Part shown: piece after piece, positions 1-64,000 of the stretch
Layout: each line of letters begins with the position of its first letter
Position numbering within the stretch: the first letter of the stretch is position 1
Source of the DNA: Fimbriimonadales bacterium
GTDB lineage: Bacteria > Armatimonadota > Fimbriimonadia > Fimbriimonadales > ATM1
Reading direction: 5' to 3'
Length of the DNA stretch: 64,000 bases
NCBI GenBank assembly: GCA_041744215.1
Contig: JBGTLG010000016.1
Location: 1-64,000, forward strand
Program-made: the position numbers and the translations under genes
The notes under the pieces: model-generated
What the model was told of the DNA's origin: nothing
What the model saw: the letters and a program-made list of their open reading frames with translations, nothing else
Database searches by the model: none

Positions 1-292
1 ACGAGTACAGACTCATCCCCGAATGATGAAATGCAGAGTGCGAGAAGGGCGATCATGCCTATTCAAGTATGGCCCTAAGTGGGTTGATGCTGAATTGAAC
101 TGGGCGCACTATAACGGCGTTCTTGACGACAGACCTGACGACAACCAGGCGAATCTTGACGGAGCCCGGGACGACGTCAGCGACGTTGAGGTGATCTCGA
201 GGCAAAAACGAACCCCACCGACCATTGACGGACGGTCATCGGTCGGTCTCTTAATCAGCGGGTCATAGGTTCGAGTCCTATACGCCCTACCA
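1..292. mobile_element. Probable right end (att junction) of an element integrated in tRNA-Lys
   Basis: tRNA 3' fragment starting at the anticodon loop; direct repeats TGACGACA at 124-131 and 136-143 resembling integrase arm sites; CCGACC..GGTCGG inverted repeat at 218-246. Confidence 0.6.
248..292 (+). tRNA. 3' half of tRNA-Lys(CTT), from the anticodon loop to CCA; probable att-site remnant, not a complete tRNA
   Basis: CT-CTT-AA-TCAG, variable loop, ATAGG-TTCGAGT-CCTAT T-arm, ACGCCCT-A-CCA. No D-arm or 5' acceptor strand (RGGGCGT) upstream within the window. Confidence 0.85.
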
Positions 293-1084
293 TTATTCCA
301 ACAGTGATTCAAGGTCGGTTACGAGGCCTGATTGTGTTTGTGATTTTCGGATTGCGAGGAGGACGCCTTGCATGAATGATGTGCGGTCTGTGCTGTCGTG
401 GCGAATCGTGAGGAGTTCTCCGGGCCCGCCGAAGAGGACTTGTTGGTGTGCAAGGAGTCCCGGGAGGCGCACAGAGTGTATTCGCACATTCTCGACATTT
501 GCGCCGCGCGCGCCTTCTGCTTTTTGAAGTTCGGTGGGATCTGGAGCAGGCTCGGATCGCCGCGCGTTCGCGATGAGGTCTGCTGTGCGCATCGCCGTCC
601 CAGATGGCGCGTCGGCCTTCTTGTTGTGATGCAGTTCTATAATCTCAGCATCGGGATAGTACTTCGCCGCTTCTTTGCAGAACTTCATCATCAGCACAGC
701 GCCGATCGCGAAGTTTGGGATGTAGAGCGCAGGAAGATTTGTGTCTTCGCAAGCTTGCTTCAGTTTGTCGAGTGACGCTTCTGTGAGTCCGCTCGTGCCG
801 ATGATCGGGATCGCGCCGTGTCCAAGCGCGAGAAGCGCATTGTCCGCTGCGCAAGTTGGGTGCGTAAAGTCAACAATTACATCTGCGCCTTTGGTGTAAA
901 GTTCTGCACTCAGATTCTCGGTTACACGCAGGTCGCCCGCAGCCTCGCCAGCCCATTCGCGCACGGGTTCACCGAGTTTGTTTTTTCCGACCGCGAAGAC
1001 AAGCTGCATGTCGGGTGCCTCCACGACGGCTTTGCAGACTTCCCGACCCATTCGTCCCGCTGCGCCAGCAACACCAACGCGCAT
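293..1084 (-). CDS. dapB: 4-hydroxy-tetrahydrodipicolinate reductase
   Basis: GAAGRMG Rossmann motif, VDFT, GTSG, PNFAIG, ELHHNKKADAPSGTA. Confidence 0.97.
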   Translation of the reverse strand: MRVGVAGAAGRMGREVCKAVVEAPDMQLVFAVGKNKLGEPVREWAGEAAGDLRVTENLSAELYTKGADVIVDFTHPTCAADNALLALGHGAIPIIGTSGLTEASLDKLKQACEDTNLPALYIPNFAIGAVLMMKFCKEAAKYYPDAEIIELHHNKKADAPSGTAMRTADLIANARRSEPAPDPTELQKAEGARGANVENVRIHSVRLPGLLAHQQVLFGGPGELLTIRHDSTDRTSFMQGVLLAIRKSQTQSGLVTDLESLLE

Positions 1085-1701
1085 TATCTCAGCACTCTCT
1101 CAAGTCGCATACCACCGGATTCGAGTCTCACAGGCAATCCATCTGCTGCAACCCAGGTTTTGTGCGAATCGACATCAATTCTGTGGCAAACAACTTCTCC
1201 GATTGCACTCTTGATTGACTCCTCGCCAACGTATCTCACTTTTGACGCCACCCACTTTAGCGAGCCCATATCAAATCGCACATACTCCCATATGTCCCCG
1301 CGCTTCGGTGACTCCGTGACAAACCAAAACTCGGAGGCCGCCTTCAATTCTGCACGTACGGGCGCACGAACCACAGATTCTTTGCTGCCGCTGGCGTCTT
1401 CCACTTTGACTCGCGCCGAGTCCGTTCCAAAGGCAACGCTAATCTTCTGGTCTCCCTGCATCATCATCTTTCGTACTGGCTTTCCGGAAGGCTCGTACTC
1501 GGACTCTTGATTCACCACGGCGACGCGACCGTCTGCCGCGACAATCTCAACTCTCATGCGACTGAGCAAGTTTCGCAGCGGGGTGAAGTCTCTGGAAAGA
1601 GTTGCTTTGCCGGCAAGTTGATTATCGACAAAAACGTCGTACTCGGCCTTGACTTCAGTGGATGCAACCAATAGCAATGTGGTCGCGAGGATCGAGGTCA
1701 T
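1084..1701 (-). CDS. Hypothetical exported protein
   Basis: ORF coupled to dapB; hydrophobic N-terminus (MTSILATTLLLVAS), beta-rich body; start placed at ATG 1701. Confidence 0.7.
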   Translation of the reverse strand: MTSILATTLLLVASTEVKAEYDVFVDNQLAGKATLSRDFTPLRNLLSRMRVEIVAADGRVAVVNQESEYEPSGKPVRKMMMQGDQKISVAFGTDSARVKVEDASGSKESVVRAPVRAELKAASEFWFVTESPKRGDIWEYVRFDMGSLKWVASKVRYVGEESIKSAIGEVVCHRIDVDSHKTWVAADGLPVRLESGGMRLERVLR

Positions 1702-1763
1702 CCCTGAGGTGTACCCCAAAACGGGATGAGTAAACTGCGGTCATTCGCGGAACCATCCTTAAT

Positions 1764-2429
1764 GTGCTTGCGGTAGTCGCCGGCAGCCTGCTCGGGCTGG
1801 CGGTTGGTGATCGGTTGCCTTCCGACTACCGGGACCTGGCTCAGGCGGCAATCGGAATTGGAACTTTGGCGATGGGTTTCAAGCTGCTTCTTGAAACGAA
1901 GAACATTTTGATACCGATCGGATCGTTGATTTTGGGCGTGTTGCTGGGCCACCTGATCGGCGTTCAAGCGGGCGTGGACGCTTTGGGGGCGTGGGCAAAA
2001 GTTGCGTTTGGCAGTTCGTCGGAGACTTTTCAAGAAGCGTTTGTTACGACAAGCATTCTCTTTTGCGTTGGCCCGCTTACGCTCTTGGGGTGTTTGGAAG
2101 ATGGACTGGAAGGCAAGATCCGGCTACTCTCGCTGAAGTCGATGTTGGATGGAATCACATCTCTGTTCGTTGCGGCGGCATTAGGGGTAGGTGTGCTTTT
2201 GTCTGCAGCGACAGTATTGGTCGTGCAGGGGACATTGACTCTATTAGCAAAGCAGATGAAGCCGTTGGTCGAACGACGTCACGTTTTGGACGAAGTTTCA
2301 GCAACTGGCGCGCTGATCCTCGGCGTTATCGGATTGAATCTGCTGAAGGTGACGAGTTTGCCTTCGGCTGATTTTCTACCAGCATTGATCTTCGCAGGGA
2401 TTGCTGCGCGATTTTGGCCACCTAAGTAA
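1764..2429 (+). CDS. DUF554 family membrane protein (true start probably upstream, see findings)
   Basis: Multi-TM; LFCVGPLTLLGCLEDGL and LKSMLDG motifs; in-frame upstream IRGTILN. Confidence 0.9.
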   Translation: MLAVVAGSLLGLAVGDRLPSDYRDLAQAAIGIGTLAMGFKLLLETKNILIPIGSLILGVLLGHLIGVQAGVDALGAWAKVAFGSSSETFQEAFVTTSILFCVGPLTLLGCLEDGLEGKIRLLSLKSMLDGITSLFVAAALGVGVLLSAATVLVVQGTLTLLAKQMKPLVERRHVLDEVSATGALILGVIGLNLLKVTSLPSADFLPALIFAGIAARFWPPK

Positions 2430-3243
2430 CCCGCACGCTGTGTTCTTTGACGGGTACACCGTGCCCTACCCAAATGTACTGGAGCTTTTGCGATACTTCC
2501 TCCACCAAAAGGTGCGTTCTTAGGAGCGCTGCGAATTCATCGCGAGTGAATCGGTTGTAGGGCAGTCCGCCTTTGTGCGTCCCTATCTTATCCTTCCTGA
2601 GGCTCGCGAAGAGATCATACGAGTAGCCCGAAAGTGCGACGCCGCCTGTTGGCTTGCAGACTCTTGCCATTTCCGAAAGCATCCCCTCTGCCGTGGTCTG
2701 CTGCTCGAGATGCGAGATGAGTTGTGCGCTGAAGATCTTCGAGAAAGAGTTATCCGCAAATGGAAGGTTTAGAGGGTCGCAACAGATCCACGAGGTATAC
2801 CGAAATCCTGCAGATTGAATTCTGTCTCTGCAGACTCCGAGGTTGTGAATGGAGATGTCAGCGCAGACGTGTCGGCGGGGTATCTGAGTGAAACTGGTCG
2901 ATAGTCTCCCTCGACCTGCGCCAACTTCAAGAAGGAAGTCCCCTCCGGAGAGTTCGATCGCATTTCTGAAGGCCGAGATCTCGAACGGCGAGAAGAACTT
3001 GGTTAGGAAGCCGGATTCCATCTCAAGTGCACGAGCCTGCCATGCGCGCGGATTTGGAACACCGGGAGACATATCGGCAGGCAGCAGTTCTGCTATCGAA
3101 TCGCGGATCGCAAACTCTCTGCCGTTTCCTCGACTCTTGAGCGTGCCTTCGATGACCCTGTTGTCGAGTTCGTCTCTGACTGCAAGGTCGAGTTCCGCGC
3201 CCGAATCTGGGCATCGCAAGAGGGAAATGACATCCTTATCCAT
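2422..3243 (-). CDS. Class I SAM-dependent methyltransferase with N-terminal Trm112-like domain
   Basis: LLRCPDS...FAIRDSIAELL N-terminal module; LLEVGAGRG motif I; LPFADNSF. Confidence 0.8.
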   Translation of the reverse strand: MDKDVISLLRCPDSGAELDLAVRDELDNRVIEGTLKSRGNGREFAIRDSIAELLPADMSPGVPNPRAWQARALEMESGFLTKFFSPFEISAFRNAIELSGGDFLLEVGAGRGRLSTSFTQIPRRHVCADISIHNLGVCRDRIQSAGFRYTSWICCDPLNLPFADNSFSKIFSAQLISHLEQQTTAEGMLSEMARVCKPTGGVALSGYSYDLFASLRKDKIGTHKGGLPYNRFTRDEFAALLRTHLLVEEVSQKLQYIWVGHGVPVKEHSVRVT

Positions 3244-3270
3244 ATTGCTCGCCGCGTGCTCGGGGTGTGC

Positions 3271-5172
3271 TCATCGCATCGATCGCTGACTGGTGAGCGA
3301 CGCGGCCCTTTCTACTATCTTCGCCGGCGTGAGGCCGACTTCCTCCAGAAGTTCACCTTGCGAGCCGTGTTCGACGAACCGATCGGGCAGCGCCAGGGTT
3401 TCGATTGGGACATCCGATAGGCCATTTTCACGGAGCAAACGCGACACTGCTTCGCCGAAACCGCCAGGAGCCGCGTTCTCCTCAGCGATGACTATTCTTT
3501 CTGTCTTTCTCGCTAGGCCCAGGATCGCCTCTTCATCCAATGGCTTGGCGAACCGAGCATTGAAGACCGCGGCGCTTATCCCGGACACTCCAAGTTCGCG
3601 TGCAGCCTCGAAACACATCGCGACGGTGCTGCCGAATCCGATCAGCGCGACATCTGTTCCGTCGAGAAGCAATTCGCCTTTTCCAAATCGTATCGGCGTT
3701 CGCGATTCAGGAAGCGTATCGTCGGCTGTGCCGCGCGGATATCTGACCGCGATGGGGCCATCGGAGTAGTCCATTGCGAATCGAATCATTTCGGACAGCT
3801 CGGTTGTATCTCGCGGAGCGGCTATGACGAAGTTTGGAATAAACATCAGATAGCTGATGTCGAACGCGCCGTGGTGAGTTGCGCCGTCTGCGCCGACTAA
3901 CCCTCCGCGATCCATGAAGAACCGGACAGGAAGGTTTTGAATTGCGACATCGTGGAGTACTTGATCGTAGCCTCTCTGCAAAAATGTGCTGTAGATTGCG
4001 CACGCTGGCTTCATGCCGCCTGCGGCAAGCCCCGCGCAGAAGGTGACTGCGTGCTGCTCTGCGATTCCGACATCGAAGTATTGGTCCGGAAGTTCCTTGC
4101 TAAACCTTGTGAGACCAGTGCCGTCTGGCATCGCTGCCGTTATCGCTACGACTTTCGGATCTGCGTTAGCAATCGCGAGGAGCGTGTCCCCGAAGACTTG
4201 CGTGTAGCTGACAGGGCCGGCCGACTTCGGCATTTCGCAGAGTTCGGGATCGAATGGTACGACTCCGTGCCACTTTCGAGCATCTTCTTCTGCGACCTCG
4301 TACCCCTTGCCTTTAACGGTGATGCAATGAACAAAGACTGGACCCTTCAAATCGCGGACGTTTGAAAACACATCGAGGAGCACGTCGAGATTGTGTCCGT
4401 CGATTGGGCCGATGTACTGGAATCCGAGCTCTTCAAAGATCGCACCCGTGTCCTCTGGAGCGAAGTAGTGCGTTACTGAGTGCTTCATTCCAGACGCTGC
4501 CTTCTGGATGGGCTTGGGGAACCTCTCAACGAATCGCTTGGCGGTTTCTTCTGCTGACGCGAACCAGGGACGACTTCGGAGTTTTGCAAAATGGTGTGTA
4601 AGCGCGCCAACGTTTTCCGCTATCGACATTTTGTTGTCGTTTAGTACAACGGTGATGTCGGTGTTCAATTGCGCGGCGTTGTTCAGCGCCTCCCAAGCCA
4701 TGCCACCGGTCATCGCGGCGTCTCCGCTAATCGCGACGACTTTTTCATTCGTTTTGAGCCGATCTCTCGCAACAGCGTAACCGAGCGCGCCCGATATCGC
4801 GGTGCAAGCGTGGCCAGCGCCCCAGTGGTCATGTTCGCATTCTGCCATCCTCAGGAAGCCGCTTATGCCTCCATATTTTCGCAAGCCATCGAACTTGTCG
4901 AGGCGTCCAGTAAGCAGCTTATGCGGGTATGCCTGGTGGCCGGTGTCCCAACAGATCTTGTCCGGGGGGATCGAGTAGCTGGCATAAAGGGCGACCGTGA
5001 GTTCGACGGTTCCGAGATTGCTGGCGAAGTGGCCCCCGGTCTTGCTCACATTATCGAGGATCGCCTGCCGAACCTCTGCGGCAAGCTGCTTCAGCTCAGC
5101 TCGGTTCAACCCGTGGAGTTGTGCCGGGCTTTGAATCTGACTTAGTATGGGGTAGCGAGGCTCGCCGCTCAT
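3271..5172 (-). CDS. dxs: 1-deoxy-D-xylulose-5-phosphate synthase
   Basis: GGHFASNLG, WDTGHQAYPHK, GDAAMTGG, DVGIAEQHAV, YSTFLQR; start at ATG 5172 (MSGEPRY). Confidence 0.97.
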   Translation of the reverse strand: MSGEPRYPILSQIQSPAQLHGLNRAELKQLAAEVRQAILDNVSKTGGHFASNLGTVELTVALYASYSIPPDKICWDTGHQAYPHKLLTGRLDKFDGLRKYGGISGFLRMAECEHDHWGAGHACTAISGALGYAVARDRLKTNEKVVAISGDAAMTGGMAWEALNNAAQLNTDITVVLNDNKMSIAENVGALTHHFAKLRSRPWFASAEETAKRFVERFPKPIQKAASGMKHSVTHYFAPEDTGAIFEELGFQYIGPIDGHNLDVLLDVFSNVRDLKGPVFVHCITVKGKGYEVAEEDARKWHGVVPFDPELCEMPKSAGPVSYTQVFGDTLLAIANADPKVVAITAAMPDGTGLTRFSKELPDQYFDVGIAEQHAVTFCAGLAAGGMKPACAIYSTFLQRGYDQVLHDVAIQNLPVRFFMDRGGLVGADGATHHGAFDISYLMFIPNFVIAAPRDTTELSEMIRFAMDYSDGPIAVRYPRGTADDTLPESRTPIRFGKGELLLDGTDVALIGFGSTVAMCFEAARELGVSGISAAVFNARFAKPLDEEAILGLARKTERIVIAEENAAPGGFGEAVSRLLRENGLSDVPIETLALPDRFVEHGSQGELLEEVGLTPAKIVERAASLTSQRSMR

Positions 5173-5182
5173 TGGTGTTTTC

Positions 5183-6421
5183 CTATTGTACGCCTTCGGC
5201 GATGGCCTGGGCATACCGTACAGACGCTCCACGGCGGCTTTCTATCAACTTCTTGCCCGCGAGGGCCATTGATTTTGCTAATTCTGGTTCTTTCAGAACT
5301 TTGAGAACCATCGATCGAAGTTGTTCAGGCGTGGCTGCGACGAGGAGCGCGTTGGCCTTCTGGGCCTCCTCGAACGGCTCACGGAAGTTTGCCATGTTCT
5401 GGCCGCATACCACCGGGCATCCCACTGCAAGCGGCTGGATGATGTTCTGACCTCCGAGGTTGTCGAAGCCACCCCCTATGATTGCGACCGTGGCACCTGC
5501 GTACGTCGAGGCAAGCTCGCCGTAAGTGTCCAGCACGAGAAGATCCGAGTCGTCTTGATTCATAGACCTGAGGCCCGCATTGAAACCCCTTGCTGCGGCC
5601 TTCTCGAGAACCTCATAGCTTCGCTCGACGTGCCTCGGAGCGAACAGAATTCTCGCATCGATTCCCACGAGGGCGTCGAGTATAAAGTCCTCCTCGAACT
5701 CGCCTCTCGCGCTTCCAACAACGATGAACGGTTTGTCCGGTAACGCGTTCATTCCTTGGCGAATTGCCGCCGTCTCAGGTTGCACTGCTTCGTCGTACTT
5801 ACTATTCCCAAACACCTCAACCACCCGCGCTCCAAGTTTTGAGATACGCTCAGCATCAACTTCCGTTTGCATTAAGCAAAGGTCGAGATTGCTCAGCAGC
5901 GCTTTGTAGAAAAACGAGACTCTCTTCGAACGCTCGAAGCTACGCGATGAGACTCGGCCGTTGACAAGCATTGTGTTGGATCCGAATCGCTTGGAGAAGT
6001 ACAGGAAATTCATCCACAACTCAGTTTCCATGATGGCGACGACATCGGGACGAACCGCGGCGATCGCGCGTTTGACAGCAGGCGAAAAGTCAATTGGGAA
6101 GTAGAAGAGATAGTCGACAGTTTTTCCGAGCAGCGAACGAGCCATCTCGTGGCCCGTTGAGGTCGTGGTCGTGAGAACCACTTCGATGCTGGCGTCTTTG
6201 TCTCGCAGCGCTGTGAGAATCGGCCTTGCAGCGATGACTTCGCCGACGCTGACAGCATGGATCCACGCGCGGGGTCGACTGGATTTTGGCGGGATTTGAT
6301 ATCGACCCCACCGCTCAGCCCAGTTTGGCGCCTCCTTCCGCTTCTTAGTTCGAGACACCATCCAGGGCAGCCAAACCGGCGATAGAATCGCGATTAGCAG
6401 ATTGTACGCAAGACGAATCAA
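5183..6421 (-). CDS. waaA: 3-deoxy-D-manno-octulosonic acid (Kdo) transferase
   Basis: WIHAVSVGEV, TTTTSTG, METELW, GNSKYD, APRHVER, GGQNIIQP. Confidence 0.93.
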   Translation of the reverse strand: MIRLAYNLLIAILSPVWLPWMVSRTKKRKEAPNWAERWGRYQIPPKSSRPRAWIHAVSVGEVIAARPILTALRDKDASIEVVLTTTTSTGHEMARSLLGKTVDYLFYFPIDFSPAVKRAIAAVRPDVVAIMETELWMNFLYFSKRFGSNTMLVNGRVSSRSFERSKRVSFFYKALLSNLDLCLMQTEVDAERISKLGARVVEVFGNSKYDEAVQPETAAIRQGMNALPDKPFIVVGSARGEFEEDFILDALVGIDARILFAPRHVERSYEVLEKAAARGFNAGLRSMNQDDSDLLVLDTYGELASTYAGATVAIIGGGFDNLGGQNIIQPLAVGCPVVCGQNMANFREPFEEAQKANALLVAATPEQLRSMVLKVLKEPELAKSMALAGKKLIESRRGASVRYAQAIAEGVQ

Positions 6422-7071
6422 ACGAAACCCATCTCCCTCTCGGCTCGGCTTTGCAGGTCAGTGAGTTGCTCCTCCAAAGTGGAGGCAAGCGCTTCCAGTT
6501 CCGGTTCGGTAGCTTCTTGCGGGATGAGTATCGGTTCTCCAATTAGTATGATTCCCTTGGCAAACGGCAGCGGAATCATATACTTGTCCCAACTGCTGAA
6601 CAACTTTCTCGGCCGCGCACTGGATGCCGCTGGGAGGATCGCCGCGTTTCCTTTTTGCGCAAGCCACAGGATGCCTCGCTGAACTTTCTGCGACGGGCCA
6701 CGTGGGCCATCGGGTGTGAAAACGAACGTGTCGCCGGATTTTAGAATCCTGGCGCACTCGACGGCAGCGCGCGCACCGCCACGGCCCGTGCTTCCCCGAA
6801 CCGTTCGAAAGCCAAAGCGCTTGAAGATGCCATCTTGCATCTCGCCGTCGCGAGAGTGACTGATGAGCGCCCACCAATTCCTGTTTCTGAACATTAGGGC
6901 TGCCAGAAACGTTCGGCCATGCCACCCGGCAACAATTTTGCCGCCTTCTGTAGCGGTTATGTTTTCCCAGCCAACAACGCGAACGCGGAGCGTGAGGCCG
7001 ATGATCCTCGCGATAAAGTAGATGCCTGAGGCGAAAAACCTGGGTCTAACGCCACGCCACCAGCCTCGCAT
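6418..7071 (-). CDS. DUF374 / lysophospholipid acyltransferase family protein
   Basis: WHGR, SHSRDGE, RGSTGRGG, TPDGPRGP, SWD motifs; adjacent to waaA as is typical. Confidence 0.9.
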   Translation of the reverse strand: MRGWWRGVRPRFFASGIYFIARIIGLTLRVRVVGWENITATEGGKIVAGWHGRTFLAALMFRNRNWWALISHSRDGEMQDGIFKRFGFRTVRGSTGRGGARAAVECARILKSGDTFVFTPDGPRGPSQKVQRGILWLAQKGNAAILPAASSARPRKLFSSWDKYMIPLPFAKGIILIGEPILIPQEATEPELEALASTLEEQLTDLQSRAEREMGFV

Positions 7072-7114
7072 GACGCGAAGTTTAGCAGAGCAGACGTCTA
7101 TAATCGTTGTGGTT

Positions 7115-8044
7115 ATGAATAAGGCGCTTCTCGCGACACTTCTTTTGGCAAGTTTGGGTTGTGCTCATGAGGCGCCGATGCCCACAGCAAAAGCCGAGCC
7201 GGCGCCATTTGCATATCAGTCGTCTGCTCCTTTAGAGGCTGATGTGTCTAGCCCGACGGCCCGCACTGGTCTGCTTTCCTATCGATTCACCCTGCGTGGA
7301 CATAGCGGGCGGGTTCCCGGAATCCTGACCGTTCCAACACAAGCGGAGGGGAAACCCGCAGTGATTTTGATGCTACACGGAATGGGTGGCAAGAAAGAGG
7401 ACTTGACGGCAGTGGCGGTCATGGCAGCAGCAGCAGGTTATGCGACGGTCGCAATCGACGCCCCATTGCATGGAGATCGAAAAGTCGAAGGTCAAGCAAT
7501 CATCGATAAGGACCCAGCACAGACGCGCAAGCACTGGGTCGAGGCGATCATAGATTGGAGAAGAACCATCGACTTTCTTGAGTCACGAGATGATATCGAC
7601 TCGAGTCGATTAATTCTTCTAGGCGCGAGCATGGGCGGCATGATGGGAGCGATGCTGGCGGGAACGGACACGCGAGTCGACGCAGCTGCTTTGCTCATCG
7701 CCGGCGGAGATTGGATGTCACTGTTCAATGGCAGTACGCATCCAAGTGTCGCTGTGTTCGACGGAATGGCGAAGGAAGATTACGCAATTGCGATTAAGAC
7801 GCACATGTCCGACATTGATCCTATTGAGTGGGTAGCCAAGATCTCTCCGAGACCGATTCTGTTCGTGAACGGCACGAAGGACGAGATTATCCCAAAGGCA
7901 TCGGCCCAGGCGCTGATAGACGCTGCAAAGGAACCAAAGGAAGTGGTGTGGGACGCAGTCGGGCACACGATCTCGCCGCTTAGGCTCCCTAAGATATTGG
8001 ACTGGATCAAGACTCACACCCCGAAGCCAAAGGGTGGCGCGTAG
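7115..8044 (+). CDS. Alpha/beta-hydrolase, putative lipoprotein
   Basis: Lipobox-like SLGC, HGMGG oxyanion region, GASMG nucleophile, D and GH triad candidates. Confidence 0.85.
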   Translation: MNKALLATLLLASLGCAHEAPMPTAKAEPAPFAYQSSAPLEADVSSPTARTGLLSYRFTLRGHSGRVPGILTVPTQAEGKPAVILMLHGMGGKKEDLTAVAVMAAAAGYATVAIDAPLHGDRKVEGQAIIDKDPAQTRKHWVEAIIDWRRTIDFLESRDDIDSSRLILLGASMGGMMGAMLAGTDTRVDAAALLIAGGDWMSLFNGSTHPSVAVFDGMAKEDYAIAIKTHMSDIDPIEWVAKISPRPILFVNGTKDEIIPKASAQALIDAAKEPKEVVWDAVGHTISPLRLPKILDWIKTHTPKPKGGA

Positions 8045-8958
8045 GCACCTTTCTCCGTGACGATCCAGTCGATGAGGGAGGCGGGAGTAACGTCGAAGGC
8101 CGGGTTCCAGACCGTTGCGCCGACGGGAGCGACCCTGTGGCCGTCGATTTCGAGGAGTTCAGCTGGGTCGCGCTCTTCGATTGGGATGCCTGCACCGTCC
8201 TCCGCGCTGGTGTCGATCGTCGAAGTCGGCGCGGCGATGGCGAAGGGAATACCATTTTGTCGCGCAGCGATCGCGAGGGCGTACGTTCCGATCTTGTTCG
8301 CTGTGTCGCCGTTTTTTGCGATGCGATCTGCACCCGCGACAACCAACTGTGCGCCGTGCGTTCTCATGAACCACGCAGCCGCGCTATCGGCTACACACCT
8401 GAAGGGTACTCCGTCATGCAGACATTCCCACGCTGAGAGCCGAAGACCTTGTTGCCGTGGTCGGGTCTCGCAAAGGATCACTTCTCGAAGCCTTTCTTGT
8501 TTGTGTAGGGTTCGAACCACGCCGAGCGCTGTTCCGATTCCGGGTGCTGCCAAGCTGCCTGTGTTGCAGATGGTGATGACAGTTGCATCACCAACAACTA
8601 GTGCTGCACCGTGGAGTCCGATTCGTTCGTTTGCTTCCCTTTCCTCTTCGTGAATCAGCTTCGCTTCTGCGAGGCAATTCTCTGCAACTGCAACTCTGTC
8701 GAGCGCATGAAAAAGATTAATCGCGGTTGGCCGCGTTGCGGCGAGTCCTAACTTCGCCACTTCGCTACCCTCTGCCAGCGCAAGTCCGTATGCGGCAGCT
8801 ACGCCGATTAGCGGGGCTCCCCTAACTGCCATCGTCTCAATCGCCTCTGCCACTTGCTCCCACGTACGGGCGTCAATCCACTTTTCTTCGTGTGGTAGCG
8901 CGCGCTGGTCCAGGATCCTGACTGTTCCATCGCTCCAATACACAGGCTCTAGCTTCAC
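8014..8958 (-). CDS. mtnA: S-methyl-5-thioribose-1-phosphate isomerase
   Basis: VRGAPLIG, RPTAINL, CNTGSLA, ETRP, GADRIAKNGDTANKIG, NPAFDVTP. Confidence 0.95.
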   Translation of the reverse strand: MKLEPVYWSDGTVRILDQRALPHEEKWIDARTWEQVAEAIETMAVRGAPLIGVAAAYGLALAEGSEVAKLGLAATRPTAINLFHALDRVAVAENCLAEAKLIHEEEREANERIGLHGAALVVGDATVITICNTGSLAAPGIGTALGVVRTLHKQERLREVILCETRPRQQGLRLSAWECLHDGVPFRCVADSAAAWFMRTHGAQLVVAGADRIAKNGDTANKIGTYALAIAARQNGIPFAIAAPTSTIDTSAEDGAGIPIEERDPAELLEIDGHRVAPVGATVWNPAFDVTPASLIDWIVTEKGAYAPPFGFGV

Positions 8959-9044
8959 CTCAAGAGGATACCGGATAGTAGTTTTGAGTCAGATTTGATG
9001 GAAAAACTATACTAACGGCGCCGAAATGTGCCATAACTTTTCCC

Positions 9045-9281
9045 GTGAGCGACCTCAGCCTGCTGGGACGGCTACTCGTGATGGCGGGGATTGGACTCGC
9101 CGCGATCGGCGCGCTTCTCCTCCTCGCAGAGAAGGTGCCAGGCATTCGGCTGTTCAGGCTGCCGGGAGATATTCGAATTGAACGCGAGGGGGCGTCGATC
9201 TACATTCCGATCGTTTCGATGTTGTTGATTAGCGGAGTGCTTACTCTCCTACTTTGGCTATTTGGGTGGATGAAAAAGTGA
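9045..9281 (+). CDS. DUF2905 family small membrane protein
   Basis: TM-RLPGDIRIE-YIPIVS-TM signature. Confidence 0.9.
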   Translation: MSDLSLLGRLLVMAGIGLAAIGALLLLAEKVPGIRLFRLPGDIRIEREGASIYIPIVSMLLISGVLTLLLWLFGWMKK

Positions 9282-9961
9282 TTGAGTTGATTACGTTTGA
9301 CGCCGCCGGCACTTTGATCGATCACTCGTGGGACCCTGCCGGGATTGTTCTCGAGGCAGCAGGGGCCGCGGGCCTTGAAGTAGAACCCGTTGCTGCGCGC
9401 GAGACTTATGAATCTATTCTCTCGAAAACGTCGAACGAACGTGCGCAGTTGGAGTTACGAGGAGATCCCGCGGAGATACGCGCCCATTGGCGACGAGGGG
9501 TGTCTGAGTGGCTCATTAAAATGGGCGAGGATGCTCAGCATTCGCGCGAGATACACGAGTATGCAGAGCGGGCTACTTTGTCACCAAACGGAAGTATGTG
9601 GCGACTTTTCCCCGATGTGGAGGCTGCACTGGAGCTGGCTGCTGGCGCAGAGGTTGTCCTTGGAGTTTTGAGTAACTGGGATCGGTCGCTTCATGTCATC
9701 CTCAACAATCTCGGCATCGCGAAAAGTTTCGATTTTGCGATTGCGTCCCTAGAGTTTGGGCATGAGAAACCAGACCCAGAAATCTTTCGCGAAGCGGAAC
9801 GACGTGCCGGCTCAAGCGCAGGGGGAAGTGTCCACATTGGAGATGACTGGGCGGATGACGTGGAGGGCGCAACCGGAGCTGGCTGGCGAGCGATTCACCT
9901 CAACAGAGCGGGGGGGCCGATCCACTCGCTGACTGCCGCCGTCGAGGAGGCTCTCAGGTGA
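9278..9961 (+). CDS. HAD-IA family hydrolase
   Basis: FDAAGTL motif I, SNWD, KPDPEIF, HIGDD..DDVEGA; GTG start overlapping the previous stop. Confidence 0.9.
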   Translation: MIELITFDAAGTLIDHSWDPAGIVLEAAGAAGLEVEPVAARETYESILSKTSNERAQLELRGDPAEIRAHWRRGVSEWLIKMGEDAQHSREIHEYAERATLSPNGSMWRLFPDVEAALELAAGAEVVLGVLSNWDRSLHVILNNLGIAKSFDFAIASLEFGHEKPDPEIFREAERRAGSSAGGSVHIGDDWADDVEGATGAGWRAIHLNRAGGPIHSLTAAVEEALR

Positions 9962-10998
9962 GAATGAGCGAGTTCGACTACGATCTTCCGGCCGAGCGGA
10001 TCGCGCAAGAGCCGATTGAGCCCAGGGACGCCAGTCGATTGATGGTGGTCGATCGGGACACCGGAGTGATCGAGCATGAGACCTTTCGGGCGTTGCCCCA
10101 TTACCTAGAGCCGGGGGACCTGCTCGTCTACAACGACACTCTCGTCAGCGCGCGGCGGCTGATAGGCAGGAAACCGAGCGGCGGAAAGGTTGAAGTGCTC
10201 TTCCTGGCTGAAGTTGAGCCAGGTAAGTTCGAGGTTCTTGTGAGGCCGGGCCAGCGCACAAAGACAGGCACGATGATCGATTTCGGTCTCGGCGTCAGCG
10301 GGCGTATCGTCGGTGCGACGATTTACGGCGGCAAGGTGCTTGAGTTCGTCCGCCAACCGGACATTGCGACGAGGCTTAAAGAGTTGGGCTCGATGCCGCT
10401 GCCGCCCTACATCAAGCGGCCGATCGTTGAGGAAGGTCGGTATCAGACGGTTTATGGCCGAACACCCGGCAGTGCGGCCGCACCAACCGCGGGGCTTCAC
10501 TTTACTGACCGTCTCCTGGATGAGATTCGCTCAAAGCAAGTTGAGGTAGCGGGCATCACGCTCGACGTGAGCGTCGACACGTTTCGGCCTGTCGGCGTGG
10601 ACAATCCTGTGGATCACAAAATGCACGGCGAAAACTTTGTCGTTTCGAACCAGACTGTAGAGGCTATCAATCGGTGCAAAGGGCGGATCATTGCCGTCGG
10701 TACTACAACCGTACGCGCTCTGGAAAGTGCAGCAGTGGGTCCGAGGAAGCTGAATCCAGGGAGCGGAACGACGAGGATCTTTGTGGTGCCCGGTTATCGG
10801 TTTCAGATTGTAGATGCAATGGTAACAAATTTTCACATGCCTCGCACAACCATGCTGCTGATGGTTGCCGCAATGTGCGGTGTTGAGGTACTCAAGCGGT
10901 CGTACGCGACTGCGTTAGCAGAAGGCTATCGATTCTTAAGTTTCGGCGATGGAATGTTGATCATATCAAGGAGCACTAATGAGAAAAGACGAACTTGA
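9958..10998 (+). CDS. queA: S-adenosylmethionine:tRNA ribosyltransferase-isomerase
   Basis: FDYDLP..IAQ, PLPPYI, YQTVY, AAPTAGLHF, VGTTTVRALE, TNFH, YRFLSFGD. Confidence 0.97.
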   Translation: MRMSEFDYDLPAERIAQEPIEPRDASRLMVVDRDTGVIEHETFRALPHYLEPGDLLVYNDTLVSARRLIGRKPSGGKVEVLFLAEVEPGKFEVLVRPGQRTKTGTMIDFGLGVSGRIVGATIYGGKVLEFVRQPDIATRLKELGSMPLPPYIKRPIVEEGRYQTVYGRTPGSAAAPTAGLHFTDRLLDEIRSKQVEVAGITLDVSVDTFRPVGVDNPVDHKMHGENFVVSNQTVEAINRCKGRIIAVGTTTVRALESAAVGPRKLNPGSGTTRIFVVPGYRFQIVDAMVTNFHMPRTTMLLMVAAMCGVEVLKRSYATALAEGYRFLSFGDGMLIISRSTNEKRRT

Positions 10999-11590
10999 TC
11001 CGTTTGCGTACATAGAGAGCGCATTTGTAGAAGTACCGGAAGCAGAGGAAAAGCCGGAGAAGAAGCCCCGCGAGGCCACGGCGAAGGACGCGCCGCAGCC
11101 CAAAGAGCCTTCGCGATCGCTTGTGGACGCTATTCGGTCCGCCTCAGTGAAGGAGAAAGCTGCCCCGAAGCCGAAGGTTTCCGGCCCGCCTGTTCAGGTT
11201 AAGTTGAAGAAGACTGAGATGAGCGCGCCCCGCCCAAGGAAGCGACGCTCGCCATCGAAGGACGCTCCGATTTCGAATGAACTGGAAGAAGTGATGAAGA
11301 TGGTGCCGAAGAATCTGAAGTTCTTGAGCACTGTCTACGATGACGGCGTGACTCAGAAGTACTACTCGACGACGTTTCGGGAGCCACGCGAAGATCTGAT
11401 TCGTCGGCTGGTAGATCCGGAGCTCAGTCTGGAAGATACTGCCCGGTTGCTCGGGGTTTGCCCTGCGACGGTCCGGCGGTACACGAACCGAGGTTGGTTA
11501 TCGCACCACAGGACGAAAGGAAATCAACGGCGATTTCGGTTATCCGGTATCGTTGCATTTGTGGAGGAGCATGGCCGCAATCCCGAATGA
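10979..11590 (+). CDS. Protein with long low-complexity N-terminus and C-terminal MerR/excisionase-like (BldC-like) HTH
   Basis: LSLEDTARLLGVCPATVRRYTNRGWLSHHRTKGNQRRFR at the C-terminus. Confidence 0.8.
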   Translation: MRKDELDPFAYIESAFVEVPEAEEKPEKKPREATAKDAPQPKEPSRSLVDAIRSASVKEKAAPKPKVSGPPVQVKLKKTEMSAPRPRKRRSPSKDAPISNELEEVMKMVPKNLKFLSTVYDDGVTQKYYSTTFREPREDLIRRLVDPELSLEDTARLLGVCPATVRRYTNRGWLSHHRTKGNQRRFRLSGIVAFVEEHGRNPE

Positions 11591-12780
11591 GGATCGCAAT
11601 CTTCTCGGACAGTTACACACCGATCGTCAATGGCGTTTCGGTTAGCATCGAGGCTCTTGTTGAGGCTCTTCGCAATCGCAACCATTCGGTGCACGTGTTC
11701 ACTTCTGCGTACTTTAAGCATCGCGACCACGATCCCAACGTGTACAGATTCATGGCAATACCGACGCCCTTCGCTAAAGACTATCCATTGGCGATGCCGC
11801 CTTTCTATCCGATGCTGCGAAACTTTCGGAAGAATCAGTTTGACGTCGTGCACACTCACACGCCTTTTACGATCGGATTTGTTGGGTTGCGATGGGCAGA
11901 GTCGCATTACCTGCCGTTGGTGAGTACGTATCACACGCTCTATGAGAAGTACATGCATTATGTTCCTATCGTGCCGAAGCGTTATCTGCGCTACAAGTTG
12001 GCAAAGCACACCCATTACTATTACAATCGATGCGCTCAGGTGATAGCACCAAGCGAGGCGGCGATGAAGTCCTTGCAGCGGCACCTTGTGTCAACACCCA
12101 TTAACGTCATTCCAAGCGGCAATCCTGCCCCAACTCCCATTTCGAAGGATGACGCCAGACGTCGAATCGGTGCCCGCTCGAACGAGCGCATCATCCTCTA
12201 CGTGGGTCGAATTGCGAAAGAGAAGAACATGGGGACACTTTTTGAGATGGCCCGCGCGGTTATGGAAGAGCGTGATGATGTTCGCTTTTGGCTGGTTGGA
12301 GATGGTCCGTACCGCGCCGAGTCGCAAGCTCTCGCGAGGACGATGGGCATCGGGGACCGAGTCAAGTTTATAGGCCCGGTTCCTCGGGAAGCCGTGGACG
12401 CCTACTATGCTGCCTCTGACATCTTTGTGTTTTCTAGCATGACTGAAACGCAAGGGCTGGTTATCGGTGAAGCGATGACCCATGGATTGCCAGCCGTCGC
12501 GGTACACGGCGGCGGCGCATCGGACACGATCATCGAGGACGAGAACGGTTACATCGTTTCCAACAATCCGAGTCAGTTTTCCGAAGTCGTTCTGCGCATT
12601 TTGGGAAATGCGGCACTACTGGGAAGGCTCTCCGAGAATGCGCGCAAGTCTGTTAAACGATGGACGATGGATGATATGTGCGAATCGATCCTCGGGGTTT
12701 ACAATAATGCTATCGGCGAGCACACGAAGCGTGAAGGACGTCATGAGGAATCCTATTCGCGAGCGCATAGAGGAAACTGA
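11587..12780 (+). CDS. GT4 glycosyltransferase (diacylglycerol glucosyltransferase-like)
   Basis: MRIAIFSDSYTPIVNGVSVS, HTHTPF, VGRIAKEKN, ETQGLVIGEA. Confidence 0.9.
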   Translation: MRIAIFSDSYTPIVNGVSVSIEALVEALRNRNHSVHVFTSAYFKHRDHDPNVYRFMAIPTPFAKDYPLAMPPFYPMLRNFRKNQFDVVHTHTPFTIGFVGLRWAESHYLPLVSTYHTLYEKYMHYVPIVPKRYLRYKLAKHTHYYYNRCAQVIAPSEAAMKSLQRHLVSTPINVIPSGNPAPTPISKDDARRRIGARSNERIILYVGRIAKEKNMGTLFEMARAVMEERDDVRFWLVGDGPYRAESQALARTMGIGDRVKFIGPVPREAVDAYYAASDIFVFSSMTETQGLVIGEAMTHGLPAVAVHGGGASDTIIEDENGYIVSNNPSQFSEVVLRILGNAALLGRLSENARKSVKRWTMDDMCESILGVYNNAIGEHTKREGRHEESYSRAHRGN

Positions 12781-13768
12781 GGCCACGCTATTGTCTGCCT
12801 TCGCGACGAAGGCGAAGGACAGCGGAGGGAGAGCGCGATCAGAGCCCGATGATCCTGTTCGCACTTGCTTTCAGCGAGATCGTGATCGGATCCTGCATAG
12901 CAAGTCATTTCGCAGACTGAAGCGAAAGACACAGGTCTTCATCGATCCTTCAGGGGATCACTATCGCACTCGCCTGACGCACACCCTTGAAGTCGCGCAG
13001 ATTGCGCGAACCATCTCGAGGGCGTTGCAGTTGAATGAAGATTTGACCGAGGCTATCGCGCTTGGCCATGACGTCGGGCACACCCCTTTTGGCCACGCTG
13101 GGGAAGCCGCAATGGATGAATGCTTGCGAGAGCTCGACTATAACCTGAGTTTTCGGCACTATGAGCAAAGTTTGCGAGTCCTAACTGTTTTGGAAAACGA
13201 CGGTAAGGGGCTCAATCTGACAGTCGAGACGTTAGATGGGATAGGCGGGCACAGCAAGGGCCGATCGGATCTGAGTGATTATGACGGCGAGAACTGTCCG
13301 TCGTTGGAGGCAGCGGTCGTTCGGGTCGCCGACAGGATCGCGTATCTAAATCACGACTTAGACGACGCAGTGCGGGCTAGCTGGCTTCGGCTGGATCAGA
13401 TGCCGGGGGACGTGATTTCACTTGGCAGCAACCACAGCGACCGGATTGGAGCGATGGTCTTGGACTTGATTGACAACAGCCTCGACACACCGAGCGTTCG
13501 GTTCAGCCCGCAGATGTTGACGACTCTCAACTCGATGAAGGAGTTTTTGTTTGAGTATCTTTATCTGGAGTATCCGAAACGCTTTCCAGAGATTGACAAA
13601 GCCAAGGGCGTCGTCAGTGCGTTATTCGATTACTTCGTGCGGAATTCTGATCGCCTTCCCTCCGGCTTTAGCGGTGTGCAGGGAGCAGTTGATTACATCA
13701 GCGGGATGACAGACCGCTTTGCGATATCGGTGTATGAGGATTTGTTTCTCCCGAAGGCGTGGAGCTGA
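12743..13768 (+). CDS. dgt: Deoxyguanosinetriphosphate triphosphohydrolase
   Basis: FQRDRDRILHSKSFRRLKRKTQVF, RTRLTHTLEV, GHDVGHTPFGHAGE, DYISGMTD. Confidence 0.95.
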   Translation: MRNPIRERIEETEATLLSAFATKAKDSGGRARSEPDDPVRTCFQRDRDRILHSKSFRRLKRKTQVFIDPSGDHYRTRLTHTLEVAQIARTISRALQLNEDLTEAIALGHDVGHTPFGHAGEAAMDECLRELDYNLSFRHYEQSLRVLTVLENDGKGLNLTVETLDGIGGHSKGRSDLSDYDGENCPSLEAAVVRVADRIAYLNHDLDDAVRASWLRLDQMPGDVISLGSNHSDRIGAMVLDLIDNSLDTPSVRFSPQMLTTLNSMKEFLFEYLYLEYPKRFPEIDKAKGVVSALFDYFVRNSDRLPSGFSGVQGAVDYISGMTDRFAISVYEDLFLPKAWS

Positions 13769-13799
13769 TTCGGAAGGGTAGACTGTCGTTTACCGTTTC

Positions 13800-15971
13800 A
13801 TGCCTTTTGCCCTTGATACTCTTAATGCCGAGCAACGCGAAGCAGTCGAGCACCCTGGCGGTCCGCTGCTTGTGTTCGCTGGCGCAGGCAGCGGCAAAAC
13901 GCGAGTTATCACTTATCGGATTGCGAGGCTCATTTCTCAAGGCGTTGCGCCAAGCCGAATCTTAGCCGTCACGTTTACCAACAAGGCTTCGAAGGAGATG
14001 CGAGAGCGAATTGAGTCGTTGATTGGCAGCAGGTCGGCGTCACTTTGGATGGGCACATTTCACAGAATTTGTGGTCGGATTCTGCGTGAGAGTGGCCATA
14101 TGATTGGAGTTGATCGAAACTTTGTCATTTACGACGATGCTGACCAAATCTCTCTCGTCCGAGCGATTCTAAAAGCCAGCAACATCGATGACAAAGCGAT
14201 CACTCCACGCTCGATGCTAAACGAGATTAGCCGAGCAAAAGAGAAGCTGATCTCGCCCGAGAAGTACGCTGCGGGAGCCACAGGGTTCCTTGAACGGGTC
14301 GCCTCTGACGTGTATCCACAGTATCAGGATCAGTTACGGAAGAATAAGGCACTCGATTTCGATGACATGCTGGGATTCGCGGTTCGCTTACTGAAGGAGC
14401 GAACTGAGGCGAGGGAGATGTATCAGAACCGGTTTCAACATGTGTTGGTTGACGAGTTTCAAGACGTCAACTTTGCACAGTACGAGTTGATCAAGATCTT
14501 GTCGGAAAAACACAGAAACATCACGATTGTTGGTGACGATGACCAATCGATATATGCATGGCGAGGGGCTGATGTCTCGCACATCTTGAAGTTTTCGGGT
14601 GAGTTTCAGGGCGCAAAGGTTGTCAAACTCGAGCGAAACTATCGGTCGACTAAGAGAATCTTGGGTGCGGCAAACGAAGTGATCCGACAGAATCGGGGAC
14701 GTGCGCAAAAGAGTCTTTGGACAGAGAACCCTGATGGTCCACCCATCACCATAACAGAGGTTGGGACCGAACAAGAGGAGGCGATGTTGATTGCCGACAC
14801 CATCCTGCAAACGGTTAGACCGGGTCGACGGAAGTTTGGTGAATTCGCAGTTCTGTATCGAACCAACGCGCAAAGCAGGGTCTTGGAGGAGGCGTTTCTG
14901 ATGATGCGCATTCCTCATGTGCTCATCGGTGGGCAGCGGTTCTACGAGCGCAAAGAAGTCAAGGATATCATCGCTTACCTCCGGGTAGTGGCTAACCCAA
15001 GCGATGACGTGAGCTTGAAACGAATCATCAATGTTCCAGGGAGGGCTATTGGGGATACAACAATAGCGAAAGCTGTTGAGGTTTCGCGAGGGCGACCGCT
15101 GTTTGATGTTTTCGCAGATCCGTCCTTCCAGTCGCTTCTTGCCACAAAAACAAGGAACTCGGTCGTTCGCTTTGTGGACATGATCCAGTCTGCTGGGCCA
15201 TTGGTGGAGGGCGACAAGTCGGAGCCGGTGCTACGATTCGTGCTCCAGCAGAGTGGATACATGGACGAACTTCGAGCTGAGCGTAGCGAGGAGGCGAATT
15301 CGCGGCTTGACAACCTTCAGGAGCTCGTGAATGTAGCCGCTCAGCATGATGTGTCGAGTGATGAACCCGGGCTGTTCAGCTTTCTTCAGGAGATCGCGCT
15401 GATCTCAGACGTCGACGAGCTCAAGGAATCGGCTGAAGCGGTGACGCTTATGACCGCCCATTCTGCGAAAGGACTTGAGTTCCCGGTCGTGTTCGTTGTC
15501 GGCCTCGAGGAAGGGATTTTTCCGCACTCGCGGTCGATGAATTCAGACAAAGAGATCGAGGAAGAGCGTCGATTATGCTATGTCGCTCTAACCCGCGCGA
15601 TGGAAGAGCTTCACTTGCTTCACGCAACGCGCCGCACGACGTTCGGACAATCACATTTTAACTCGCCAAGCCGCTTTTTGGCGGCGATTCCTGAAGAGTT
15701 CACTGCTTCGCTGCGGGAAAATGTGTCACCAGTTGTTGCAGACAGACGGCAACAAGCCGTAGTCGACGCCCCTCCAAAGCGTCCGCTGCGCGGTCCGGAG
15801 TGGCGTGCTCCATTCGAGGCTGGTCAGCAAGTGCAACATGCAAAGTTTGGTGTCGGTGTTGTGGTCGCGTGTTCGCCAACGCGCGACGATTGCGAAGTCA
15901 CCGTAGCGTTCCCGGGAATCACCGGAGTCAAGAAGCTTCTCCACAAGATCGCGAAGTTAGAACCCGTTTAG
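13800..15971 (+). CDS. pcrA: UvrD/PcrA ATP-dependent DNA helicase
   Basis: AGAGSGKT, TFTNKA, VDEFQD, VGDDDQSIY, NYRST, AKGLEF, EERRLCYVA, C-terminal Tudor-like HAKFGVG. Confidence 0.95.
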   Translation: MPFALDTLNAEQREAVEHPGGPLLVFAGAGSGKTRVITYRIARLISQGVAPSRILAVTFTNKASKEMRERIESLIGSRSASLWMGTFHRICGRILRESGHMIGVDRNFVIYDDADQISLVRAILKASNIDDKAITPRSMLNEISRAKEKLISPEKYAAGATGFLERVASDVYPQYQDQLRKNKALDFDDMLGFAVRLLKERTEAREMYQNRFQHVLVDEFQDVNFAQYELIKILSEKHRNITIVGDDDQSIYAWRGADVSHILKFSGEFQGAKVVKLERNYRSTKRILGAANEVIRQNRGRAQKSLWTENPDGPPITITEVGTEQEEAMLIADTILQTVRPGRRKFGEFAVLYRTNAQSRVLEEAFLMMRIPHVLIGGQRFYERKEVKDIIAYLRVVANPSDDVSLKRIINVPGRAIGDTTIAKAVEVSRGRPLFDVFADPSFQSLLATKTRNSVVRFVDMIQSAGPLVEGDKSEPVLRFVLQQSGYMDELRAERSEEANSRLDNLQELVNVAAQHDVSSDEPGLFSFLQEIALISDVDELKESAEAVTLMTAHSAKGLEFPVVFVVGLEEGIFPHSRSMNSDKEIEEERRLCYVALTRAMEELHLLHATRRTTFGQSHFNSPSRFLAAIPEEFTASLRENVSPVVADRRQQAVVDAPPKRPLRGPEWRAPFEAGQQVQHAKFGVGVVVACSPTRDDCEVTVAFPGITGVKKLLHKIAKLEPV

Positions 15972-16520
15972 CGCCGCATGCAGCAGGAGCATGTACTCTT
16001 CATGGGATACCTCAATCGCCCCGAGGGATCGAAGGTGCTCCGTCATGTATTGGACATCAAACAAAGTTGAGCCTTCGGCTCTCAAGTGTTCGATGAGCAT
16101 CCACAATGCAGTTTTCCCCGCGTCGGTCACAGTATGGAACATCGATTCCGCCATGAAAGCTTTGCCCAGGCTAACTCCGTAGACTCCGCCCACGAGCTTG
16201 CCATCCAGATATGCTTCTGCAGACGACGCCTTGCCCGCTTCGAAGAGCGCAGAATACGCTTCGATCATCCGCTCGTCGATCCATGATCCCTCAGGTCGGT
16301 CGGCACACGCGCGCATCACTTCTCCGAAGCACGTATTGAAACGGACTTCAAACTGCCGCGCGCTCCTCCGCAGAGATCTGCTAACGTAAAAACGATCCAT
16401 CGGAATGATGGCTCTTCGGTCAGGCCTAAACCAGCCTATCTCGCCGTCTTCCATAGCCATCGGGAAAATGCCCTGCCGGTACGCCAGCTCAATAAGCTGC
16501 GGCGAAAGTCGCTCTTCCAT
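15957..16520 (-). CDS. aat: Leucyl/phenylalanyl-tRNA--protein transferase
   Basis: AYRQGIFPM, WI, LVGGVYGV, ESMF, DVQ..TEHLRSLGA. Confidence 0.93.
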   Translation of the reverse strand: MEERLSPQLIELAYRQGIFPMAMEDGEIGWFRPDRRAIIPMDRFYVSRSLRRSARQFEVRFNTCFGEVMRACADRPEGSWIDERMIEAYSALFEAGKASSAEAYLDGKLVGGVYGVSLGKAFMAESMFHTVTDAGKTALWMLIEHLRAEGSTLFDVQYMTEHLRSLGAIEVSHEEYMLLLHAALNGF

Positions 16521-16528
16521 AACAGGGA

Positions 16529-17023
16529 TCAGCCCGATTTCTCGATGGCGGCTTCCCGCTTTGCGTCGCTAGCAAACTTGTACATTAGCAGTGCGACTGC
16601 AAACGTAATGCACATATCAGCGATATTGAACACATGAATAATGTGTATGTTGATGAAATCGGTGACTTTTCCGGAATTGAAGATTCGATCGATGAAATTG
16701 CCGATCGCTCCGGCGCCCACAAGAATGAGCGCAAGCTTATATAACCGTTCTCCCGACTCGATCTTAACATAAGATACGGCCGAAACAACTGCGACTACGA
16801 ACGCAATTGGAGCGAGCCACACACCCAAGTTTTCAAACAAACCAAAGGCGACGCCTGTATTGTAGACAAGTGTGAATTCCAAGACTCTCGGTATCACGTC
16901 TACCTGCTGCCCCTCAACTAATGTCGCGCGCGCGATACCTTTGGTCACCTGGTCAATCACCAAGAGCAAAGCCACCCACAAGAGATACGGCAACAATTTC
17001 ACAGGCTCAGCACCTTTCTGCAT
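16529..17023 (-). CDS. lspA: Lipoprotein signal peptidase II
   Basis: DQVTK, NTGVAFG, GAIGNFIDR, VTDFI, FNIAD; follows ileS. Confidence 0.95.
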   Translation of the reverse strand: MQKGAEPVKLLPYLLWVALLLVIDQVTKGIARATLVEGQQVDVIPRVLEFTLVYNTGVAFGLFENLGVWLAPIAFVVAVVSAVSYVKIESGERLYKLALILVGAGAIGNFIDRIFNSGKVTDFINIHIIHVFNIADMCITFAVALLMYKFASDAKREAAIEKSG

Positions 17024-19767
17024 CTTGCGGACAGCGGTACGCCATTGACCATCTCGACATCCGGGCGACGGATTCTGGACCGCTCACACTTCATGTATTG
17101 AGAGATGGCAAACTCAAACTTTCTCTCAGACGCTTCGACGAGATTCACCCAGCTGACTCGCATCATCGTTGGCAACTCTTCGCCGAATGATGCCAACGTC
17201 GAGGCAAGGGCTGGATCAACATGCGCTTGCACCACTACGTCTTGGGTGTCCTTCACTCCCGATTCAGACTTCCAGGCTTCGAGTTCGACATAGCAGCTGT
17301 CGCGAAATCCGAAGAATACAGATAGTCGTTCAAACAGTTGAGATGAGCGGATGTCAGTCGCCTGTTCTTCGGTTAGTGGTGAGATTTCTTCGATGAAGAC
17401 GGAATCGCACTTGCTGGACATCGGCATCTTTGCGTAAGTTTCTTCTGCTGTATGTGCCAGAAATGGCGCGACTAGCTTGACGAGCACGAGCAGAATCTCG
17501 TGGCACGCCCTCTGAGCGCTCCTCCGATTGGGCCAGTCTGCTCCATCACAATACATACGATCTTTTATCGCATCCAGGTAAAAGGAGCTGAGTTCTTTTG
17601 CACAGAAGTTGTGAATCATCTGCGTCGCAGCGCTGAAGTCGTATTCATCGAGTTCGTTGCAAACTTGCAGTTCAAGCAATTTTGTGCGATTGACTGCCCA
17701 GCGATCAAGATCCATCGTCAATTCCGCGTTACTGTCCGGGTCGTAATCATACAGATTTGAGAGCAGAAAGCGAAGCGTGTTTCGAATCCGTCGATAACTC
17801 TCACCAACCTGCTTGAGCAGGTTCTCCCCGCACGGCACGTCGTCGTTGTAGTCGACGGTTGCGGCCCAGAAGCGAAGGATGTCCGCGCCATAAGTGTCTG
17901 CTGCCTTTATCGGCTCGATAACGTTGCCCTTGCTCTTGGACATTTTTTCTCCCTTCTCGTCGACCACGAAGCCATGCGTTAGCACTTGCCGATATGGGGC
18001 GCAACCGCAAAGGGCGCAGCCAGTCATCAGGCTGCTGTTGAACCATCCTCGATGCTGGTCGCTTCCTTCCAAGTAAAGATCAGCGGGCCAGGCAAGGTCG
18101 GCCCATGCGTCCTTGTACCGCATGTCGAGCACCGCATAGTGGGTCACTCCGGAATCGAACCAAACGTCAAGAACGTCCGTCTCTTTTCGAAACGATGTTT
18201 CGCCAGTCTCAGGGTGCGTGAAATTCTCTGGCAGGATGTTTTCGATTGGCTCGGCAAACCATGCTGCGCTTCCCTTCTTTTCTACCAACTGCGCGATTCG
18301 CTCCATGACATTTGCGTCGAGGACAGGAACTCCCGACTCTGCGCCATAGACGATCGGTATGCCTACGCCCCATGTTCTTTGGCGCGACAAGCACCAGTCT
18401 GGCCTACCAGATACCATCGCGCTGATCCTGGATTGTCCTGTCTTCGGGAACCACCGAACGTTCTCGATTTCGGATAGAGCGCGAGAGCGCAAGTCGTCGT
18501 GGTCAACTCTGAGAAACCACTGCTCCGTTGTTCGAAAGATGACAGGATGTCCGTCTCGCTCCGCATAGGGATAGCTGTGGGCGTAGTCATACACTTTGAG
18601 CAGATTGCCAGTCTCTTGCAGTCGTTGCGGAACCGATTCATCTGCCTTCTTGATGTGTTGGCCTGCAAACTCTCCTGCCTCTTGTGTGAAGATCCCACCT
18701 GGGTCGACTGGGCAGAGAATTTCTAGACCGTACTTGCGGCCGGTATAGAAGTCGTCTGATCCGTGACCAGGCGCCGTGTGGACGACTCCCGTGCCATCCT
18801 CGGTTGTGACGTAATCTGCGAGAACCGCGATTGAGGGCCTGTCAAAAATCGGGTGCAAGAATATGCTGCCCTCAATTTCCTTGCCACGCACTTTTCCAAC
18901 AACGTTCCAGCCCACCTGATCTAATTCCTCCATCACGCGTTTCACCAACGCGTCACCGAGAACATAGAAGTTATCGCCCGACTTTACTATCGCATAGTCA
19001 AGTTGGGGGTGGAACGCCACGGCCAAGTTTGCAGGAATCGTCCACGGCGTTGTCGTCCATATAATCGTGTAAACATTTGCACCCTGTGGCACCTGGGTGA
19101 GAATCGCGCCAGACTTATCCTCTACGAGCTGAAAACGGACGTAGATGGCACGCGAGACGTGATCTCGATATTCAAGCTCTGTGTCGGCGAGCGCGGTTCT
19201 GCTGTGAGTCGACCAGTGAGTGGGACGGAGATCACGGTAAATGAAGCCTTTCTCAGCAAGTCTTGCGAAGGCACGCACGGTGGTTGCTTCATAACCATAG
19301 TCCATCGTCGCGTAGCGGTTCGACCAGTCCCCGAAGACTCCGAGCCTCTCGAACTGCCGAGATTGAATCGCGATGAATTCTTCCGCATGCTGTCTACACG
19401 CAGCGCGCATTTCGTCAGGCGAAACACCTTTGCCCAACTTTGCTTGAACGGCCATTTCAATCGGTAACCCGTGATTGTCATAGCCTGGAACATAAGGCGC
19501 ATGAAAGCCGCGCAGCGTTTTATACTTGACCACGAAATCTTTTAGGGACTTATTGAGTGCAGTCCCCACGTGTATCGGGCTATTTGTATAGGGCGGACCG
19601 TCATGTAGAATGAATTTTGGCCGCCCCTGCCGCGATCTTTGGATCAGATCATAAACACCGATTTCACTCCACCGAGCTTGCAGCTGCGGCTCGAGTAGAG
19701 GAAGGTTGGCCTTCATCGGAATCGTGAAGTCCGGGTCGGGCAAGTTGAGTGTCGACCGAAGATCCAT
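16999..19767 (-). CDS. ileS: Isoleucine--tRNA ligase (type 1)
   Basis: LHDGPPY, HVGT (HIGH variant), GTGVVHTAPGHG, DWCLSRQR, EGSDQHRGWF, KMSKS; start ATG 19767. Confidence 0.97.
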   Translation of the reverse strand: MDLRSTLNLPDPDFTIPMKANLPLLEPQLQARWSEIGVYDLIQRSRQGRPKFILHDGPPYTNSPIHVGTALNKSLKDFVVKYKTLRGFHAPYVPGYDNHGLPIEMAVQAKLGKGVSPDEMRAACRQHAEEFIAIQSRQFERLGVFGDWSNRYATMDYGYEATTVRAFARLAEKGFIYRDLRPTHWSTHSRTALADTELEYRDHVSRAIYVRFQLVEDKSGAILTQVPQGANVYTIIWTTTPWTIPANLAVAFHPQLDYAIVKSGDNFYVLGDALVKRVMEELDQVGWNVVGKVRGKEIEGSIFLHPIFDRPSIAVLADYVTTEDGTGVVHTAPGHGSDDFYTGRKYGLEILCPVDPGGIFTQEAGEFAGQHIKKADESVPQRLQETGNLLKVYDYAHSYPYAERDGHPVIFRTTEQWFLRVDHDDLRSRALSEIENVRWFPKTGQSRISAMVSGRPDWCLSRQRTWGVGIPIVYGAESGVPVLDANVMERIAQLVEKKGSAAWFAEPIENILPENFTHPETGETSFRKETDVLDVWFDSGVTHYAVLDMRYKDAWADLAWPADLYLEGSDQHRGWFNSSLMTGCALCGCAPYRQVLTHGFVVDEKGEKMSKSKGNVIEPIKAADTYGADILRFWAATVDYNDDVPCGENLLKQVGESYRRIRNTLRFLLSNLYDYDPDSNAELTMDLDRWAVNRTKLLELQVCNELDEYDFSAATQMIHNFCAKELSSFYLDAIKDRMYCDGADWPNRRSAQRACHEILLVLVKLVAPFLAHTAEETYAKMPMSSKCDSVFIEEISPLTEEQATDIRSSQLFERLSVFFGFRDSCYVELEAWKSESGVKDTQDVVVQAHVDPALASTLASFGEELPTMMRVSWVNLVEASERKFEFAISQYMKCERSRIRRPDVEMVNGVPLSARCRKVLSL

Positions 19768-19897
19768 AGGGGGGCGCGATTTTACCTTCGAAGTCGCAAG
19801 AGGCGAGCATGATGCTGTAAAATTTAGACTAGCCGATGCCTCGGTGGAAGCATAGGCGCAGCGGCCGTCCTCGAATTTCGAATAAGAGCGAAGAGCG

Positions 19898-20878
19898 ATT
19901 TCAAAACCACTCCTACTCACAGACCGAGTCGTCACGCTTTCCAGTTATCAGGCAAAAGCGCTCGAAATCGCACGTGCCGCAGGCAAGAAGACGATTCGCA
20001 TTTCGCCGGATCTCAACCTCACAAAGGTGGACGTGGCATTGACTGATGATCATGTCGTGTTTCCAAATGGAATCCTTGTGGATTGGTGCGCAATCGTTGA
20101 GATGATTGACACGGGAAGGAAGTGTTTTAAGTTTTCTGAGCAAGGTGTCTGGGAGATCATGATCTTCTCCGAAACTACGAGATGGCTCCGTCAGCTGGCC
20201 GCAACAGACGGGGCACCAACGATGCTCGTCTCCGGCAAGCCGATGCACCGAATCAAAAATGTGGATCCGATGCAGGACACACGAAGCAAGGCAGCAGCCG
20301 TTGCGCCCATGCGTGGTCGCGTTCTCGACACGGCGACTGGACTAGGGTACACCGCCATTGAGGCTGCCAGAACCGCAAAACATATAACGACGATTGAACT
20401 CGATCCCGCAGCGCTCGAAATTGCCAAGCACAATCCGTGGTCACGCCTGTTGTTTTCTAGCGAAAAGATTGTCCAGCGCATTGGCAGTGCATTTGATGTT
20501 GTCAATGAGTTCGAGGATGGGTCCTTCGATGTGATTCTTCACGACCCACCGACCAAGTCTCTGGCGGGCGAGCTCTATTCAGGAGAATTCTATTCGAGAC
20601 TCTTTCGTGTTCTGTCGAGAAATGGGAAAGTGTTTCACTACGTCGGAGACCCGGACAGCGGTCTCGGTGCAACGACAACGCAGGGCGTCATCCGAAGGCT
20701 TTACGAATCCGGCTTCCGCAAAGTAGTCCGAAAGCCTGAGGCGTTCGGAGTAGTCGCTTACAAGAGTTTGCCGGGTCGCGAGGCACCAGGATCGCGCCGC
20801 CCTATGCAGACTCGAACGAAGCGCGGGATGTCACCCGTCAAACCATCGGAATTCGTACGCTCGTCACGACGGCAATGA
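19898..20878 (+). CDS. SAM-dependent methyltransferase (COG2521-like); start uncertain or frameshifted
   Basis: VLDTATGLGYTA, NPWS, HDPP, ELYS, FHYVG; frame is open from 19886 but the first canonical start is GTG 20027. Confidence 0.8.
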   Translation: MSKPLLLTDRVVTLSSYQAKALEIARAAGKKTIRISPDLNLTKVDVALTDDHVVFPNGILVDWCAIVEMIDTGRKCFKFSEQGVWEIMIFSETTRWLRQLAATDGAPTMLVSGKPMHRIKNVDPMQDTRSKAAAVAPMRGRVLDTATGLGYTAIEAARTAKHITTIELDPAALEIAKHNPWSRLLFSSEKIVQRIGSAFDVVNEFEDGSFDVILHDPPTKSLAGELYSGEFYSRLFRVLSRNGKVFHYVGDPDSGLGATTTQGVIRRLYESGFRKVVRKPEAFGVVAYKSLPGREAPGSRRPMQTRTKRGMSPVKPSEFVRSSRRQ

Positions 20879-20925
20879 CGCTGTGGGTCGAGCGACGAGG
20901 ACATCGTTGTCCATGTAGCAACCGC

Positions 20926-20952
20926 GAAGGCTCTTGATTCCCAGGAGCCTTC
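20926..20952. terminator. 11-bp hairpin between convergent genes; possible terminator without U-tail
   Basis: GAAGGCTCTTG-attcc-CAGGAGCCTTC. Confidence 0.4.
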
Positions 20953-20957
20953 ACTAC

Positions 20958-21875
20958 CTATGCTTCACCGAGCAGCGCGTGTCGCCATCCTTTCGTGCTG
21001 ACCCTGGCGCCGAGCGAGTGCACGCATTGGAGCGCGCGCTCCAGAATCAGTGCACCAATATGAATCGTGCGCTCTCGACCGCGCTCTATTCCCGGTAGAT
21101 CTGCTCGCTCCGCAATCGTCATGCGTCCGAGCATCCCAGCAAACTTGCTGATCTCTTCGAAATCAAGATAAGCGCCGTGCACTTTCGCTGGGACCCAAGG
21201 CACGACCTCATCGCGAATTGACACAAGATTCGTAGCCGACGCCCCCAATGCAACGGTCACCCCTGCTTGCCCCTTCAGATATCGTATGCCGAAGACGTCA
21301 TCAACCTCTGCGCTCGCGCGCAGCAAGTCATGCCCAGACACGCGCTCGGGCGAGAGGGATTTCAATGAGAGCGTACCCACCGGAAAGCTGCGGCAAAAGA
21401 CTGCCCTCCTGTATTCGCCATCTGCGACTGTCGTGACGATTTCGGTACTGTGTCCGCCAACGTCGATCACCGTAAGGCGCGGCTCTGCTGAGAACATTCG
21501 GTCCGTGTACACGCTCTTCATACCAAGCCGAGCCTCTTCGTCGCCCGATAGGACGAATACGGGAGTGCCTTGCTGTGCCGCTCGAGCTATAAACTCAGGA
21601 GCGTTTGTCGCGATCCGAAGAGCCATAGTTGCGGCGGCCTTCGGCACGACTTGAAAGTCATTTGCGGCATCCCATGCTCTCCGCAGCGCGGCGAGGCAAT
21701 TCTGCACACTCTGCCCAGAGAGCAAGCCTGTTTCGCGAGTCCCGTTTCCTAATCCTGTGACCTCACTCGTCTCAAGAAGGTCATTCCACTTTTGGCCATC
21801 CCATTCGGCGACGACGAGCAGGAGGGAGTTTGAGCCAACGTCAATGACCGCACGTTTCTCGCCAACCGATGGCAT
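20958..21875 (-). CDS. Ppx/GppA family exopolyphosphatase
   Basis: AVIDVGSNS, ATMALRIATN, LSGDEEA, IDVGGHSTE; ATG overlaps the upstream TGA. Confidence 0.9.
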   Translation of the reverse strand: MPSVGEKRAVIDVGSNSLLLVVAEWDGQKWNDLLETSEVTGLGNGTRETGLLSGQSVQNCLAALRRAWDAANDFQVVPKAAATMALRIATNAPEFIARAAQQGTPVFVLSGDEEARLGMKSVYTDRMFSAEPRLTVIDVGGHSTEIVTTVADGEYRRAVFCRSFPVGTLSLKSLSPERVSGHDLLRASAEVDDVFGIRYLKGQAGVTVALGASATNLVSIRDEVVPWVPAKVHGAYLDFEEISKFAGMLGRMTIAERADLPGIERGRERTIHIGALILERALQCVHSLGARVSTKGWRHALLGEA

Positions 21876-22660
21876 CAGTGCGGACCTTCGAAGGCGACAC
21901 CGCACGGACTCCCCATCGATGAGGGAGAGTTTTCGAATTGCTCGCCGTTCATTCGGATCAGAGGGTTGTAAAACGAAGCTGACTCTGTTGATCTGCTCCC
22001 GATGTAATGACAGATGAATGAGCGGCGGGATCGATTCTCGCTGACATTGGGCGTGCTGCCGTGAATGGTTGTTCCAAAGAAGAACAGGCAATCGCCGGCC
22101 TTCATGAGCATCGGGACTTCTGTGAATCCTTCTGGAGTTCCGACATGATGTCCCGTGAATGAAATTGACGGATCGGCCTCTCCTGGACATTGCAATTCGA
22201 GTAGATGTGACCCCGGCACGCAGATCAAGCAACCGTTTTCGACGTCGCAGTCGTCGATCGCGATCCACGCTGCGATGCAACCCATTCGATCATTAGCTTT
22301 CAGATACAGGTTGTCCTGGTGCGGTGCCTGACCCGGAGTCCCGGGCGGCTTCCAGTAGTACATCGTTTGGGCGGCGATGGGCTCATCGTCGAGGAGGACT
22401 CCCACCACGTTTGCGATTCGGGAGTCTAACAGATAGCGGAGGCTCATTTCGTCGAATCGATGCGGGTGGATGATTCTGGGGTACCGCTCGCATGAGTTCG
22501 ACGGCCCGTGATCATCCCGGCTGAAGTAGCCCGGCACTCCTTCCTCCCAAATCTGCTCGAAGCGGTCCTTAATCTCTGCGACTTCGCTCGAAGCGAGGAG
22601 TTGCCTGAAGACCGCGAAGCCATCGCGATCTGCGGCGCTCTTGAGGCTGTCGGCGTTCAT
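21875..22660 (-). CDS. Phytanoyl-CoA dioxygenase (PhyH) family Fe(II)/2OG enzyme
   Basis: KPPG..HQD, WIAIDD..ENGCL..PGSH, IHGS..N...RR; start at ATG 22660 behind TAGAAT. Confidence 0.9.
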   Translation of the reverse strand: MNADSLKSAADRDGFAVFRQLLASSEVAEIKDRFEQIWEEGVPGYFSRDDHGPSNSCERYPRIIHPHRFDEMSLRYLLDSRIANVVGVLLDDEPIAAQTMYYWKPPGTPGQAPHQDNLYLKANDRMGCIAAWIAIDDCDVENGCLICVPGSHLLELQCPGEADPSISFTGHHVGTPEGFTEVPMLMKAGDCLFFFGTTIHGSTPNVSENRSRRSFICHYIGSRSTESASFYNPLIRMNGEQFENSPSSMGSPCGVAFEGPH

Positions 22661-22700
22661 TACCTTCATTCTATCACCCGATACCGTTATAATCGGCGGC

Positions 22701-24431
22701 GTGCGGCACCTTGCCGAGTTAAATCACCTTCTCCACCACGTTCTCGTCTCGCGAGACGTGGTCGCCTCGCTGTACCGCGTTTGTGAGCAGGCGATAGAAG
22801 CGACCGGCGCACGCAACGCGATGATTGCGCACTATAGCGAGGTCGAAGGCCTGATGACCCTTCGCGCAGGTATCGGAGAGGACTGGCGGGCTGAGATGCT
22901 CGGCGAACGGATCAATGTCGGTGTGAACGTGGAGGAGGGGATCACGGCGTTCGTCGCGGCGACGGGCGAGAGCTTTGTAAGTGGCGATGTAACGAACGAG
23001 CCGCGTTACCGCATCTTAATCGAGGGCAGCAGGAGCGAGTTGGCTGCACCGATCTTCGACAGATATGGCCGCGTGAGGGGAGTTCTCAACCTCGAATCCG
23101 CAGAGATCGATTTCTTCCAGCCTGATCAGGTTCTGTGGGCAGAATTGCTCGCGCACATTGCGTCGCTCGCTTTTGAGTTCGAAGACGGTGATCTGAGAGA
23201 AGACGCGCTGGTAAAGGTTGGCATCGCATTGGATGTGGCACGTTCGGAAGAGGAGCTGCTCTCGAGTGTGCAAGAGGTGACCCGATCCGTATTGCGAGTA
23301 GCCGCGTATTCGATTTTTCTCTGGGAAGATGCACAACAAGCATTCGTGCTAAAGGACACTGTCGGAAAGTCTTCGCTCTCTGAGAACGCAATGTATCGAC
23401 CAGGGGAAGGTTGTACCGGTTGGGTTTGTCAGCACGGCGAGCCAATTCTTGTTGACGATCCTCAGAAGGATCCGCGCTGGGCGGGCAAGTTCTTGGAGAT
23501 GGATGCCGACCAGATCCACTCTTACATTTGCGTCCCGATCACATCGGGCGGCCGAGTCCTGGGCGCGATGCGGGCAATTCGAAAGAAGGGCAAGAACCCC
23601 TATATCGATGTGCGCTTTACCGAGCGCGAGCTGCGTGTCCTGAGTGCGATCGCCGAGCAGTTGGGGACGGGCCTTGAGAAGATTCGGTCTCTCAAAAAAC
23701 TAATCATCAGCGAACGCATGGCCGCTTGGGGCGAACTGAGCGCGCGCAGCTCGCACATGATTGGAAATCGTGTGTTTGCTATCGCGGGCGACGCAAACGA
23801 ATTGAAGTATATGATCAACTCAGACCCAATGCCGAGAGATCAAGCGATTGCGGTGCTTGAGCATTTGCAAGACAGCATCAGAAAACTTGAAAGCATCTTG
23901 CAAGACTATCGCGATTTTGTGACCGCCACGAAGGTCAACCTTGCATTCGATAGCTTGTCGGATGTGGTTCGAAAGGCTGCACAAGGTCTTCTTGCGGAAG
24001 GAGGGCCGATACAGGTGAGTTTTGAGCAGCTCGATGAAACTGAGCCATTTTTGATCGATACTCAAAAGGTCGAAAGAGCCGTCAGCGAGTTGATCGAGAA
24101 TGCAACCCACTATATGGATGCCGGTGTCGTTACGGTTCGGGCAGGTCTCGCGACAAGCGAAGACTTCGCCAATGTTAGCTTGAGTCCCCAGGGCGTCGGG
24201 TATGCGAAGATCGAGGTGGAAGACCAAGGTCCGGGCGTACCAGAAGAGCACAAGGCACGCATTTTTGACGCTTACTATTCTTCTCGCGCGAAGGGCATGG
24301 GGCTGGGCCTCAGCATTGTGAAGGGCGTCGTCGACGCACACGACGGATACATATTCGAGAATGGAACTCCGGGCCAGGGCGCGCGATTTGTAATCTTGCT
24401 TCCGATGCGAAAGAGCGAAACGACCGCCTAA
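22701..24431 (+). CDS. Cytoplasmic GAF-GAF sensor histidine kinase
   Basis: Two GAF-like repeats (GITAFVA..SELAAP; GCTGWV..YICVPI), H-box SSHMIGN, ELIENA, DQGPG, GMGLGL. Confidence 0.9.
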   Translation: MRHLAELNHLLHHVLVSRDVVASLYRVCEQAIEATGARNAMIAHYSEVEGLMTLRAGIGEDWRAEMLGERINVGVNVEEGITAFVAATGESFVSGDVTNEPRYRILIEGSRSELAAPIFDRYGRVRGVLNLESAEIDFFQPDQVLWAELLAHIASLAFEFEDGDLREDALVKVGIALDVARSEEELLSSVQEVTRSVLRVAAYSIFLWEDAQQAFVLKDTVGKSSLSENAMYRPGEGCTGWVCQHGEPILVDDPQKDPRWAGKFLEMDADQIHSYICVPITSGGRVLGAMRAIRKKGKNPYIDVRFTERELRVLSAIAEQLGTGLEKIRSLKKLIISERMAAWGELSARSSHMIGNRVFAIAGDANELKYMINSDPMPRDQAIAVLEHLQDSIRKLESILQDYRDFVTATKVNLAFDSLSDVVRKAAQGLLAEGGPIQVSFEQLDETEPFLIDTQKVERAVSELIENATHYMDAGVVTVRAGLATSEDFANVSLSPQGVGYAKIEVEDQGPGVPEEHKARIFDAYYSSRAKGMGLGLSIVKGVVDAHDGYIFENGTPGQGARFVILLPMRKSETTA

Positions 24432-25291
24432 ACCTCCGCCGCTGCTTCCACTCGAGGATAGATCCCGTGCAAAATCTTCCGATAATCTCCGGATTCTGCC
24501 CACTTCTCTAACTGCTGTGCGCGAAAGACAGGCATTGGGTGTGTAAAAGCCCAGGTCGAAGTGAAATACAAAATCACTTTTCCAAGCTGATCTAACGGCG
24601 ACGCCTCTTGGTACGCGCGTGCCTGATCCATGAATGCCTCGATGTTCTCTTCATGGGAGAATCGATTTGGGCCGCTCGTTAGACGCAAGTTCGCATGCAG
24701 CGAAGTCTCCAGACTCTGCGAGACCAGCAGACCAGCGCGGTCACAACTGACCTCCGACTGACGCATCCACTCGTAGAACGCGAAGATCAAGCCAATGGCG
24801 GCCGCATCTCCTAAGATTGGCAGTCGTCGGCCTAAAGCCTGGAGGAGTGGGACCAAGAGCCGACCAACCATGTGGTAAAGCATGTGGCCGGATTTGATAT
24901 GGCCAAGCTCATGTCCGATAAGATGATAGAGTTCCTCATCGTTAAGGGTGTCGACCATCGAGTTCCGCAATGTGATAAACGGCCGCTCAACTCCGCCAGC
25001 GAATGCGTTTGGAAATGGATTACTTGTAAGGTATAGCTCTGGCTCAGGAATGTCGAGAACTTCGCAGCTCTCCTGAAGAATCCTGTGAATTGTCGGGTAC
25101 TGCTTCGGTCCGCATCGCACCGACATCGCCATGTTTAGGCAATAGAACCAGCGATCAAGGCCAAGCTCGCTGAACTTTCTCAACACAGGCGGCAGTAGCG
25201 GCACCCGCTCAAGCGCCGCAAGAGCGCGCCGATCCGCCTCCGTCGTGAAGGCATCGGAGCTTATCCCTGGAAGAGTTACGCGCTCGGGCAC
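24428..25291 (-). CDS. M48 family Zn metallopeptidase
   Basis: PNAFAGG, HELGH, E.SCDRAG, THP. Confidence 0.9.
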   Translation of the reverse strand: MPERVTLPGISSDAFTTEADRRALAALERVPLLPPVLRKFSELGLDRWFYCLNMAMSVRCGPKQYPTIHRILQESCEVLDIPEPELYLTSNPFPNAFAGGVERPFITLRNSMVDTLNDEELYHLIGHELGHIKSGHMLYHMVGRLLVPLLQALGRRLPILGDAAAIGLIFAFYEWMRQSEVSCDRAGLLVSQSLETSLHANLRLTSGPNRFSHEENIEAFMDQARAYQEASPLDQLGKVILYFTSTWAFTHPMPVFRAQQLEKWAESGDYRKILHGIYPRVEAAAEV

Positions 25292-25344
25292 ATTCGAGAA
25301 TACGGGGGATGCCCTTCAATGGTTGCGGTACTCTTCTGTGCAAG

Positions 25345-26676
25345 ATGCCACGGGCGGCGTTTACGACCTTAGGCTGCAAAGTCAATCAGTACGAAACCCA
25401 GCGAATTCTCGAGTCGTTCGAGGGCGCAGGGTTCGAGATCGTGCCTTTCAATGCCGTTGCCGATGTGTACGTTATCAATACTTGCAGCGTAACGGGGCAG
25501 GCGGAGAGCAAGAGTCGGCAGACCGTGCGCCGAGCTGCGCGCCAAAACCCGGATGCAAAGATCGTCGTTACCGGTTGTGCGGCGCAGATGTCCCTCAATC
25601 GAAGTGAGGCTTTTGATGCCGCCGATCTGCTGGTCCCGAACCCAGTAAAGCTGGAGACCCTCAATCGCTTTCTCACGGCCTTCCCTAGTTGGCGCCCTGT
25701 TTCGAGGAGCAACCGAACGGTTGTCGCTTCTCAGGGCGTTGTTGGGAGAACGCGAGCAACTGTCAAGATTCAGGATGGATGCAGCGTGATGTGTTCGTAC
25801 TGCAGCATCCCTTACACCCGCCCAGGACTCAGCAGTAGGAGTTACCCCGAGGTGATCACGGAGATCCGTCAGCTTGCAGAGCGCGGTTACAAAGAAGTCG
25901 TCCTAACAGGGGTTCTGATTGGCGCATACGGCAAAGAGACGGGCAGCGGGGGACCAAACTTTGAGGATCTCATTGAGTTGATTCAGGAGAGGACCTGCAT
26001 CGATCGCCTTCGAATCTCCAGCATCGAGATGCGACAAGTAACCCCAAGGCTGCTCGAGATCATGCGGCGTGCCGAATCGAAGGTCGTTCCGCATCTACAC
26101 ATTCCGCTGCAGGCGGGCAGCACCAGAGTCTTGAGTGAAATGAATCGCCCGTACAGCAAGGAAGACTATCTGGAACTTTGTCGGAGCGTGTACGCGATGG
26201 TTCCAGATGTCGCAATCACCGCGGACATCATGGTGGGCTTTCCAACCGAGACCGAGGAAGATTTTCTGGAGACAGTCGATGTCTGCGAGCAGGTTCGGTA
26301 CGCAAAGACCCATTTGTTCCGTTTCAGCCCACGGCATGGAACTCCTGCAGATAAATGGGGAGACGCGATTCCGCCGCAGGAGAAGCAGCGCCGCAGCTCA
26401 GTCCTAAATGAGCTTTCAGCGGAAACTCGATCCGAGTTTGTAAAACGGTTTTGTGGTCGACGCCTGGAGGTTCTTGTCGAGTGCAAGTCGCCTCGGGACG
26501 GGTTGTTACGGGGTCACACAGGCAACTACATCGAAGTCGAATTCCCAGGTCCCAGTTCGCTACTGGGCTCTATCGTCAAAGTCGAGATCGTAGGTGAATC
26601 GGGTGGATCGGCAATTGGCGAACTCTCAAGCGAATTCGAGGAACCCAGCTTGAAGCATCTCAACGTCCTGAACTAA
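25345..26676 (+). CDS. mtaB: tRNA t6A37 methylthiotransferase
   Basis: TLGCKVNQYE, NTCSVT, KIQDGCSVMCSYCSIP radical-SAM motif, TRAM-like C-terminus. Confidence 0.92.
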   Translation: MPRAAFTTLGCKVNQYETQRILESFEGAGFEIVPFNAVADVYVINTCSVTGQAESKSRQTVRRAARQNPDAKIVVTGCAAQMSLNRSEAFDAADLLVPNPVKLETLNRFLTAFPSWRPVSRSNRTVVASQGVVGRTRATVKIQDGCSVMCSYCSIPYTRPGLSSRSYPEVITEIRQLAERGYKEVVLTGVLIGAYGKETGSGGPNFEDLIELIQERTCIDRLRISSIEMRQVTPRLLEIMRRAESKVVPHLHIPLQAGSTRVLSEMNRPYSKEDYLELCRSVYAMVPDVAITADIMVGFPTETEEDFLETVDVCEQVRYAKTHLFRFSPRHGTPADKWGDAIPPQEKQRRSSVLNELSAETRSEFVKRFCGRRLEVLVECKSPRDGLLRGHTGNYIEVEFPGPSSLLGSIVKVEIVGESGGSAIGELSSEFEEPSLKHLNVLN

Positions 26677-26681
26677 GAGCC

Positions 26682-27023
26682 ATGAACACCGAATGTATTT
26701 TTTGCAAGATCGCATCAAAGGAGATTCCCGCGGACATCGTGGTGGAAAACGATAGCGTGATCGCTTTCCGGGATCTCAACCCGCAGGCACCAACGCACAT
26801 TCTTGTCATTCCCAAGCGGCACGTAGACGGAATCGCGGAAGCGTCCCGCGACGATGACCTTCAAGAGCTACTTCTCGCCGCAGCCGAAGCTGCGAGGATC
26901 GATGGGATCCATCGTTCGGGTTACCGATTGGTGGTGAACAGCGGACATCACGGCGGCCAAACTGTTCATCACTTGCACGTCCATGTGCTTGGAGGGCGTG
27001 TAATGACCTGGCCTCCGGGATAG
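26682..27023 (+). CDS. hinT: Histidine triad nucleotide-binding protein
   Basis: CIFCKI, PQAPTH, GQTVHHLHVHVLGGR..WPPG. Confidence 0.93.
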   Translation: MNTECIFCKIASKEIPADIVVENDSVIAFRDLNPQAPTHILVIPKRHVDGIAEASRDDDLQELLLAAAEAARIDGIHRSGYRLVVNSGHHGGQTVHHLHVHVLGGRVMTWPPG

Positions 27024-27066
27024 TCTTGGCAGGAATTCGGGCTCCGAACAGCGAAGTTGCCTGTCG

Positions 27067-29058
27067 ATGCCCCCGCAAAGCGAGATCGAAGCCGCCCGCG
27101 AACGGGCATTCCGCCAGGGGCATGAGGGCGCAGTTGAGTTCCGAGAAGGGTTTACGATCCGTTCGTTTCTCGGAGCGCTGTTTGTCGCGTTCGTCATGTT
27201 GCCAGGAGGGCTCTTTCTCGGACTTGTCGCAGGGCAAGGGATCGGCGACGCAGCGGAATGGGTCACGATCGTTTTGTTTGCGGAGGTGGCCCGACGCAGT
27301 TTCATGCCCCTTCGCAAGCAAGAGATTTACATTCTTTTTTACATTGCGACGAGCCTTACGACCGTAATCGCTGCCGAGAGAGGACTGGCTGGTGGGCCGT
27401 TTGGCAATCTGATTTGGAGTGCCTTCACGGTGCAATCGCCCGCGTTCCAGGGCTTTGCTGACCAAGTGCCGACGTGGGCGATACCAGAGGCCGCATCTCC
27501 GGCTCTATTCGAGCGTTCGTTTTTCAATCCGGCTTGGGCCCTGCCGATCTTGCTGCTCGTACTGACAGAAGGGCTCGTGCGGATGTCATGGATGGGCATG
27601 GGTTATGCGCTGTTCCGATTGACAAGCGACGTCGAGCGACTTCCATTCCCGATGGCGCCAGTCGCGGCAGGCGGGGCAACGGCCTTAGCCGAAGCGGGCT
27701 CAAAGTCCGAGTCGTGGCGCTGGAATGTCTTCAGCACTGGCGCGGTCGTAGGGCTTGTCTTCGGGTTCTTCTATCTGGCGATTCCAATTTTCACAGGAAC
27801 AGTTTTTGGAAACACGATTGAAATCTTTCCGATTCCATTCGCTGATTACACCAAGCAGATTGAAGCGCTCGCACCAGCGGCGATCATTGGGATCAGTTTT
27901 TCACTGGCGAACGTGTTGGCGGGGTTCGTGTTGCCATTTCATATTGTTCTCGGTGCGGCAATTGGATCCGTCGCGTGTCAAGTGTTTCTGAATCCGATAC
28001 TCTATAAGTACGGGATGTTGCCTCACTATGCGAGCGGCGGTGCTTGGCCGACAAAACTCGCTGTCGATATGGACTTTTGGCTGAGCATTGGCATTGGCAT
28101 CAACTTAGCCGTTGCGATTCTCGGCATTTGGCTGGTTGCTTCGACAGTACTGAAGGGTCGCAGAGAGCTCGCTGCTTCGAGAGTCTCATTGGCGCCGCCA
28201 CCGGGAAGGGGGGACTTCCCTGTTTGGTATGGAATCATCGCGTATACACTGGCTACATTTGGCTTGATCGCCCTTTGCCGCTGGCTAGTACCGGACTTTC
28301 CCATTGGCCTGTTGTTGTTCTTTGGACTGGTATGGAGCCCGTTCAACAGTTACATCAGCGCGCGGATGATCGGTATCACAGGAAGAGGTGTCGGCTTCCC
28401 TTATCTGAAGGAGGCTGTCGTCGTCGCTTCAGGATACAAAAAAGTTGATGTTTGGTATGCGCCCATTCCGCTACACGACCATGGCGGCACGGTGCAGAGG
28501 TTTCGTGAACTCGAACTGACTGGAACAAAGATCACAAGCCTTATCAAGGCGGAGATCGTGATGTTTCCGCTAATCATTATCGCTAGTTTCTTTTTCTGGT
28601 CATTCTTCTGGAAATCGAGCCCGATCGAAAGCGGCCAGTATCCCTATGCACAGTTTGCATGGCCGTTCTATGCAAACACGGAAGCGGTTTGGAAACAGAT
28701 TAATCTTGAGGGGGCCGAAGAGAGTTCGAAGGCTATGAATGCGCTCAAACCGAATCTGATCGCTGCAGGGACGGCCAGCGGGTTGGCGATGTATGGGGTG
28801 TTCACGTTCTTCAAACTGCCAATATTGACTTTTTATGGTTTCGCTGGTGGGATTGGCCTTTGGCCAATGAACACGATTCCACAGTTGCTGGGCGCATTTG
28901 CAGGCAAGTACTACTTCGCCCGTCGGTATGGAGAAGACAGGTGGGCAGCCTATGCCCCAGTCTTACTCGCTGGGTTCAGCTGCGGCAGCGGTCTGATAGC
29001 GATGATATCGATTGCTCTGGCTCTTGTTGCGAAGTCGGTGAGTACGCTTCCGTACTAG
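27067..29058 (+). CDS. Large polytopic membrane protein, OPT-like peptide transporter
   Basis: 663 aa, many hydrophobic segments, DVERLPFPMAPV motif resembling the OPT ExLPFP motif. Confidence 0.65.
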   Translation: MPPQSEIEAARERAFRQGHEGAVEFREGFTIRSFLGALFVAFVMLPGGLFLGLVAGQGIGDAAEWVTIVLFAEVARRSFMPLRKQEIYILFYIATSLTTVIAAERGLAGGPFGNLIWSAFTVQSPAFQGFADQVPTWAIPEAASPALFERSFFNPAWALPILLLVLTEGLVRMSWMGMGYALFRLTSDVERLPFPMAPVAAGGATALAEAGSKSESWRWNVFSTGAVVGLVFGFFYLAIPIFTGTVFGNTIEIFPIPFADYTKQIEALAPAAIIGISFSLANVLAGFVLPFHIVLGAAIGSVACQVFLNPILYKYGMLPHYASGGAWPTKLAVDMDFWLSIGIGINLAVAILGIWLVASTVLKGRRELAASRVSLAPPPGRGDFPVWYGIIAYTLATFGLIALCRWLVPDFPIGLLLFFGLVWSPFNSYISARMIGITGRGVGFPYLKEAVVVASGYKKVDVWYAPIPLHDHGGTVQRFRELELTGTKITSLIKAEIVMFPLIIIASFFFWSFFWKSSPIESGQYPYAQFAWPFYANTEAVWKQINLEGAEESSKAMNALKPNLIAAGTASGLAMYGVFTFFKLPILTFYGFAGGIGLWPMNTIPQLLGAFAGKYYFARRYGEDRWAAYAPVLLAGFSCGSGLIAMISIALALVAKSVSTLPY

Positions 29059-29455
29059 GCGGAGTGATAGCTGAGATCGGCTCGCCACAAAGCGTGCGCG
29101 TGCCGCTCCCCGTCTCGATTTCTTGTTGCCGCTGCGCCATGTACTGTACGGCGAATACACTGAGCGCAATCGCAAGAGCAGTAAGCAGAACGATCATTCG
29201 CACCGTAAGCGCAGCCGGCCTCGTGGGCAACGCCTGAATTGTTTGGGGATAAAGCTCAGAAGGCGCAGGAATAGAGATTCCTCCCAAACCGGCGCTTAGC
29301 TTCAGGAGTTCTTCTCTGTAGGCTGCGCATGGATCGCATGCTGAAAGGTGCGCGCGAACATTCGGCTCGATGCCCGATTTGAGATTAACTAGGTCAGCTT
29401 CGGCAAGCTTGCCTCGGACGATCTCGCAACTGAGTTTTGGGTCATTCAGCGACAT
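28976..29455 (-). CDS. Membrane-anchored zinc-binding anti-sigma factor
   Basis: HLSACDPC (HxxxCxxC), single TM, directly after an ECF sigma. Confidence 0.8.
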   Translation of the reverse strand: MSLNDPKLSCEIVRGKLAEADLVNLKSGIEPNVRAHLSACDPCAAYREELLKLSAGLGGISIPAPSELYPQTIQALPTRPAALTVRMIVLLTALAIALSVFAVQYMAQRQQEIETGSGTRTLCGEPISAITPPSTEAYSPTSQQEPEQSISSLSDRCRS

Positions 29456-30043
29456 CTATTCTGCCCCCTCAGAAAACATTCTTCGCCTGAGGGACTCTCG
29501 CCCTCGACCAAGACGGCTCTTTACAGTCCCTGTGGGCACGCCCAGAATTTTGGCGATCTCGCTGACACGCGCTCCCTCCAAATGGTGCAAAACGACAACA
29601 AAGCGCTGATCGTCCGGCAGGCTCAACAACGCTTCCATCAGTGAATTGGAGTCCGACATCGCTTCAACGAAGCGATCCGCCCCATTTGCTGGGTCTGCTA
29701 TGGACTCCCCGCCGTCTGCAAAGGACTCAAGCGAGACCTCTCGATCAGAACGACGGGCGCGAATAACGTCGATGGCGGCGTTCGTTGCAGTTCGACGCAG
29801 ATAGGCGAGAACGCCCCGGTCTCCGCGGAGCGAGCCGAGCTTTTTATACGCGCGGACAAATGTTTCCTGCACTACGTCCTTAGCATCCGAGGGATTGCCC
29901 GCTATTGCAAGGGCGAGCGTGTAGATGCGATCCTGGTGCCGATGGAAGAGGCTCTCGAATGCGGCGCGCTCGCCACTCCGAGCTCGCTCCACCAACTCAG
30001 CATCTCCGAGATGCTGTAGGGCCGCAGTTTGGTCTTCCCTCAT
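29456..30043 (-). CDS. ECF RNA polymerase sigma factor (start 30043 or 30076)
   Basis: DAKDVVQETFVRAY (region 2), EIAKILGVPTGTVKSRL (region 4). Confidence 0.93.
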   Translation of the reverse strand: MREDQTAALQHLGDAELVERARSGERAAFESLFHRHQDRIYTLALAIAGNPSDAKDVVQETFVRAYKKLGSLRGDRGVLAYLRRTATNAAIDVIRARRSDREVSLESFADGGESIADPANGADRFVEAMSDSNSLMEALLSLPDDQRFVVVLHHLEGARVSEIAKILGVPTGTVKSRLGRGRESLRRRMFSEGAE

Positions 30044-30214
30044 ATCAAGAACGGATACGTGGCCATCAGGTTCCAACTTTGAATCCGGTTCATACTATCC
30101 GGGCTTGGACAATTCTCCAACTGACTGACGGTTTTTCCTGAGAAAAAGTTGAGTGCGATCGCAGAACATCCATTCCTGCTCCCGGCTAAGTAGCCGAGAA
30201 TCAAGTGTAACAGC

Positions 30215-31003
30215 ATGAGCCACAGCAACCCGTTCCACCGATGGCTGACCAGCCTGCTTCGGACCGGCGCCCCCGCGTCGTACCTCCTGCTCGGGGTCGC
30301 GTTTGCATTCTTCGTAGCGCTGTGGCTCTTATCGGGGGGTCCGGCCGCCGCGCGGCTTCTTGATAGTCTCGTTTTCGAGGCGCCGGATGGCTTGTCGAAG
30401 CCGTGGACGATGCTTACCTACGTCCTTGCAAACCCTGGGCCGGGGGCTATTTTGGGGGTAGTCATCGGTTTGTTCTTCTTTGGATCCTCGCTGGAGCGGT
30501 CCTACGGAACGGCGAGGTTCCTCAAGTTCTTCTTCGGGATCACTCTCCTAACCGCGGCGATGGGAGCCCTTGGGGCGTTCGTTCTTGGGATCGGATTCCT
30601 GATCTGGTCGATGGGAATTCCCGTGGCTTGCGTCGTGGTCGCCTGGGCGACTAGAAACCCTGGCGCGTCAGTTCTGCTTTGGTTCGTTCTCCCGATCAAG
30701 GCGGTGTGGATTGGGTGGATGGCGTTTGTCTTCACTTTGGTCAGTTTCACCTACCACCAACCTGGAATGGCCGTGTTCCTTGCGGTTCCATTCGTCGTTT
30801 CGTGGGCGTATGCCGCCGGGAAGCTCTTGGTGCCCAACCTGAGGGTAGGCCGCTCCCGTGGGAAGCAGATGGAGACCGACTACGAGGGCCTCGACTGGGA
30901 GCGGCGCAGAGAAGCAGAGGCGGAGCGGCGCCGCCTGAAGGAGCTGTTCGAACGATCCTGGAAAGATGACCCAGATATCGAGGGGCCCTCAAAAGATCGT
31001 TAA
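30215..31003 (+). CDS. Rhomboid-like membrane protein, apparently without the catalytic dyad
   Basis: PWTMLTY, FFGSSLERSYG..RFL, LWFVLPIKA rhomboid-like segments; no GxSG; charged C-terminal tail. Confidence 0.7.
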   Translation: MSHSNPFHRWLTSLLRTGAPASYLLLGVAFAFFVALWLLSGGPAAARLLDSLVFEAPDGLSKPWTMLTYVLANPGPGAILGVVIGLFFFGSSLERSYGTARFLKFFFGITLLTAAMGALGAFVLGIGFLIWSMGIPVACVVVAWATRNPGASVLLWFVLPIKAVWIGWMAFVFTLVSFTYHQPGMAVFLAVPFVVSWAYAAGKLLVPNLRVGRSRGKQMETDYEGLDWERRREAEAERRRLKELFERSWKDDPDIEGPSKDR

Positions 31004-31063
31004 AAGGGGGAGAATCTTCGACGTTTTGCAGGAGTTACCGGAACAAATCAGCTTCTGCATGGG

Positions 31064-31069
31064 TACTAT
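31064..31069 (+). promoter_or_regulatory. -10 element for the riboswitch transcript
   Basis: ggTACTAT 6 nt before the first hairpin GCCGGTG..CACCGGC (31076-31096). Confidence 0.55.
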
Positions 31070-31096
31070 CTAAAAGCCGGTGGAGAAATCACCGGC

Positions 31097-31220
31097 GGCG
31101 TCTAATTTCCCTTGACCGGGAAAGCGGGGGAACCAGTCCTTTGGGGCGAATTCCGTGAAAGCGGATAGAGTAACTCTTGGCTCGAGCCCGACAGCTAACC
31201 CCGTAGACGAAGCGAGAGCC
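31097..31220 (+). ncRNA. cyclic-di-AMP (ydaO/yuaA) riboswitch aptamer
   Basis: Conserved blocks in the expected order: GCGGGGGAACCA, TTGGGGCGAAT, GAGCCCGACAGCTAACCCCGTAG; closing pair CGTCT(31099-103)/AGACG(31205-09); GGCTC/GAGCC possible pseudoknot. Confidence 0.9.
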
Positions 31221-31260
31221 TTGTAACCGAAAACTGGCAATGGCGCCAGTGAATCTAAGA

Positions 31261-31299
31261 AGGCTGTGCTCTCGAGACTCGAAGCATGGCTTTTTCTTT
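31261..31299 (+). terminator. Terminator-like hairpin, candidate expression platform of the riboswitch
   Basis: GCTGTGCT..AGCATGGC stem (with G-U pairs) followed by TTTTTCTTT; extendable to GAATC/GATTC (31251-31304). Confidence 0.55.
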
Positions 31300-31307
31300 G
31301 ATTCGAA

Positions 31308-31422
31308 GTCGGAGAAGGTTTCTCTGTTGCGTCAGGCACGGTCAACGAGAAAACACCGTCGCTGAAGGCTGACCAGGGCGTGACCGCCCGAGGTCGGACC
31401 GGCTGGCTAGACACCTCCTGAC
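31308..31422 (+). ncRNA. Unrecognised structured RNA segment
   Basis: Stems GTTTCTC/GAGAAAAC with GTTG/CAAC, GACC-GGGCG/CGCCC-GGTC, closed by GTCGGAG/CTCCTGAC. Confidence 0.45.
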
Positions 31423-31425
31423 AAC

Positions 31426-31467
31426 GGGGCGTCGCTTTCGAAAGGAAGCGACGCCCTTCTAGCTTTT
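31426..31467 (+). terminator. Strong intrinsic terminator
   Basis: GGGCGTCGCTTTC-GAAA-GGAAGCGACGCCC then TTCTAGCTTTT. Confidence 0.8.
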
Positions 31468-31514
31468 CTGAGGCACGCTCGGCGCAACGGAGCGTCTATA
31501 CTCACGAGAGCAGA

Positions 31515-32471
31515 ATGAGAATCAAGCAGTTTTTTTTAGCACTTGCCTGCCTTCCCATGGTCTCGGCATTCACACAAGATGTTGGCCGGGCAATGTTGAC
31601 GATCAACGGGGAGACGGTTACTCTTGGTGAGTACTACCGACGCATGGAGTTTCTTGAAGATGTTGGGAAGATTGTGGGCAACCAGTTTGTGGAGCGTCCG
31701 CCAGCTTTCCTTGCGGTAGAGCGGATCGTGAATGAAAGACTGATTCTTCAGCTGGCAAGACGACAGGGAGTGGCGCCAACTCCGGGCGAAATTGAAAATG
31801 AGTACCGAATGAGGCGGCAGGACAACGCCGAACAGGTCGACAACTTGCTTGCACTTGGCGTTGCAGAAGCGGACCTGAAGGCTCAGGTTGCGGTTGAGAT
31901 GGCTCAGTTCAATCTGATGACGAAAGGCGTCACCATCACCGACCAGCAGATAACCGACCATTACAACAATAACCGCTTCTTGTATTCGACGCCGGCAACG
32001 GCGACTCTTCGGGTGATCGTTGTGCGCGAAGCAGCCGATAAGTTGCGTGTCGAGGCTGCGTTGGCAACCCGGAGTTTCGGTGAGGTTGCTAAAGAGCACT
32101 CTGTCGATCTTTCGAAGTTCGATGGAGGAAGCCTCGGCGAAGTCGCCATCGACCGCTTGCCTCAAAACGTCAGAAACCTCGTCGCAATCATTGAGGCTGG
32201 GAAACACACGCCATGGATCGAGAGTCAGGGCGCCTTCTTGATGTATCACATTGACGCAAAAAGCGAATCAAAGCAACTTCCCTTGGATGACCGATTGCGA
32301 CGCCAGATTCGGCGGAAGATGATGCTTGACATGGGTCGAGCCAAGAACAACGTCAAAGCGATGATGGACGAAATGCTCAAGACGGTCAAGGTGGAGATCG
32401 CAGCACCCGGGCTTCAGAAGCTTTGGGACGCCTATATTCGCGATTATCAGCGCTCTCTTAGCGGGCAATGA
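31515..32471 (+). CDS. SurA/PrsA-type parvulin foldase
   Basis: Signal peptide, SurA-N-like helical region, FGEVAKEHSVD.SKFDGGSLG parvulin motif; own TATACT at 31497-31502. Confidence 0.85.
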   Translation: MRIKQFFLALACLPMVSAFTQDVGRAMLTINGETVTLGEYYRRMEFLEDVGKIVGNQFVERPPAFLAVERIVNERLILQLARRQGVAPTPGEIENEYRMRRQDNAEQVDNLLALGVAEADLKAQVAVEMAQFNLMTKGVTITDQQITDHYNNNRFLYSTPATATLRVIVVREAADKLRVEAALATRSFGEVAKEHSVDLSKFDGGSLGEVAIDRLPQNVRNLVAIIEAGKHTPWIESQGAFLMYHIDAKSESKQLPLDDRLRRQIRRKMMLDMGRAKNNVKAMMDEMLKTVKVEIAAPGLQKLWDAYIRDYQRSLSGQ

Positions 32472-33874
32472 TCTCGATTGTCGGATTAGGTCCTGGCGAC
32501 CGATCGCAGATACCTTTACGAAACTTGGATGCTCTCCGCTCTGCCGAGCGGGTTATCCTTCGAACCCAAATCCATCCGGCCGCGGGACACCTTCGCGCAG
32601 AGGGTATCGCGTTTGAGACATGCGATGATCTTTACGAGACGGCTGAGAACTTTGAGTCGCTCTACCTCCAGATCGCCCAGCGTGTTCTTGATGCCGGCAG
32701 CTGTGCTTATGCGGTGCCAGGGCATCCGCTGTTCGGCGAAGAGTCGGTACGCATTTTGCTCAATCGGATCGAATGTGAGGTTTTCGGTGCGCCGAGCTTT
32801 GTTGATGCTGTCCTTGATGCTATTCAAACGCCGATCGCAGCTTCACTGCAAGTCTGGAATGCCTACGATCCAGCTGCCCACTTCCCGGATCCGCGCAGCT
32901 CGCAAATCGTCTACAACCTAGATTCGAAAGATGTAGCCTCGGACGTCAAACTGTGGCTGCTAAGGTTTTTTCCGGCCGATCACGCTGTGACAGTCGTTTC
33001 CGGGTGGCTTTCCGGTGAGAACCCACGAAGACTCGGCGTCCCACTTTCGGAACTCGACCATCAAGAGTTTGATCCACTCACGAGCGCATTCATTGGATCG
33101 CTTGTTAGGGAGCGACCGTATGGGTTTTATGGTCTGGTTCATGTTGTTGACAAACTGCTGGGCCCAGATGGTTGCCCCTGGGATCGGGAGCAGACGCACG
33201 AGTCTCTCAAAAAGCATCTTCTTGAAGAGACGTATGAAGCGATCGAAGCAATCGATTCGGGTGATGCGGATCGGCTTTGTGAAGAGCTTGGCGATGTGCT
33301 TTTGCAACCGCTGATGCATTCACAGATGGATGCCATAGAAGGACTTTATGATATCGACGATGTCATTGATGGGATCACCCACAAATTGGTGCGGAGGCAC
33401 CCGCACGTATTCGGCGATATCAAGGTCAACGATGCCAAGGAAGTGCTCAACAACTGGGACATGATCAAGCAATCGGAAAAGCCCGATGGCGAGAAGTCTG
33501 TTCTCGACGGCGTACCGACCGCCCTGCCCGCTTTGCTGCGTGCTTATGAGGTTAGCAAGCGAGCAGCTCGGGTCGGGTTTGAATGGCCGGATTTTCAGTC
33601 TGTGCTGGCAAAAGTCGAAGAAGAGCGAGCTGAGTTAGAGGAGGCGATTATCGCCGGCGATCCTGAGGAGATCGAAGCTGAACTCGGCGACTTGCTGTTC
33701 GCTCTCGTAAATGTCGCTCGGTGGAAAGGCGTCGAGCCGGAGGAGGCACTACGAAAGATGGTGACTCGGTTCTCGGGGAGGTTCGCTAAGATGGAGCAAT
33801 CTGCTAACAAAGCCCTTAAGGAGCATTCTTTTGCCGAGTGGGATGCGCTCTGGGAACGCGCAAAACAAAGTTAG
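32468..33874 (+). CDS. mazG: YabN-like tetrapyrrole-methylase/MazG nucleoside triphosphate pyrophosphohydrolase
   Basis: IVGLGPG, YAVPGHP, GCPWDREQTH, EETYE, EELGD, RRHPHVFG. Confidence 0.92.
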   Translation: MISIVGLGPGDRSQIPLRNLDALRSAERVILRTQIHPAAGHLRAEGIAFETCDDLYETAENFESLYLQIAQRVLDAGSCAYAVPGHPLFGEESVRILLNRIECEVFGAPSFVDAVLDAIQTPIAASLQVWNAYDPAAHFPDPRSSQIVYNLDSKDVASDVKLWLLRFFPADHAVTVVSGWLSGENPRRLGVPLSELDHQEFDPLTSAFIGSLVRERPYGFYGLVHVVDKLLGPDGCPWDREQTHESLKKHLLEETYEAIEAIDSGDADRLCEELGDVLLQPLMHSQMDAIEGLYDIDDVIDGITHKLVRRHPHVFGDIKVNDAKEVLNNWDMIKQSEKPDGEKSVLDGVPTALPALLRAYEVSKRAARVGFEWPDFQSVLAKVEEERAELEEAIIAGDPEEIEAELGDLLFALVNVARWKGVEPEEALRKMVTRFSGRFAKMEQSANKALKEHSFAEWDALWERAKQS

Positions 33875-34602
33875 GGCGCGAAGTTCGCAACCCGTTCCTT
33901 GTTTTTGCTAAGAACTCTCAACGAGAGTTGGTCGGCATCAGATGGCAGATCCTCCAATCGAAACTCAATTCGATAGAGCCGCAGATGATGGATGCCGAGA
34001 GTGTACGGATCCGGCGCCACTATGGACTCAAACTCACCGACAAGCCAAGGTGCCCCTGGAGCGAATTGATGCCAGGGAAATCCCACAAGAAGACTGAATT
34101 CGTTTGACCTCTGCTTGTAGGCAAGTTGCAGCCTCGTTGGCTGCACAACAGTTTTTCCGGAGATTAGGACGAATCTGACTTGATCGAGTTCGTCCAATCG
34201 TGCGGATCCTGACTGTTGTGCGTTGATCACGTCGTTCTGGGGCGATGCGGCAAGTTGCACCAAGAACACCAGCCTTCCATCGACCTCACCGCGCACACTC
34301 GCCCACCGCCTAACCAACTCTTGATCGTCGAAGTGGTCACGCCTCTGTAGGAATCCGAGGCGACTCGCGACGAAGCCTGGCGCGAACCGCCAGGCAAACT
34401 CCATTGGCTGCCGGACTGGGCCAGCGTGCCTCCAACCGATCTGGACCTGGAAAGGCGCTGCACAGCGCCATCCGGCAGACGGTGACTCGCCCCATTCACG
34501 GCCTCGTTCAACCCACTCAGTGGGTGCTGACGAAGGAAACTCGAGGGACCGTCCAGGGTCGGCCAGGCAAATGAAGGCAACCGCGAGCGTCGAAAGCGTC
34601 AC
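33871..34602 (-). CDS. Hypothetical protein downstream of the RND operon
   Basis: ORF fills the gap; GTG at 34602 with a short hydrophobic N-terminus. Confidence 0.6.
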   Translation of the reverse strand: MTLSTLAVAFICLADPGRSLEFPSSAPTEWVERGREWGESPSAGWRCAAPFQVQIGWRHAGPVRQPMEFAWRFAPGFVASRLGFLQRRDHFDDQELVRRWASVRGEVDGRLVFLVQLAASPQNDVINAQQSGSARLDELDQVRFVLISGKTVVQPTRLQLAYKQRSNEFSLLVGFPWHQFAPGAPWLVGEFESIVAPDPYTLGIHHLRLYRIEFRLEDLPSDADQLSLRVLSKNKERVANFAP

Positions 34603-34609
34603 ACCTTGA

Positions 34610-37600
34610 TTATCGGTCGGCCGTTGTGCGGAACTCTCCCTGCTCTTGCGCTTTAGACTTCGGCGACATGCGACGCTTAAGCCTGTCGATTGAGGTCGAA
34701 AGGTCATCAAAAATCGTGTAGCTGCACGGAATGACAAAGAGAGTTAGCAAGGTCGAGAGGCTAAGACCGCCAATGATGACAATGCCGAGCCCTTGACGAA
34801 ACTCGGAACCACGACCGAAGGCTAGCGCGATTGGCACCATTGCGAGTATTAGTGCAAGCGTTGTCATCATGATTGGGCGGAGACGCGCGTAGCCCGAGTC
34901 GAGGAGAGCCGTGTGCCTGTCTTCGCCGCGGGCACGGAGAGTGTTTGCGTAGTCAACAAGCAAAATTGCGTTTTTGCCGACGAGCCCGATCAGCATGATG
35001 ACGCCAATAACGCCGACGATATCAAATGCCTTACCTGCAATCATGAGTGCGAGGAAGGCACCGACCAACGCTTGTGGCTGCGCGAGCTGAATGACGAATG
35101 GGTACAGCACGTTGTTGAACAGCGAGGCAAGCACCAAGAAGACGAGGATGATTCCGAGCCCGAATGCCATTGCAATATAAGGCTGTTCTCTCTGTTGCGT
35201 TTCGTTCTCGCCTTGTTGCGCGAAGAAGACATTGTCACCCAGGTTCGCTTCGTCCAGCGCTTTTTCGATTTTTGGGCCCATCGTGCCGATGATGTATCCA
35301 GGAAGCAAGTTCGCGCTCACTACGATTTGCCGTTGTCGGTCCTTTCGTTCCACTTTGTCAGTCGACTCACTCTCTTTTATGTTGGCGATTTGCCCGAGAT
35401 AAACCGGATTTCCTTGTCGAAATGCAATGGGTACTGAGGAGAGAGCGGCTGCATCTTGGCGTACATCGTCAGCGAGGTTGATGCGTATGTTGTATTCGCG
35501 CCCACCTTCTCGAAACTTTGCGTCGGTGTTCCCCTCGTACAGCACGCGAGTCACAGCTCCAAGCGTCGCAACGGATAGATCATTGTCTGCAAGCCTCACG
35601 CGGTCGGGCTCGACTACTAACTCCGGCTTGCCTGGATTAGAGGAGAGCTCGACATTTACGATTCCTTCGACGTTAGCGAGCGCAGCAAGTGCCCTCTGTG
35701 CGGCTGGCGCCACAGCCTCGGCGTCGGTACTCTTGATACCGACTTGAACCGGTGCGCCAAATGCGAATCCGCTTTGCGCACTGACTACGATTCTTGCATC
35801 CGGTATCTTGCCTATGCGTTGCTGCAAGTCGGTGACGAGGGAGTTTTGATGGCGAGTCCGCAGCCCGTCTTCTTTCGCCCAGAACTTTAGGACGTCCTCT
35901 AGCGACTGCTTGTCTCTGAGAGTCACCTGCAACTGAGCATATTGTGAGCCTGAGCTCCTTGTTCCGATGCCACTCGTTTGCGCCCCGACGGTGCTTGTGA
36001 CGTACTCGACGTCTGGAATCTCCCTTGCGATTCCTTCGATGCGCTCAACCACGCCGAGCGTTCTGTCAAGCGAGGCACCGGGCGGCATTGTAACGTTTAC
36101 CGACAGTTGTCCTGAATCGGTCGCGGGCGCAAAACTGAAGTTGAAGATTGGCCCGCCTTTGAACTGAGTCAGCGTAAAGCCCAAGACGGTAAACGCAATC
36201 ATCGCCGCTGCGAAGAGTGCGCCTCCGAGCAGGATTCGAACGTTTGTTTTTCGTGCGAGGAAACTAAGAACAAAGATAGCAATCGCAACAACGCCCGCAG
36301 TCATAGCGAGCCCCATTCCCATTTCCACGGCTGCTCCGGCACTCGGAGCGAAGCTGCCTCCGATCATCATAAACACACCAAACAAGAATGCCCACCCGCC
36401 AACGAAGACGAGCCACCGACGCTCAAGCGCCTTGTTAAGGACGCGGCGGTACCCGTCGGCGAAACGATGGAAGCCGATGTCGAACCACTTTCCAAATCCC
36501 CGCTTGTCTTCTAAGTTTTCTCCTTTCCGATACCAGCGGGAAGCAAGCATGGGCGTAAGGGTAAACGAAACAAAAAGCGAGAACAGTGTGGCCGTTGCGA
36601 CAGTCAGAGCGAACGGTCGGAAGAATTGCCCGGTGATTCCCCCCATCATCGCAACGGGGAGGAAGATAACCACGTCAACCATCGTTATCGAAACTGCGGC
36701 GAGGCCGATTTCCATTCGCCCGTTGATTGCGGCCGTCTCGGGATCCTCACCCATTTGAAGGTGCCGATAAGTGTTCTCTAACACAACGATCGCGTCGTCG
36801 ACGAGGATGCCTACTGCCAGTGAAAGGCCGAGCATCGTCATGATGTTAAGGGTGAACCCGAAGGCACCGATTGCGGCGAACGCGGCGAATAGACACGTTG
36901 GAATCGCGAGAGCCACAATCAGAGTCCCCCTGAAGTTATGGAGGAACATGTAGACGATGCCAACCACGCCGACTATGCCCACGAACAACGCGATGTTGAG
37001 TTCGTGCAGCGACTCCTTGACTTGCTTTGCAGCCTCGCGCGTGACCGTAAACTTGATCGGAAACTCGTCGCCGAGTGTCGCCAACTCCGCTTTGACCGCA
37101 TCCGTGATCGCAACCGTGTTCCCCTCGCGCGTTTTCTGAATAGTCAGGATTACCGCATCGCGGCCGTTTACACGGCTGACTTCGGTTCGTTCTGCGGGCC
37201 CGTCGGTGATCGTTGCAATGTCACGCAGGCGCACGACAGCAGGTGATACGTTTGGATCCATTCGGTCTGAGACGGGGATAACAAGATTGCGGAGTTCGTC
37301 GACGGTGGAGAATTCTCCCTGTACACGAACAGAAGTTTCGCTGCTGCCTTCGGTTATTCGTCCGCCAGGAATGTTTACGGCCGCTCCACGAAGCGCATTC
37401 AAAGTGTCTGTGATGCCCAATCCGTAACTCAACAAACGGTTATGGTCTACAGCCACACGAAGCTCCCGGATCTGACCACCTGTGACACGAACTTCTGCAA
37501 CTCCGGGGACCCGGGCCAACCTATCGCGAACGCGATCATCGAGGGTGTCTCGCAGATCAAGCGCAGAGAGAGTTTCGCTCTCCGCCGCGATGAAGAGAAT

Positions 37601-38011
37601 GGGTTCGTTCGCCAGATTGAGCTTAGAGACGATGGGCTTTTCTGAATCAACCGGGAGAGTGCCCACGACCTCATCTACTTTGGATTTGACATCGTTTAGC
37701 GATCCATCCTGGTCGACACCAAGTTCAAACTCGATTGCTACAATTGAGAGCCCTTCAAGTGAGGTTGACTGGATACTTCGTATTCCATTGACTGTTGTGA
37801 CCGCATCTTCTATGGGCTTCGAGACGAGGGTCTCGATCTCTTGCGGGCTTGCACCTGGATATGGCGTCTGAATTGTGATGAACGGGAAGTCAATCTCTGG
37901 GTTCTGTTCAACGGGCAAACTCTGCAACGCGAGATAACCCAAGACCATGGCGGCGATCATAAGCATGAAGACCCAAACGGGTCGTCGGATCGCTGCGAGG
38001 GTCAGCCACAT
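34610..38011 (-). CDS. RND efflux permease (AcrB family)
   Basis: RRPV, YPGASP, GILVDDAIVVLEN, SFTLTPML, GKNAILLVD, RLRPIMMT. Confidence 0.96.
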   Translation of the reverse strand: MWLTLAAIRRPVWVFMLMIAAMVLGYLALQSLPVEQNPEIDFPFITIQTPYPGASPQEIETLVSKPIEDAVTTVNGIRSIQSTSLEGLSIVAIEFELGVDQDGSLNDVKSKVDEVVGTLPVDSEKPIVSKLNLANEPILFIAAESETLSALDLRDTLDDRVRDRLARVPGVAEVRVTGGQIRELRVAVDHNRLLSYGLGITDTLNALRGAAVNIPGGRITEGSSETSVRVQGEFSTVDELRNLVIPVSDRMDPNVSPAVVRLRDIATITDGPAERTEVSRVNGRDAVILTIQKTREGNTVAITDAVKAELATLGDEFPIKFTVTREAAKQVKESLHELNIALFVGIVGVVGIVYMFLHNFRGTLIVALAIPTCLFAAFAAIGAFGFTLNIMTMLGLSLAVGILVDDAIVVLENTYRHLQMGEDPETAAINGRMEIGLAAVSITMVDVVIFLPVAMMGGITGQFFRPFALTVATATLFSLFVSFTLTPMLASRWYRKGENLEDKRGFGKWFDIGFHRFADGYRRVLNKALERRWLVFVGGWAFLFGVFMMIGGSFAPSAGAAVEMGMGLAMTAGVVAIAIFVLSFLARKTNVRILLGGALFAAAMIAFTVLGFTLTQFKGGPIFNFSFAPATDSGQLSVNVTMPPGASLDRTLGVVERIEGIAREIPDVEYVTSTVGAQTSGIGTRSSGSQYAQLQVTLRDKQSLEDVLKFWAKEDGLRTRHQNSLVTDLQQRIGKIPDARIVVSAQSGFAFGAPVQVGIKSTDAEAVAPAAQRALAALANVEGIVNVELSSNPGKPELVVEPDRVRLADNDLSVATLGAVTRVLYEGNTDAKFREGGREYNIRINLADDVRQDAAALSSVPIAFRQGNPVYLGQIANIKESESTDKVERKDRQRQIVVSANLLPGYIIGTMGPKIEKALDEANLGDNVFFAQQGENETQQREQPYIAMAFGLGIILVFLVLASLFNNVLYPFVIQLAQPQALVGAFLALMIAGKAFDIVGVIGVIMLIGLVGKNAILLVDYANTLRARGEDRHTALLDSGYARLRPIMMTTLALILAMVPIALAFGRGSEFRQGLGIVIIGGLSLSTLLTLFVIPCSYTIFDDLSTSIDRLKRRMSPKSKAQEQGEFRTTADR

Positions 38012-39466
38012 TTACGCATCACCCGCCGATCGTGCGCCCTCACGGATGGCGTCACCATCGGTGAGCGAATCTTTACCTTTGAGGATGACTCGCTGTGAGG
38101 GGGAGAGCCCGAAAACTTGGACCCAATCCTCTTTGATGAGCCCTAATGTGACTTCAATTCTTTTGGCTTTTGTTCCGTCGGCGACGAATACATAATGCTT
38201 TGTACCTTCGGATCGCACAGCATCGCGAGGGATGAGTGTTGCATCCATAGAGGTCGATAGCGTCAGCATTCCCCGCGCGTACATTCCCGGACGGAGCGTG
38301 CCTCCACCATTCGATACTGCGATGCGTGTAGCGAAGAGGCGACCCAATTCGTTCGCATCCGGACGGATGGCGATAACGACGCCTGCAAAGTCGCGATCTG
38401 GGAACGCGTCTATTCGAATCTTCGCTGGCTGCCCGATCTTTACTCGCGAAACTTCGAGCTCGGGAATCTGCGCCTCGAAATAGACGCTGCCAAGTCCTAC
38501 GATTCGCGCAACCGGGGAACCTGGGCCGACGGTTTGGCCGGTCTTCGCGGGGGTCCCGCTGACATACCCGTCTATCGGGGACACCACTACCGTCTCTGAG
38601 AGTTGCTGCCTAACGAGCCGAAGCTGCGCTTCAGCCTGGCGGACATTCGCTTGGGCTTGAATCACTCGCTCACTAGCAGCAGCGTCCAACATCGCGTTAG
38701 CCTTTGCGGACAAAAGCTGCTCTTCAGCCGCGCGAACGGCATCTTCGGCAACTCGGATCTCCTCCGGGCGCGCGCCTTCTAGGACCAAGTTATAGCCTTC
38801 GACTGCAGTTCGATAGTTCGCAAGCGCCATGTCATATTGCAACTGTGCCGACTCGACTTCTGCGAGCGCAATTGCATCCTCGCGATACAGTCGCTTTGCG
38901 CGGTCCAGGTCGGCCTTCGCCTTGTTCATCGAAGACTCCGCGCTGTTGACTCGCTCTCTTGCTTGCGCTTTTTCTTGTTCTCGTGCCCCTTTTCTAACCA
39001 GGGCGAGTTGACTCTTCGCCTGTGCAAGCGCGGCCTCTGCCTGACGCACTGCGGCGCCGCTTTGCGCCGGAGTTACGCGAGCTTGGATCCTCGCTTGAGC
39101 GAGGGCGCTTTCAGCGGCCGCAACCCCAGCTTGCGCCTGCTGAATCTGATGCAGGAGCCCGGCTGAGTCAACTTGCGCGATAGTCTGGCCAGCCTTGACT
39201 GGCGATCCATCCTGCACCGAAACGAACACAAGTCTCCCAGCAGTCCTTGCGCCGATCGTAACCTCATCGAGCGTTCGAAGTGGGCCGCTCACTTCCAACC
39301 CACTTTCAACGCTTTCTATCTTGGGCGTGACAAACGTGACTGGAACAACTTTGTCCGAGAGCAACTGTTTTTGAATCGCTGCCTCTTTTTGAGCCTGCCT
39401 ATCTGGGCAACCGCCGCTCACCGCTGCGGCAACGACTATGAGCATGAGAATAGGTCCGTGCTTCAT
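38012..39466 (-). CDS. RND periplasmic adaptor (MFP), putative lipoprotein with a long coiled coil
   Basis: VSGGC lipobox-like, lipoyl halves, SPIDG, LRPGMYA; SD GGAGG. Confidence 0.92.
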   Translation of the reverse strand: MKHGPILMLIVVAAAVSGGCPDRQAQKEAAIQKQLLSDKVVPVTFVTPKIESVESGLEVSGPLRTLDEVTIGARTAGRLVFVSVQDGSPVKAGQTIAQVDSAGLLHQIQQAQAGVAAAESALAQARIQARVTPAQSGAAVRQAEAALAQAKSQLALVRKGAREQEKAQARERVNSAESSMNKAKADLDRAKRLYREDAIALAEVESAQLQYDMALANYRTAVEGYNLVLEGARPEEIRVAEDAVRAAEEQLLSAKANAMLDAAASERVIQAQANVRQAEAQLRLVRQQLSETVVVSPIDGYVSGTPAKTGQTVGPGSPVARIVGLGSVYFEAQIPELEVSRVKIGQPAKIRIDAFPDRDFAGVVIAIRPDANELGRLFATRIAVSNGGGTLRPGMYARGMLTLSTSMDATLIPRDAVRSEGTKHYVFVADGTKAKRIEVTLGLIKEDWVQVFGLSPSQRVILKGKDSLTDGDAIREGARSAGDA

Positions 39467-40788
39467 CAAACATCCTCCGAGCCAACGGCTCGCTGCAAGT
39501 CCGCGACTGCATTCCAATAGTCGTAGACAGCAGATACGTGCGCACTTCTCGCGCGCGTGTAAAGCGCAGTGGCGTCGGAAACTTCAACTGGCGTTCCGAT
39601 GCCCTCTCGATACCGGAGATTAGCAAGCCTGAGCGTCTCCCGTGCGACATCGACGTTCTTTTCTGCCGACTCGATGATCTTCCGAGACGCGACGACGGTG
39701 AGATACGCCTGGCGCACGTCGACTTCGACCGCAAGGCTAACTTGGTTAAGGGCGTTCTCTGCTCTTGCTTCCTCTTGTCGCGCGTGCCCGACACGTGCCC
39801 GAGTCAGTCCACCGTCGAACAATGGAAAACTGAAGAACGCTGCCGCTGACGCAGTGTCCTTCGCTGCCCCGAAGCCTGAGGCATCTGGATCACGAGTGAA
39901 GTTCACCTGGACGTTTAACGTGGGGAGTCCTTCGCGCTGTCGAGCTTGACGGTACTTGATTTGGTATTCGACAACGTGCTCAGCTGCTAAAACTTCTGGA
40001 CGAGTTTCGTGTGCCAGTTGTATGAGTTCCTCCATCGACTTTGTTACGGCGGGCAGCCCTTCGGGGCGAACCAGCGCTACGGGTGTACTAGTGGGCCGCG
40101 AAAGAACGAAGTTGAACGACGCCTTCGCCAGTTCGACGCCGTTGAGCGCTAGAATCAAGTTTTGCTCGGCGGAGCTGGCGTCAGCTTGAAAGCGAATGAC
40201 GTCGAACCTTGCGACTTTCCCAGCCGCATACTGTTCTTCGGACACTCTGAGGTGCTCCTTCGCTGCAGCAAGTTGCTCTTCCGCAACTCCGACAAACTCT
40301 TGCGCCTGTAAGACTTGGAAGAAAGCCGACTTTGCTTCAGCCCCGGCGTTGTTCCTTGCAGCGTCAAGTTGCCGATCGCTTGCCCTTTGCAATGATCGCG
40401 CTCCGTCGACCCCGAGACGGTAGATGCCGAACAAGTCTACGGGTTGCATGAGGTTGAATTGCAACGACTTGCGGTCGATCGGCCGCACAACTACCGGAGG
40501 TGACATGGGATCGAAAACCACGGCAATCTCTCGGTCGTATCGCAGATAACTCGCATCGAATGTCAGCCTTGGCAAGGCTGCGCTCCGGGCTTGTTGGATC
40601 GTTTCCGCAACCCCTTTCGCATTTGCCTGCGCGTCTATGACTCCGAAAGCCGACTGCCGTGCGATCCTTACCGCGTCCTCAAGTGTCAACGGGTTTTGCG
40701 CCATCGCAGCGACGCCTGAAATCAGCGCAAACACCGCGACGCTTCGTGTACAGAATCGATGTGCGTTCAATATTGCCTCTCTATTCAC
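39466..40788 (-). CDS. TolC family outer membrane channel
   Basis: LTLEDAV, RPEV, PLFDGG, RYREG, LQRAVG; operon position. Confidence 0.92.
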   Translation of the reverse strand: MNREAILNAHRFCTRSVAVFALISGVAAMAQNPLTLEDAVRIARQSAFGVIDAQANAKGVAETIQQARSAALPRLTFDASYLRYDREIAVVFDPMSPPVVVRPIDRKSLQFNLMQPVDLFGIYRLGVDGARSLQRASDRQLDAARNNAGAEAKSAFFQVLQAQEFVGVAEEQLAAAKEHLRVSEEQYAAGKVARFDVIRFQADASSAEQNLILALNGVELAKASFNFVLSRPTSTPVALVRPEGLPAVTKSMEELIQLAHETRPEVLAAEHVVEYQIKYRQARQREGLPTLNVQVNFTRDPDASGFGAAKDTASAAAFFSFPLFDGGLTRARVGHARQEEARAENALNQVSLAVEVDVRQAYLTVVASRKIIESAEKNVDVARETLRLANLRYREGIGTPVEVSDATALYTRARSAHVSAVYDYWNAVADLQRAVGSEDV

Positions 40789-41389
40789 TTGCCTTTGGTC
40801 CGGTTCGTTGCATAACCCCGTGGAAGACTATTTCGACTAGATCCCTCAGTCGATCAGGAGGTGCCCCAACAAGAAACAACATCGCGACTGTATGAAGAAT
40901 CATTCTCGCGGTGACTTCGGTGTTGTGTTCTCGGAGTTCGCCAGCAGCGACTCTCGCAGCGAGATATCGGGCGAGCAACTGGCAACCCTCGTTCGTCATG
41001 CCAACCCATCTCTCGTGCATGTCCTCGTTGACGAGGCCCTCCCGGACGAAGATACAAATCACACGCCCTTTTTCTGCGAGGAGGTCGTAAAAAGCCTGGG
41101 CTACCTCGGGCAAGATCTCAGACGCGGGTCGCTCAAAGGAGGGTAACAGCACTCGCCGGAGTTCAGGGATCACGCCGTATCGCTCGACAACCTTTGCAAG
41201 GAGGTCCTCCTTGCTTTCGAAGTAATGGTAGATGAGCCCTGGAGCGACTCCTGCCGAGTCGGCGAGTTCCTTCATGCTAGTCCCTTCCCATCCTCGCGAC
41301 GAGAACAGCTCGAGGGCAGCCTCGAGGAGCTGCTCTCGCCGCTCCTCTGCTTGGATATCTCGTTTGGTAGGGGCTTTCTGCTCGTTCAT
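40781..41389 (-). CDS. TetR/AcrR family regulator
   Basis: RREQLLEAALELF..GTSMKELADSAGVAPGLIYHYFESKEDL; start ATG 41389. Confidence 0.93.
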   Translation of the reverse strand: MNEQKAPTKRDIQAEERREQLLEAALELFSSRGWEGTSMKELADSAGVAPGLIYHYFESKEDLLAKVVERYGVIPELRRVLLPSFERPASEILPEVAQAFYDLLAEKGRVICIFVREGLVNEDMHERWVGMTNEGCQLLARYLAARVAAGELREHNTEVTARMILHTVAMLFLVGAPPDRLRDLVEIVFHGVMQRTGPKASE

Positions 41390-41436
41390 TGAACGTTCAG
41401 TCAGCGAATATACGCCAGAGGTTGACCACCTGTCAA
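41390..41436 (-). promoter_or_regulatory. Sigma70 promoter and palindromic operator of the tetR-RND operon
   Basis: Minus strand TTGACA(41436-31)-N18-TATATT(41412-07); perfect palindrome TGAACGTTCA at 41390-41399. Confidence 0.75.
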
Positions 41437-41590
41437 GCGGTACTGGGCAGATAGGCAACAAATGAGGCTAAAATCTGATTTCCATAGCGGAAAACAGGTC
41501 GGTGTTAGCGGCTTAACCGGCGCGGGCGACGTCCCTAACTGCAAGCGTTTTTCGCAGGGACGCGCACTTTCCAGACGGGAGAGCTACTGA

Positions 41591-42712
41591 ATGATATCTG
41601 ACAATCTTTTCGACGCTCGCGCCAGTATCAAAGTCTTCGGGGTTGGCGGGGGCGGTTGCAATGCCGTTGACCGCATGATCGCCGCCCGAGTGATGGGTGT
41701 CACTTTCATCGCTGCCAACACGGACGCGCAAGCTCTGTCTGTTTCGAAGGCCGCTTACAGAATCCAGTTGGGGTCCCAGCTGACGTCGGGCTTAGGCAGC
41801 GGCGGCGACCCTTCTGTCGGCGAAGCGGCGGCAAGAGAGAGCCTGTCGTATATCGACGCTGCGCTCGACGGGGCGGATATGGTTTTCGTGACTGCAGGGA
41901 TGGGAGGCGGCACAGGATCTGGTGCCGCACCGCTCGTCGCTGAGCGCGCAAGACAGAAAGGGATCTTGACGATAGGGGTCGTAACGAAGCCTTTCGCGTT
42001 CGAGGGTCGCCGCCGTTCCGAGCAGGCCGAAGAGGCTTCAGCGCGGCTTCGTGAAAACGTTGACACGCTCATCACGATTCCGAACGACCGGCTCACGCAA
42101 ATCGCCGATCGCAAAACGACGATGACTGATGCGTTCACGATGGCGGACGACGTTCTCCGGGCTGGCGTTCAGGGCATTTCTGAAATCATCCTCCGCCCGG
42201 GGATGATCAACGTCGATTTCGCGGATGTTCGAAATGTCATGTCTAATGCTGGCGTCGCGCTTATGGGGTTTGGCGTTGCGCGCGGAGACAACCGGGCGCG
42301 AGCCGCCGCAGAGATGGCTGCGAACAGCCCACTCCTGGAAACGAACATCGAGGGAGCGACGCGGCTGCTGGTCAACATCACGACCGGCCCAGACTTCACT
42401 ATCGGCGAAGTTCACGACGCGATGGACTACCTATTGCAGTTCACCCACCCGGATGACTCTGAAATCACCGTCGGCCACGTGCTACGCCAAGATTTGGGAG
42501 ATCAGGTCTACGTGACGCTTCTCGCAGCGGGAATGACTGCTGTTGTCCCGCGCGAGTGGGCATCTTCGGCACCGGCGCGGAGGACCGAATCGCAGCCGAC
42601 CGACGTGCCTGTTCTCGAATCTGACCAGACCGAGATGGCGGCCGTTTCCGCAGGGCCCCAAGACCTCGACATTCCGACGTTCCTTCGTCGCCAGCAAGAG
42701 AGTCGACAGTAG
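41591..42712 (+). CDS. ftsZ: Cell division protein FtsZ
   Basis: GVGGGGCNA, NTDAQAL, GMGGGTGSG, PFAFEG, NVDFAD, C-terminal DIPTFLR. Confidence 0.97.
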   Translation: MISDNLFDARASIKVFGVGGGGCNAVDRMIAARVMGVTFIAANTDAQALSVSKAAYRIQLGSQLTSGLGSGGDPSVGEAAARESLSYIDAALDGADMVFVTAGMGGGTGSGAAPLVAERARQKGILTIGVVTKPFAFEGRRRSEQAEEASARLRENVDTLITIPNDRLTQIADRKTTMTDAFTMADDVLRAGVQGISEIILRPGMINVDFADVRNVMSNAGVALMGFGVARGDNRARAAAEMAANSPLLETNIEGATRLLVNITTGPDFTIGEVHDAMDYLLQFTHPDDSEITVGHVLRQDLGDQVYVTLLAAGMTAVVPREWASSAPARRTESQPTDVPVLESDQTEMAAVSAGPQDLDIPTFLRRQQESRQ

Positions 42713-42807
42713 GACTTTCGGCGGAGAAACCGGCCGAGACCCGGAGTTTCTGCGCTTGACATCAACCAAAAGCGCTGAGAACAGGTATGTAGCATCAGGT
42801 TCTCCTT

Positions 42808-43326
42808 GTGTTTAACTGGTACTACGTCGGCCAATATGGACAACTCGGCCCCCTAAGTGAGGAGCAAATGGTTGAGTTGATAGACTCTGGCGTCATTTCG
42901 GCCGACACCTACGTTTGGAAGCGCGGCCTGCCTGATTGGATTCAGGCTGACGCGGCCTCTGAGTTTCGCCGACGGCTGACGCCGAACTTTCCGCCTCCTC
43001 CTCCCCCCAGCCAGCAGATGGCGTCTGCGAGATCTGTCCCGCCACCCGATCCAGTGTCGAAGTATTCCATGCAGGCGTACTACTCAGGATCGACCCAATC
43101 GGGGGGAGTGGTCAGCCCAAGCAGCCGGGTCGCAGCCGGGGTCTTGCAGCTCCTACTGCCCGGCGTCGGGCGGATGTATCTGGGCTACACGGCGATAGGC
43201 GTCCTTCAACTCGTACTGACTATCTGCACTCTAGGGATGCTGTGGATCTGGCCGTTCGTTGATGGAATCCTAATCCTTGCTGGAACAGTCCGTCACGACG
43301 GATACGGTCGAGTACTCAGAGACTGA
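42808..43326 (+). CDS. GYF_2 (DUF4339) + TM2 domain membrane protein
   Basis: WYY..GQLGP..TYVWKRGLPDW, Pro-rich linker, AAGVLQLLL.GVGRMYLG. Confidence 0.85.
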   Translation: MFNWYYVGQYGQLGPLSEEQMVELIDSGVISADTYVWKRGLPDWIQADAASEFRRRLTPNFPPPPPPSQQMASARSVPPPDPVSKYSMQAYYSGSTQSGGVVSPSSRVAAGVLQLLLPGVGRMYLGYTAIGVLQLVLTICTLGMLWIWPFVDGILILAGTVRHDGYGRVLRD

Positions 43327-44225
43327 TGCTCATCGGATTATCGCTGGCGGTTGCCGTTTATCTGCTGATACTGATTATTGTGGCTTGGGCAGCGACGCAC
43401 CCGCCACGCTCGCCTATCTTTCTCTCGCCTAGCGCTATGGGTATCGCGGTTGAGGAAATCGAGCTCCCATGTGAGGGACTAACGCTCCGCGGTTGGTGGG
43501 TCGATCACCCGAATCCAAAGGCGACGGCCGTACTATTGCACGGATACGTTATGAACCGTGCGGAGAACGCTGCGCTGGCGGCGCGTCTACACGAAGAGGG
43601 AGTCGCCTGTTTACTTCTCGACTTCCGAGCGCACGGGAAGAGCGATGGCAATCTCACAGGGATCGGTTGGCCGGAGCGTGCTGACGTACTGTGTGCGTGC
43701 GAGTTCGTCGCCAAACGCCACCCGCAAACACCCCGAGTGCTGATCGGGTCGAGCATGGGTGCAGCGGCAGCGGCATTCGCTATCGCGGAAGACCCAACTT
43801 GTGCAGACGGGATCGTTCTCGATAGCTCCTATTCTTCTCTACCGAGCGCGACGCTTGGTTGGTGGCGGTTCATTGGCGGCAGACCTGCGTCGGCATTGCT
43901 CGCTCCTGTAATACTCGTGGCTTGGCCAATGGTTCCGTTCAACCCCTTCTCGGTCAACGTCGGCCGGGCCCTCGCGCGATCAGACAAACCCGTTCTGATT
44001 ATCCACGGGGATGAGGATGACTTAGTGAATGTCGAGCACGCGGTGAGAAATCATCGTCTGGCGGGCGGCAAGAAGCATCTGGAGATTGTAGCGGGATCGT
44101 CGCATTCGGAGACCCGCTGGCTCGATCCGGAGCGATACGCGGAGCTTTTGATCGCTTTCATTGATGATCTTGTTTCCGACCGGATTGAACCTCCGTTATC
44201 GGCTCACGATTCGTCCCTGTCTTAG
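43326..44225 (+). CDS. Membrane-anchored alpha/beta hydrolase
   Basis: HGY, DFRAHGKSDG, GSSMG, IIHGDED, SH. Confidence 0.88.
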   Translation: MLIGLSLAVAVYLLILIIVAWAATHPPRSPIFLSPSAMGIAVEEIELPCEGLTLRGWWVDHPNPKATAVLLHGYVMNRAENAALAARLHEEGVACLLLDFRAHGKSDGNLTGIGWPERADVLCACEFVAKRHPQTPRVLIGSSMGAAAAAFAIAEDPTCADGIVLDSSYSSLPSATLGWWRFIGGRPASALLAPVILVAWPMVPFNPFSVNVGRALARSDKPVLIIHGDEDDLVNVEHAVRNHRLAGGKKHLEIVAGSSHSETRWLDPERYAELLIAFIDDLVSDRIEPPLSAHDSSLS

Positions 44226-45590
44226 GTGACAGACGTCCTGAGAGCGTTCCTCATTTACGCAAAGACGAGCTACGCCAGATTCCTGATGCTCGGACTCCTG
44301 GTGGTGTTGGCTTCGAAGCTGTCCGTTACGCCAGTAGGCTTGGCGGTTTTTGCCGCGGCAGCCATGCTCGCGTTCACGAATGGGCGCATGGCGATCATGT
44401 TTCTTTTTGGGTCGACATTCCTGCCTTATGTGTTTGGCGTTCCTGTAACACAGGCCTACGCAGCAGTGATCCTCTTGCTACCGATGGTGCTGTTAGATTT
44501 GAGTAGAGCTTCAAAACTTGTCCCTCGCTCATTCGCTCTGCTGCTCCTGATAGTGGCTGCACTGATCGCTGCGACCTATCCCTTTCATAAGTCGATTGAC
44601 GTCCAAGTTCTTGGCTTTTCGCTTTGTGGCGCGCTCGTAGCGTGCTATCTCGTTCGGCGTGACTCGATACCAGTCACGGAGATCTTGGGTGATTTGGCGT
44701 GGGTGGTAGGAGCGACGCTGTTTGTTCCGCTCCTGTCTAACTCAATCGCGGTGCCTCTCTCTCCTTTTTGGGTAGATCGACACCTCGGATACTTCGCAAT
44801 CGATCGGTTCAGTGTCGCGTTTGTTGAGCCAAACACGGTCAGCGCGTACTTGGCAGCTACGTTTCTGTTGATCCTGATCAGCTACCGCCACCGGAGCTAC
44901 TTGACTCTGCTCACAGCGAGCGCATTCTCCGTGCTGTTGCTTTACGGAGTCAACCTAGCGGGATCTAGGACCGCCTTAGCATTTGCCGCGATCGCAATCA
45001 CGGCTGTCAGTTTTGTCTCGCTTGCGCTTCAGTACCGCGGACGAACCGAATTCTCTGTCTCGTGGCCTTCCGTGCGGATGCTTTGTCTCTCAGTTTTGAT
45101 GCTCATTGTCGCCGGAACGCTCAGCTACTCTGTTGCCCTGGGGGAGCCGCCCGCAGGGCTGTCACGGCTGGCCGGCACTTCTGGCTTCGAGGAAACCGGT
45201 CGGCCAAAGTCTTTTCGCGACGCCGCCCCTCTCCTCGACACGGTGCCGATAGCTGGCAGAAACCTCCAGCATTACGTGCTTCACGAGGCAGCTCACACCC
45301 CTCACGCAAGTCCACTTGCAGCGCTCCTTTTTCTGGGCCTCCCTGTCGCGCTGGGCTTGTTTGCGCTGGTCAGTGTTCCTATCATCGACCTGCTGACTGG
45401 GTCGAAACTGAGCCCCACTCCACATTTGGCGGTGGCGATTGGAGCGCTGTTCGTGATTATGCTGACGTTGCCGATAACCTCAGATCGAGGGATGCTCGTC
45501 CTGATAGGGTTATGGTTCGGGGCCTCACGGTTACCAAGTTACGCGTTCCGAGGTGCGCAGGCGCGCTCCGCTCCGTCCTTAAGCCCGTAG
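44226..45590 (+). CDS. Wzy/O-antigen-ligase-like polytopic membrane protein
   Basis: Many TMs; EPN, GSRTA and late TPH motifs; polysaccharide context. Confidence 0.65.
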   Translation: MTDVLRAFLIYAKTSYARFLMLGLLVVLASKLSVTPVGLAVFAAAAMLAFTNGRMAIMFLFGSTFLPYVFGVPVTQAYAAVILLLPMVLLDLSRASKLVPRSFALLLLIVAALIAATYPFHKSIDVQVLGFSLCGALVACYLVRRDSIPVTEILGDLAWVVGATLFVPLLSNSIAVPLSPFWVDRHLGYFAIDRFSVAFVEPNTVSAYLAATFLLILISYRHRSYLTLLTASAFSVLLLYGVNLAGSRTALAFAAIAITAVSFVSLALQYRGRTEFSVSWPSVRMLCLSVLMLIVAGTLSYSVALGEPPAGLSRLAGTSGFEETGRPKSFRDAAPLLDTVPIAGRNLQHYVLHEAAHTPHASPLAALLFLGLPVALGLFALVSVPIIDLLTGSKLSPTPHLAVAIGALFVIMLTLPITSDRGMLVLIGLWFGASRLPSYAFRGAQARSAPSLSP

Positions 45591-45594
45591 CCGT

Positions 45595-46953
45595 ATGAAC
45601 ATCCGCTCTCTGCTTTCGCCCGGAACCGCGTGGTCTGTCTTAGTGTGGATGTTCTTCCTCGGCCTGCTAGCTTTCGTGGTTGCCAGCGTGCTTCCCAAGA
45701 AATTCGAGGCAAAGACGATGCTTATGTTCCCGCAGGCGGGTGCTGCCGACACAAACACAGGGCGCGCGCTTCTTAGTCCATTTGCAGCCGACAGGGAGGG
45801 CGCCTACCTGATGAGCGGGCAAATCTTTCTTCCGACTATCGGAACGTCGCCAAACTCGCTGATCGACCTGCTGATCAGCCGCGCTGCGGCGGAAGAGGTA
45901 GCAACGAAGAACGGGCAGGCTCTGTTTGGCGCGCCCCCGACGAGCCAACAGTTAGAGGAGTTTCAGGAAAGTGTTCGCTTTGAAGTGACTGAGAACGGAA
46001 ACCTGCTTGTCGCGTTCATGCACTCGGACAGTGGCGCCGCTGAGAAAGTCGTCACGGACTTGCTGGCTTATTGCGATGCTCGTGTTCGTGATTTAACAAG
46101 AGAATTTGCTCGAGACAGCCTTGAGTTTCTTGGCGAAGAGGTTGTCCGTCGACAGTCTGAAGTGTCACGGAGATCAGAAGCTCTGAATACATCGTTCTAC
46201 AGCTCTCCGATGGCCGCGCTGACGGGCGCACGTGATCGATTGGCAGGCGAGGTTATCACGGCCAATGCAATGTTGCGACAGTTCGAAGTCAACCTCGATG
46301 GCGCGAATGCCGCAATAACGGCTGCGCTCAAAGCCCTGCGAACAGCGCGCGCAGAGGGCGTCGGGGGAGAAGCCTATTCGACTCTTGCTTCAACCCTCAA
46401 GTCACAAGTAGCGGAGGCTCGTCAAAAGCTCAACATTGCCGCATTTTCGGTTGGTGACAACTCTCCTGAGATGCGCCGGCTACGCGATGAGTTTGCTGCT
46501 GTTACAAAGACCTATTTGGAGGAGCTTGATGCGACTGTGCGAGCTGCTGAACAGGGCGCGCTGTCAATAACCCTGGATGACGAGCGGTCTCGTGCTTCGA
46601 CGGTGGCCCAAGTCCGACGAATTCGAAGCCAAGTTTCCAAGCTTCGCGCAGACACACTAGAACTTGCAGATCTCGAGATCGAACAGCGATTGTTAGCTCG
46701 CGACCTCGAAAGAGCGGAAGCGCAACTTGATCTCGCGTCGAGCCAACTTGCAATGGCGCGAATCGCGGAGGAAAAGCGGTACAAGCCGTTTGTCGTACTT
46801 GATCCAGTGTTTGCCTCAGATCGGCCGGTCTTTCCGCGGCGCGGTTTGTTCACTGCTGGCGGGATCGGCCTTGGTCTTTTTATTGGGCTGTTCTTTTACA
46901 TTCGAACGCTTGGGCGTTCGTTAAGCGGCGATCCTCATGAGGGCGACGTCTGA
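45595..46953 (+). CDS. Polysaccharide co-polymerase / chain-length determinant (Wzz/GumC-like)
   Basis: N- and C-terminal TM, coiled-coil centre, VLDP..PVFPRR before the C-terminal TM; no kinase domain. Confidence 0.8.
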   Translation: MNIRSLLSPGTAWSVLVWMFFLGLLAFVVASVLPKKFEAKTMLMFPQAGAADTNTGRALLSPFAADREGAYLMSGQIFLPTIGTSPNSLIDLLISRAAAEEVATKNGQALFGAPPTSQQLEEFQESVRFEVTENGNLLVAFMHSDSGAAEKVVTDLLAYCDARVRDLTREFARDSLEFLGEEVVRRQSEVSRRSEALNTSFYSSPMAALTGARDRLAGEVITANAMLRQFEVNLDGANAAITAALKALRTARAEGVGGEAYSTLASTLKSQVAEARQKLNIAAFSVGDNSPEMRRLRDEFAAVTKTYLEELDATVRAAEQGALSITLDDERSRASTVAQVRRIRSQVSKLRADTLELADLEIEQRLLARDLERAEAQLDLASSQLAMARIAEEKRYKPFVVLDPVFASDRPVFPRRGLFTAGGIGLGLFIGLFFYIRTLGRSLSGDPHEGDV

Positions 46954-48177
46954 GTGGTTGGTTGAGGTGCCGCGTGCATAGAATCGCAAAATTTTTGGCG
47001 TCCTCATGGCGGAGAGTATTCGATTCGCGCAGGATTCGATCTCTCTGACGACTGCATCGTGCTCCACGAGGACGACGAGCAGATCCGCACCTTGCGCGAG
47101 TGATGCAAGAGTCTGCGAGTTCTGATCGTCAATGATCGGGTCAGCTGAAATCACGTCGAAACCCTCCCGTCGCAGAATCTCTAGAACCTCAATCGCAGGC
47201 GACTCTCGCTCGTCCCTGCAATTGGGCTTGAACGCTCTTCCAATCGCTACGATGCGCGGGGTGGCGACGGTTGCCACTGCGTTACGAATCTGTGCAGCGA
47301 TTTTGTGCGGCCTCTGGTCGTTGACCCGTCTGGCACACTGAATCAAAGTTGAGTTTTCGCGATCAATCTCGGATATGAACCATGGGTCTACTGGAATGCA
47401 GTGACCTCCAACTCCGATCCCGGGTGAAAGTATGTTCACGCGCGGATGCTGATTCGCCATCGCGATTACCTTCGTTGGGTCAACGTCGATTCCCTCGCAG
47501 ATTGCTGCAAGCTCATTTGCAAAGGCGATGTTCACATCTCGATACGCGTTCTCAGACAGCTTGCAGATTTCTGCCTCGATGTCTGTTGCGGGGTTTAGCT
47601 CGCCATCAACGAAGAGGCGGTACACGTTTATTGCCGCGACGGTCGACGCCGGCGTGACCCCGCCGATTACTCTCGAGTTTGTCGTAATCTCACTAATCGC
47701 GTTGCCTGGGAGGACTCTTTCTGGGCAATGTGCAAGGAAAATATCGGCATCCACCAACAATTCCGACGATTCGAGGATTGGCTTGACGATCTCACGAGTG
47801 CAAAGTACCGGTATCGTGCTCTCGACAATCACGATGCTTCCTCTTCTCAGGTGCGGAACGATAGATTCGCACGCGGCCGTCAGGCATTTCAGATCGGCAA
47901 TTTTTTTTCGCTTATCAATGGGCGTCGGCACGCAGATGAAGAAGGCGTCCGCACCCACCGGGCTAACACGGGCAGACAGATTTCTCCTCACATCTCGGTC
48001 TCTCAAGAGCGCATTGATGGAGCCTTCTTCGACGACTAACGTGGCCGAGTTGATAGCTTCGACGAGATCGGCCCGTAGGTCGACGGCGGTAGTATGCACC
48101 CCCGCCTTGGCTAGTAAGGCGGCGGTTGGGAGACCGACATATCCTGCACCTACAACAACAGCGCTATGAATGCTCAT
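46921..48177 (-). CDS. Nucleotide-sugar dehydrogenase (WecC-like)
   Basis: GAGYVGLP, CVPTP, CPERVLPG, ENAYRDVNIAFANE, GVGGHCIPVDP. Confidence 0.92.
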   Translation of the reverse strand: MSIHSAVVVGAGYVGLPTAALLAKAGVHTTAVDLRADLVEAINSATLVVEEGSINALLRDRDVRRNLSARVSPVGADAFFICVPTPIDKRKKIADLKCLTAACESIVPHLRRGSIVIVESTIPVLCTREIVKPILESSELLVDADIFLAHCPERVLPGNAISEITTNSRVIGGVTPASTVAAINVYRLFVDGELNPATDIEAEICKLSENAYRDVNIAFANELAAICEGIDVDPTKVIAMANQHPRVNILSPGIGVGGHCIPVDPWFISEIDRENSTLIQCARRVNDQRPHKIAAQIRNAVATVATPRIVAIGRAFKPNCRDERESPAIEVLEILRREGFDVISADPIIDDQNSQTLASLAQGADLLVVLVEHDAVVREIESCANRILSAMRTPKILRFYARGTSTNHSDVALMRIAA

Positions 48178-48226
48178 ATTCCCTCTCTAATGGGCTCGTG
48201 CCCGGTAATCTGGATTCTCGGCTGAA

Positions 48227-49216
48227 ATGGCTAAAACCTCAAGTACTTTGTTCGTTTATCCTCGCGTCTGGATGGGCGGCGCTGCGAGCATGGCTGCGCG
48301 GTATCGCCATCTGCTGACATCCTGCGATGGTTTCGAGCCGGACGAGGTCACAAAGCAAGCGCTGATTCAGAGCCTTGTTTCGGGATCTCCGCTGCCCGAC
48401 CTTGCGCCCCTACTCGAAGATGCTGTCGCACTGGTGATCGGCGCTGGGCCGCCTGACGTGGTTCGCTTTGCCACTTTGCTTGCCGAGAAGTTTCCTGAGA
48501 AGTCGGTGATCAGCTGGCATGATCCTATGTTGCCTGAATACTCCGAACTGGAAATCGCCGCAGCGCGAACTGCAAAGAAGCACATTTGCCCAACCAAGCC
48601 GCACCGTGAGCTGCTTCGACGGCGGGGGGCAGAGATAGCAATCGCGTGCACCCCGTTGCTGGATGCAAAGCCGATTGAGTTGCGGGACCGAGCACAGCTG
48701 TGGGATGTTTGTCACTTTGGCTGGGTTGGTCGAGGGGCACGCGATTTGCCAGGACTTGTATCCGGAGTTGCGCGTGCACGCAAGCCCGGTTCGCGATGGC
48801 GTGTTGTTCAATATGGCGCGCTGCCGGCAGGGATGCCTCTTCAAATGATCGCCCACCGATTGAGTGGAGCATTTGAGCTGAAAGGCGAAGTGGCACAGCA
48901 GGCTATTCCTTCAGTGTACACCGATGTTCGTACGGCAGCGGTTTTGCAGGTAGGCGGATTTCTGGGAGAAATGTGCATCCCTGGCAAACTGATCGAGGCG
49001 GTCTTCTATGGTTGTCCGCCGCTGTGTGATCGACGGGGGGGGCTACTGACCCAGGTCTGTGACGAGGCAAATCTGCCTTCATGGTCGAAGCCCGTGGATG
49101 TGCCGGGGATTCTTGAAGCAGTCGATGGCTTTGTCGGAGAGGAATTCGCAATGCGACTGGGTGGTGCAATAGCGGACTGCGGAGTCACCGAGGCGTTCGA
49201 GATTCTGTCGAAGTGA
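48227..49216 (+). CDS. Divergent GT-B glycosyltransferase-like protein
   Basis: PGKLIEAVFYGCP resembles the GT4 PxKxxEy..G.P motif; cluster context. Confidence 0.55.
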   Translation: MAKTSSTLFVYPRVWMGGAASMAARYRHLLTSCDGFEPDEVTKQALIQSLVSGSPLPDLAPLLEDAVALVIGAGPPDVVRFATLLAEKFPEKSVISWHDPMLPEYSELEIAAARTAKKHICPTKPHRELLRRRGAEIAIACTPLLDAKPIELRDRAQLWDVCHFGWVGRGARDLPGLVSGVARARKPGSRWRVVQYGALPAGMPLQMIAHRLSGAFELKGEVAQQAIPSVYTDVRTAAVLQVGGFLGEMCIPGKLIEAVFYGCPPLCDRRGGLLTQVCDEANLPSWSKPVDVPGILEAVDGFVGEEFAMRLGGAIADCGVTEAFEILSK

Positions 49217-50381
49217 TCTCGTCGTAGAGCAACTCATACCGGTCAACGATCTTATCCCACGTATAGTCTCGTTCTACGAGCTGTCGTGCGTTGTCACCCA
49301 TCTTCAGAGTCAGCTCCAAATCGGTGAGCATCTCTGTCATCGACTTCGCGAACGCTTCAACGGTTCGTGGCACTATTCGTCCCGCACGATTTTGCTCTAT
49401 CTCGTCAAAGTGCGCCCCAGGAGTAGTTAAGATTGCGCACCGGTTAGCCATTGCTTCTAGCAAAGCGATTGAGAACCCTTCGGACTCAGTGGGGAGAACA
49501 AACAGGTCCGCTCGATCGAGCAGACGCTGCTTCAAGTCTCCCGTTACTGGGCCGGTTATCTCGATTTGTGATTCGGCATTGGCAGCACGAATTGACTCGC
49601 GCAGAGCGTTCTCTATTCCAAACTCGTCGGGTCCAGCGAGAATGAGGCGCGCATTAGGGACATCGTTTCGAACTCTAAGAAAAGCCTCCAAAGCAATGTC
49701 TGCGCCTTTGATTGGATGCATTCGCGCCATAAACAGCACAACTACCTCTGCGGACTGCCTATTCTGTGCTCCTTCAGCGGGCAAGTCGATCCCATTTGGG
49801 ATAACGGCTACTTTGTTGGAGAGTCCAAGTTGGCGATACGTCTTTTCTTCGTACTTCGTGAGCGCAATTAGCGCACTTGCGCGACGACAAGCAGGCAACT
49901 CGAACAAGGCCAAGTAGAGCCTCTTCTTTAGAGATCTGCGCGCCAACCGTTTGGAATCAAAAACACCGTGCTGGCTGTAGACATACGGTATTCGCTTGTC
50001 AGCCGCAAAACGCGAACAAACGCGATTGCTGTGGATAAAAGGAAGCTGGGAGTGAATGACATCGAAGTCAACTTCGCTCGAGTCAAGCCAAGGTTTAAGC
50101 GCAGGAGTGCGGTAGTCAGCATTGCTCTTGCGGAAGTAGCTTGTCGGAATCCACTTCGTCCAGGAGTCGTGCATCCGAAAGTAGCGAACTTCTACGCCAT
50201 CGACCTCGTGCCAACGCTCTGTATCGATGTCAAGCCTCTCTGTAAGGTTCGAATCAGTCGCAGCGACCATCACTCGGTGCCCGCGCTTTACAAGCCGCTC
50301 CGCAAGCGGAGCGACAGCAAGTATCGGCCCGCCAAGATTGTATGCTGGCTTCCAGCCAACTGCATTGTAGAGGATCGTCAA
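49185..50381 (-). CDS. GT4 glycosyltransferase
   Basis: GGP, IPNGI, ARMHPIKG, SEGFSIALLEAMA. Confidence 0.9.
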   Translation of the reverse strand: MTILYNAVGWKPAYNLGGPILAVAPLAERLVKRGHRVMVAATDSNLTERLDIDTERWHEVDGVEVRYFRMHDSWTKWIPTSYFRKSNADYRTPALKPWLDSSEVDFDVIHSQLPFIHSNRVCSRFAADKRIPYVYSQHGVFDSKRLARRSLKKRLYLALFELPACRRASALIALTKYEEKTYRQLGLSNKVAVIPNGIDLPAEGAQNRQSAEVVVLFMARMHPIKGADIALEAFLRVRNDVPNARLILAGPDEFGIENALRESIRAANAESQIEITGPVTGDLKQRLLDRADLFVLPTESEGFSIALLEAMANRCAILTTPGAHFDEIEQNRAGRIVPRTVEAFAKSMTEMLTDLELTLKMGDNARQLVERDYTWDKIVDRYELLYDEITSTESRTPR

Positions 50382-50384
50382 TGT

Positions 50385-51764
50385 CTACCGCCGCAAGATG
50401 TTTGCAATGCCGGCCGCGCTCAAGACAGCACTCACGATTTTTTCGAACTCGATCCGCGGCGTTTCGCCCGCGAAGATGATGTCTCCGGTCACAAGCACTG
50501 GGTTTGCCGAAGGATCTCCGTCTTTCAAGTATTTTGAAAAGTCCACAGAGATTGTCGAAACATCTCCGTCAGGCAGTACGCGAATGATAGACAGTCGATT
50601 CGCCGGGCCACGTTTTGTGAGTCCGCCCGCCATTCCTATCGCGTCGGAGAGATGCATTTCGTCGTCATCGCGCATTGTGAATAGGCCGGGCGTATTGACC
50701 TCTCCCATCACAGCGACTCTCCGCGTGTTCGTGCTGACGACTATCAGATCGCCAGCCTCGATAGGAATACCTTCGACATTGGATCGCAAGTCAACGGTAA
50801 TCGTCTGGTCTCCGCGGATGACGCGAACGTCTCGCAAGGATGCGTCCGTGCTAAGGCCCCCCGAGTTGGCGATGGCGCGGGTTATCGGGCTGCCCACCGG
50901 CACGTCCTTTTGCCCCGGGTTTTCAACCGACCCGAACACCCAAACGCGATGGGTTTCCGGCAACGCCAAAGAGACAAAGTCGCCATCCTTTAACTCGAAG
51001 TTAGGTGCGCGACCTGTTTCGATCTGCAACAGCGACGACCTCAAGACTTCCACGCCCTGCCTCGACAGAGTGACAATGATCTGCTCACGCAAATCTTCCT
51101 GCCCCGGCAGTGCTATTGCAGAGACAAACTCCGTGATTGAGGTCCCCGTCTCAACCATCGAAGTGCCTGGCTGTCTAGTTAGCCCACTCGACCAAACTCG
51201 AAGCTGTCGCAGGGTCTGAATGCTGATTACATCACCTGGCTCAATGAGGAGGCTCCCAGCAGAGTCGTCTGTTGCGCCGACATTGTAGAGATCGAAGGTT
51301 TCGCGCAGCTTGCCATCGCGAAAAATGGCTGCTTGTAGCCGCTCGGGCCGAAGACTGAGTCCGCCTGCCAATGCAATAGCCTCTCGGAGGGTCAGCTTGT
51401 CAGGCAGCGCGAACTGTCCGCCTTCCGAGACTTCACCGATAATCGAAAAGTAAGTGGGGCGCACTTTCGTCAGCAGAACGAAGCATTGCGAATAGGGGAA
51501 CCTCGGACGCAAGGTTGAGGCAATGTGGTCCTGTAACGCAACCGCAGTACGACCTGATGCTTGGATCGCACCAGCATAAGGCACCGTAATCTCGCCGCCC
51601 GGCGGAATCTCGAGTTCCATTTCTGACGGGCCAACCGGAACAAGGCCCTCGACACCGAGGACCAGTCGAATTTTGATGAAATCGCCAGGTTTTAGTCGAT
51701 ACGGCTCCGCGGCAGCAAGACACGCCAGGTGCAAGACGGCGACGAGTAGGGCAATCCTATGCAT
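50385..51764 (-). CDS. Polysaccharide export protein with SLBB repeats (Wza-like)
   Basis: YRLKPGD, GEITVPYAG, repeated GEV..PG / AIA.AGGL / GD.I SLBB units. Confidence 0.88.
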   Translation of the reverse strand: MHRIALLVAVLHLACLAAAEPYRLKPGDFIKIRLVLGVEGLVPVGPSEMELEIPPGGEITVPYAGAIQASGRTAVALQDHIASTLRPRFPYSQCFVLLTKVRPTYFSIIGEVSEGGQFALPDKLTLREAIALAGGLSLRPERLQAAIFRDGKLRETFDLYNVGATDDSAGSLLIEPGDVISIQTLRQLRVWSSGLTRQPGTSMVETGTSITEFVSAIALPGQEDLREQIIVTLSRQGVEVLRSSLLQIETGRAPNFELKDGDFVSLALPETHRVWVFGSVENPGQKDVPVGSPITRAIANSGGLSTDASLRDVRVIRGDQTITVDLRSNVEGIPIEAGDLIVVSTNTRRVAVMGEVNTPGLFTMRDDDEMHLSDAIGMAGGLTKRGPANRLSIIRVLPDGDVSTISVDFSKYLKDGDPSANPVLVTGDIIFAGETPRIEFEKIVSAVLSAAGIANILRR

Positions 51765-51817
51765 GACGTTAACTAGGACTTGTGATAAACCTGCGAAGCC
51801 GCGGGTAATCTCAACTC

Positions 51818-52759
51818 ATGTCCCAGGAACGCCGCGCTCTCGTAACCGGAGGGGCGGGGTTTATTGGCTCTCACCTGGTTGACGCGCTACTATCGAAAGG
51901 CTGGAAGGTGACTGTGCTCGATGATCTGAGTACCGGGAGCATTTCAAATTTGCCAGCCGCAGCCACACTCAAGTTTCTTGAGGGCTCTGTGCTCAATCCG
52001 GCAAAGGTCAGCGAGGCGATGGCTGGCGTCCATACTGTCTTTCACCTCGCAGCCAGCGTGAGCGTACCTTTCAGCGTGGAACACCCAGAAACCAGCTTTC
52101 GCGTCAATGCGGATGGGACTCTGATTTCTCTGGAGGCAGCGAGGCACGCAGGTGTCCGTAGGTTCATTTTCAGCGCGTCCTCTGCTCGCTACGGAGACGG
52201 ACCGGAATTGCCAAGGCGCGAAGGAATCGCGCCACAAACCTTATCTGTTTACGCCGCCGGTAAGCTCGCGGGCGAGGCTCTGGTTACTGCCTACGCTAAA
52301 TCTTATGCGCTCGAGACTGTGTCGCTGGTGTACTTCAACATTTTTGGCCCACGACAAAGTCCTGACTCACCTTATGCCGCCGTCATACCGATCTTTTTGT
52401 CCAAGCTAATGAAAAATCAACCGATCACGGTCTTTGGAGATGGCGAACAGACACGGGACTTCACCTACGTAGCTAACGTGGTCCAGGCGAACCTTCTCGC
52501 CGCAGACTCCGAAAGGTTGTGTGGGGAGTCGATCAATGTAGCGGGCGGCGAGTCGATCAGCCTCAATCAACTGATAAGCGAGATTAGTACAACAGTTGGC
52601 GTCTCCCCAGAAGTGATCCACGCTCCTCCAAGACCTGGAGACGTTGTCCACAGCAGCGCGGATATCAGCGCAGCTAAGCGTTTGCTCGGCTATGAACCAA
52701 TGGTGCCGTGGAGAGACGGGCTGAGGTTGACTGTCGACAGTCTACGACCGAGGGGTTAG
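51818..52759 (+). CDS. NAD-dependent nucleotide-sugar epimerase/dehydratase (extended SDR)
   Basis: TGGAGFIGSH, YAAGK, YFNIFGPRQ, GDGEQTRDF. Confidence 0.93.
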   Translation: MSQERRALVTGGAGFIGSHLVDALLSKGWKVTVLDDLSTGSISNLPAAATLKFLEGSVLNPAKVSEAMAGVHTVFHLAASVSVPFSVEHPETSFRVNADGTLISLEAARHAGVRRFIFSASSARYGDGPELPRREGIAPQTLSVYAAGKLAGEALVTAYAKSYALETVSLVYFNIFGPRQSPDSPYAAVIPIFLSKLMKNQPITVFGDGEQTRDFTYVANVVQANLLAADSERLCGESINVAGGESISLNQLISEISTTVGVSPEVIHAPPRPGDVVHSSADISAAKRLLGYEPMVPWRDGLRLTVDSLRPRG

Positions 52760-53820
52760 CCAGCTTGATATGCCGCGAGCGTCTGATCCACCGCACGAGC
52801 AATGGATAAGTCTATCTTCGGGGTCTGCGGCGAGATGCCGCTCAGTATCGCTTGCGCCCATCTATCCGAACTGCTGACGTCGAGAGTGGCGGGAGCGTTG
52901 AAAATGCTTTGCAGATCTATCGAAGTGGATGCGACCCATGGGAGTCCGATCGCCGTCGCTTCCAACAGAACTCTAGGCATTCCTTCGCTGAGTGAAGGGA
53001 GCAACAAGATGTCAGCCGCTCTCATGAGGTCTGCAACATCAGCTCTGGCGCCGAGAAACTGAACAAGGCCGCATTGAGCAAGTTGCTTCGCTCGTCGCTC
53101 GATGTTCTCCTTCGTCTCGCCCTCTCCAACAAGCAACAGAACGAAATCGACGCCCGCCTTCGCCAACTGCTCTGCGATCTCAATCACAAACGAGTGGTTC
53201 TTGACTGGATTGAACCTTCCGACGTGGAGAATCACCTGTTTCGGGGCCGAAATCTCAAGTGCATTACGGATCCGTTGGCGGACACCTGGCTCCGCTCGCC
53301 AGTCGGCTAGTGGAATTCCGGGCGGTACTACTGCAAAGTTCCTGCCTGACTGCCCGACGAGATTAGACCCCGCCAGATTTGACACCGCGAGCAGTCTATC
53401 GGCGAAGCTGAGCGTCCAACGGCGGGCAGCGATCCGGTATGGAGCTTGTCGCAGCTTCACGAGACCGCCGAGATCGTGTGCCTGCACGACAACGTTTCGG
53501 TGGCCGAGCTGCTTGCAAAGCTTCGCAGCATCACCTGACATTTCGCCCGCGTGAGCGTGGATGACGTCGGGCTCCACCTCCGCCAACGCCCTAGCGACAG
53601 TAGCCTTGAAGCACTTCCTTGCTCGCACTGCGTGCGCAGAAAAAACCTTGCAGCCAAGTTCCTGAAATCTGGGTTCCAAAACGCCCGGCACTCTTTCAAA
53701 CATCGTAAGCACATGGCTGTTGGTCCCTCGCACCTGGGCCTCGCGTATGAAGTCAAGCAGATACGTCTCAATGCCACCGACATCGAGACGGCCTACGACG
53801 TGAAGGATTCTCTGCGTCAC
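52756..53820 (-). CDS. GT4 glycosyltransferase (CapH/EpsF-like)
   Basis: GGIE, HVGRFNPVKNH, PSLSEGMP..LEA. Confidence 0.88.
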   Translation of the reverse strand: MTQRILHVVGRLDVGGIETYLLDFIREAQVRGTNSHVLTMFERVPGVLEPRFQELGCKVFSAHAVRARKCFKATVARALAEVEPDVIHAHAGEMSGDAAKLCKQLGHRNVVVQAHDLGGLVKLRQAPYRIAARRWTLSFADRLLAVSNLAGSNLVGQSGRNFAVVPPGIPLADWRAEPGVRQRIRNALEISAPKQVILHVGRFNPVKNHSFVIEIAEQLAKAGVDFVLLLVGEGETKENIERRAKQLAQCGLVQFLGARADVADLMRAADILLLPSLSEGMPRVLLEATAIGLPWVASTSIDLQSIFNAPATLDVSSSDRWAQAILSGISPQTPKIDLSIARAVDQTLAAYQAG

Positions 53821-54404
53821 ATCAAGGACAGCGCGTAATCAGGAGCGTTGCCTGGTTTCCATTTTATGCTGCACCCAATACTTGGCTGCTGCGTCTCGCT
53901 CGGCATCTCGCCTTCCATTACTGCTTCGATCGCATGGCGAAGATCTGCACCGGTCACCGGGACGTCGCTGTTCGGGCGACTGTCGTCCATTTGTCCGCGG
54001 TAAACGAGGACTCCGTCCGCATCGAAGAGGTAAAAGTCAGGAGTGCACGCTGCTCGAAACGCTTTCGCGACGTCTTGCGATTCATCCACCAGATAAGGAA
54101 AACGCCATTCCCATTCCGCTGCCTTCTCCGCCATGTTTGGCGCAGAGTCGTCGGGGTACTCGTCCGTATCATTCGGATTGATGGCAACTATGGCAAGCCC
54201 CTGAGCTTCATAACTCTCGAAAATGTTGCGGAGTTCTTCACGAACATGGTGAACAAAGGGGCAGTGGTTGCACGCAAAGACCACGAGCAACGCTTCAGCA
54301 TTTCGGAAGTCATCGCTATTGACGAGAGATCCGTCGAAGTTGGGCAAGCTAAACCTCGGCATCGGCGTGCCGAGCGTCAACATCGTAGATGGAATTGGGG
54401 GCAT
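53817..54404 (-). CDS. Thioredoxin/AhpC-TSA family protein
   Basis: CNHCPFV, YLVDESQ, CTPDF, YRGQMDD, GCSIKW; SD AAGGAGG; extended -10 TGcTAAACT at 54433-54441. Confidence 0.92.
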   Translation of the reverse strand: MPPIPSTMLTLGTPMPRFSLPNFDGSLVNSDDFRNAEALLVVFACNHCPFVHHVREELRNIFESYEAQGLAIVAINPNDTDEYPDDSAPNMAEKAAEWEWRFPYLVDESQDVAKAFRAACTPDFYLFDADGVLVYRGQMDDSRPNSDVPVTGADLRHAIEAVMEGEMPSETQQPSIGCSIKWKPGNAPDYALSLM

Positions 54405-54435
54405 GAATTCCTCCTTATGCTCGTTCTCCCTCAGT

Positions 54436-55317
54436 TTAGCACGCCTCGAAGCGCACATCGGGCATATCGGGCATATTGGCAAACCTAGCCTTCATCACGT
54501 TTATCGACTCTGGATGAGAGTCCACCAGGACGAAGTCCCGGCCGGCCTCTGCTGCAGCTACACCTGTCGTGCCGCTCCCTGCGAAGAAGTCGAGCACTAA
54601 TCCGCCTGGCGGCGAGGATGCCCCGACTATTCTTCGGAGTATTCCGAGTGGCTTCTGAGTCGGGTAGCCCGTCTTTTCTTTCCCGGTTGGAGAGACGATC
54701 GTGTGCCACCAAGTGTCTGTGGGCAGCTTGCCGCGCTCTGCCTTCTCTTCGCCGGCCATCTTCGGTGCCATGTAAGGTATTCGATCCACAGCCGCCGCAT
54801 CGAAGTAGTAGTTTTCTATATCCTTGACGTGAAGGAGAATATTGTCATGCTTAGGTGGCCACCTCTTGCTCGATCGTCCGCCGTAGTCATAAGCCCAAAT
54901 GATTTCATTGAGGAAGTTCTTTCGTCCAAAGATTTGATCAAGGAGTACTTTGCAGTAATGAACTTCACGGTAGTCGACATGAACGTAAAGCGAGCCGCTT
55001 TTCTTTAGAACGCGATGAGCCTCAGTTAACCTGGGTTCCAAGAAGCTCAGATAGTCGTCGAAGTTGTCTTCGTATGACGCGACGCGAAGAACGTCCGTCC
55101 GGTAGTTGCGGCCACCGAAGCCTACCCTCGGTGATGAATCGTCGCGAATTGCCTTGGTCGACGTTCTGCTTCGCGTGGTTCCTGTATTGAACGGAGGATC
55201 AACGTAGATGAGGTCTACCGACTCCGAGGGAAACCCTTGCAGGACGGCCAAGTTATCTCCGAAGATGATTCGACCAGCCACAATCAAGTTCTCACGTTTG
55301 GCATGGTCGGAATCCAA
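54436..55317 (-). CDS. Orphan beta-class N6/N4 DNA methyltransferase
   Basis: DPPF (motif IV) N-terminal, YPTQKP and DFFAGSGTTG (motif I) C-terminal; no restriction gene adjacent. Confidence 0.9.
   Translation of the reverse strand: MDSDHAKRENLIVAGRIIFGDNLAVLQGFPSESVDLIYVDPPFNTGTTRSRTSTKAIRDDSSPRVGFGGRNYRTDVLRVASYEDNFDDYLSFLEPRLTEAHRVLKKSGSLYVHVDYREVHYCKVLLDQIFGRKNFLNEIIWAYDYGGRSSKRWPPKHDNILLHVKDIENYYFDAAAVDRIPYMAPKMAGEEKAERGKLPTDTWWHTIVSPTGKEKTGYPTQKPLGILRRIVGASSPPGGLVLDFFAGSGTTGVAAAEAGRDFVLVDSHPESINVMKARFANMPDMPDVRFEAC
54453..54479. repeat. 3 x 9-bp imperfect tandem repeat inside the methyltransferase 3' end
   Basis: GCACATCGG GCATATCGG GCATATTGG, encoding NMPDMPDV. Confidence 0.7.
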
Positions 55318-55437
55318 ATCGCGCGGAGGCGGATTGGAAGTGACGTTGACATTGTGCGCGAATGGAGATTCGATATCCGTGTGGATGTTGTGAGTCCCTG
55401 TGTTTGATACGGCATTCGCTCACCTCAAACGTGTTTC

Positions 55438-55530
55438 TGGCGGAGCGGGTGGGATTCGAACCCACGACCCGTCTTGACAACGAGTACGCGATTTCCAGTC
55501 GCGCTCCTTCGACCACTCGGACACCGCTCC
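55438..55530 (-). tRNA. tRNA-Ser(GGA)
   Basis: GGAGCGG acceptor, CGCGA-CTGGAAA-TCGCG anticodon arm, long variable arm, GGTTCGAATCC, encoded CCA. Confidence 0.97.
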
Positions 55531-55556
55531 AGAACGGGAGGGATTATGGCAGATGA

Positions 55557-56408
55557 CTAACTCCGCGCACCCCATAGCAATCGCGTCCGCAGTTTGACCA
55601 AGAAGTCCGATCGATCTACCATAAGCAGCCGGGTCACGCGTTCAGACCGGGTTACGACAATCTCGTCGCCAGTCACCATGTTCAGTCGGTGCTGCCCATC
55701 AGCAGAAAAAACTGCGTCGCCTTGAACATCGACCATCAATTCGACGCGGCTATCAGGCGAAAGCACCAGCGGACGCGCACCGAGAGAGTGCGGAGTAATA
55801 GGCGTCAGCAACATCGCGTAGACACGCGGATGAACAATCGGCCCCCCAGCGGACAAAGAGTAGGCAGTCGAGCCGGTCGGAGTCGCAACCAGCAAACCGT
55901 CCGCGGGATAAGAAGTAATAAACTCCCAATCAATTCGCACACCAAATGACATCATCCGCGTTGCGATCGAACGCTGCACAGCGATTTCGTTCAACGCATG
56001 AAGTGTTGCAACGACAACACCACCGCGAACCAACTCACCACGAAGCATCATCCGATCGTCAAACTCCGCGTTGCCATCCAAGAACTGGCGCAACGCACTA
56101 CGAACCTCATGCGGATCACACTGAGTCACGAATCCAAAACGACCAAAATAAACGCCCAAGATCGGAGTGTTGCACTCACTCGCAGGACCGCTCGCACGAA
56201 TCAAAGTCCCATCCCCACCAAAAGTCGCAACCAAATCGCAATCCCCGATCTCAGGCAAAGCAACCCAAGCCTCATTCAAAGCAGCGCCGCTCTCGTGATC
56301 AAACCGAACCTCAACACCCAAACCCCGCAACCAACCAGCAGCAGACAAAGCAGAAGACACCGCGTCCTCACGAGCTGGATTCACTACGAAGTTGATCCGA
56401 GGCATCAA
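55557..56408 (-). CDS. nadK: NAD kinase
   Basis: GGDGT, ALNE, DG...ATPTGSTAYSLSAGGP. Confidence 0.95.
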   Translation of the reverse strand: MMPRINFVVNPAREDAVSSALSAAGWLRGLGVEVRFDHESGAALNEAWVALPEIGDCDLVATFGGDGTLIRASGPASECNTPILGVYFGRFGFVTQCDPHEVRSALRQFLDGNAEFDDRMMLRGELVRGGVVVATLHALNEIAVQRSIATRMMSFGVRIDWEFITSYPADGLLVATPTGSTAYSLSAGGPIVHPRVYAMLLTPITPHSLGARPLVLSPDSRVELMVDVQGDAVFSADGQHRLNMVTGDEIVVTRSERVTRLLMVDRSDFLVKLRTRLLWGARS

Positions 56409-56447
56409 AACCTCAACGTCAATGACACAGCAAACAATTCAAAAACT

Positions 56448-57890
56448 CTAACGACCAGAACCTTCCAAACGATCCAAGTTGCGACGAGCCTCAGAATAAT
56501 CCGGCTGCAATTGCAACGCACGACGAAGCAAAGAAATCGCCTCAGCCTTCTTATTCAAACGCTCAAGCGTGACTGCCAAATTGTTCAAGTAATCCGCGCG
56601 ACCACCGTCAGCAGAAACCGCAGCACGAAAACGACGCTCAGCATCAGCCATGTCGCCGTCGCGATAAGCAAGCAAACCCATACCGTTCAAGGCATCACCA
56701 TGACGAGGATTCGCAAGAAGCAACTGATTGTAATGATGCTTCGAACCAACAAAATCACCCGTCAAATACAAACCCTGAGCCAAAGATAAGCGAACATCAT
56801 GACGAGCAGGAGAAGAACGAATCACTTCCTTCCATAACTCAACAGCGGCAGAAGTCTTACCCAAACCAGAATGACTCGCAGCAAGATTCAACTTCGCATC
56901 AACACTACCAGGAGCAATGCCAGACAGCTTCATAAAAGTCAGCTCAGCATCAGAATAAGCGCCAGTCTTCAACTGAGCCAAACCCAAATTGTTCAAAGCA
57001 TCCTGATCTGTCGGAGACAAAGCCAAACAACGCTTGTAAGCCGCAATCGAACCAGAATCGTTCCCAGACAAACCCTCCATAACACCCAAGTTGTACCAAA
57101 GAGTCGCATCATCACGCAACAATACAGAACGACGAAGCAAACCCAATGACTTCTCAGAAGAACCTGTCAAACGATATGCCTCAACAAGAGCGATAACAAC
57201 GTCAACAGAACCAGGATCAGCAGAATGAGCACGCTCCAGATAAACCAAGGAATCCGATGCACGCCCCCCCCGCAACAATGCGATACCAGCGTTCTTCGAA
57301 AAAATAGCCCGATCAGGACGCAAACGACTCGCAGATACAAAATGAACCGCAGCGCCAGCATGATCACCCTGCATAACCAATACAGCCCCCAAATTGTTCA
57401 AACAATAAGCGTCATCACCACGAATCGACAAAGCACGCTCATAATGAGAACGAGAAGAAACCAAATCACCAAGCTCGCGATCGATGTTCCCAAGGTTGTA
57501 CCAGCCGTCAAAAAAACCGCCGTCCAAAGCAACAGCAGAAAGATAAGAACGACGAGCCCCAGCCAAATCACCCAGCTGAACATAAGCGCCGCCCAAGTTG
57601 TTCAATATCTCCAAATTCCCAGGAGACAAAACAGACGCGCGAGACAAATAAACAGAAGCATCAGAAGCAACACCCTTCTGAAGACTCAGATAACCAGCCC
57701 AATGCAATACATCCGCGTTATCACCAGCCTCGCCAGCAAGAACAACAGCACGAGACAAAGCGCCATCCAAATCACCAGACTTGAATAAACGGATCACCTC
57801 CAACAAACGATCAGATACCGAGCCCTGACCAAAACACACACAACTCAGAGAAAACGCCAAAAACACAAACAACAGCTTTCTATGCATCAC
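56448..57890 (-). CDS. Exported tetratricopeptide-repeat protein
   Basis: Signal peptide; repeated LNNLG/WYNLG TPR units; SD GGAG. Confidence 0.88.
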   Translation of the reverse strand: MMHRKLLFVFLAFSLSCVCFGQGSVSDRLLEVIRLFKSGDLDGALSRAVVLAGEAGDNADVLHWAGYLSLQKGVASDASVYLSRASVLSPGNLEILNNLGGAYVQLGDLAGARRSYLSAVALDGGFFDGWYNLGNIDRELGDLVSSRSHYERALSIRGDDAYCLNNLGAVLVMQGDHAGAAVHFVSASRLRPDRAIFSKNAGIALLRGGRASDSLVYLERAHSADPGSVDVVIALVEAYRLTGSSEKSLGLLRRSVLLRDDATLWYNLGVMEGLSGNDSGSIAAYKRCLALSPTDQDALNNLGLAQLKTGAYSDAELTFMKLSGIAPGSVDAKLNLAASHSGLGKTSAAVELWKEVIRSSPARHDVRLSLAQGLYLTGDFVGSKHHYNQLLLANPRHGDALNGMGLLAYRDGDMADAERRFRAAVSADGGRADYLNNLAVTLERLNKKAEAISLLRRALQLQPDYSEARRNLDRLEGSGR

Positions 57891-58047
57891 AACTCTCCAA
57901 AATCATCTCCGGATACACTATATTCTACCGACCCAAGGGCCTATATGGTACACATTTCGGCACAATTTTGACCACTCCAGCAGACTTGACAGGTAGGAGT
58001 TCAGTTCAAATCGCCGTGGCCCCGCCCAAATGGGTACGATGGGCTTG

Positions 58048-58794
58048 GTGAATCGCCCCACGGCTGTTGCGCTGATATTGGCCGGGTTGGCCCTGAGTAC
58101 GGCGACCTTCGGCCAAGGAGACGGAGAGACGAAGCTGATCTCTCGGCCCGACGTCATGATTCGGGTACAGAAGGCCCCAGTTGGGGCGGACTACGTCACG
58201 ATTCAGATGGTGGCCGAGAACTATCCGCCGGATCTGCTTAAACAGCAGTGTGAGCGGGTCGGTGCCCTAGCCGGTAGCGGGTCGCGGGGGATTGAGATCA
58301 CCACGATCCCGACCGGGACTTCGCCGAGTGGAACCCCCTCGACGATCTTGAATGCGAGCTTCGCCACGGACGGCCTCATTGACCGGGCCACGGGCGTGCT
58401 CCGTCTGCTTCCGTTTGCAAAGGCGTTCGCTGGGAATGATGAAGCACACAGAATCGAGTGCCTCGCCATTAGTTTCATCCAGGAAGTTCCCCGCCAGGGC
58501 GTAACGATAGGCAACTTAGAAAACGACTCGGTTCGAATCGAGGGGGCGTACGATGCGAACCATAAAATCGTTGACTTCAGGGTGTATCTGTTGGTCCAAG
58601 ACCCTGAAAAGATAGAGTTTCCTGAATCGCTCCAGGCGCAAACGATTCGCGCAGTAGCCCCGTCTAATGGGGCGGCGTTGCGTTTGATTCCGTGGATCGT
58701 CGGAGGGGCCGTGCTGGCAGGCCTGCTGGTATACTTCGCCCTCCGTCCAGCCGGGAAGAAACCTCCCGCCAAACCCAATGAACGCCCGAGGTAG
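58048..58794 (+). CDS. Hypothetical exported protein with C-terminal membrane anchor
   Basis: Signal peptide, C-terminal TM (LIPWIVGGAVLAGLLVYFAL) plus basic tail; GTG start 7 nt after TACGAT. Confidence 0.75.
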   Translation: MNRPTAVALILAGLALSTATFGQGDGETKLISRPDVMIRVQKAPVGADYVTIQMVAENYPPDLLKQQCERVGALAGSGSRGIEITTIPTGTSPSGTPSTILNASFATDGLIDRATGVLRLLPFAKAFAGNDEAHRIECLAISFIQEVPRQGVTIGNLENDSVRIEGAYDANHKIVDFRVYLLVQDPEKIEFPESLQAQTIRAVAPSNGAALRLIPWIVGGAVLAGLLVYFALRPAGKKPPAKPNERPR

Positions 58795-58800
58795 AGGATC

Positions 58801-59883
58801 TTGAGCCAGAAAATCGCCAACGCGACCCTTCACGAACTTCTTGAAATTGCTTACCATGAGAAGGCTTCCGACCTGTTCATCAAGGCGGGATCCGTCCCAA
58901 AGATCAGGCAACACGCACTTGTTAAGCCCTTGCCAGGAGACTGGGAGGTCATTGATGAGGACGAAGCGCGACGGCTCGTCACGAGCACGATGACCAGCAA
59001 GCAGTTGACTTCGTTTGAGGATAACCTTGAGATGGACCTTGCGTTCCCTGTCGGGGACATGATGCGAATTCGAGCGAACCTCTATTTCCAGAGGGGGTCT
59101 ATGGCTGGCGTCTTCAGACTCATCCCAATCGAAATCCTCTCGATCGAGCAGCTCGGACTCCCACCCGTCCTCGGTGAACTCACCAAACACAGGCAAGGAC
59201 TCGTGCTCTTCACAGGACCAACTGGGTGCGGAAAAACTACATCCCTCGCCGCCGTACTCGACCTCATCAACATAAACCGAGCCTGCCACATCGTCACCAT
59301 CGAAGATCCACTCGAATTCGTCCACATGGACAAGGCAGCCTACGTCAGCCAAAGAGAAGTCCACATCGACACACTCGACTTCTTCATCGCAATGAGAGCT
59401 GTCCTAAGAGAAGCACCCGACGTCATCCTCGTCGGAGAAATGCGCGACCCAGTCACCATGAACGTCGCACTCCAAGCAGGGGAAACAGGACACCTCGTCT
59501 TCTCAACCGTACACACCCCAAGCGCAGCGGAAACTCTCGACCGTATCGTGAACATGTTCCCGCCACACGAGAAAAATCACCTCTGCATGCGACTCTCAGG
59601 ATCCCTAAGAGCAGTTATCGCCCAAAAACTCGTCCCAAGAGCCGACGCCGAAGGCCGCGTCTGTGCCACCGAAGTCATGATCTGCACACCCACCGTCAGC
59701 AAACTGATCGAAGACGGACACTTTGGCGAACTCTATCACGCAATTTCTGAAGGCCACTTCTGGGGCATGCAAACTATGAACCAAAGCCTCTTGAAGTACG
59801 TCAAGGCCGGAGTCATCACCGAAGAGACGGCGCTGCAGTATGCGGGCATCGTTTCCGAACTTAGACAACTACTTCGACGCTAG
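58801..59883 (+). CDS. pilT: PilT/PilU family retraction ATPase 1
   Basis: ASDL, GPTGCGKT, TIEDPLE, PDVILVGEMRD, ETGHLV.STVH, GMQT. Confidence 0.9.
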   Translation: MSQKIANATLHELLEIAYHEKASDLFIKAGSVPKIRQHALVKPLPGDWEVIDEDEARRLVTSTMTSKQLTSFEDNLEMDLAFPVGDMMRIRANLYFQRGSMAGVFRLIPIEILSIEQLGLPPVLGELTKHRQGLVLFTGPTGCGKTTSLAAVLDLININRACHIVTIEDPLEFVHMDKAAYVSQREVHIDTLDFFIAMRAVLREAPDVILVGEMRDPVTMNVALQAGETGHLVFSTVHTPSAAETLDRIVNMFPPHEKNHLCMRLSGSLRAVIAQKLVPRADAEGRVCATEVMICTPTVSKLIEDGHFGELYHAISEGHFWGMQTMNQSLLKYVKAGVITEETALQYAGIVSELRQLLRR

Positions 59884-59886
59884 CTG

Positions 59887-60978
59887 ATGCAACCGTCTAT
59901 TGACGAATTGCTGAGGGACCTGGTTAGTCGAGAGGCTAGCGACCTGCACATCAAGGCTGGTTTACCGCCAGTGATGCGCATTCATGGCACGTTGGTTCAA
60001 ACGAACTATCCTGCCTTAAGCAGCGAACAAACCGAAGCTCTCCTCAAGAGCATCCTTAATGAGGAGCGTTTCGCGCGGCTTGAGAGTTTCAAGGAACTAG
60101 ACCTCTCCTATCAAGTCGAGGGGCTGAGCCGCTTTCGCGTCAACATGTTTTGGACACGAGGCGAGTTAGCTGCCGTCTTCCGAGTGATCCCCTTTGAGAT
60201 AAAGACAATTGACGATCTTGGCATTCCGAAGGTAGCGAAGAGCATTGCATTACTGCCTCGCGGATTGATCCTTGTGACGGGTCCGACTGGATCCGGCAAG
60301 AGCACTACACTTGCTGCGATGGTAACGCATATCAACTCGCATCGGAAGCAGCACATAATGACGGTCGAAGACCCGATTGAGTATATGCACTCCGACAACG
60401 TCAGCGTCATCAATCAGCGAGAACTCGGGGTCGACACTCACAGCTTCGCAGATGCGCTTCGTCATGTCATGCGACAAAATCCTGACGTTATCTTGGTCGG
60501 CGAGATGCGCGACTTGGAGACGATTCAGCTGGCGATTACGGCTGCCGAAACGGGCCACCTCGTCATGTCAACCCTTCACACTGTTGACGCAGCACAGACG
60601 ATTGACCGCATCGTCGACGTTTTTCAGCCTGACCAGCAAGCGCAAATACGAACTCAACTTTCGGTCACTCTTCAAGCCGTGATCAGCCAGACATTGTTGC
60701 CCACAAAGGACGGTGCCGGTCGTGTAGCTGCGTTTGAAGTACTGGTCGCGACGCCCAGCGTCCGCACACTGATACGAGACGGGAAGACTCACCAACTCTA
60801 TCTCGACATTCAGACCGGCGCAGAGCATGGGATGCAAACGTTGGACGGACACCTTTTGAGCCTGTTGAAAGACGAGGTTATTGACTACGAGAACGCGATT
60901 GCAAAGAGCCAGGCTCCGGCAGAGTTTCAGCGACGTGCTATCAATCTTGGCTTGTTAGAGGGAGAGGCGAGTGCCTAG
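59887..60978 (+). CDS. pilT: PilT family retraction ATPase 2
   Basis: ASDLH, GPTGSGKST, EDPIE, PDVILVGEMRD, ETGHLV.STLH, GMQT. Confidence 0.93.
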   Translation: MQPSIDELLRDLVSREASDLHIKAGLPPVMRIHGTLVQTNYPALSSEQTEALLKSILNEERFARLESFKELDLSYQVEGLSRFRVNMFWTRGELAAVFRVIPFEIKTIDDLGIPKVAKSIALLPRGLILVTGPTGSGKSTTLAAMVTHINSHRKQHIMTVEDPIEYMHSDNVSVINQRELGVDTHSFADALRHVMRQNPDVILVGEMRDLETIQLAITAAETGHLVMSTLHTVDAAQTIDRIVDVFQPDQQAQIRTQLSVTLQAVISQTLLPTKDGAGRVAAFEVLVATPSVRTLIRDGKTHQLYLDIQTGAEHGMQTLDGHLLSLLKDEVIDYENAIAKSQAPAEFQRRAINLGLLEGEASA

Positions 60979-62035
60979 AATCCCTGACTTGCTGCGCCGG
61001 GTCGTTGAGCTGAACGGTTCGGACTTACATATCAAGGCGGAATCCAGACCGTATGTCCGGATTCATGGTGAACTCCAGCAACTCGAGGACGAGGAACCGT
61101 TCACAGCGGCAGCTGCACGCGAGGACATCTACAGCGTTATCAGCGAGGCTCAACGAAAGCGATTCGAGAAAGAGCTGGAGTTAGATTTCGCTTACTCGAT
61201 CGCGGACGTTGCTCGTTTTCGCGGAAACATCTACCAGCAGCGCGGCTTGGTCCAAGCGGCTTTTCGCGTGATCCCACTCTACATCCAGACTCTTGAAGAT
61301 CTCGGACTACCCAAGATCGTTCACACCTTTTGCGAACGTCCGCGAGGCCTTGTACTTATGACGGGCCCTGCCGGCAGCGGGAAATCCACAACGCAAGCGG
61401 CTTGCATCGATCACATCAACCGAAAAACTGCGTGTCACATCATTACTGTTGAAGATCCGATTGAGTTCATTCATGACGACGTTTTGGCCGTAATTCGGCA
61501 GCGAGAACTCGACGTGGATACCCTTAGTTTCGCAAACGCCCTGAAGTATGTTCTTCGCCAAGATCCAGACGTGATCCTCATCGGGGAGATGCGAGATCTT
61601 GAAACGATACAGCTTGCGATCACTGCAGCTGAGACGGGACACCTCGTTTTTGGAACGTTGCATACGGTAGACGCAGTGCAAACTGTCGATCGAATCATCG
61701 ATGTGTTTCCGATCCACCAACAGCAGCAGATTCGAATGCAGTTATCTGTAAACCTGGTGGGTGTGATATCGCAAACGCTCGTCCGACGCGCAGACGGAAA
61801 CGGCCGCATCGCCGCCTACGAAATCCTAAACGCCGTTGGCGCTGTTCGCAATCTCATCCGCGAGAACAAGACTTACCAGATCACATCTATCGTCCAGACG
61901 GGCGCGAGGATGGGAATGCAAACATTGGACCAAAGCCTCGCAAATCTTGTTCGTGCGGAACTCGTCACCCATGACGAAGCTGCCGCCAAGGCCAAGGATC
62001 GAGGAGAGTTTGAGCGGCTTGTAGACAGCAAGTAG
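60971..62035 (+). CDS. pilT: PilT family retraction ATPase 3
   Basis: GSDLH, GPAGSGKST, EDPIE, DPDVILIGEMRD, AVRNLIRE, GMQT. Confidence 0.93.
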   Translation: MPRIPDLLRRVVELNGSDLHIKAESRPYVRIHGELQQLEDEEPFTAAAAREDIYSVISEAQRKRFEKELELDFAYSIADVARFRGNIYQQRGLVQAAFRVIPLYIQTLEDLGLPKIVHTFCERPRGLVLMTGPAGSGKSTTQAACIDHINRKTACHIITVEDPIEFIHDDVLAVIRQRELDVDTLSFANALKYVLRQDPDVILIGEMRDLETIQLAITAAETGHLVFGTLHTVDAVQTVDRIIDVFPIHQQQQIRMQLSVNLVGVISQTLVRRADGNGRIAAYEILNAVGAVRNLIRENKTYQITSIVQTGARMGMQTLDQSLANLVRAELVTHDEAAAKAKDRGEFERLVDSK

Positions 62036-62037
62036 CG

Positions 62038-63237
62038 TTACTTGAGGTCCCGCAAACTGCGCCCGAACATCAGTGTGATTAACCCTGCGACAAGCACGAC
62101 CGACCCTCCCAGAACAAACGACTTCGGCAATCCTATTCTTTCGCTGATCGCCCCAAACATCAGAGCGCTAATGGGGTTGAGTCCCGCAAGCGACCACATA
62201 TGCACTGCCACCACTCTGCCACGCAACTCTGGCGGAGCGAAGTATTGCAGTGCTGTGTTCGTTCCCACCATTTGACCAATTCCGAAGGCACCAATCATCG
62301 CAAGCACGATGACCGCCTGCGTCTGTGAAGTAGCTAACGACAGCAGAATCAGGCTCGCACCAAGCCCAATCATAGACGCGATAGGGATTCGACCCTTCCA
62401 CTCCTTCTGACCTAACGAAGCCAGCGTCAAGACGCCGACTACAGCACCGATACCAGTCGCTGTGAGCAGCATCGAGTAACCGCTTTGGTTAAGTTTCAGA
62501 TTGTTTGTGGCGAAAGCTGAGATAAACGAGATGTAAAAGATTCCGAAGAGGGCTGTAGTCGCCATCATTATCACGAGCGTTCGCATTGCCGGCTCACGAG
62601 CAACATGATAGATACCTTCAAACAAGGTTTCCCTGAGGCTCGCCGAGCGATCATGCGAACTACTGAGATCCGCTTGAATCGCCAGCACCGCAAGAATGAT
62701 CGCAGCGAAAGAGATCCCGTTGATCAGGTAACACGCCCCGGCTCCGAACCATGTGAGCAAGAATCCTCCAATCGCAGGACCAACAATTCTTGCCAGATTG
62801 AAAGTCGCTGCATTGAGAGGAATTGCGTTTCCAATCTCGTCCTCAGGGACGATGTTGCTTATCATCGCTTGCCGTGTTGGAATCTCGATGACGGCGGCAA
62901 CTCCATTGACTAATGCAAGAGTCGCGATAAGGTTGAAGGTGACTTGCGCCGTAAACACCGCGGCACTAAGCACGAGCGCCGATAACGCGAACACAGAACT
63001 GCACACGACGAGAACAACACGCTTATTGCATCGATCCGCAAACCAACCTCCGAGCGGGCTCAAAAAGAACAGAGGAAGCGACCCGAGAAATGTTACAGTG
63101 CCCAGGGCTTGCTTGTTGTTCGTAAGCTCCCACACCAGCCACTGCTGACCGGTCATCTGAACCCAGGAACCAATGAAGGAGAACATCGCGCCAAACCAGA
63201 ACAGTCGGAAATCCCGGTGGCGGAGGGCACCCAGCAT
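62038..63237 (-). CDS. MFS transporter (MFS_3-like); start 63237 or TTG 63282
   Basis: ALRHRDFRLFW, GGWFADR, NLARIVGPAIGG, PELRGRV; about 12 TMs. Confidence 0.92.
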   Translation of the reverse strand: MLGALRHRDFRLFWFGAMFSFIGSWVQMTGQQWLVWELTNNKQALGTVTFLGSLPLFFLSPLGGWFADRCNKRVVLVVCSSVFALSALVLSAAVFTAQVTFNLIATLALVNGVAAVIEIPTRQAMISNIVPEDEIGNAIPLNAATFNLARIVGPAIGGFLLTWFGAGACYLINGISFAAIILAVLAIQADLSSSHDRSASLRETLFEGIYHVAREPAMRTLVIMMATTALFGIFYISFISAFATNNLKLNQSGYSMLLTATGIGAVVGVLTLASLGQKEWKGRIPIASMIGLGASLILLSLATSQTQAVIVLAMIGAFGIGQMVGTNTALQYFAPPELRGRVVAVHMWSLAGLNPISALMFGAISERIGLPKSFVLGGSVVLVAGLITLMFGRSLRDLK

Positions 63238-63324
63238 AGTGGGCAGCCGAAGTTCTTTGCGCGGGGGTGAGAGGTCTGCCAAACCCAGCCGAGTATGGCA
63301 CGGAGGCGCGGTATCATTGGGGGC

Positions 63325-63993
63325 ATGACTCGCTTCGGATTGTTTCCTGCCCCGGCACTCACCATCGCCGTTTTGTTTGCTTTCGGTTGTACGCCCCAAG
63401 AAGAGGAAAAGCCAGTGATTCAGGGCGAATTCACCTCGTCGTCTGATACTCGCGACACTGACGGGGTCGAACCACCGAAGCCACCCGCCTCATTCCCGTT
63501 TGATGAAGCAGTCAAAGCTGCTGGTGAGGAGATCGCAAATCTTCCGGTGATCGAGATGGAAATCAAAGGAAAGGGGAAGGTCACGCTCGCGATCGCTGAA
63601 AAACTCGCGCCGAAGACCGCTGGCCAGATAATGCGGCTCACGGAGGAAGGATTTTTCAGCGGGCAGGCGATTCACCGCGTAGAGGACTTTGTTGTTCAGT
63701 GGGGCGATCCCGACTCAAAAGAGTACGAGAAAAACAAGGGCAGGCTTGGCGGCGGAGGCTCCGGGTCCCCCTTACCCTTCGAAGACAACGACATAGCGCA
63801 GTATCGCGGCACGTTAGCGATGGCGCGCTCAGCTTCGGAGCCGAATGGCGACTCCCAGATTTACATTCTCAAGCAGGATGCACGGATGCTCGACCGGCAA
63901 TACGTTGCCTTCGGATTCGTCATCGATGGAATGGACGTTGTCGACAAAGCAGAGATGGGCGACAAAATCGAGATGCGGGTCATCAAGAAGTGA
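63325..63993 (+). CDS. Cyclophilin-type peptidyl-prolyl isomerase, putative lipoprotein
   Basis: AFGC lipobox-like, APKT, HRVEDFVVQWGDP, GTLAMAR, SQIYI, FGFV..GMDVV. Confidence 0.92.
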   Translation: MTRFGLFPAPALTIAVLFAFGCTPQEEEKPVIQGEFTSSSDTRDTDGVEPPKPPASFPFDEAVKAAGEEIANLPVIEMEIKGKGKVTLAIAEKLAPKTAGQIMRLTEEGFFSGQAIHRVEDFVVQWGDPDSKEYEKNKGRLGGGGSGSPLPFEDNDIAQYRGTLAMARSASEPNGDSQIYILKQDARMLDRQYVAFGFVIDGMDVVDKAEMGDKIEMRVIKK

Positions 63994-64000
63994 GGCTCAT

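Follow-up and report, generated by a model that had tools for sequence, protein, structure and literature searches.

A c-di-AMP riboswitch that may control a conserved non-coding RNA in one family of the Fimbriimonadales

A c-di-AMP riboswitch aptamer followed by a conserved RNA module was identified in a Fimbriimonadales bacterium (assembly GCA_041744215.1, contig JBGTLG010000016.1). Positions 1-64,000 of the forward strand were analysed; this stretch of 64,000 nucleotides is called the window here. On the + strand, between 31060 and 31467, a -10-like box, a 5' hairpin, the aptamer, a first terminator, the module and a second terminator follow each other in a unit of ~390 nt. With moderate confidence, which applies to the reading as a whole, we regard this as a self-contained transcription unit without protein product, in which low c-di-AMP allows read-through of terminator 1 into a trans-acting RNA module, as in EutX/Rli55. 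For the RNA of 31076-31470 a fold of -172.5 kcal/mol was calculated (z = -5.3), which was equalled by none of 100 shuffles. The elements that the original prediction had read from the sequence (TACTAT, the 5' hairpin, the hairpin at 31233, the U-tailed hairpin, the GAAA-capped terminator and TATACT) were all found where it had placed them. The unit and its neighbours are composed as follows.

31060-31069, + strand: -10-like box TGGGTACTAT, with TACTAT at 31064-31069; putative promoter
31076-31096, + strand: 5' terminal hairpin GCCGGTGGAGAAATCACCGGC, 8 bp, 5-nt loop (sequence and fold)
31089-31223, + strand: c-di-AMP (ydaO-type) riboswitch aptamer, RF00379 (Rfam, model positions 1-134 of 134)
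31233-31250, + strand: small hairpin between aptamer and terminator 1 (sequence and fold)
31260-31299, + strand: terminator 1, putative regulated intrinsic terminator of hairpin and U tract (-17.9 kcal/mol, then TTTTT)
31300-31328, + strand: linker of low conservation, containing a purine-rich AAGG(C/U) block (0 invariant columns)
31329-31364, + strand: 5' block of the module, with GUCAGG (31331-31336, proposed 5' strand of P1) and the ACGGU...ACCGU hairpin (31338-31359) (22% invariant columns)
31365-31404, + strand: variable hairpin P3 of the module, differing in length and sequence between genera (0 invariant columns)
31405-31424, + strand: 3' block of the module, with invariant ACCUCCUGAC (31413-31422) (60% invariant columns)
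31425-31467, + strand: terminator 2, GC-rich hairpin of 13-14 bp (31426-31457) with a GAAA loop here and a T-rich tail (terminator scan)
31497-31502, + strand: separate -10-like box of the foldase gene, TATACT, ahead of the ATG at 31515; outside the unit
31515-32471, + strand: PpiC/SurA-type foldase gene (Pfam Rotamase_2, E 1.5e-10); neighbour outside the unit

The ydaO-type aptamer, which the original prediction had proposed for verification with Rfam, was confirmed. RF00379 matched the + strand over the full model with 86.5 bits (gathering score 38, E 8.7e-19). By score and coverage the aptamer is a genuine c-di-AMP riboswitch, and binding of the ligand is predicted. The orthologous aptamers reached 63.8-85.5 bits in all 18 loci holding that part, 55% of the aptamer columns in the ortholog alignment are invariant, and a DAC-domain cyclase is encoded in the genome. 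Known c-di-AMP riboswitches precede protein genes that serve the cell wall, osmolytes or K+ transport. This feature is absent here, as no conserved ORF lies before terminator 2 and the next gene varies. Other aptamer copies in the same family control a ~100-aa protein via Shine-Dalgarno (SD) sequestration, or a Kup-like transporter. RF00379 aptamers are present in all 20 family genomes. In nine of these, five of them at least 90% complete, the aptamer of the unit is the only match; hence the unit may form the core of the messenger's riboswitch output in those genomes. A long-range helix between the 5' P1 strand of the aptamer (GUCU) and AGAC in the module was predicted by RNAalifold; its pairs never vary on both sides.

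Upstream of the aptamer, a box of the type GGTAnnnT precedes the 5' hairpin by 7-12 nt in 20/20 orthologs. The hairpin itself is likewise present in all 20, with 7-9 bp and -10 to -17 kcal/mol, and its stem sequences differ. Neither a -35 element nor a full sigma-70 consensus was found in a promoter scan of 30800-31700. The putative promoter is therefore assigned only by the -10-like box, and read-through from the upstream rhomboid-like gene is a further possible origin of the transcript.

Downstream of the aptamer, RNAalifold keeps three pairs of the small hairpin at 31233-31250 (columns 190-192 with 201-203), and at one pair both sides changed in two sequences. A terminator-1 hairpin with at least five T after it was found in 20/20 orthologs. 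The 5' arm of this terminator can, by prediction, pair with the 3' tail of the aptamer, CGAAGCG. This candidate antiterminator contains one covarying pair (169/223: GC 10, GU 5, AU 4). All 19 loci with the whole unit show aptamer, terminator 1 and module in this order. Terminator 1 and the alternative antiterminator pairing suggest an OFF switch, which would depend on the ligand.

For an ordinary long leader, the original prediction had expected 31300-31425 to be unconserved. Instead, 60% of the columns in 31405-31424 and 22% in 31329-31364 are invariant, and sequence variation within the whole region is confined to two parts, the linker (31300-31328) and the central stretch (31365-31404). The mean majority-base fraction is 0.86 in the 3' block, 0.78 in the 5' block and 0.50 in the spacer between terminator 2 and the foldase gene. 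The variable hairpin P3 is predicted to be more stable than its shuffles (mean z -2.3; z < -2 in 14 of 20). P1, whose proposed 3' strand is CCUGAC within the 3' block, is invariant across the orthologs; P2 varies on one side only and has lineage-specific extensions. No compensatory changes occur in P1 and P2, so that the inner fold has little covariation support from the 20 sequences, and GAC in the 3' block has several alternative pairing partners. The 3' block also contains CACCUCCU, the core of the 16S anti-Shine-Dalgarno sequence; the 3' end of the 16S rRNA in this genome reads GGATCACCTCCTTTA. The predicted unpaired probabilities are 0.86, 0.60, 0.57 and 0.53 for ACCU and 0.14-0.24 for CCUGAC. 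No Rfam family was detected for the module at E up to 10 in the window or at the gathering score in the 19 orthologous loci. The module appears to be a conserved, previously undescribed structured RNA motif specific to one Fimbriimonadales family.

The unit ends with terminator 2. Terminator-like sites are more frequent in 30800-31700 than in shuffles (3 vs 1.1 expected), and the hairpin 31426-31457 on the + strand is among them. Compensatory changes were found at 10 of its 13 pairs, and the observed covariation was reached by 0/500 shuffles. Its energy lies between -20 and -29 kcal/mol in the 20 orthologs. In transcripts cut before the 3' arm of terminator 2, RNAfold often pairs the AAGGC block with the 5' arm. 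As a conserved antiterminator this block was rejected, since the duplexes are at chance level in the 20 orthologs (own -8.45, shuffled -8.08, cross-genus -8.76 kcal/mol). A pairing of GACACCUC with GGGGCGUC of the terminator, noticed by eye, was also discarded; it is lost in genus g4 and in G002.

The unit occurs once per genome in 20/20 genomes of one family of the Fimbriimonadales (Armatimonadota), that of the window and 19/19 others. The family spans nine genera in the ortholog set and is known only from metagenome-assembled genomes. A pattern search covered 228 genomes of the order, and 151 Armatimonadota genomes were searched with a covariance model. The strict module pattern was present once per genome in 18 of the 19 other family genomes and in that of the window; the remaining one carries a variant. 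Of 208 genomes of the order outside the family, two contained a match, both times without aptamer and in a sequence that is not module-like. Scores of the covariance model were 113-116 bits within the family; in 149 other Armatimonadota genomes they did not exceed 31 bits and came from terminator-like sequence only. A scan of metagenomes with the motif alone gave four matches: three chance matches inside coding sequence and one real copy, again with the aptamer. Thus, among the genomes of the order, the Armatimonadota sample and the metagenome scan, the module was never found without aptamer or outside the family. In RNA libraries of relatives, from one study, contigs extend beyond the position of terminator 1; such contigs cannot show transcript ends, and their uncovered parts carry no information. 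None of the RNA runs contained more than 9% of the sampled words. In an RNA library with 47.5 million letters, an aptamer contig of a relative reached a word depth of 212.

The gene following the unit was determined for the 19 loci with enough downstream sequence. It is the foldase gene in 12 loci, the foldase gene behind an inserted DinB gene in one, glutamate dehydrogenase in two, another + strand ORF in two, and a convergent NAD kinase or methyltransferase gene in two. In seven loci the immediate downstream gene is thus not the foldase. Six of the 19 loci retain the unit with the foldase elsewhere, and in two of these six a convergent gene directly follows terminator 2. As the downstream gene varies, the unit is not simply a leader of the foldase. 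With the foldase gene next in line and equally oriented in 12 of the 19 loci, leaky read-through could still matter. The foldase gene was predicted to have its own TATACT box, and this agrees with the comparison: a box of the type TATACT, TAAACC or TAATAG is found at the same position in the 12 foldase-adjacent loci.

Two alternative explanations assign the unit to the neighbouring gene. In an ordinary long leader the riboswitch would control an operon of foldase and MazG, both terminators would be attenuators, and the module would be a structure for stability or processing. The order rhomboid, aptamer, foldase, MazG is kept in most genomes, and envelope-related genes are commonly controlled by c-di-AMP riboswitches. 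This explanation is nevertheless quite improbable: the unit stays intact in the six loci with the foldase elsewhere, the spacer behind terminator 2 is at background conservation except for the -10-like box, and terminator 2 has no conserved antiterminator. A tandem riboswitch is unlikely as well, though somewhat less so. Here the module would represent a second aptamer, from an undescribed class, with terminator 2 as its expression platform, and both switches together would form a two-input gate on the downstream gene, usually the foldase. Highly conserved junction strands round a variable hairpin, with a terminator directly after, look like an aptamer, and in 12 of the 19 loci the next gene is the foldase, in the same orientation. 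Tandem arrangements with a terminator after each aptamer, namely c-di-AMP doublets and Na+-I/c-di-AMP tandems, are described in PMC9481103. In genus g4 and in G002 the 5' arm of terminator 2 pairs with a block ahead of P1 better than most shuffles do (14-27 and 8 of 200 shuffles as good), which is mildly suggestive of an antiterminator. Across the 20 orthologs, however, the candidate antiterminator is at chance, and terminator 2 is strong throughout. The gene downstream varies, with a convergent orientation in two loci, the foldase has its own conserved -10-like box, and Rfam is silent on the module. A descent of the module from the first aptamer was considered owing to look-alike blocks noticed by eye (GAACCGUCGCU, GGCUAGAC). 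The idea of such a degenerate second c-di-AMP aptamer failed: local alignments against shuffles gave z -1.2 to 2.5 (9 of 19 genomes), and an nhmmer profile of the module found no aptamer at E up to 100.

Two further explanations concern the RNA itself. The original prediction had allowed for a tiny peptide as output, and several short ORFs of the orthologs end in ...DTS*, with GAC ACC TCC TGA in frame. We reject a small peptide encoded between both terminators; judged by the sequences, this alternative is close to refuted. No + strand ORF of at least 60 aa exists in 31224-31514, and the only ones of at least 25 aa have 41 aa (31240-31365) and 28 aa (31286-31372). The spacing of the conserved blocks is 0, 1 and 2 mod 3 in 9, 4 and 6 of 19 sequences, so that the frame is kept in only nine. 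A start codon is not shared: the candidate GTG is GAG or GCG elsewhere, the window included, and the codons ahead of GUCAGG are unconserved (TTG, TAG, TCG, TTT, TAA, GCG, TGA). Alternatively, the RNA might act by binding c-di-AMP itself, as a buffer or sponge for it or as a short riboswitch RNA acting in trans, and the module would serve stability or be a relic of the leader of a lost gene. The depth of 212 mentioned above exceeds, by our own arithmetic, uniform DNA cover of a 2.8-Mb genome. Furthermore, CCUCCUGACAGAGG of the module resembles by eye the anti-SD segment GCUCCAUGACAGAGG of paralogous leaders, a likeness compatible with descent from a translational platform. A relic, however, would not hold 60% invariant columns over nine genera amid a drifting linker and spacer, and the variable hairpin is structurally maintained. 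We therefore consider this explanation improbable. The original prediction's proposal of a non-coding output is supported, and neither of its refuting conditions told against it: RF00379 matches, the module is conserved, the unit is kept where the foldase is elsewhere, and no ORF is conserved.

According to our preferred reading, a gated non-coding RNA, transcription would start a few bases past the -10-like box, and the c-di-AMP aptamer would then fold. With c-di-AMP bound, the 3' tail of the aptamer would be held, terminator 1 (31260-31299) would form and an RNA of ~220 nt would be released. At low c-di-AMP the tail would pair with the 5' arm of terminator 1 as antiterminator. The polymerase could then continue through the conserved ~130-nt module (31329-31424) and would end at terminator 2, which is strong and probably constitutive. 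The switch would have the module as its output: an RNA acting in trans and synthesised only at low c-di-AMP, in the manner of EutX/Rli55.

The invariant 3' strand GAYACCUCCUGACA, with its anti-Shine-Dalgarno octamer, is most likely what the module acts through. Pairing with Shine-Dalgarno-like sequences is one possibility; the other is that a protein recognising this sequence is held there. The 14-nt complement of the strand has 15 sites with up to two mismatches in the genome, one of which is the element itself; none of the 15 lies at a ribosome-binding site or before a long ORF in this genome. The paralogous leader L003 was dismissed as target, as its 11-nt SD match is absent from L086, the ortholog in a sister genome. 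Further copies of the 5' and 3' sub-motifs of the module were not found in the genome, and a decoy of a motif used elsewhere was rejected. A more specific idea, which we consider rather unlikely, is that the module, gated by c-di-AMP, imitates the 3' tail of 16S rRNA by means of the octamer CACCUCCU. If true, a drop of c-di-AMP under osmotic or K+ stress would yield an abundant RNA competing with ribosomes for Shine-Dalgarno sequences; alternatively, the RNA would titrate a factor that binds the 16S 3' end. The second messenger would then be tied directly to global translation or ribosome maturation, and in 9 of 20 genomes c-di-AMP would have no other detectable output at the riboswitch level.

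Several known systems share features with the unit. With the canonical RF00379 riboswitches of the ydaO/kimA type it has in common an intrinsic terminator after the aptamer and an alternative antiterminator pairing. In contrast to these, it appears to control no protein-coding gene, and its terminator-based switch is followed by a conserved RNA. In the full texts searched, no c-di-AMP riboswitch was reported to gate a non-coding RNA. Small RNAs that base-pair through C-rich, anti-SD-like seeds beside a Rho-independent terminator exist, e.g. RsaE/RoxS. The unit resembles them in its invariant CACCUCCU, which a strong terminator hairpin follows at once and whose ACCU part is predicted to be accessible. 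It differs from them in that P1 would, by prediction, take up half of the conserved strand and that no conserved target emerged among the sites of this genome. Like the tandem riboswitches cited above, the unit consists of two structured RNA domains in series with one terminator each. Unlike them, its second domain is neither a c-di-AMP aptamer nor an Rfam family, and neither a conserved antiterminator for terminator 2 nor a conserved regulated gene is present.

The closest parallel is found in EutX of Enterococcus faecalis and Rli55 of Listeria monocytogenes, in which, as described in PMC5821096, an AdoCbl riboswitch and an effector module form one non-coding transcript with its own promoter. 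According to the same source, the ligand stabilises a terminator between riboswitch and effector, so that the effector is made only without ligand; it acts in trans, and its position and orientation relative to neighbouring genes are free. The present unit differs in that its aptamer belongs to the c-di-AMP class and not to the AdoCbl class, the module has no dual hairpin of the ANTAR type, its motifs recur in no other leader of the genome, and we infer its action in trans. It shares with EutX/Rli55 an aptamer, a terminator 1, a conserved module, a terminator 2 and variable neighbours, and with ~390 nt it is open to in vitro testing without culturing the organism. If the proposed mechanism is true, a new structured RNA motif confined to one Fimbriimonadales family is defined, and c-di-AMP signalling gains an RNA effector. 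The principle of EutX/Rli55, in which a riboswitch decides on the synthesis of a regulatory RNA, would thereby be extended to a second-messenger riboswitch.

Inspection of the sequence located all elements listed in the original prediction.

Elements of the unit and box of the adjacent foldase gene in the window (all read in the sequence; terminator 2 also by terminator scan)
31064-31069, + strand: TACTAT box
31076-31096, + strand: 5' hairpin
31233-31250, + strand: small hairpin
31260-31299, + strand: U-tailed hairpin (terminator 1)
31426-31457, + strand: GC-rich hairpin with GAAA cap and T-rich tail (terminator 2)
31497-31502, + strand: TATACT box 5' of the foldase ATG (31515)

The proposed ydaO-type aptamer was borne out by an Rfam scan, which placed RF00379 at 31089-31223 (+) with 86.5 bits (gathering score 38) and spanned the full model (positions 1-134 of 134). 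When 31000-31560 was scanned at a relaxed threshold (E up to 10), only three matches came in addition to RF00379, all at chance level with 11-18 bits versus gathering scores of 45-88. The absence of a clear protein gene was also confirmed, as the only + strand ORFs of at least 25 aa between aptamer and foldase had 41 and 28 aa. No sigma-70 consensus promoter was found by a simple scan that did detect terminator 2. Folding of 31076-31470 yielded -172.5 kcal/mol (z = -5.3). On the - strand, an ORF of 114 aa (window 31070-31414) runs across the aptamer. Orthologous loci contain similar antisense ORFs (…ALASSTGLAVGLGPRVTLSA…) because the aptamer is conserved; gene callers will probably misannotate them as a conserved hypothetical protein.

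A DNA search of 40 relatives recovered the region in all 19 genomes of the same family (9 genera), and in several of them the match included the aptamer as well as the terminal hairpin region. The unpublished genome G011 is a single row in every count, and no claim depends on it alone. Where the unit occurs in public records, these are metagenome-assembled genomes under the label Fimbriimonadales or Armatimonadota; a single record, labelled Phycisphaerae, was near-identical to a Fimbriimonadia record over the stretch compared. The 20 loci share the order GGTAnnnT box, 5' hairpin (of differing sequence), aptamer, small hairpin and terminator 1, followed by a loose purine-rich block, GAGUCAGGCACGGUCAUCGUGAAAGAACCGUCGCU, a central hairpin varying in length and sequence, GGCUAGAYACCUCCUGACA and terminator 2. 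The unit of G015 is split by a contig end: L009 (G015:C205) stops just past terminator 1, and the second half is found on L028 (G015:C246), which begins inside the module, the conserved stretch between the terminators. The variable hairpin of G015 is unlike that of the other three genomes of genus g4. Directly 3' of terminator 2, short tandem repeats were seen in G004 and G018 (GACTGGAGACTGCAGACTG...; L010 and L011, unit's orientation) and, as (GAAGGCA)n, in G010 (L017, about 1940-1985).

Invariant columns per segment (19 sequences)
Aptamer: 55%
Linker, 31300-31328: 0%
Module 5' block, 31329-31364: 22%
Module centre, 31365-31404: 0%
Module 3' block, 31405-31424: 60%
Terminator 2: 12%

In the spacer separating terminator 2 and foldase (12 foldase-adjacent loci), the majority fraction averaged 0.50 and 2 columns were invariant. 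Judged by this spacer and the per-segment values, the stretch 31300-31425, whose lack of conservation the original prediction had named as a point against itself, is conserved in the two module blocks (22% and 60%).

The window is contig C16 of genome G000 (2.68 Mb, 42 contigs). It encodes a diadenylate cyclase with a DAC domain (130 bits), which makes c-di-AMP signalling plausible. Elsewhere in the window, a 663-aa multi-pass membrane protein without Pfam match (27067-29058, + strand) and a 90-nt tRNA with long variable arm (55441-55530, - strand, 57.8 bits with Rfam) were noted. We read the latter as Ser-type class II, the anticodon loop CUGGAAA in the Rfam alignment giving GGA.

Genes neighbouring the unit
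On the - strand: ECF sigma factor
Ending at 31003, + strand: membrane protein, weakly rhomboid/Der1-like, 5' of the unit
31515-32471, + strand: PpiC/SurA-type foldase, 3' of the unit
32468-33874, + strand: MazG fusion protein, 468 aa, 3' of the foldase

In the MazG fusion, an N-terminal tetrapyrrole-methylase-like domain precedes two MazG/PRA-PH pyrophosphohydrolase domains. The foldase gene and the fusion gene overlap at stop and start, respectively, and their synteny is kept across the family. The rhomboid-like gene precedes the unit in 18 of 20 loci. Downstream sequence sufficed in 19 loci; among these, tblastn detected the foldase within about 300 nt 3' of the unit in 12 and no foldase within 1.5 kb in six; the remaining locus has an inserted DinB-family gene between unit and foldase. 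In the six loci without nearby foldase, the next gene is a convergent NAD kinase whose end lies 10 nt past the unit in G002 (same genus as the window), a convergent methyltransferase in G018, and a same-strand glutamate dehydrogenase (~80-170 nt past the unit) in G004 and G014. Two unrelated + strand ORFs follow in G010 and G013. From these varied downstream genes, the unit is no leader of any single gene.

The module itself is non-coding. Its block-to-block distance was 0 mod 3 in nine, 1 in four and 2 in six of 19 sequences, the longest small ORFs vary between genomes, and the triplet before GUCAGG is TTG, TAG, TCG, TTT, TAA, GCG or TGA, depending on the genome. Regarding structure, the hairpin of terminator 2 is well supported by covariation, with both-sided changes in 10 of 13 pairs, 96.9% of cells paired and the observed level reached in 0 of 500 shuffles. 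The proposed closing helix P1 (GUCAGG/CCUGAC) is compatible in all sequences with zero variation and is thus neither supported nor refuted. Its 5' strand is GUCAGGAGG in G003, forming 9 pairs with CCUCCUGAC, and GUCAG-A-AGG in genus g4. For the small hairpin P2 (ACGGU/ACCGU), variation was one-sided only and extensions were lineage-specific. The module centre folds better than shuffles despite sequences unrelated between genera (mean z -2.3; z < -2 in 14 of 20, with the scores of four of the 20 weakened by extra flanking sequence included by the delimiter). GGUC, CCGUC and the aptamer's GUCU are alternative partners for GAC of the 3' block, indistinguishable with these 20 sequences. Within the invariant strand, the predicted unpaired probability was 0.86/0.60/0.57/0.53 for ACCU and 0.14-0.24 for CCUGAC.

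The module was examined regarding its distribution and linkage to the aptamer. A strict module-only pattern matched exactly once in the window's own genome and in each of 18 of the 19 others in the family; the 19th, G003, contains a variant module missed by this pattern. Among the order's 208 genomes outside the family, two matched, and both hits lack an aptamer and are unlike the module. Over 151 sampled Armatimonadota genomes, the module covariance model scored 115.7 and 112.9 bits in the two family genomes included and at most 31 bits outside the family. The weak matches often lay on both strands at one place, and neither ACCTCCTGAC nor the aptamer's CAGCTAAC was present in any of eight such loci inspected. 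A motif-only scan of a metagenome collection gave four matches, one real copy with aptamer and three by chance inside coding sequence.

RF00379 had 37 matches over the 20 family genomes, and the unit's copy was present in all 20. In nine it is the sole match; completeness is at least 90% for five of these genomes and 65-88% for the others, so that the absence of further aptamers is weaker evidence in these four. Of 17 paralogous aptamers 15 were inspected, and 14 lie 5' of ORFs (96-117 aa) that belong to one family (MLTEFDVR...HPIRKARRL). The G000 loci are L001:1679-1972, L003:1653-1952 and L004:1741-2058 (contigs C26, C20 and C6), with orthologs within L067-L094. Pfam found no family for the three G000 copies. 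The protein is probably helical and represents an uncharacterised family within the c-di-AMP regulon. In its leaders an upstream GCUCCAUGAC is able to pair with the SD GUGGAGG, and translational control by sequestration of this SD seems to operate. The aptamer of L092 (G019:C330) lies 5' of an ORF starting MSGKPTDRRYLIGLAIGALGVVYGDIGTSP, a putative Kup-type K+ transporter by an N-terminal motif.

Both terminators of the unit were considered regarding regulation. In transcripts cut before the 3' arm of terminator 2, its 5' arm often pairs with the AAGGC block 5' of P1. This duplex is no more stable than expected by chance (own -8.45, shuffled block -8.08, cross-genus -8.76 kcal/mol) and the terminator 2 hairpin is strong (-20 to -29 kcal/mol); hence, terminator 2 is treated as constitutive with moderate confidence. 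For the full unit, RNAalifold pairs the aptamer 3' tail (CGAAGCG) with the terminator 1 5' arm; in this helix, one pair shows both-sided change in four sequences. From the sequence, this would be the usual OFF switch geometry: bound c-di-AMP would hold the aptamer tail, and terminator 1 could form.

Expression hints were sought in RNA runs, none of which contained above 9% of the sampled words. Four metatranscriptome runs, drawn from two studies, supplied contigs that, placed on the unit at ≥80% likeness, cover the relatives' aptamer. Two low-depth contigs span the terminator 1 position into the module 5' block (233 nt over 31102-31336; 262 nt over 31159-31369). A 325-nt contig with word depth 212 comprises the aptamer and 197 nt beyond, and its first 30 letters past the aptamer equal the sequence after the aptamer in locus L012 of G006. 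By our arithmetic, uniform DNA cover of a 2.8-Mb genome could not reach depth 212 from 47.5 million letters, the size of the run. Contigs cannot reveal transcript ends, and the 325-nt contig ends both at hairpins, which are common assembly break points. These expression data, from one study, give a weak hint of abundant read-through RNA in a relative.

Concerning a role of the module, its octamer CACCUCCU equals the anti-Shine-Dalgarno core of the G000 16S rRNA 3' end, GGATCACCTCCTTTA. No site with up to two mismatches to the 14-nt complement was detected at a ribosome-binding site in this genome, which also contains no further copies of the module motifs. One paralogous leader, matching over 11 nt at its SD, was rejected as target, since the match is not conserved in the sister genome. 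On balance, we favour a non-coding RNA unit that is self-contained and gated by the riboswitch, with a module acting in trans. The main rival, which we consider improbable, is a module acting as second riboswitch in tandem with the c-di-AMP aptamer. Tandem systems with such aptamers, c-di-AMP doublets and Na+-I/c-di-AMP, are described in PMC9481103; the module showed no significant similarity to the c-di-AMP aptamer.

In the full-text library searched (main texts of freely accessible articles), no c-di-AMP riboswitch was described as gate of a non-coding RNA, and no paper joining Armatimonadetes and riboswitch was found. The unit's aptamer is a member of RF00379, but without the usual context of this family, a controlled protein gene. 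In EutX/Rli55 (PMC5821096), one non-coding transcript carries both an AdoCbl riboswitch and a protein-binding site; with ligand, a short form arises that lacks this site, and the RNA works in trans whatever its orientation to neighbours. The unit is no member of that system, yet it would work most like EutX/Rli55, which is its closest precedent.
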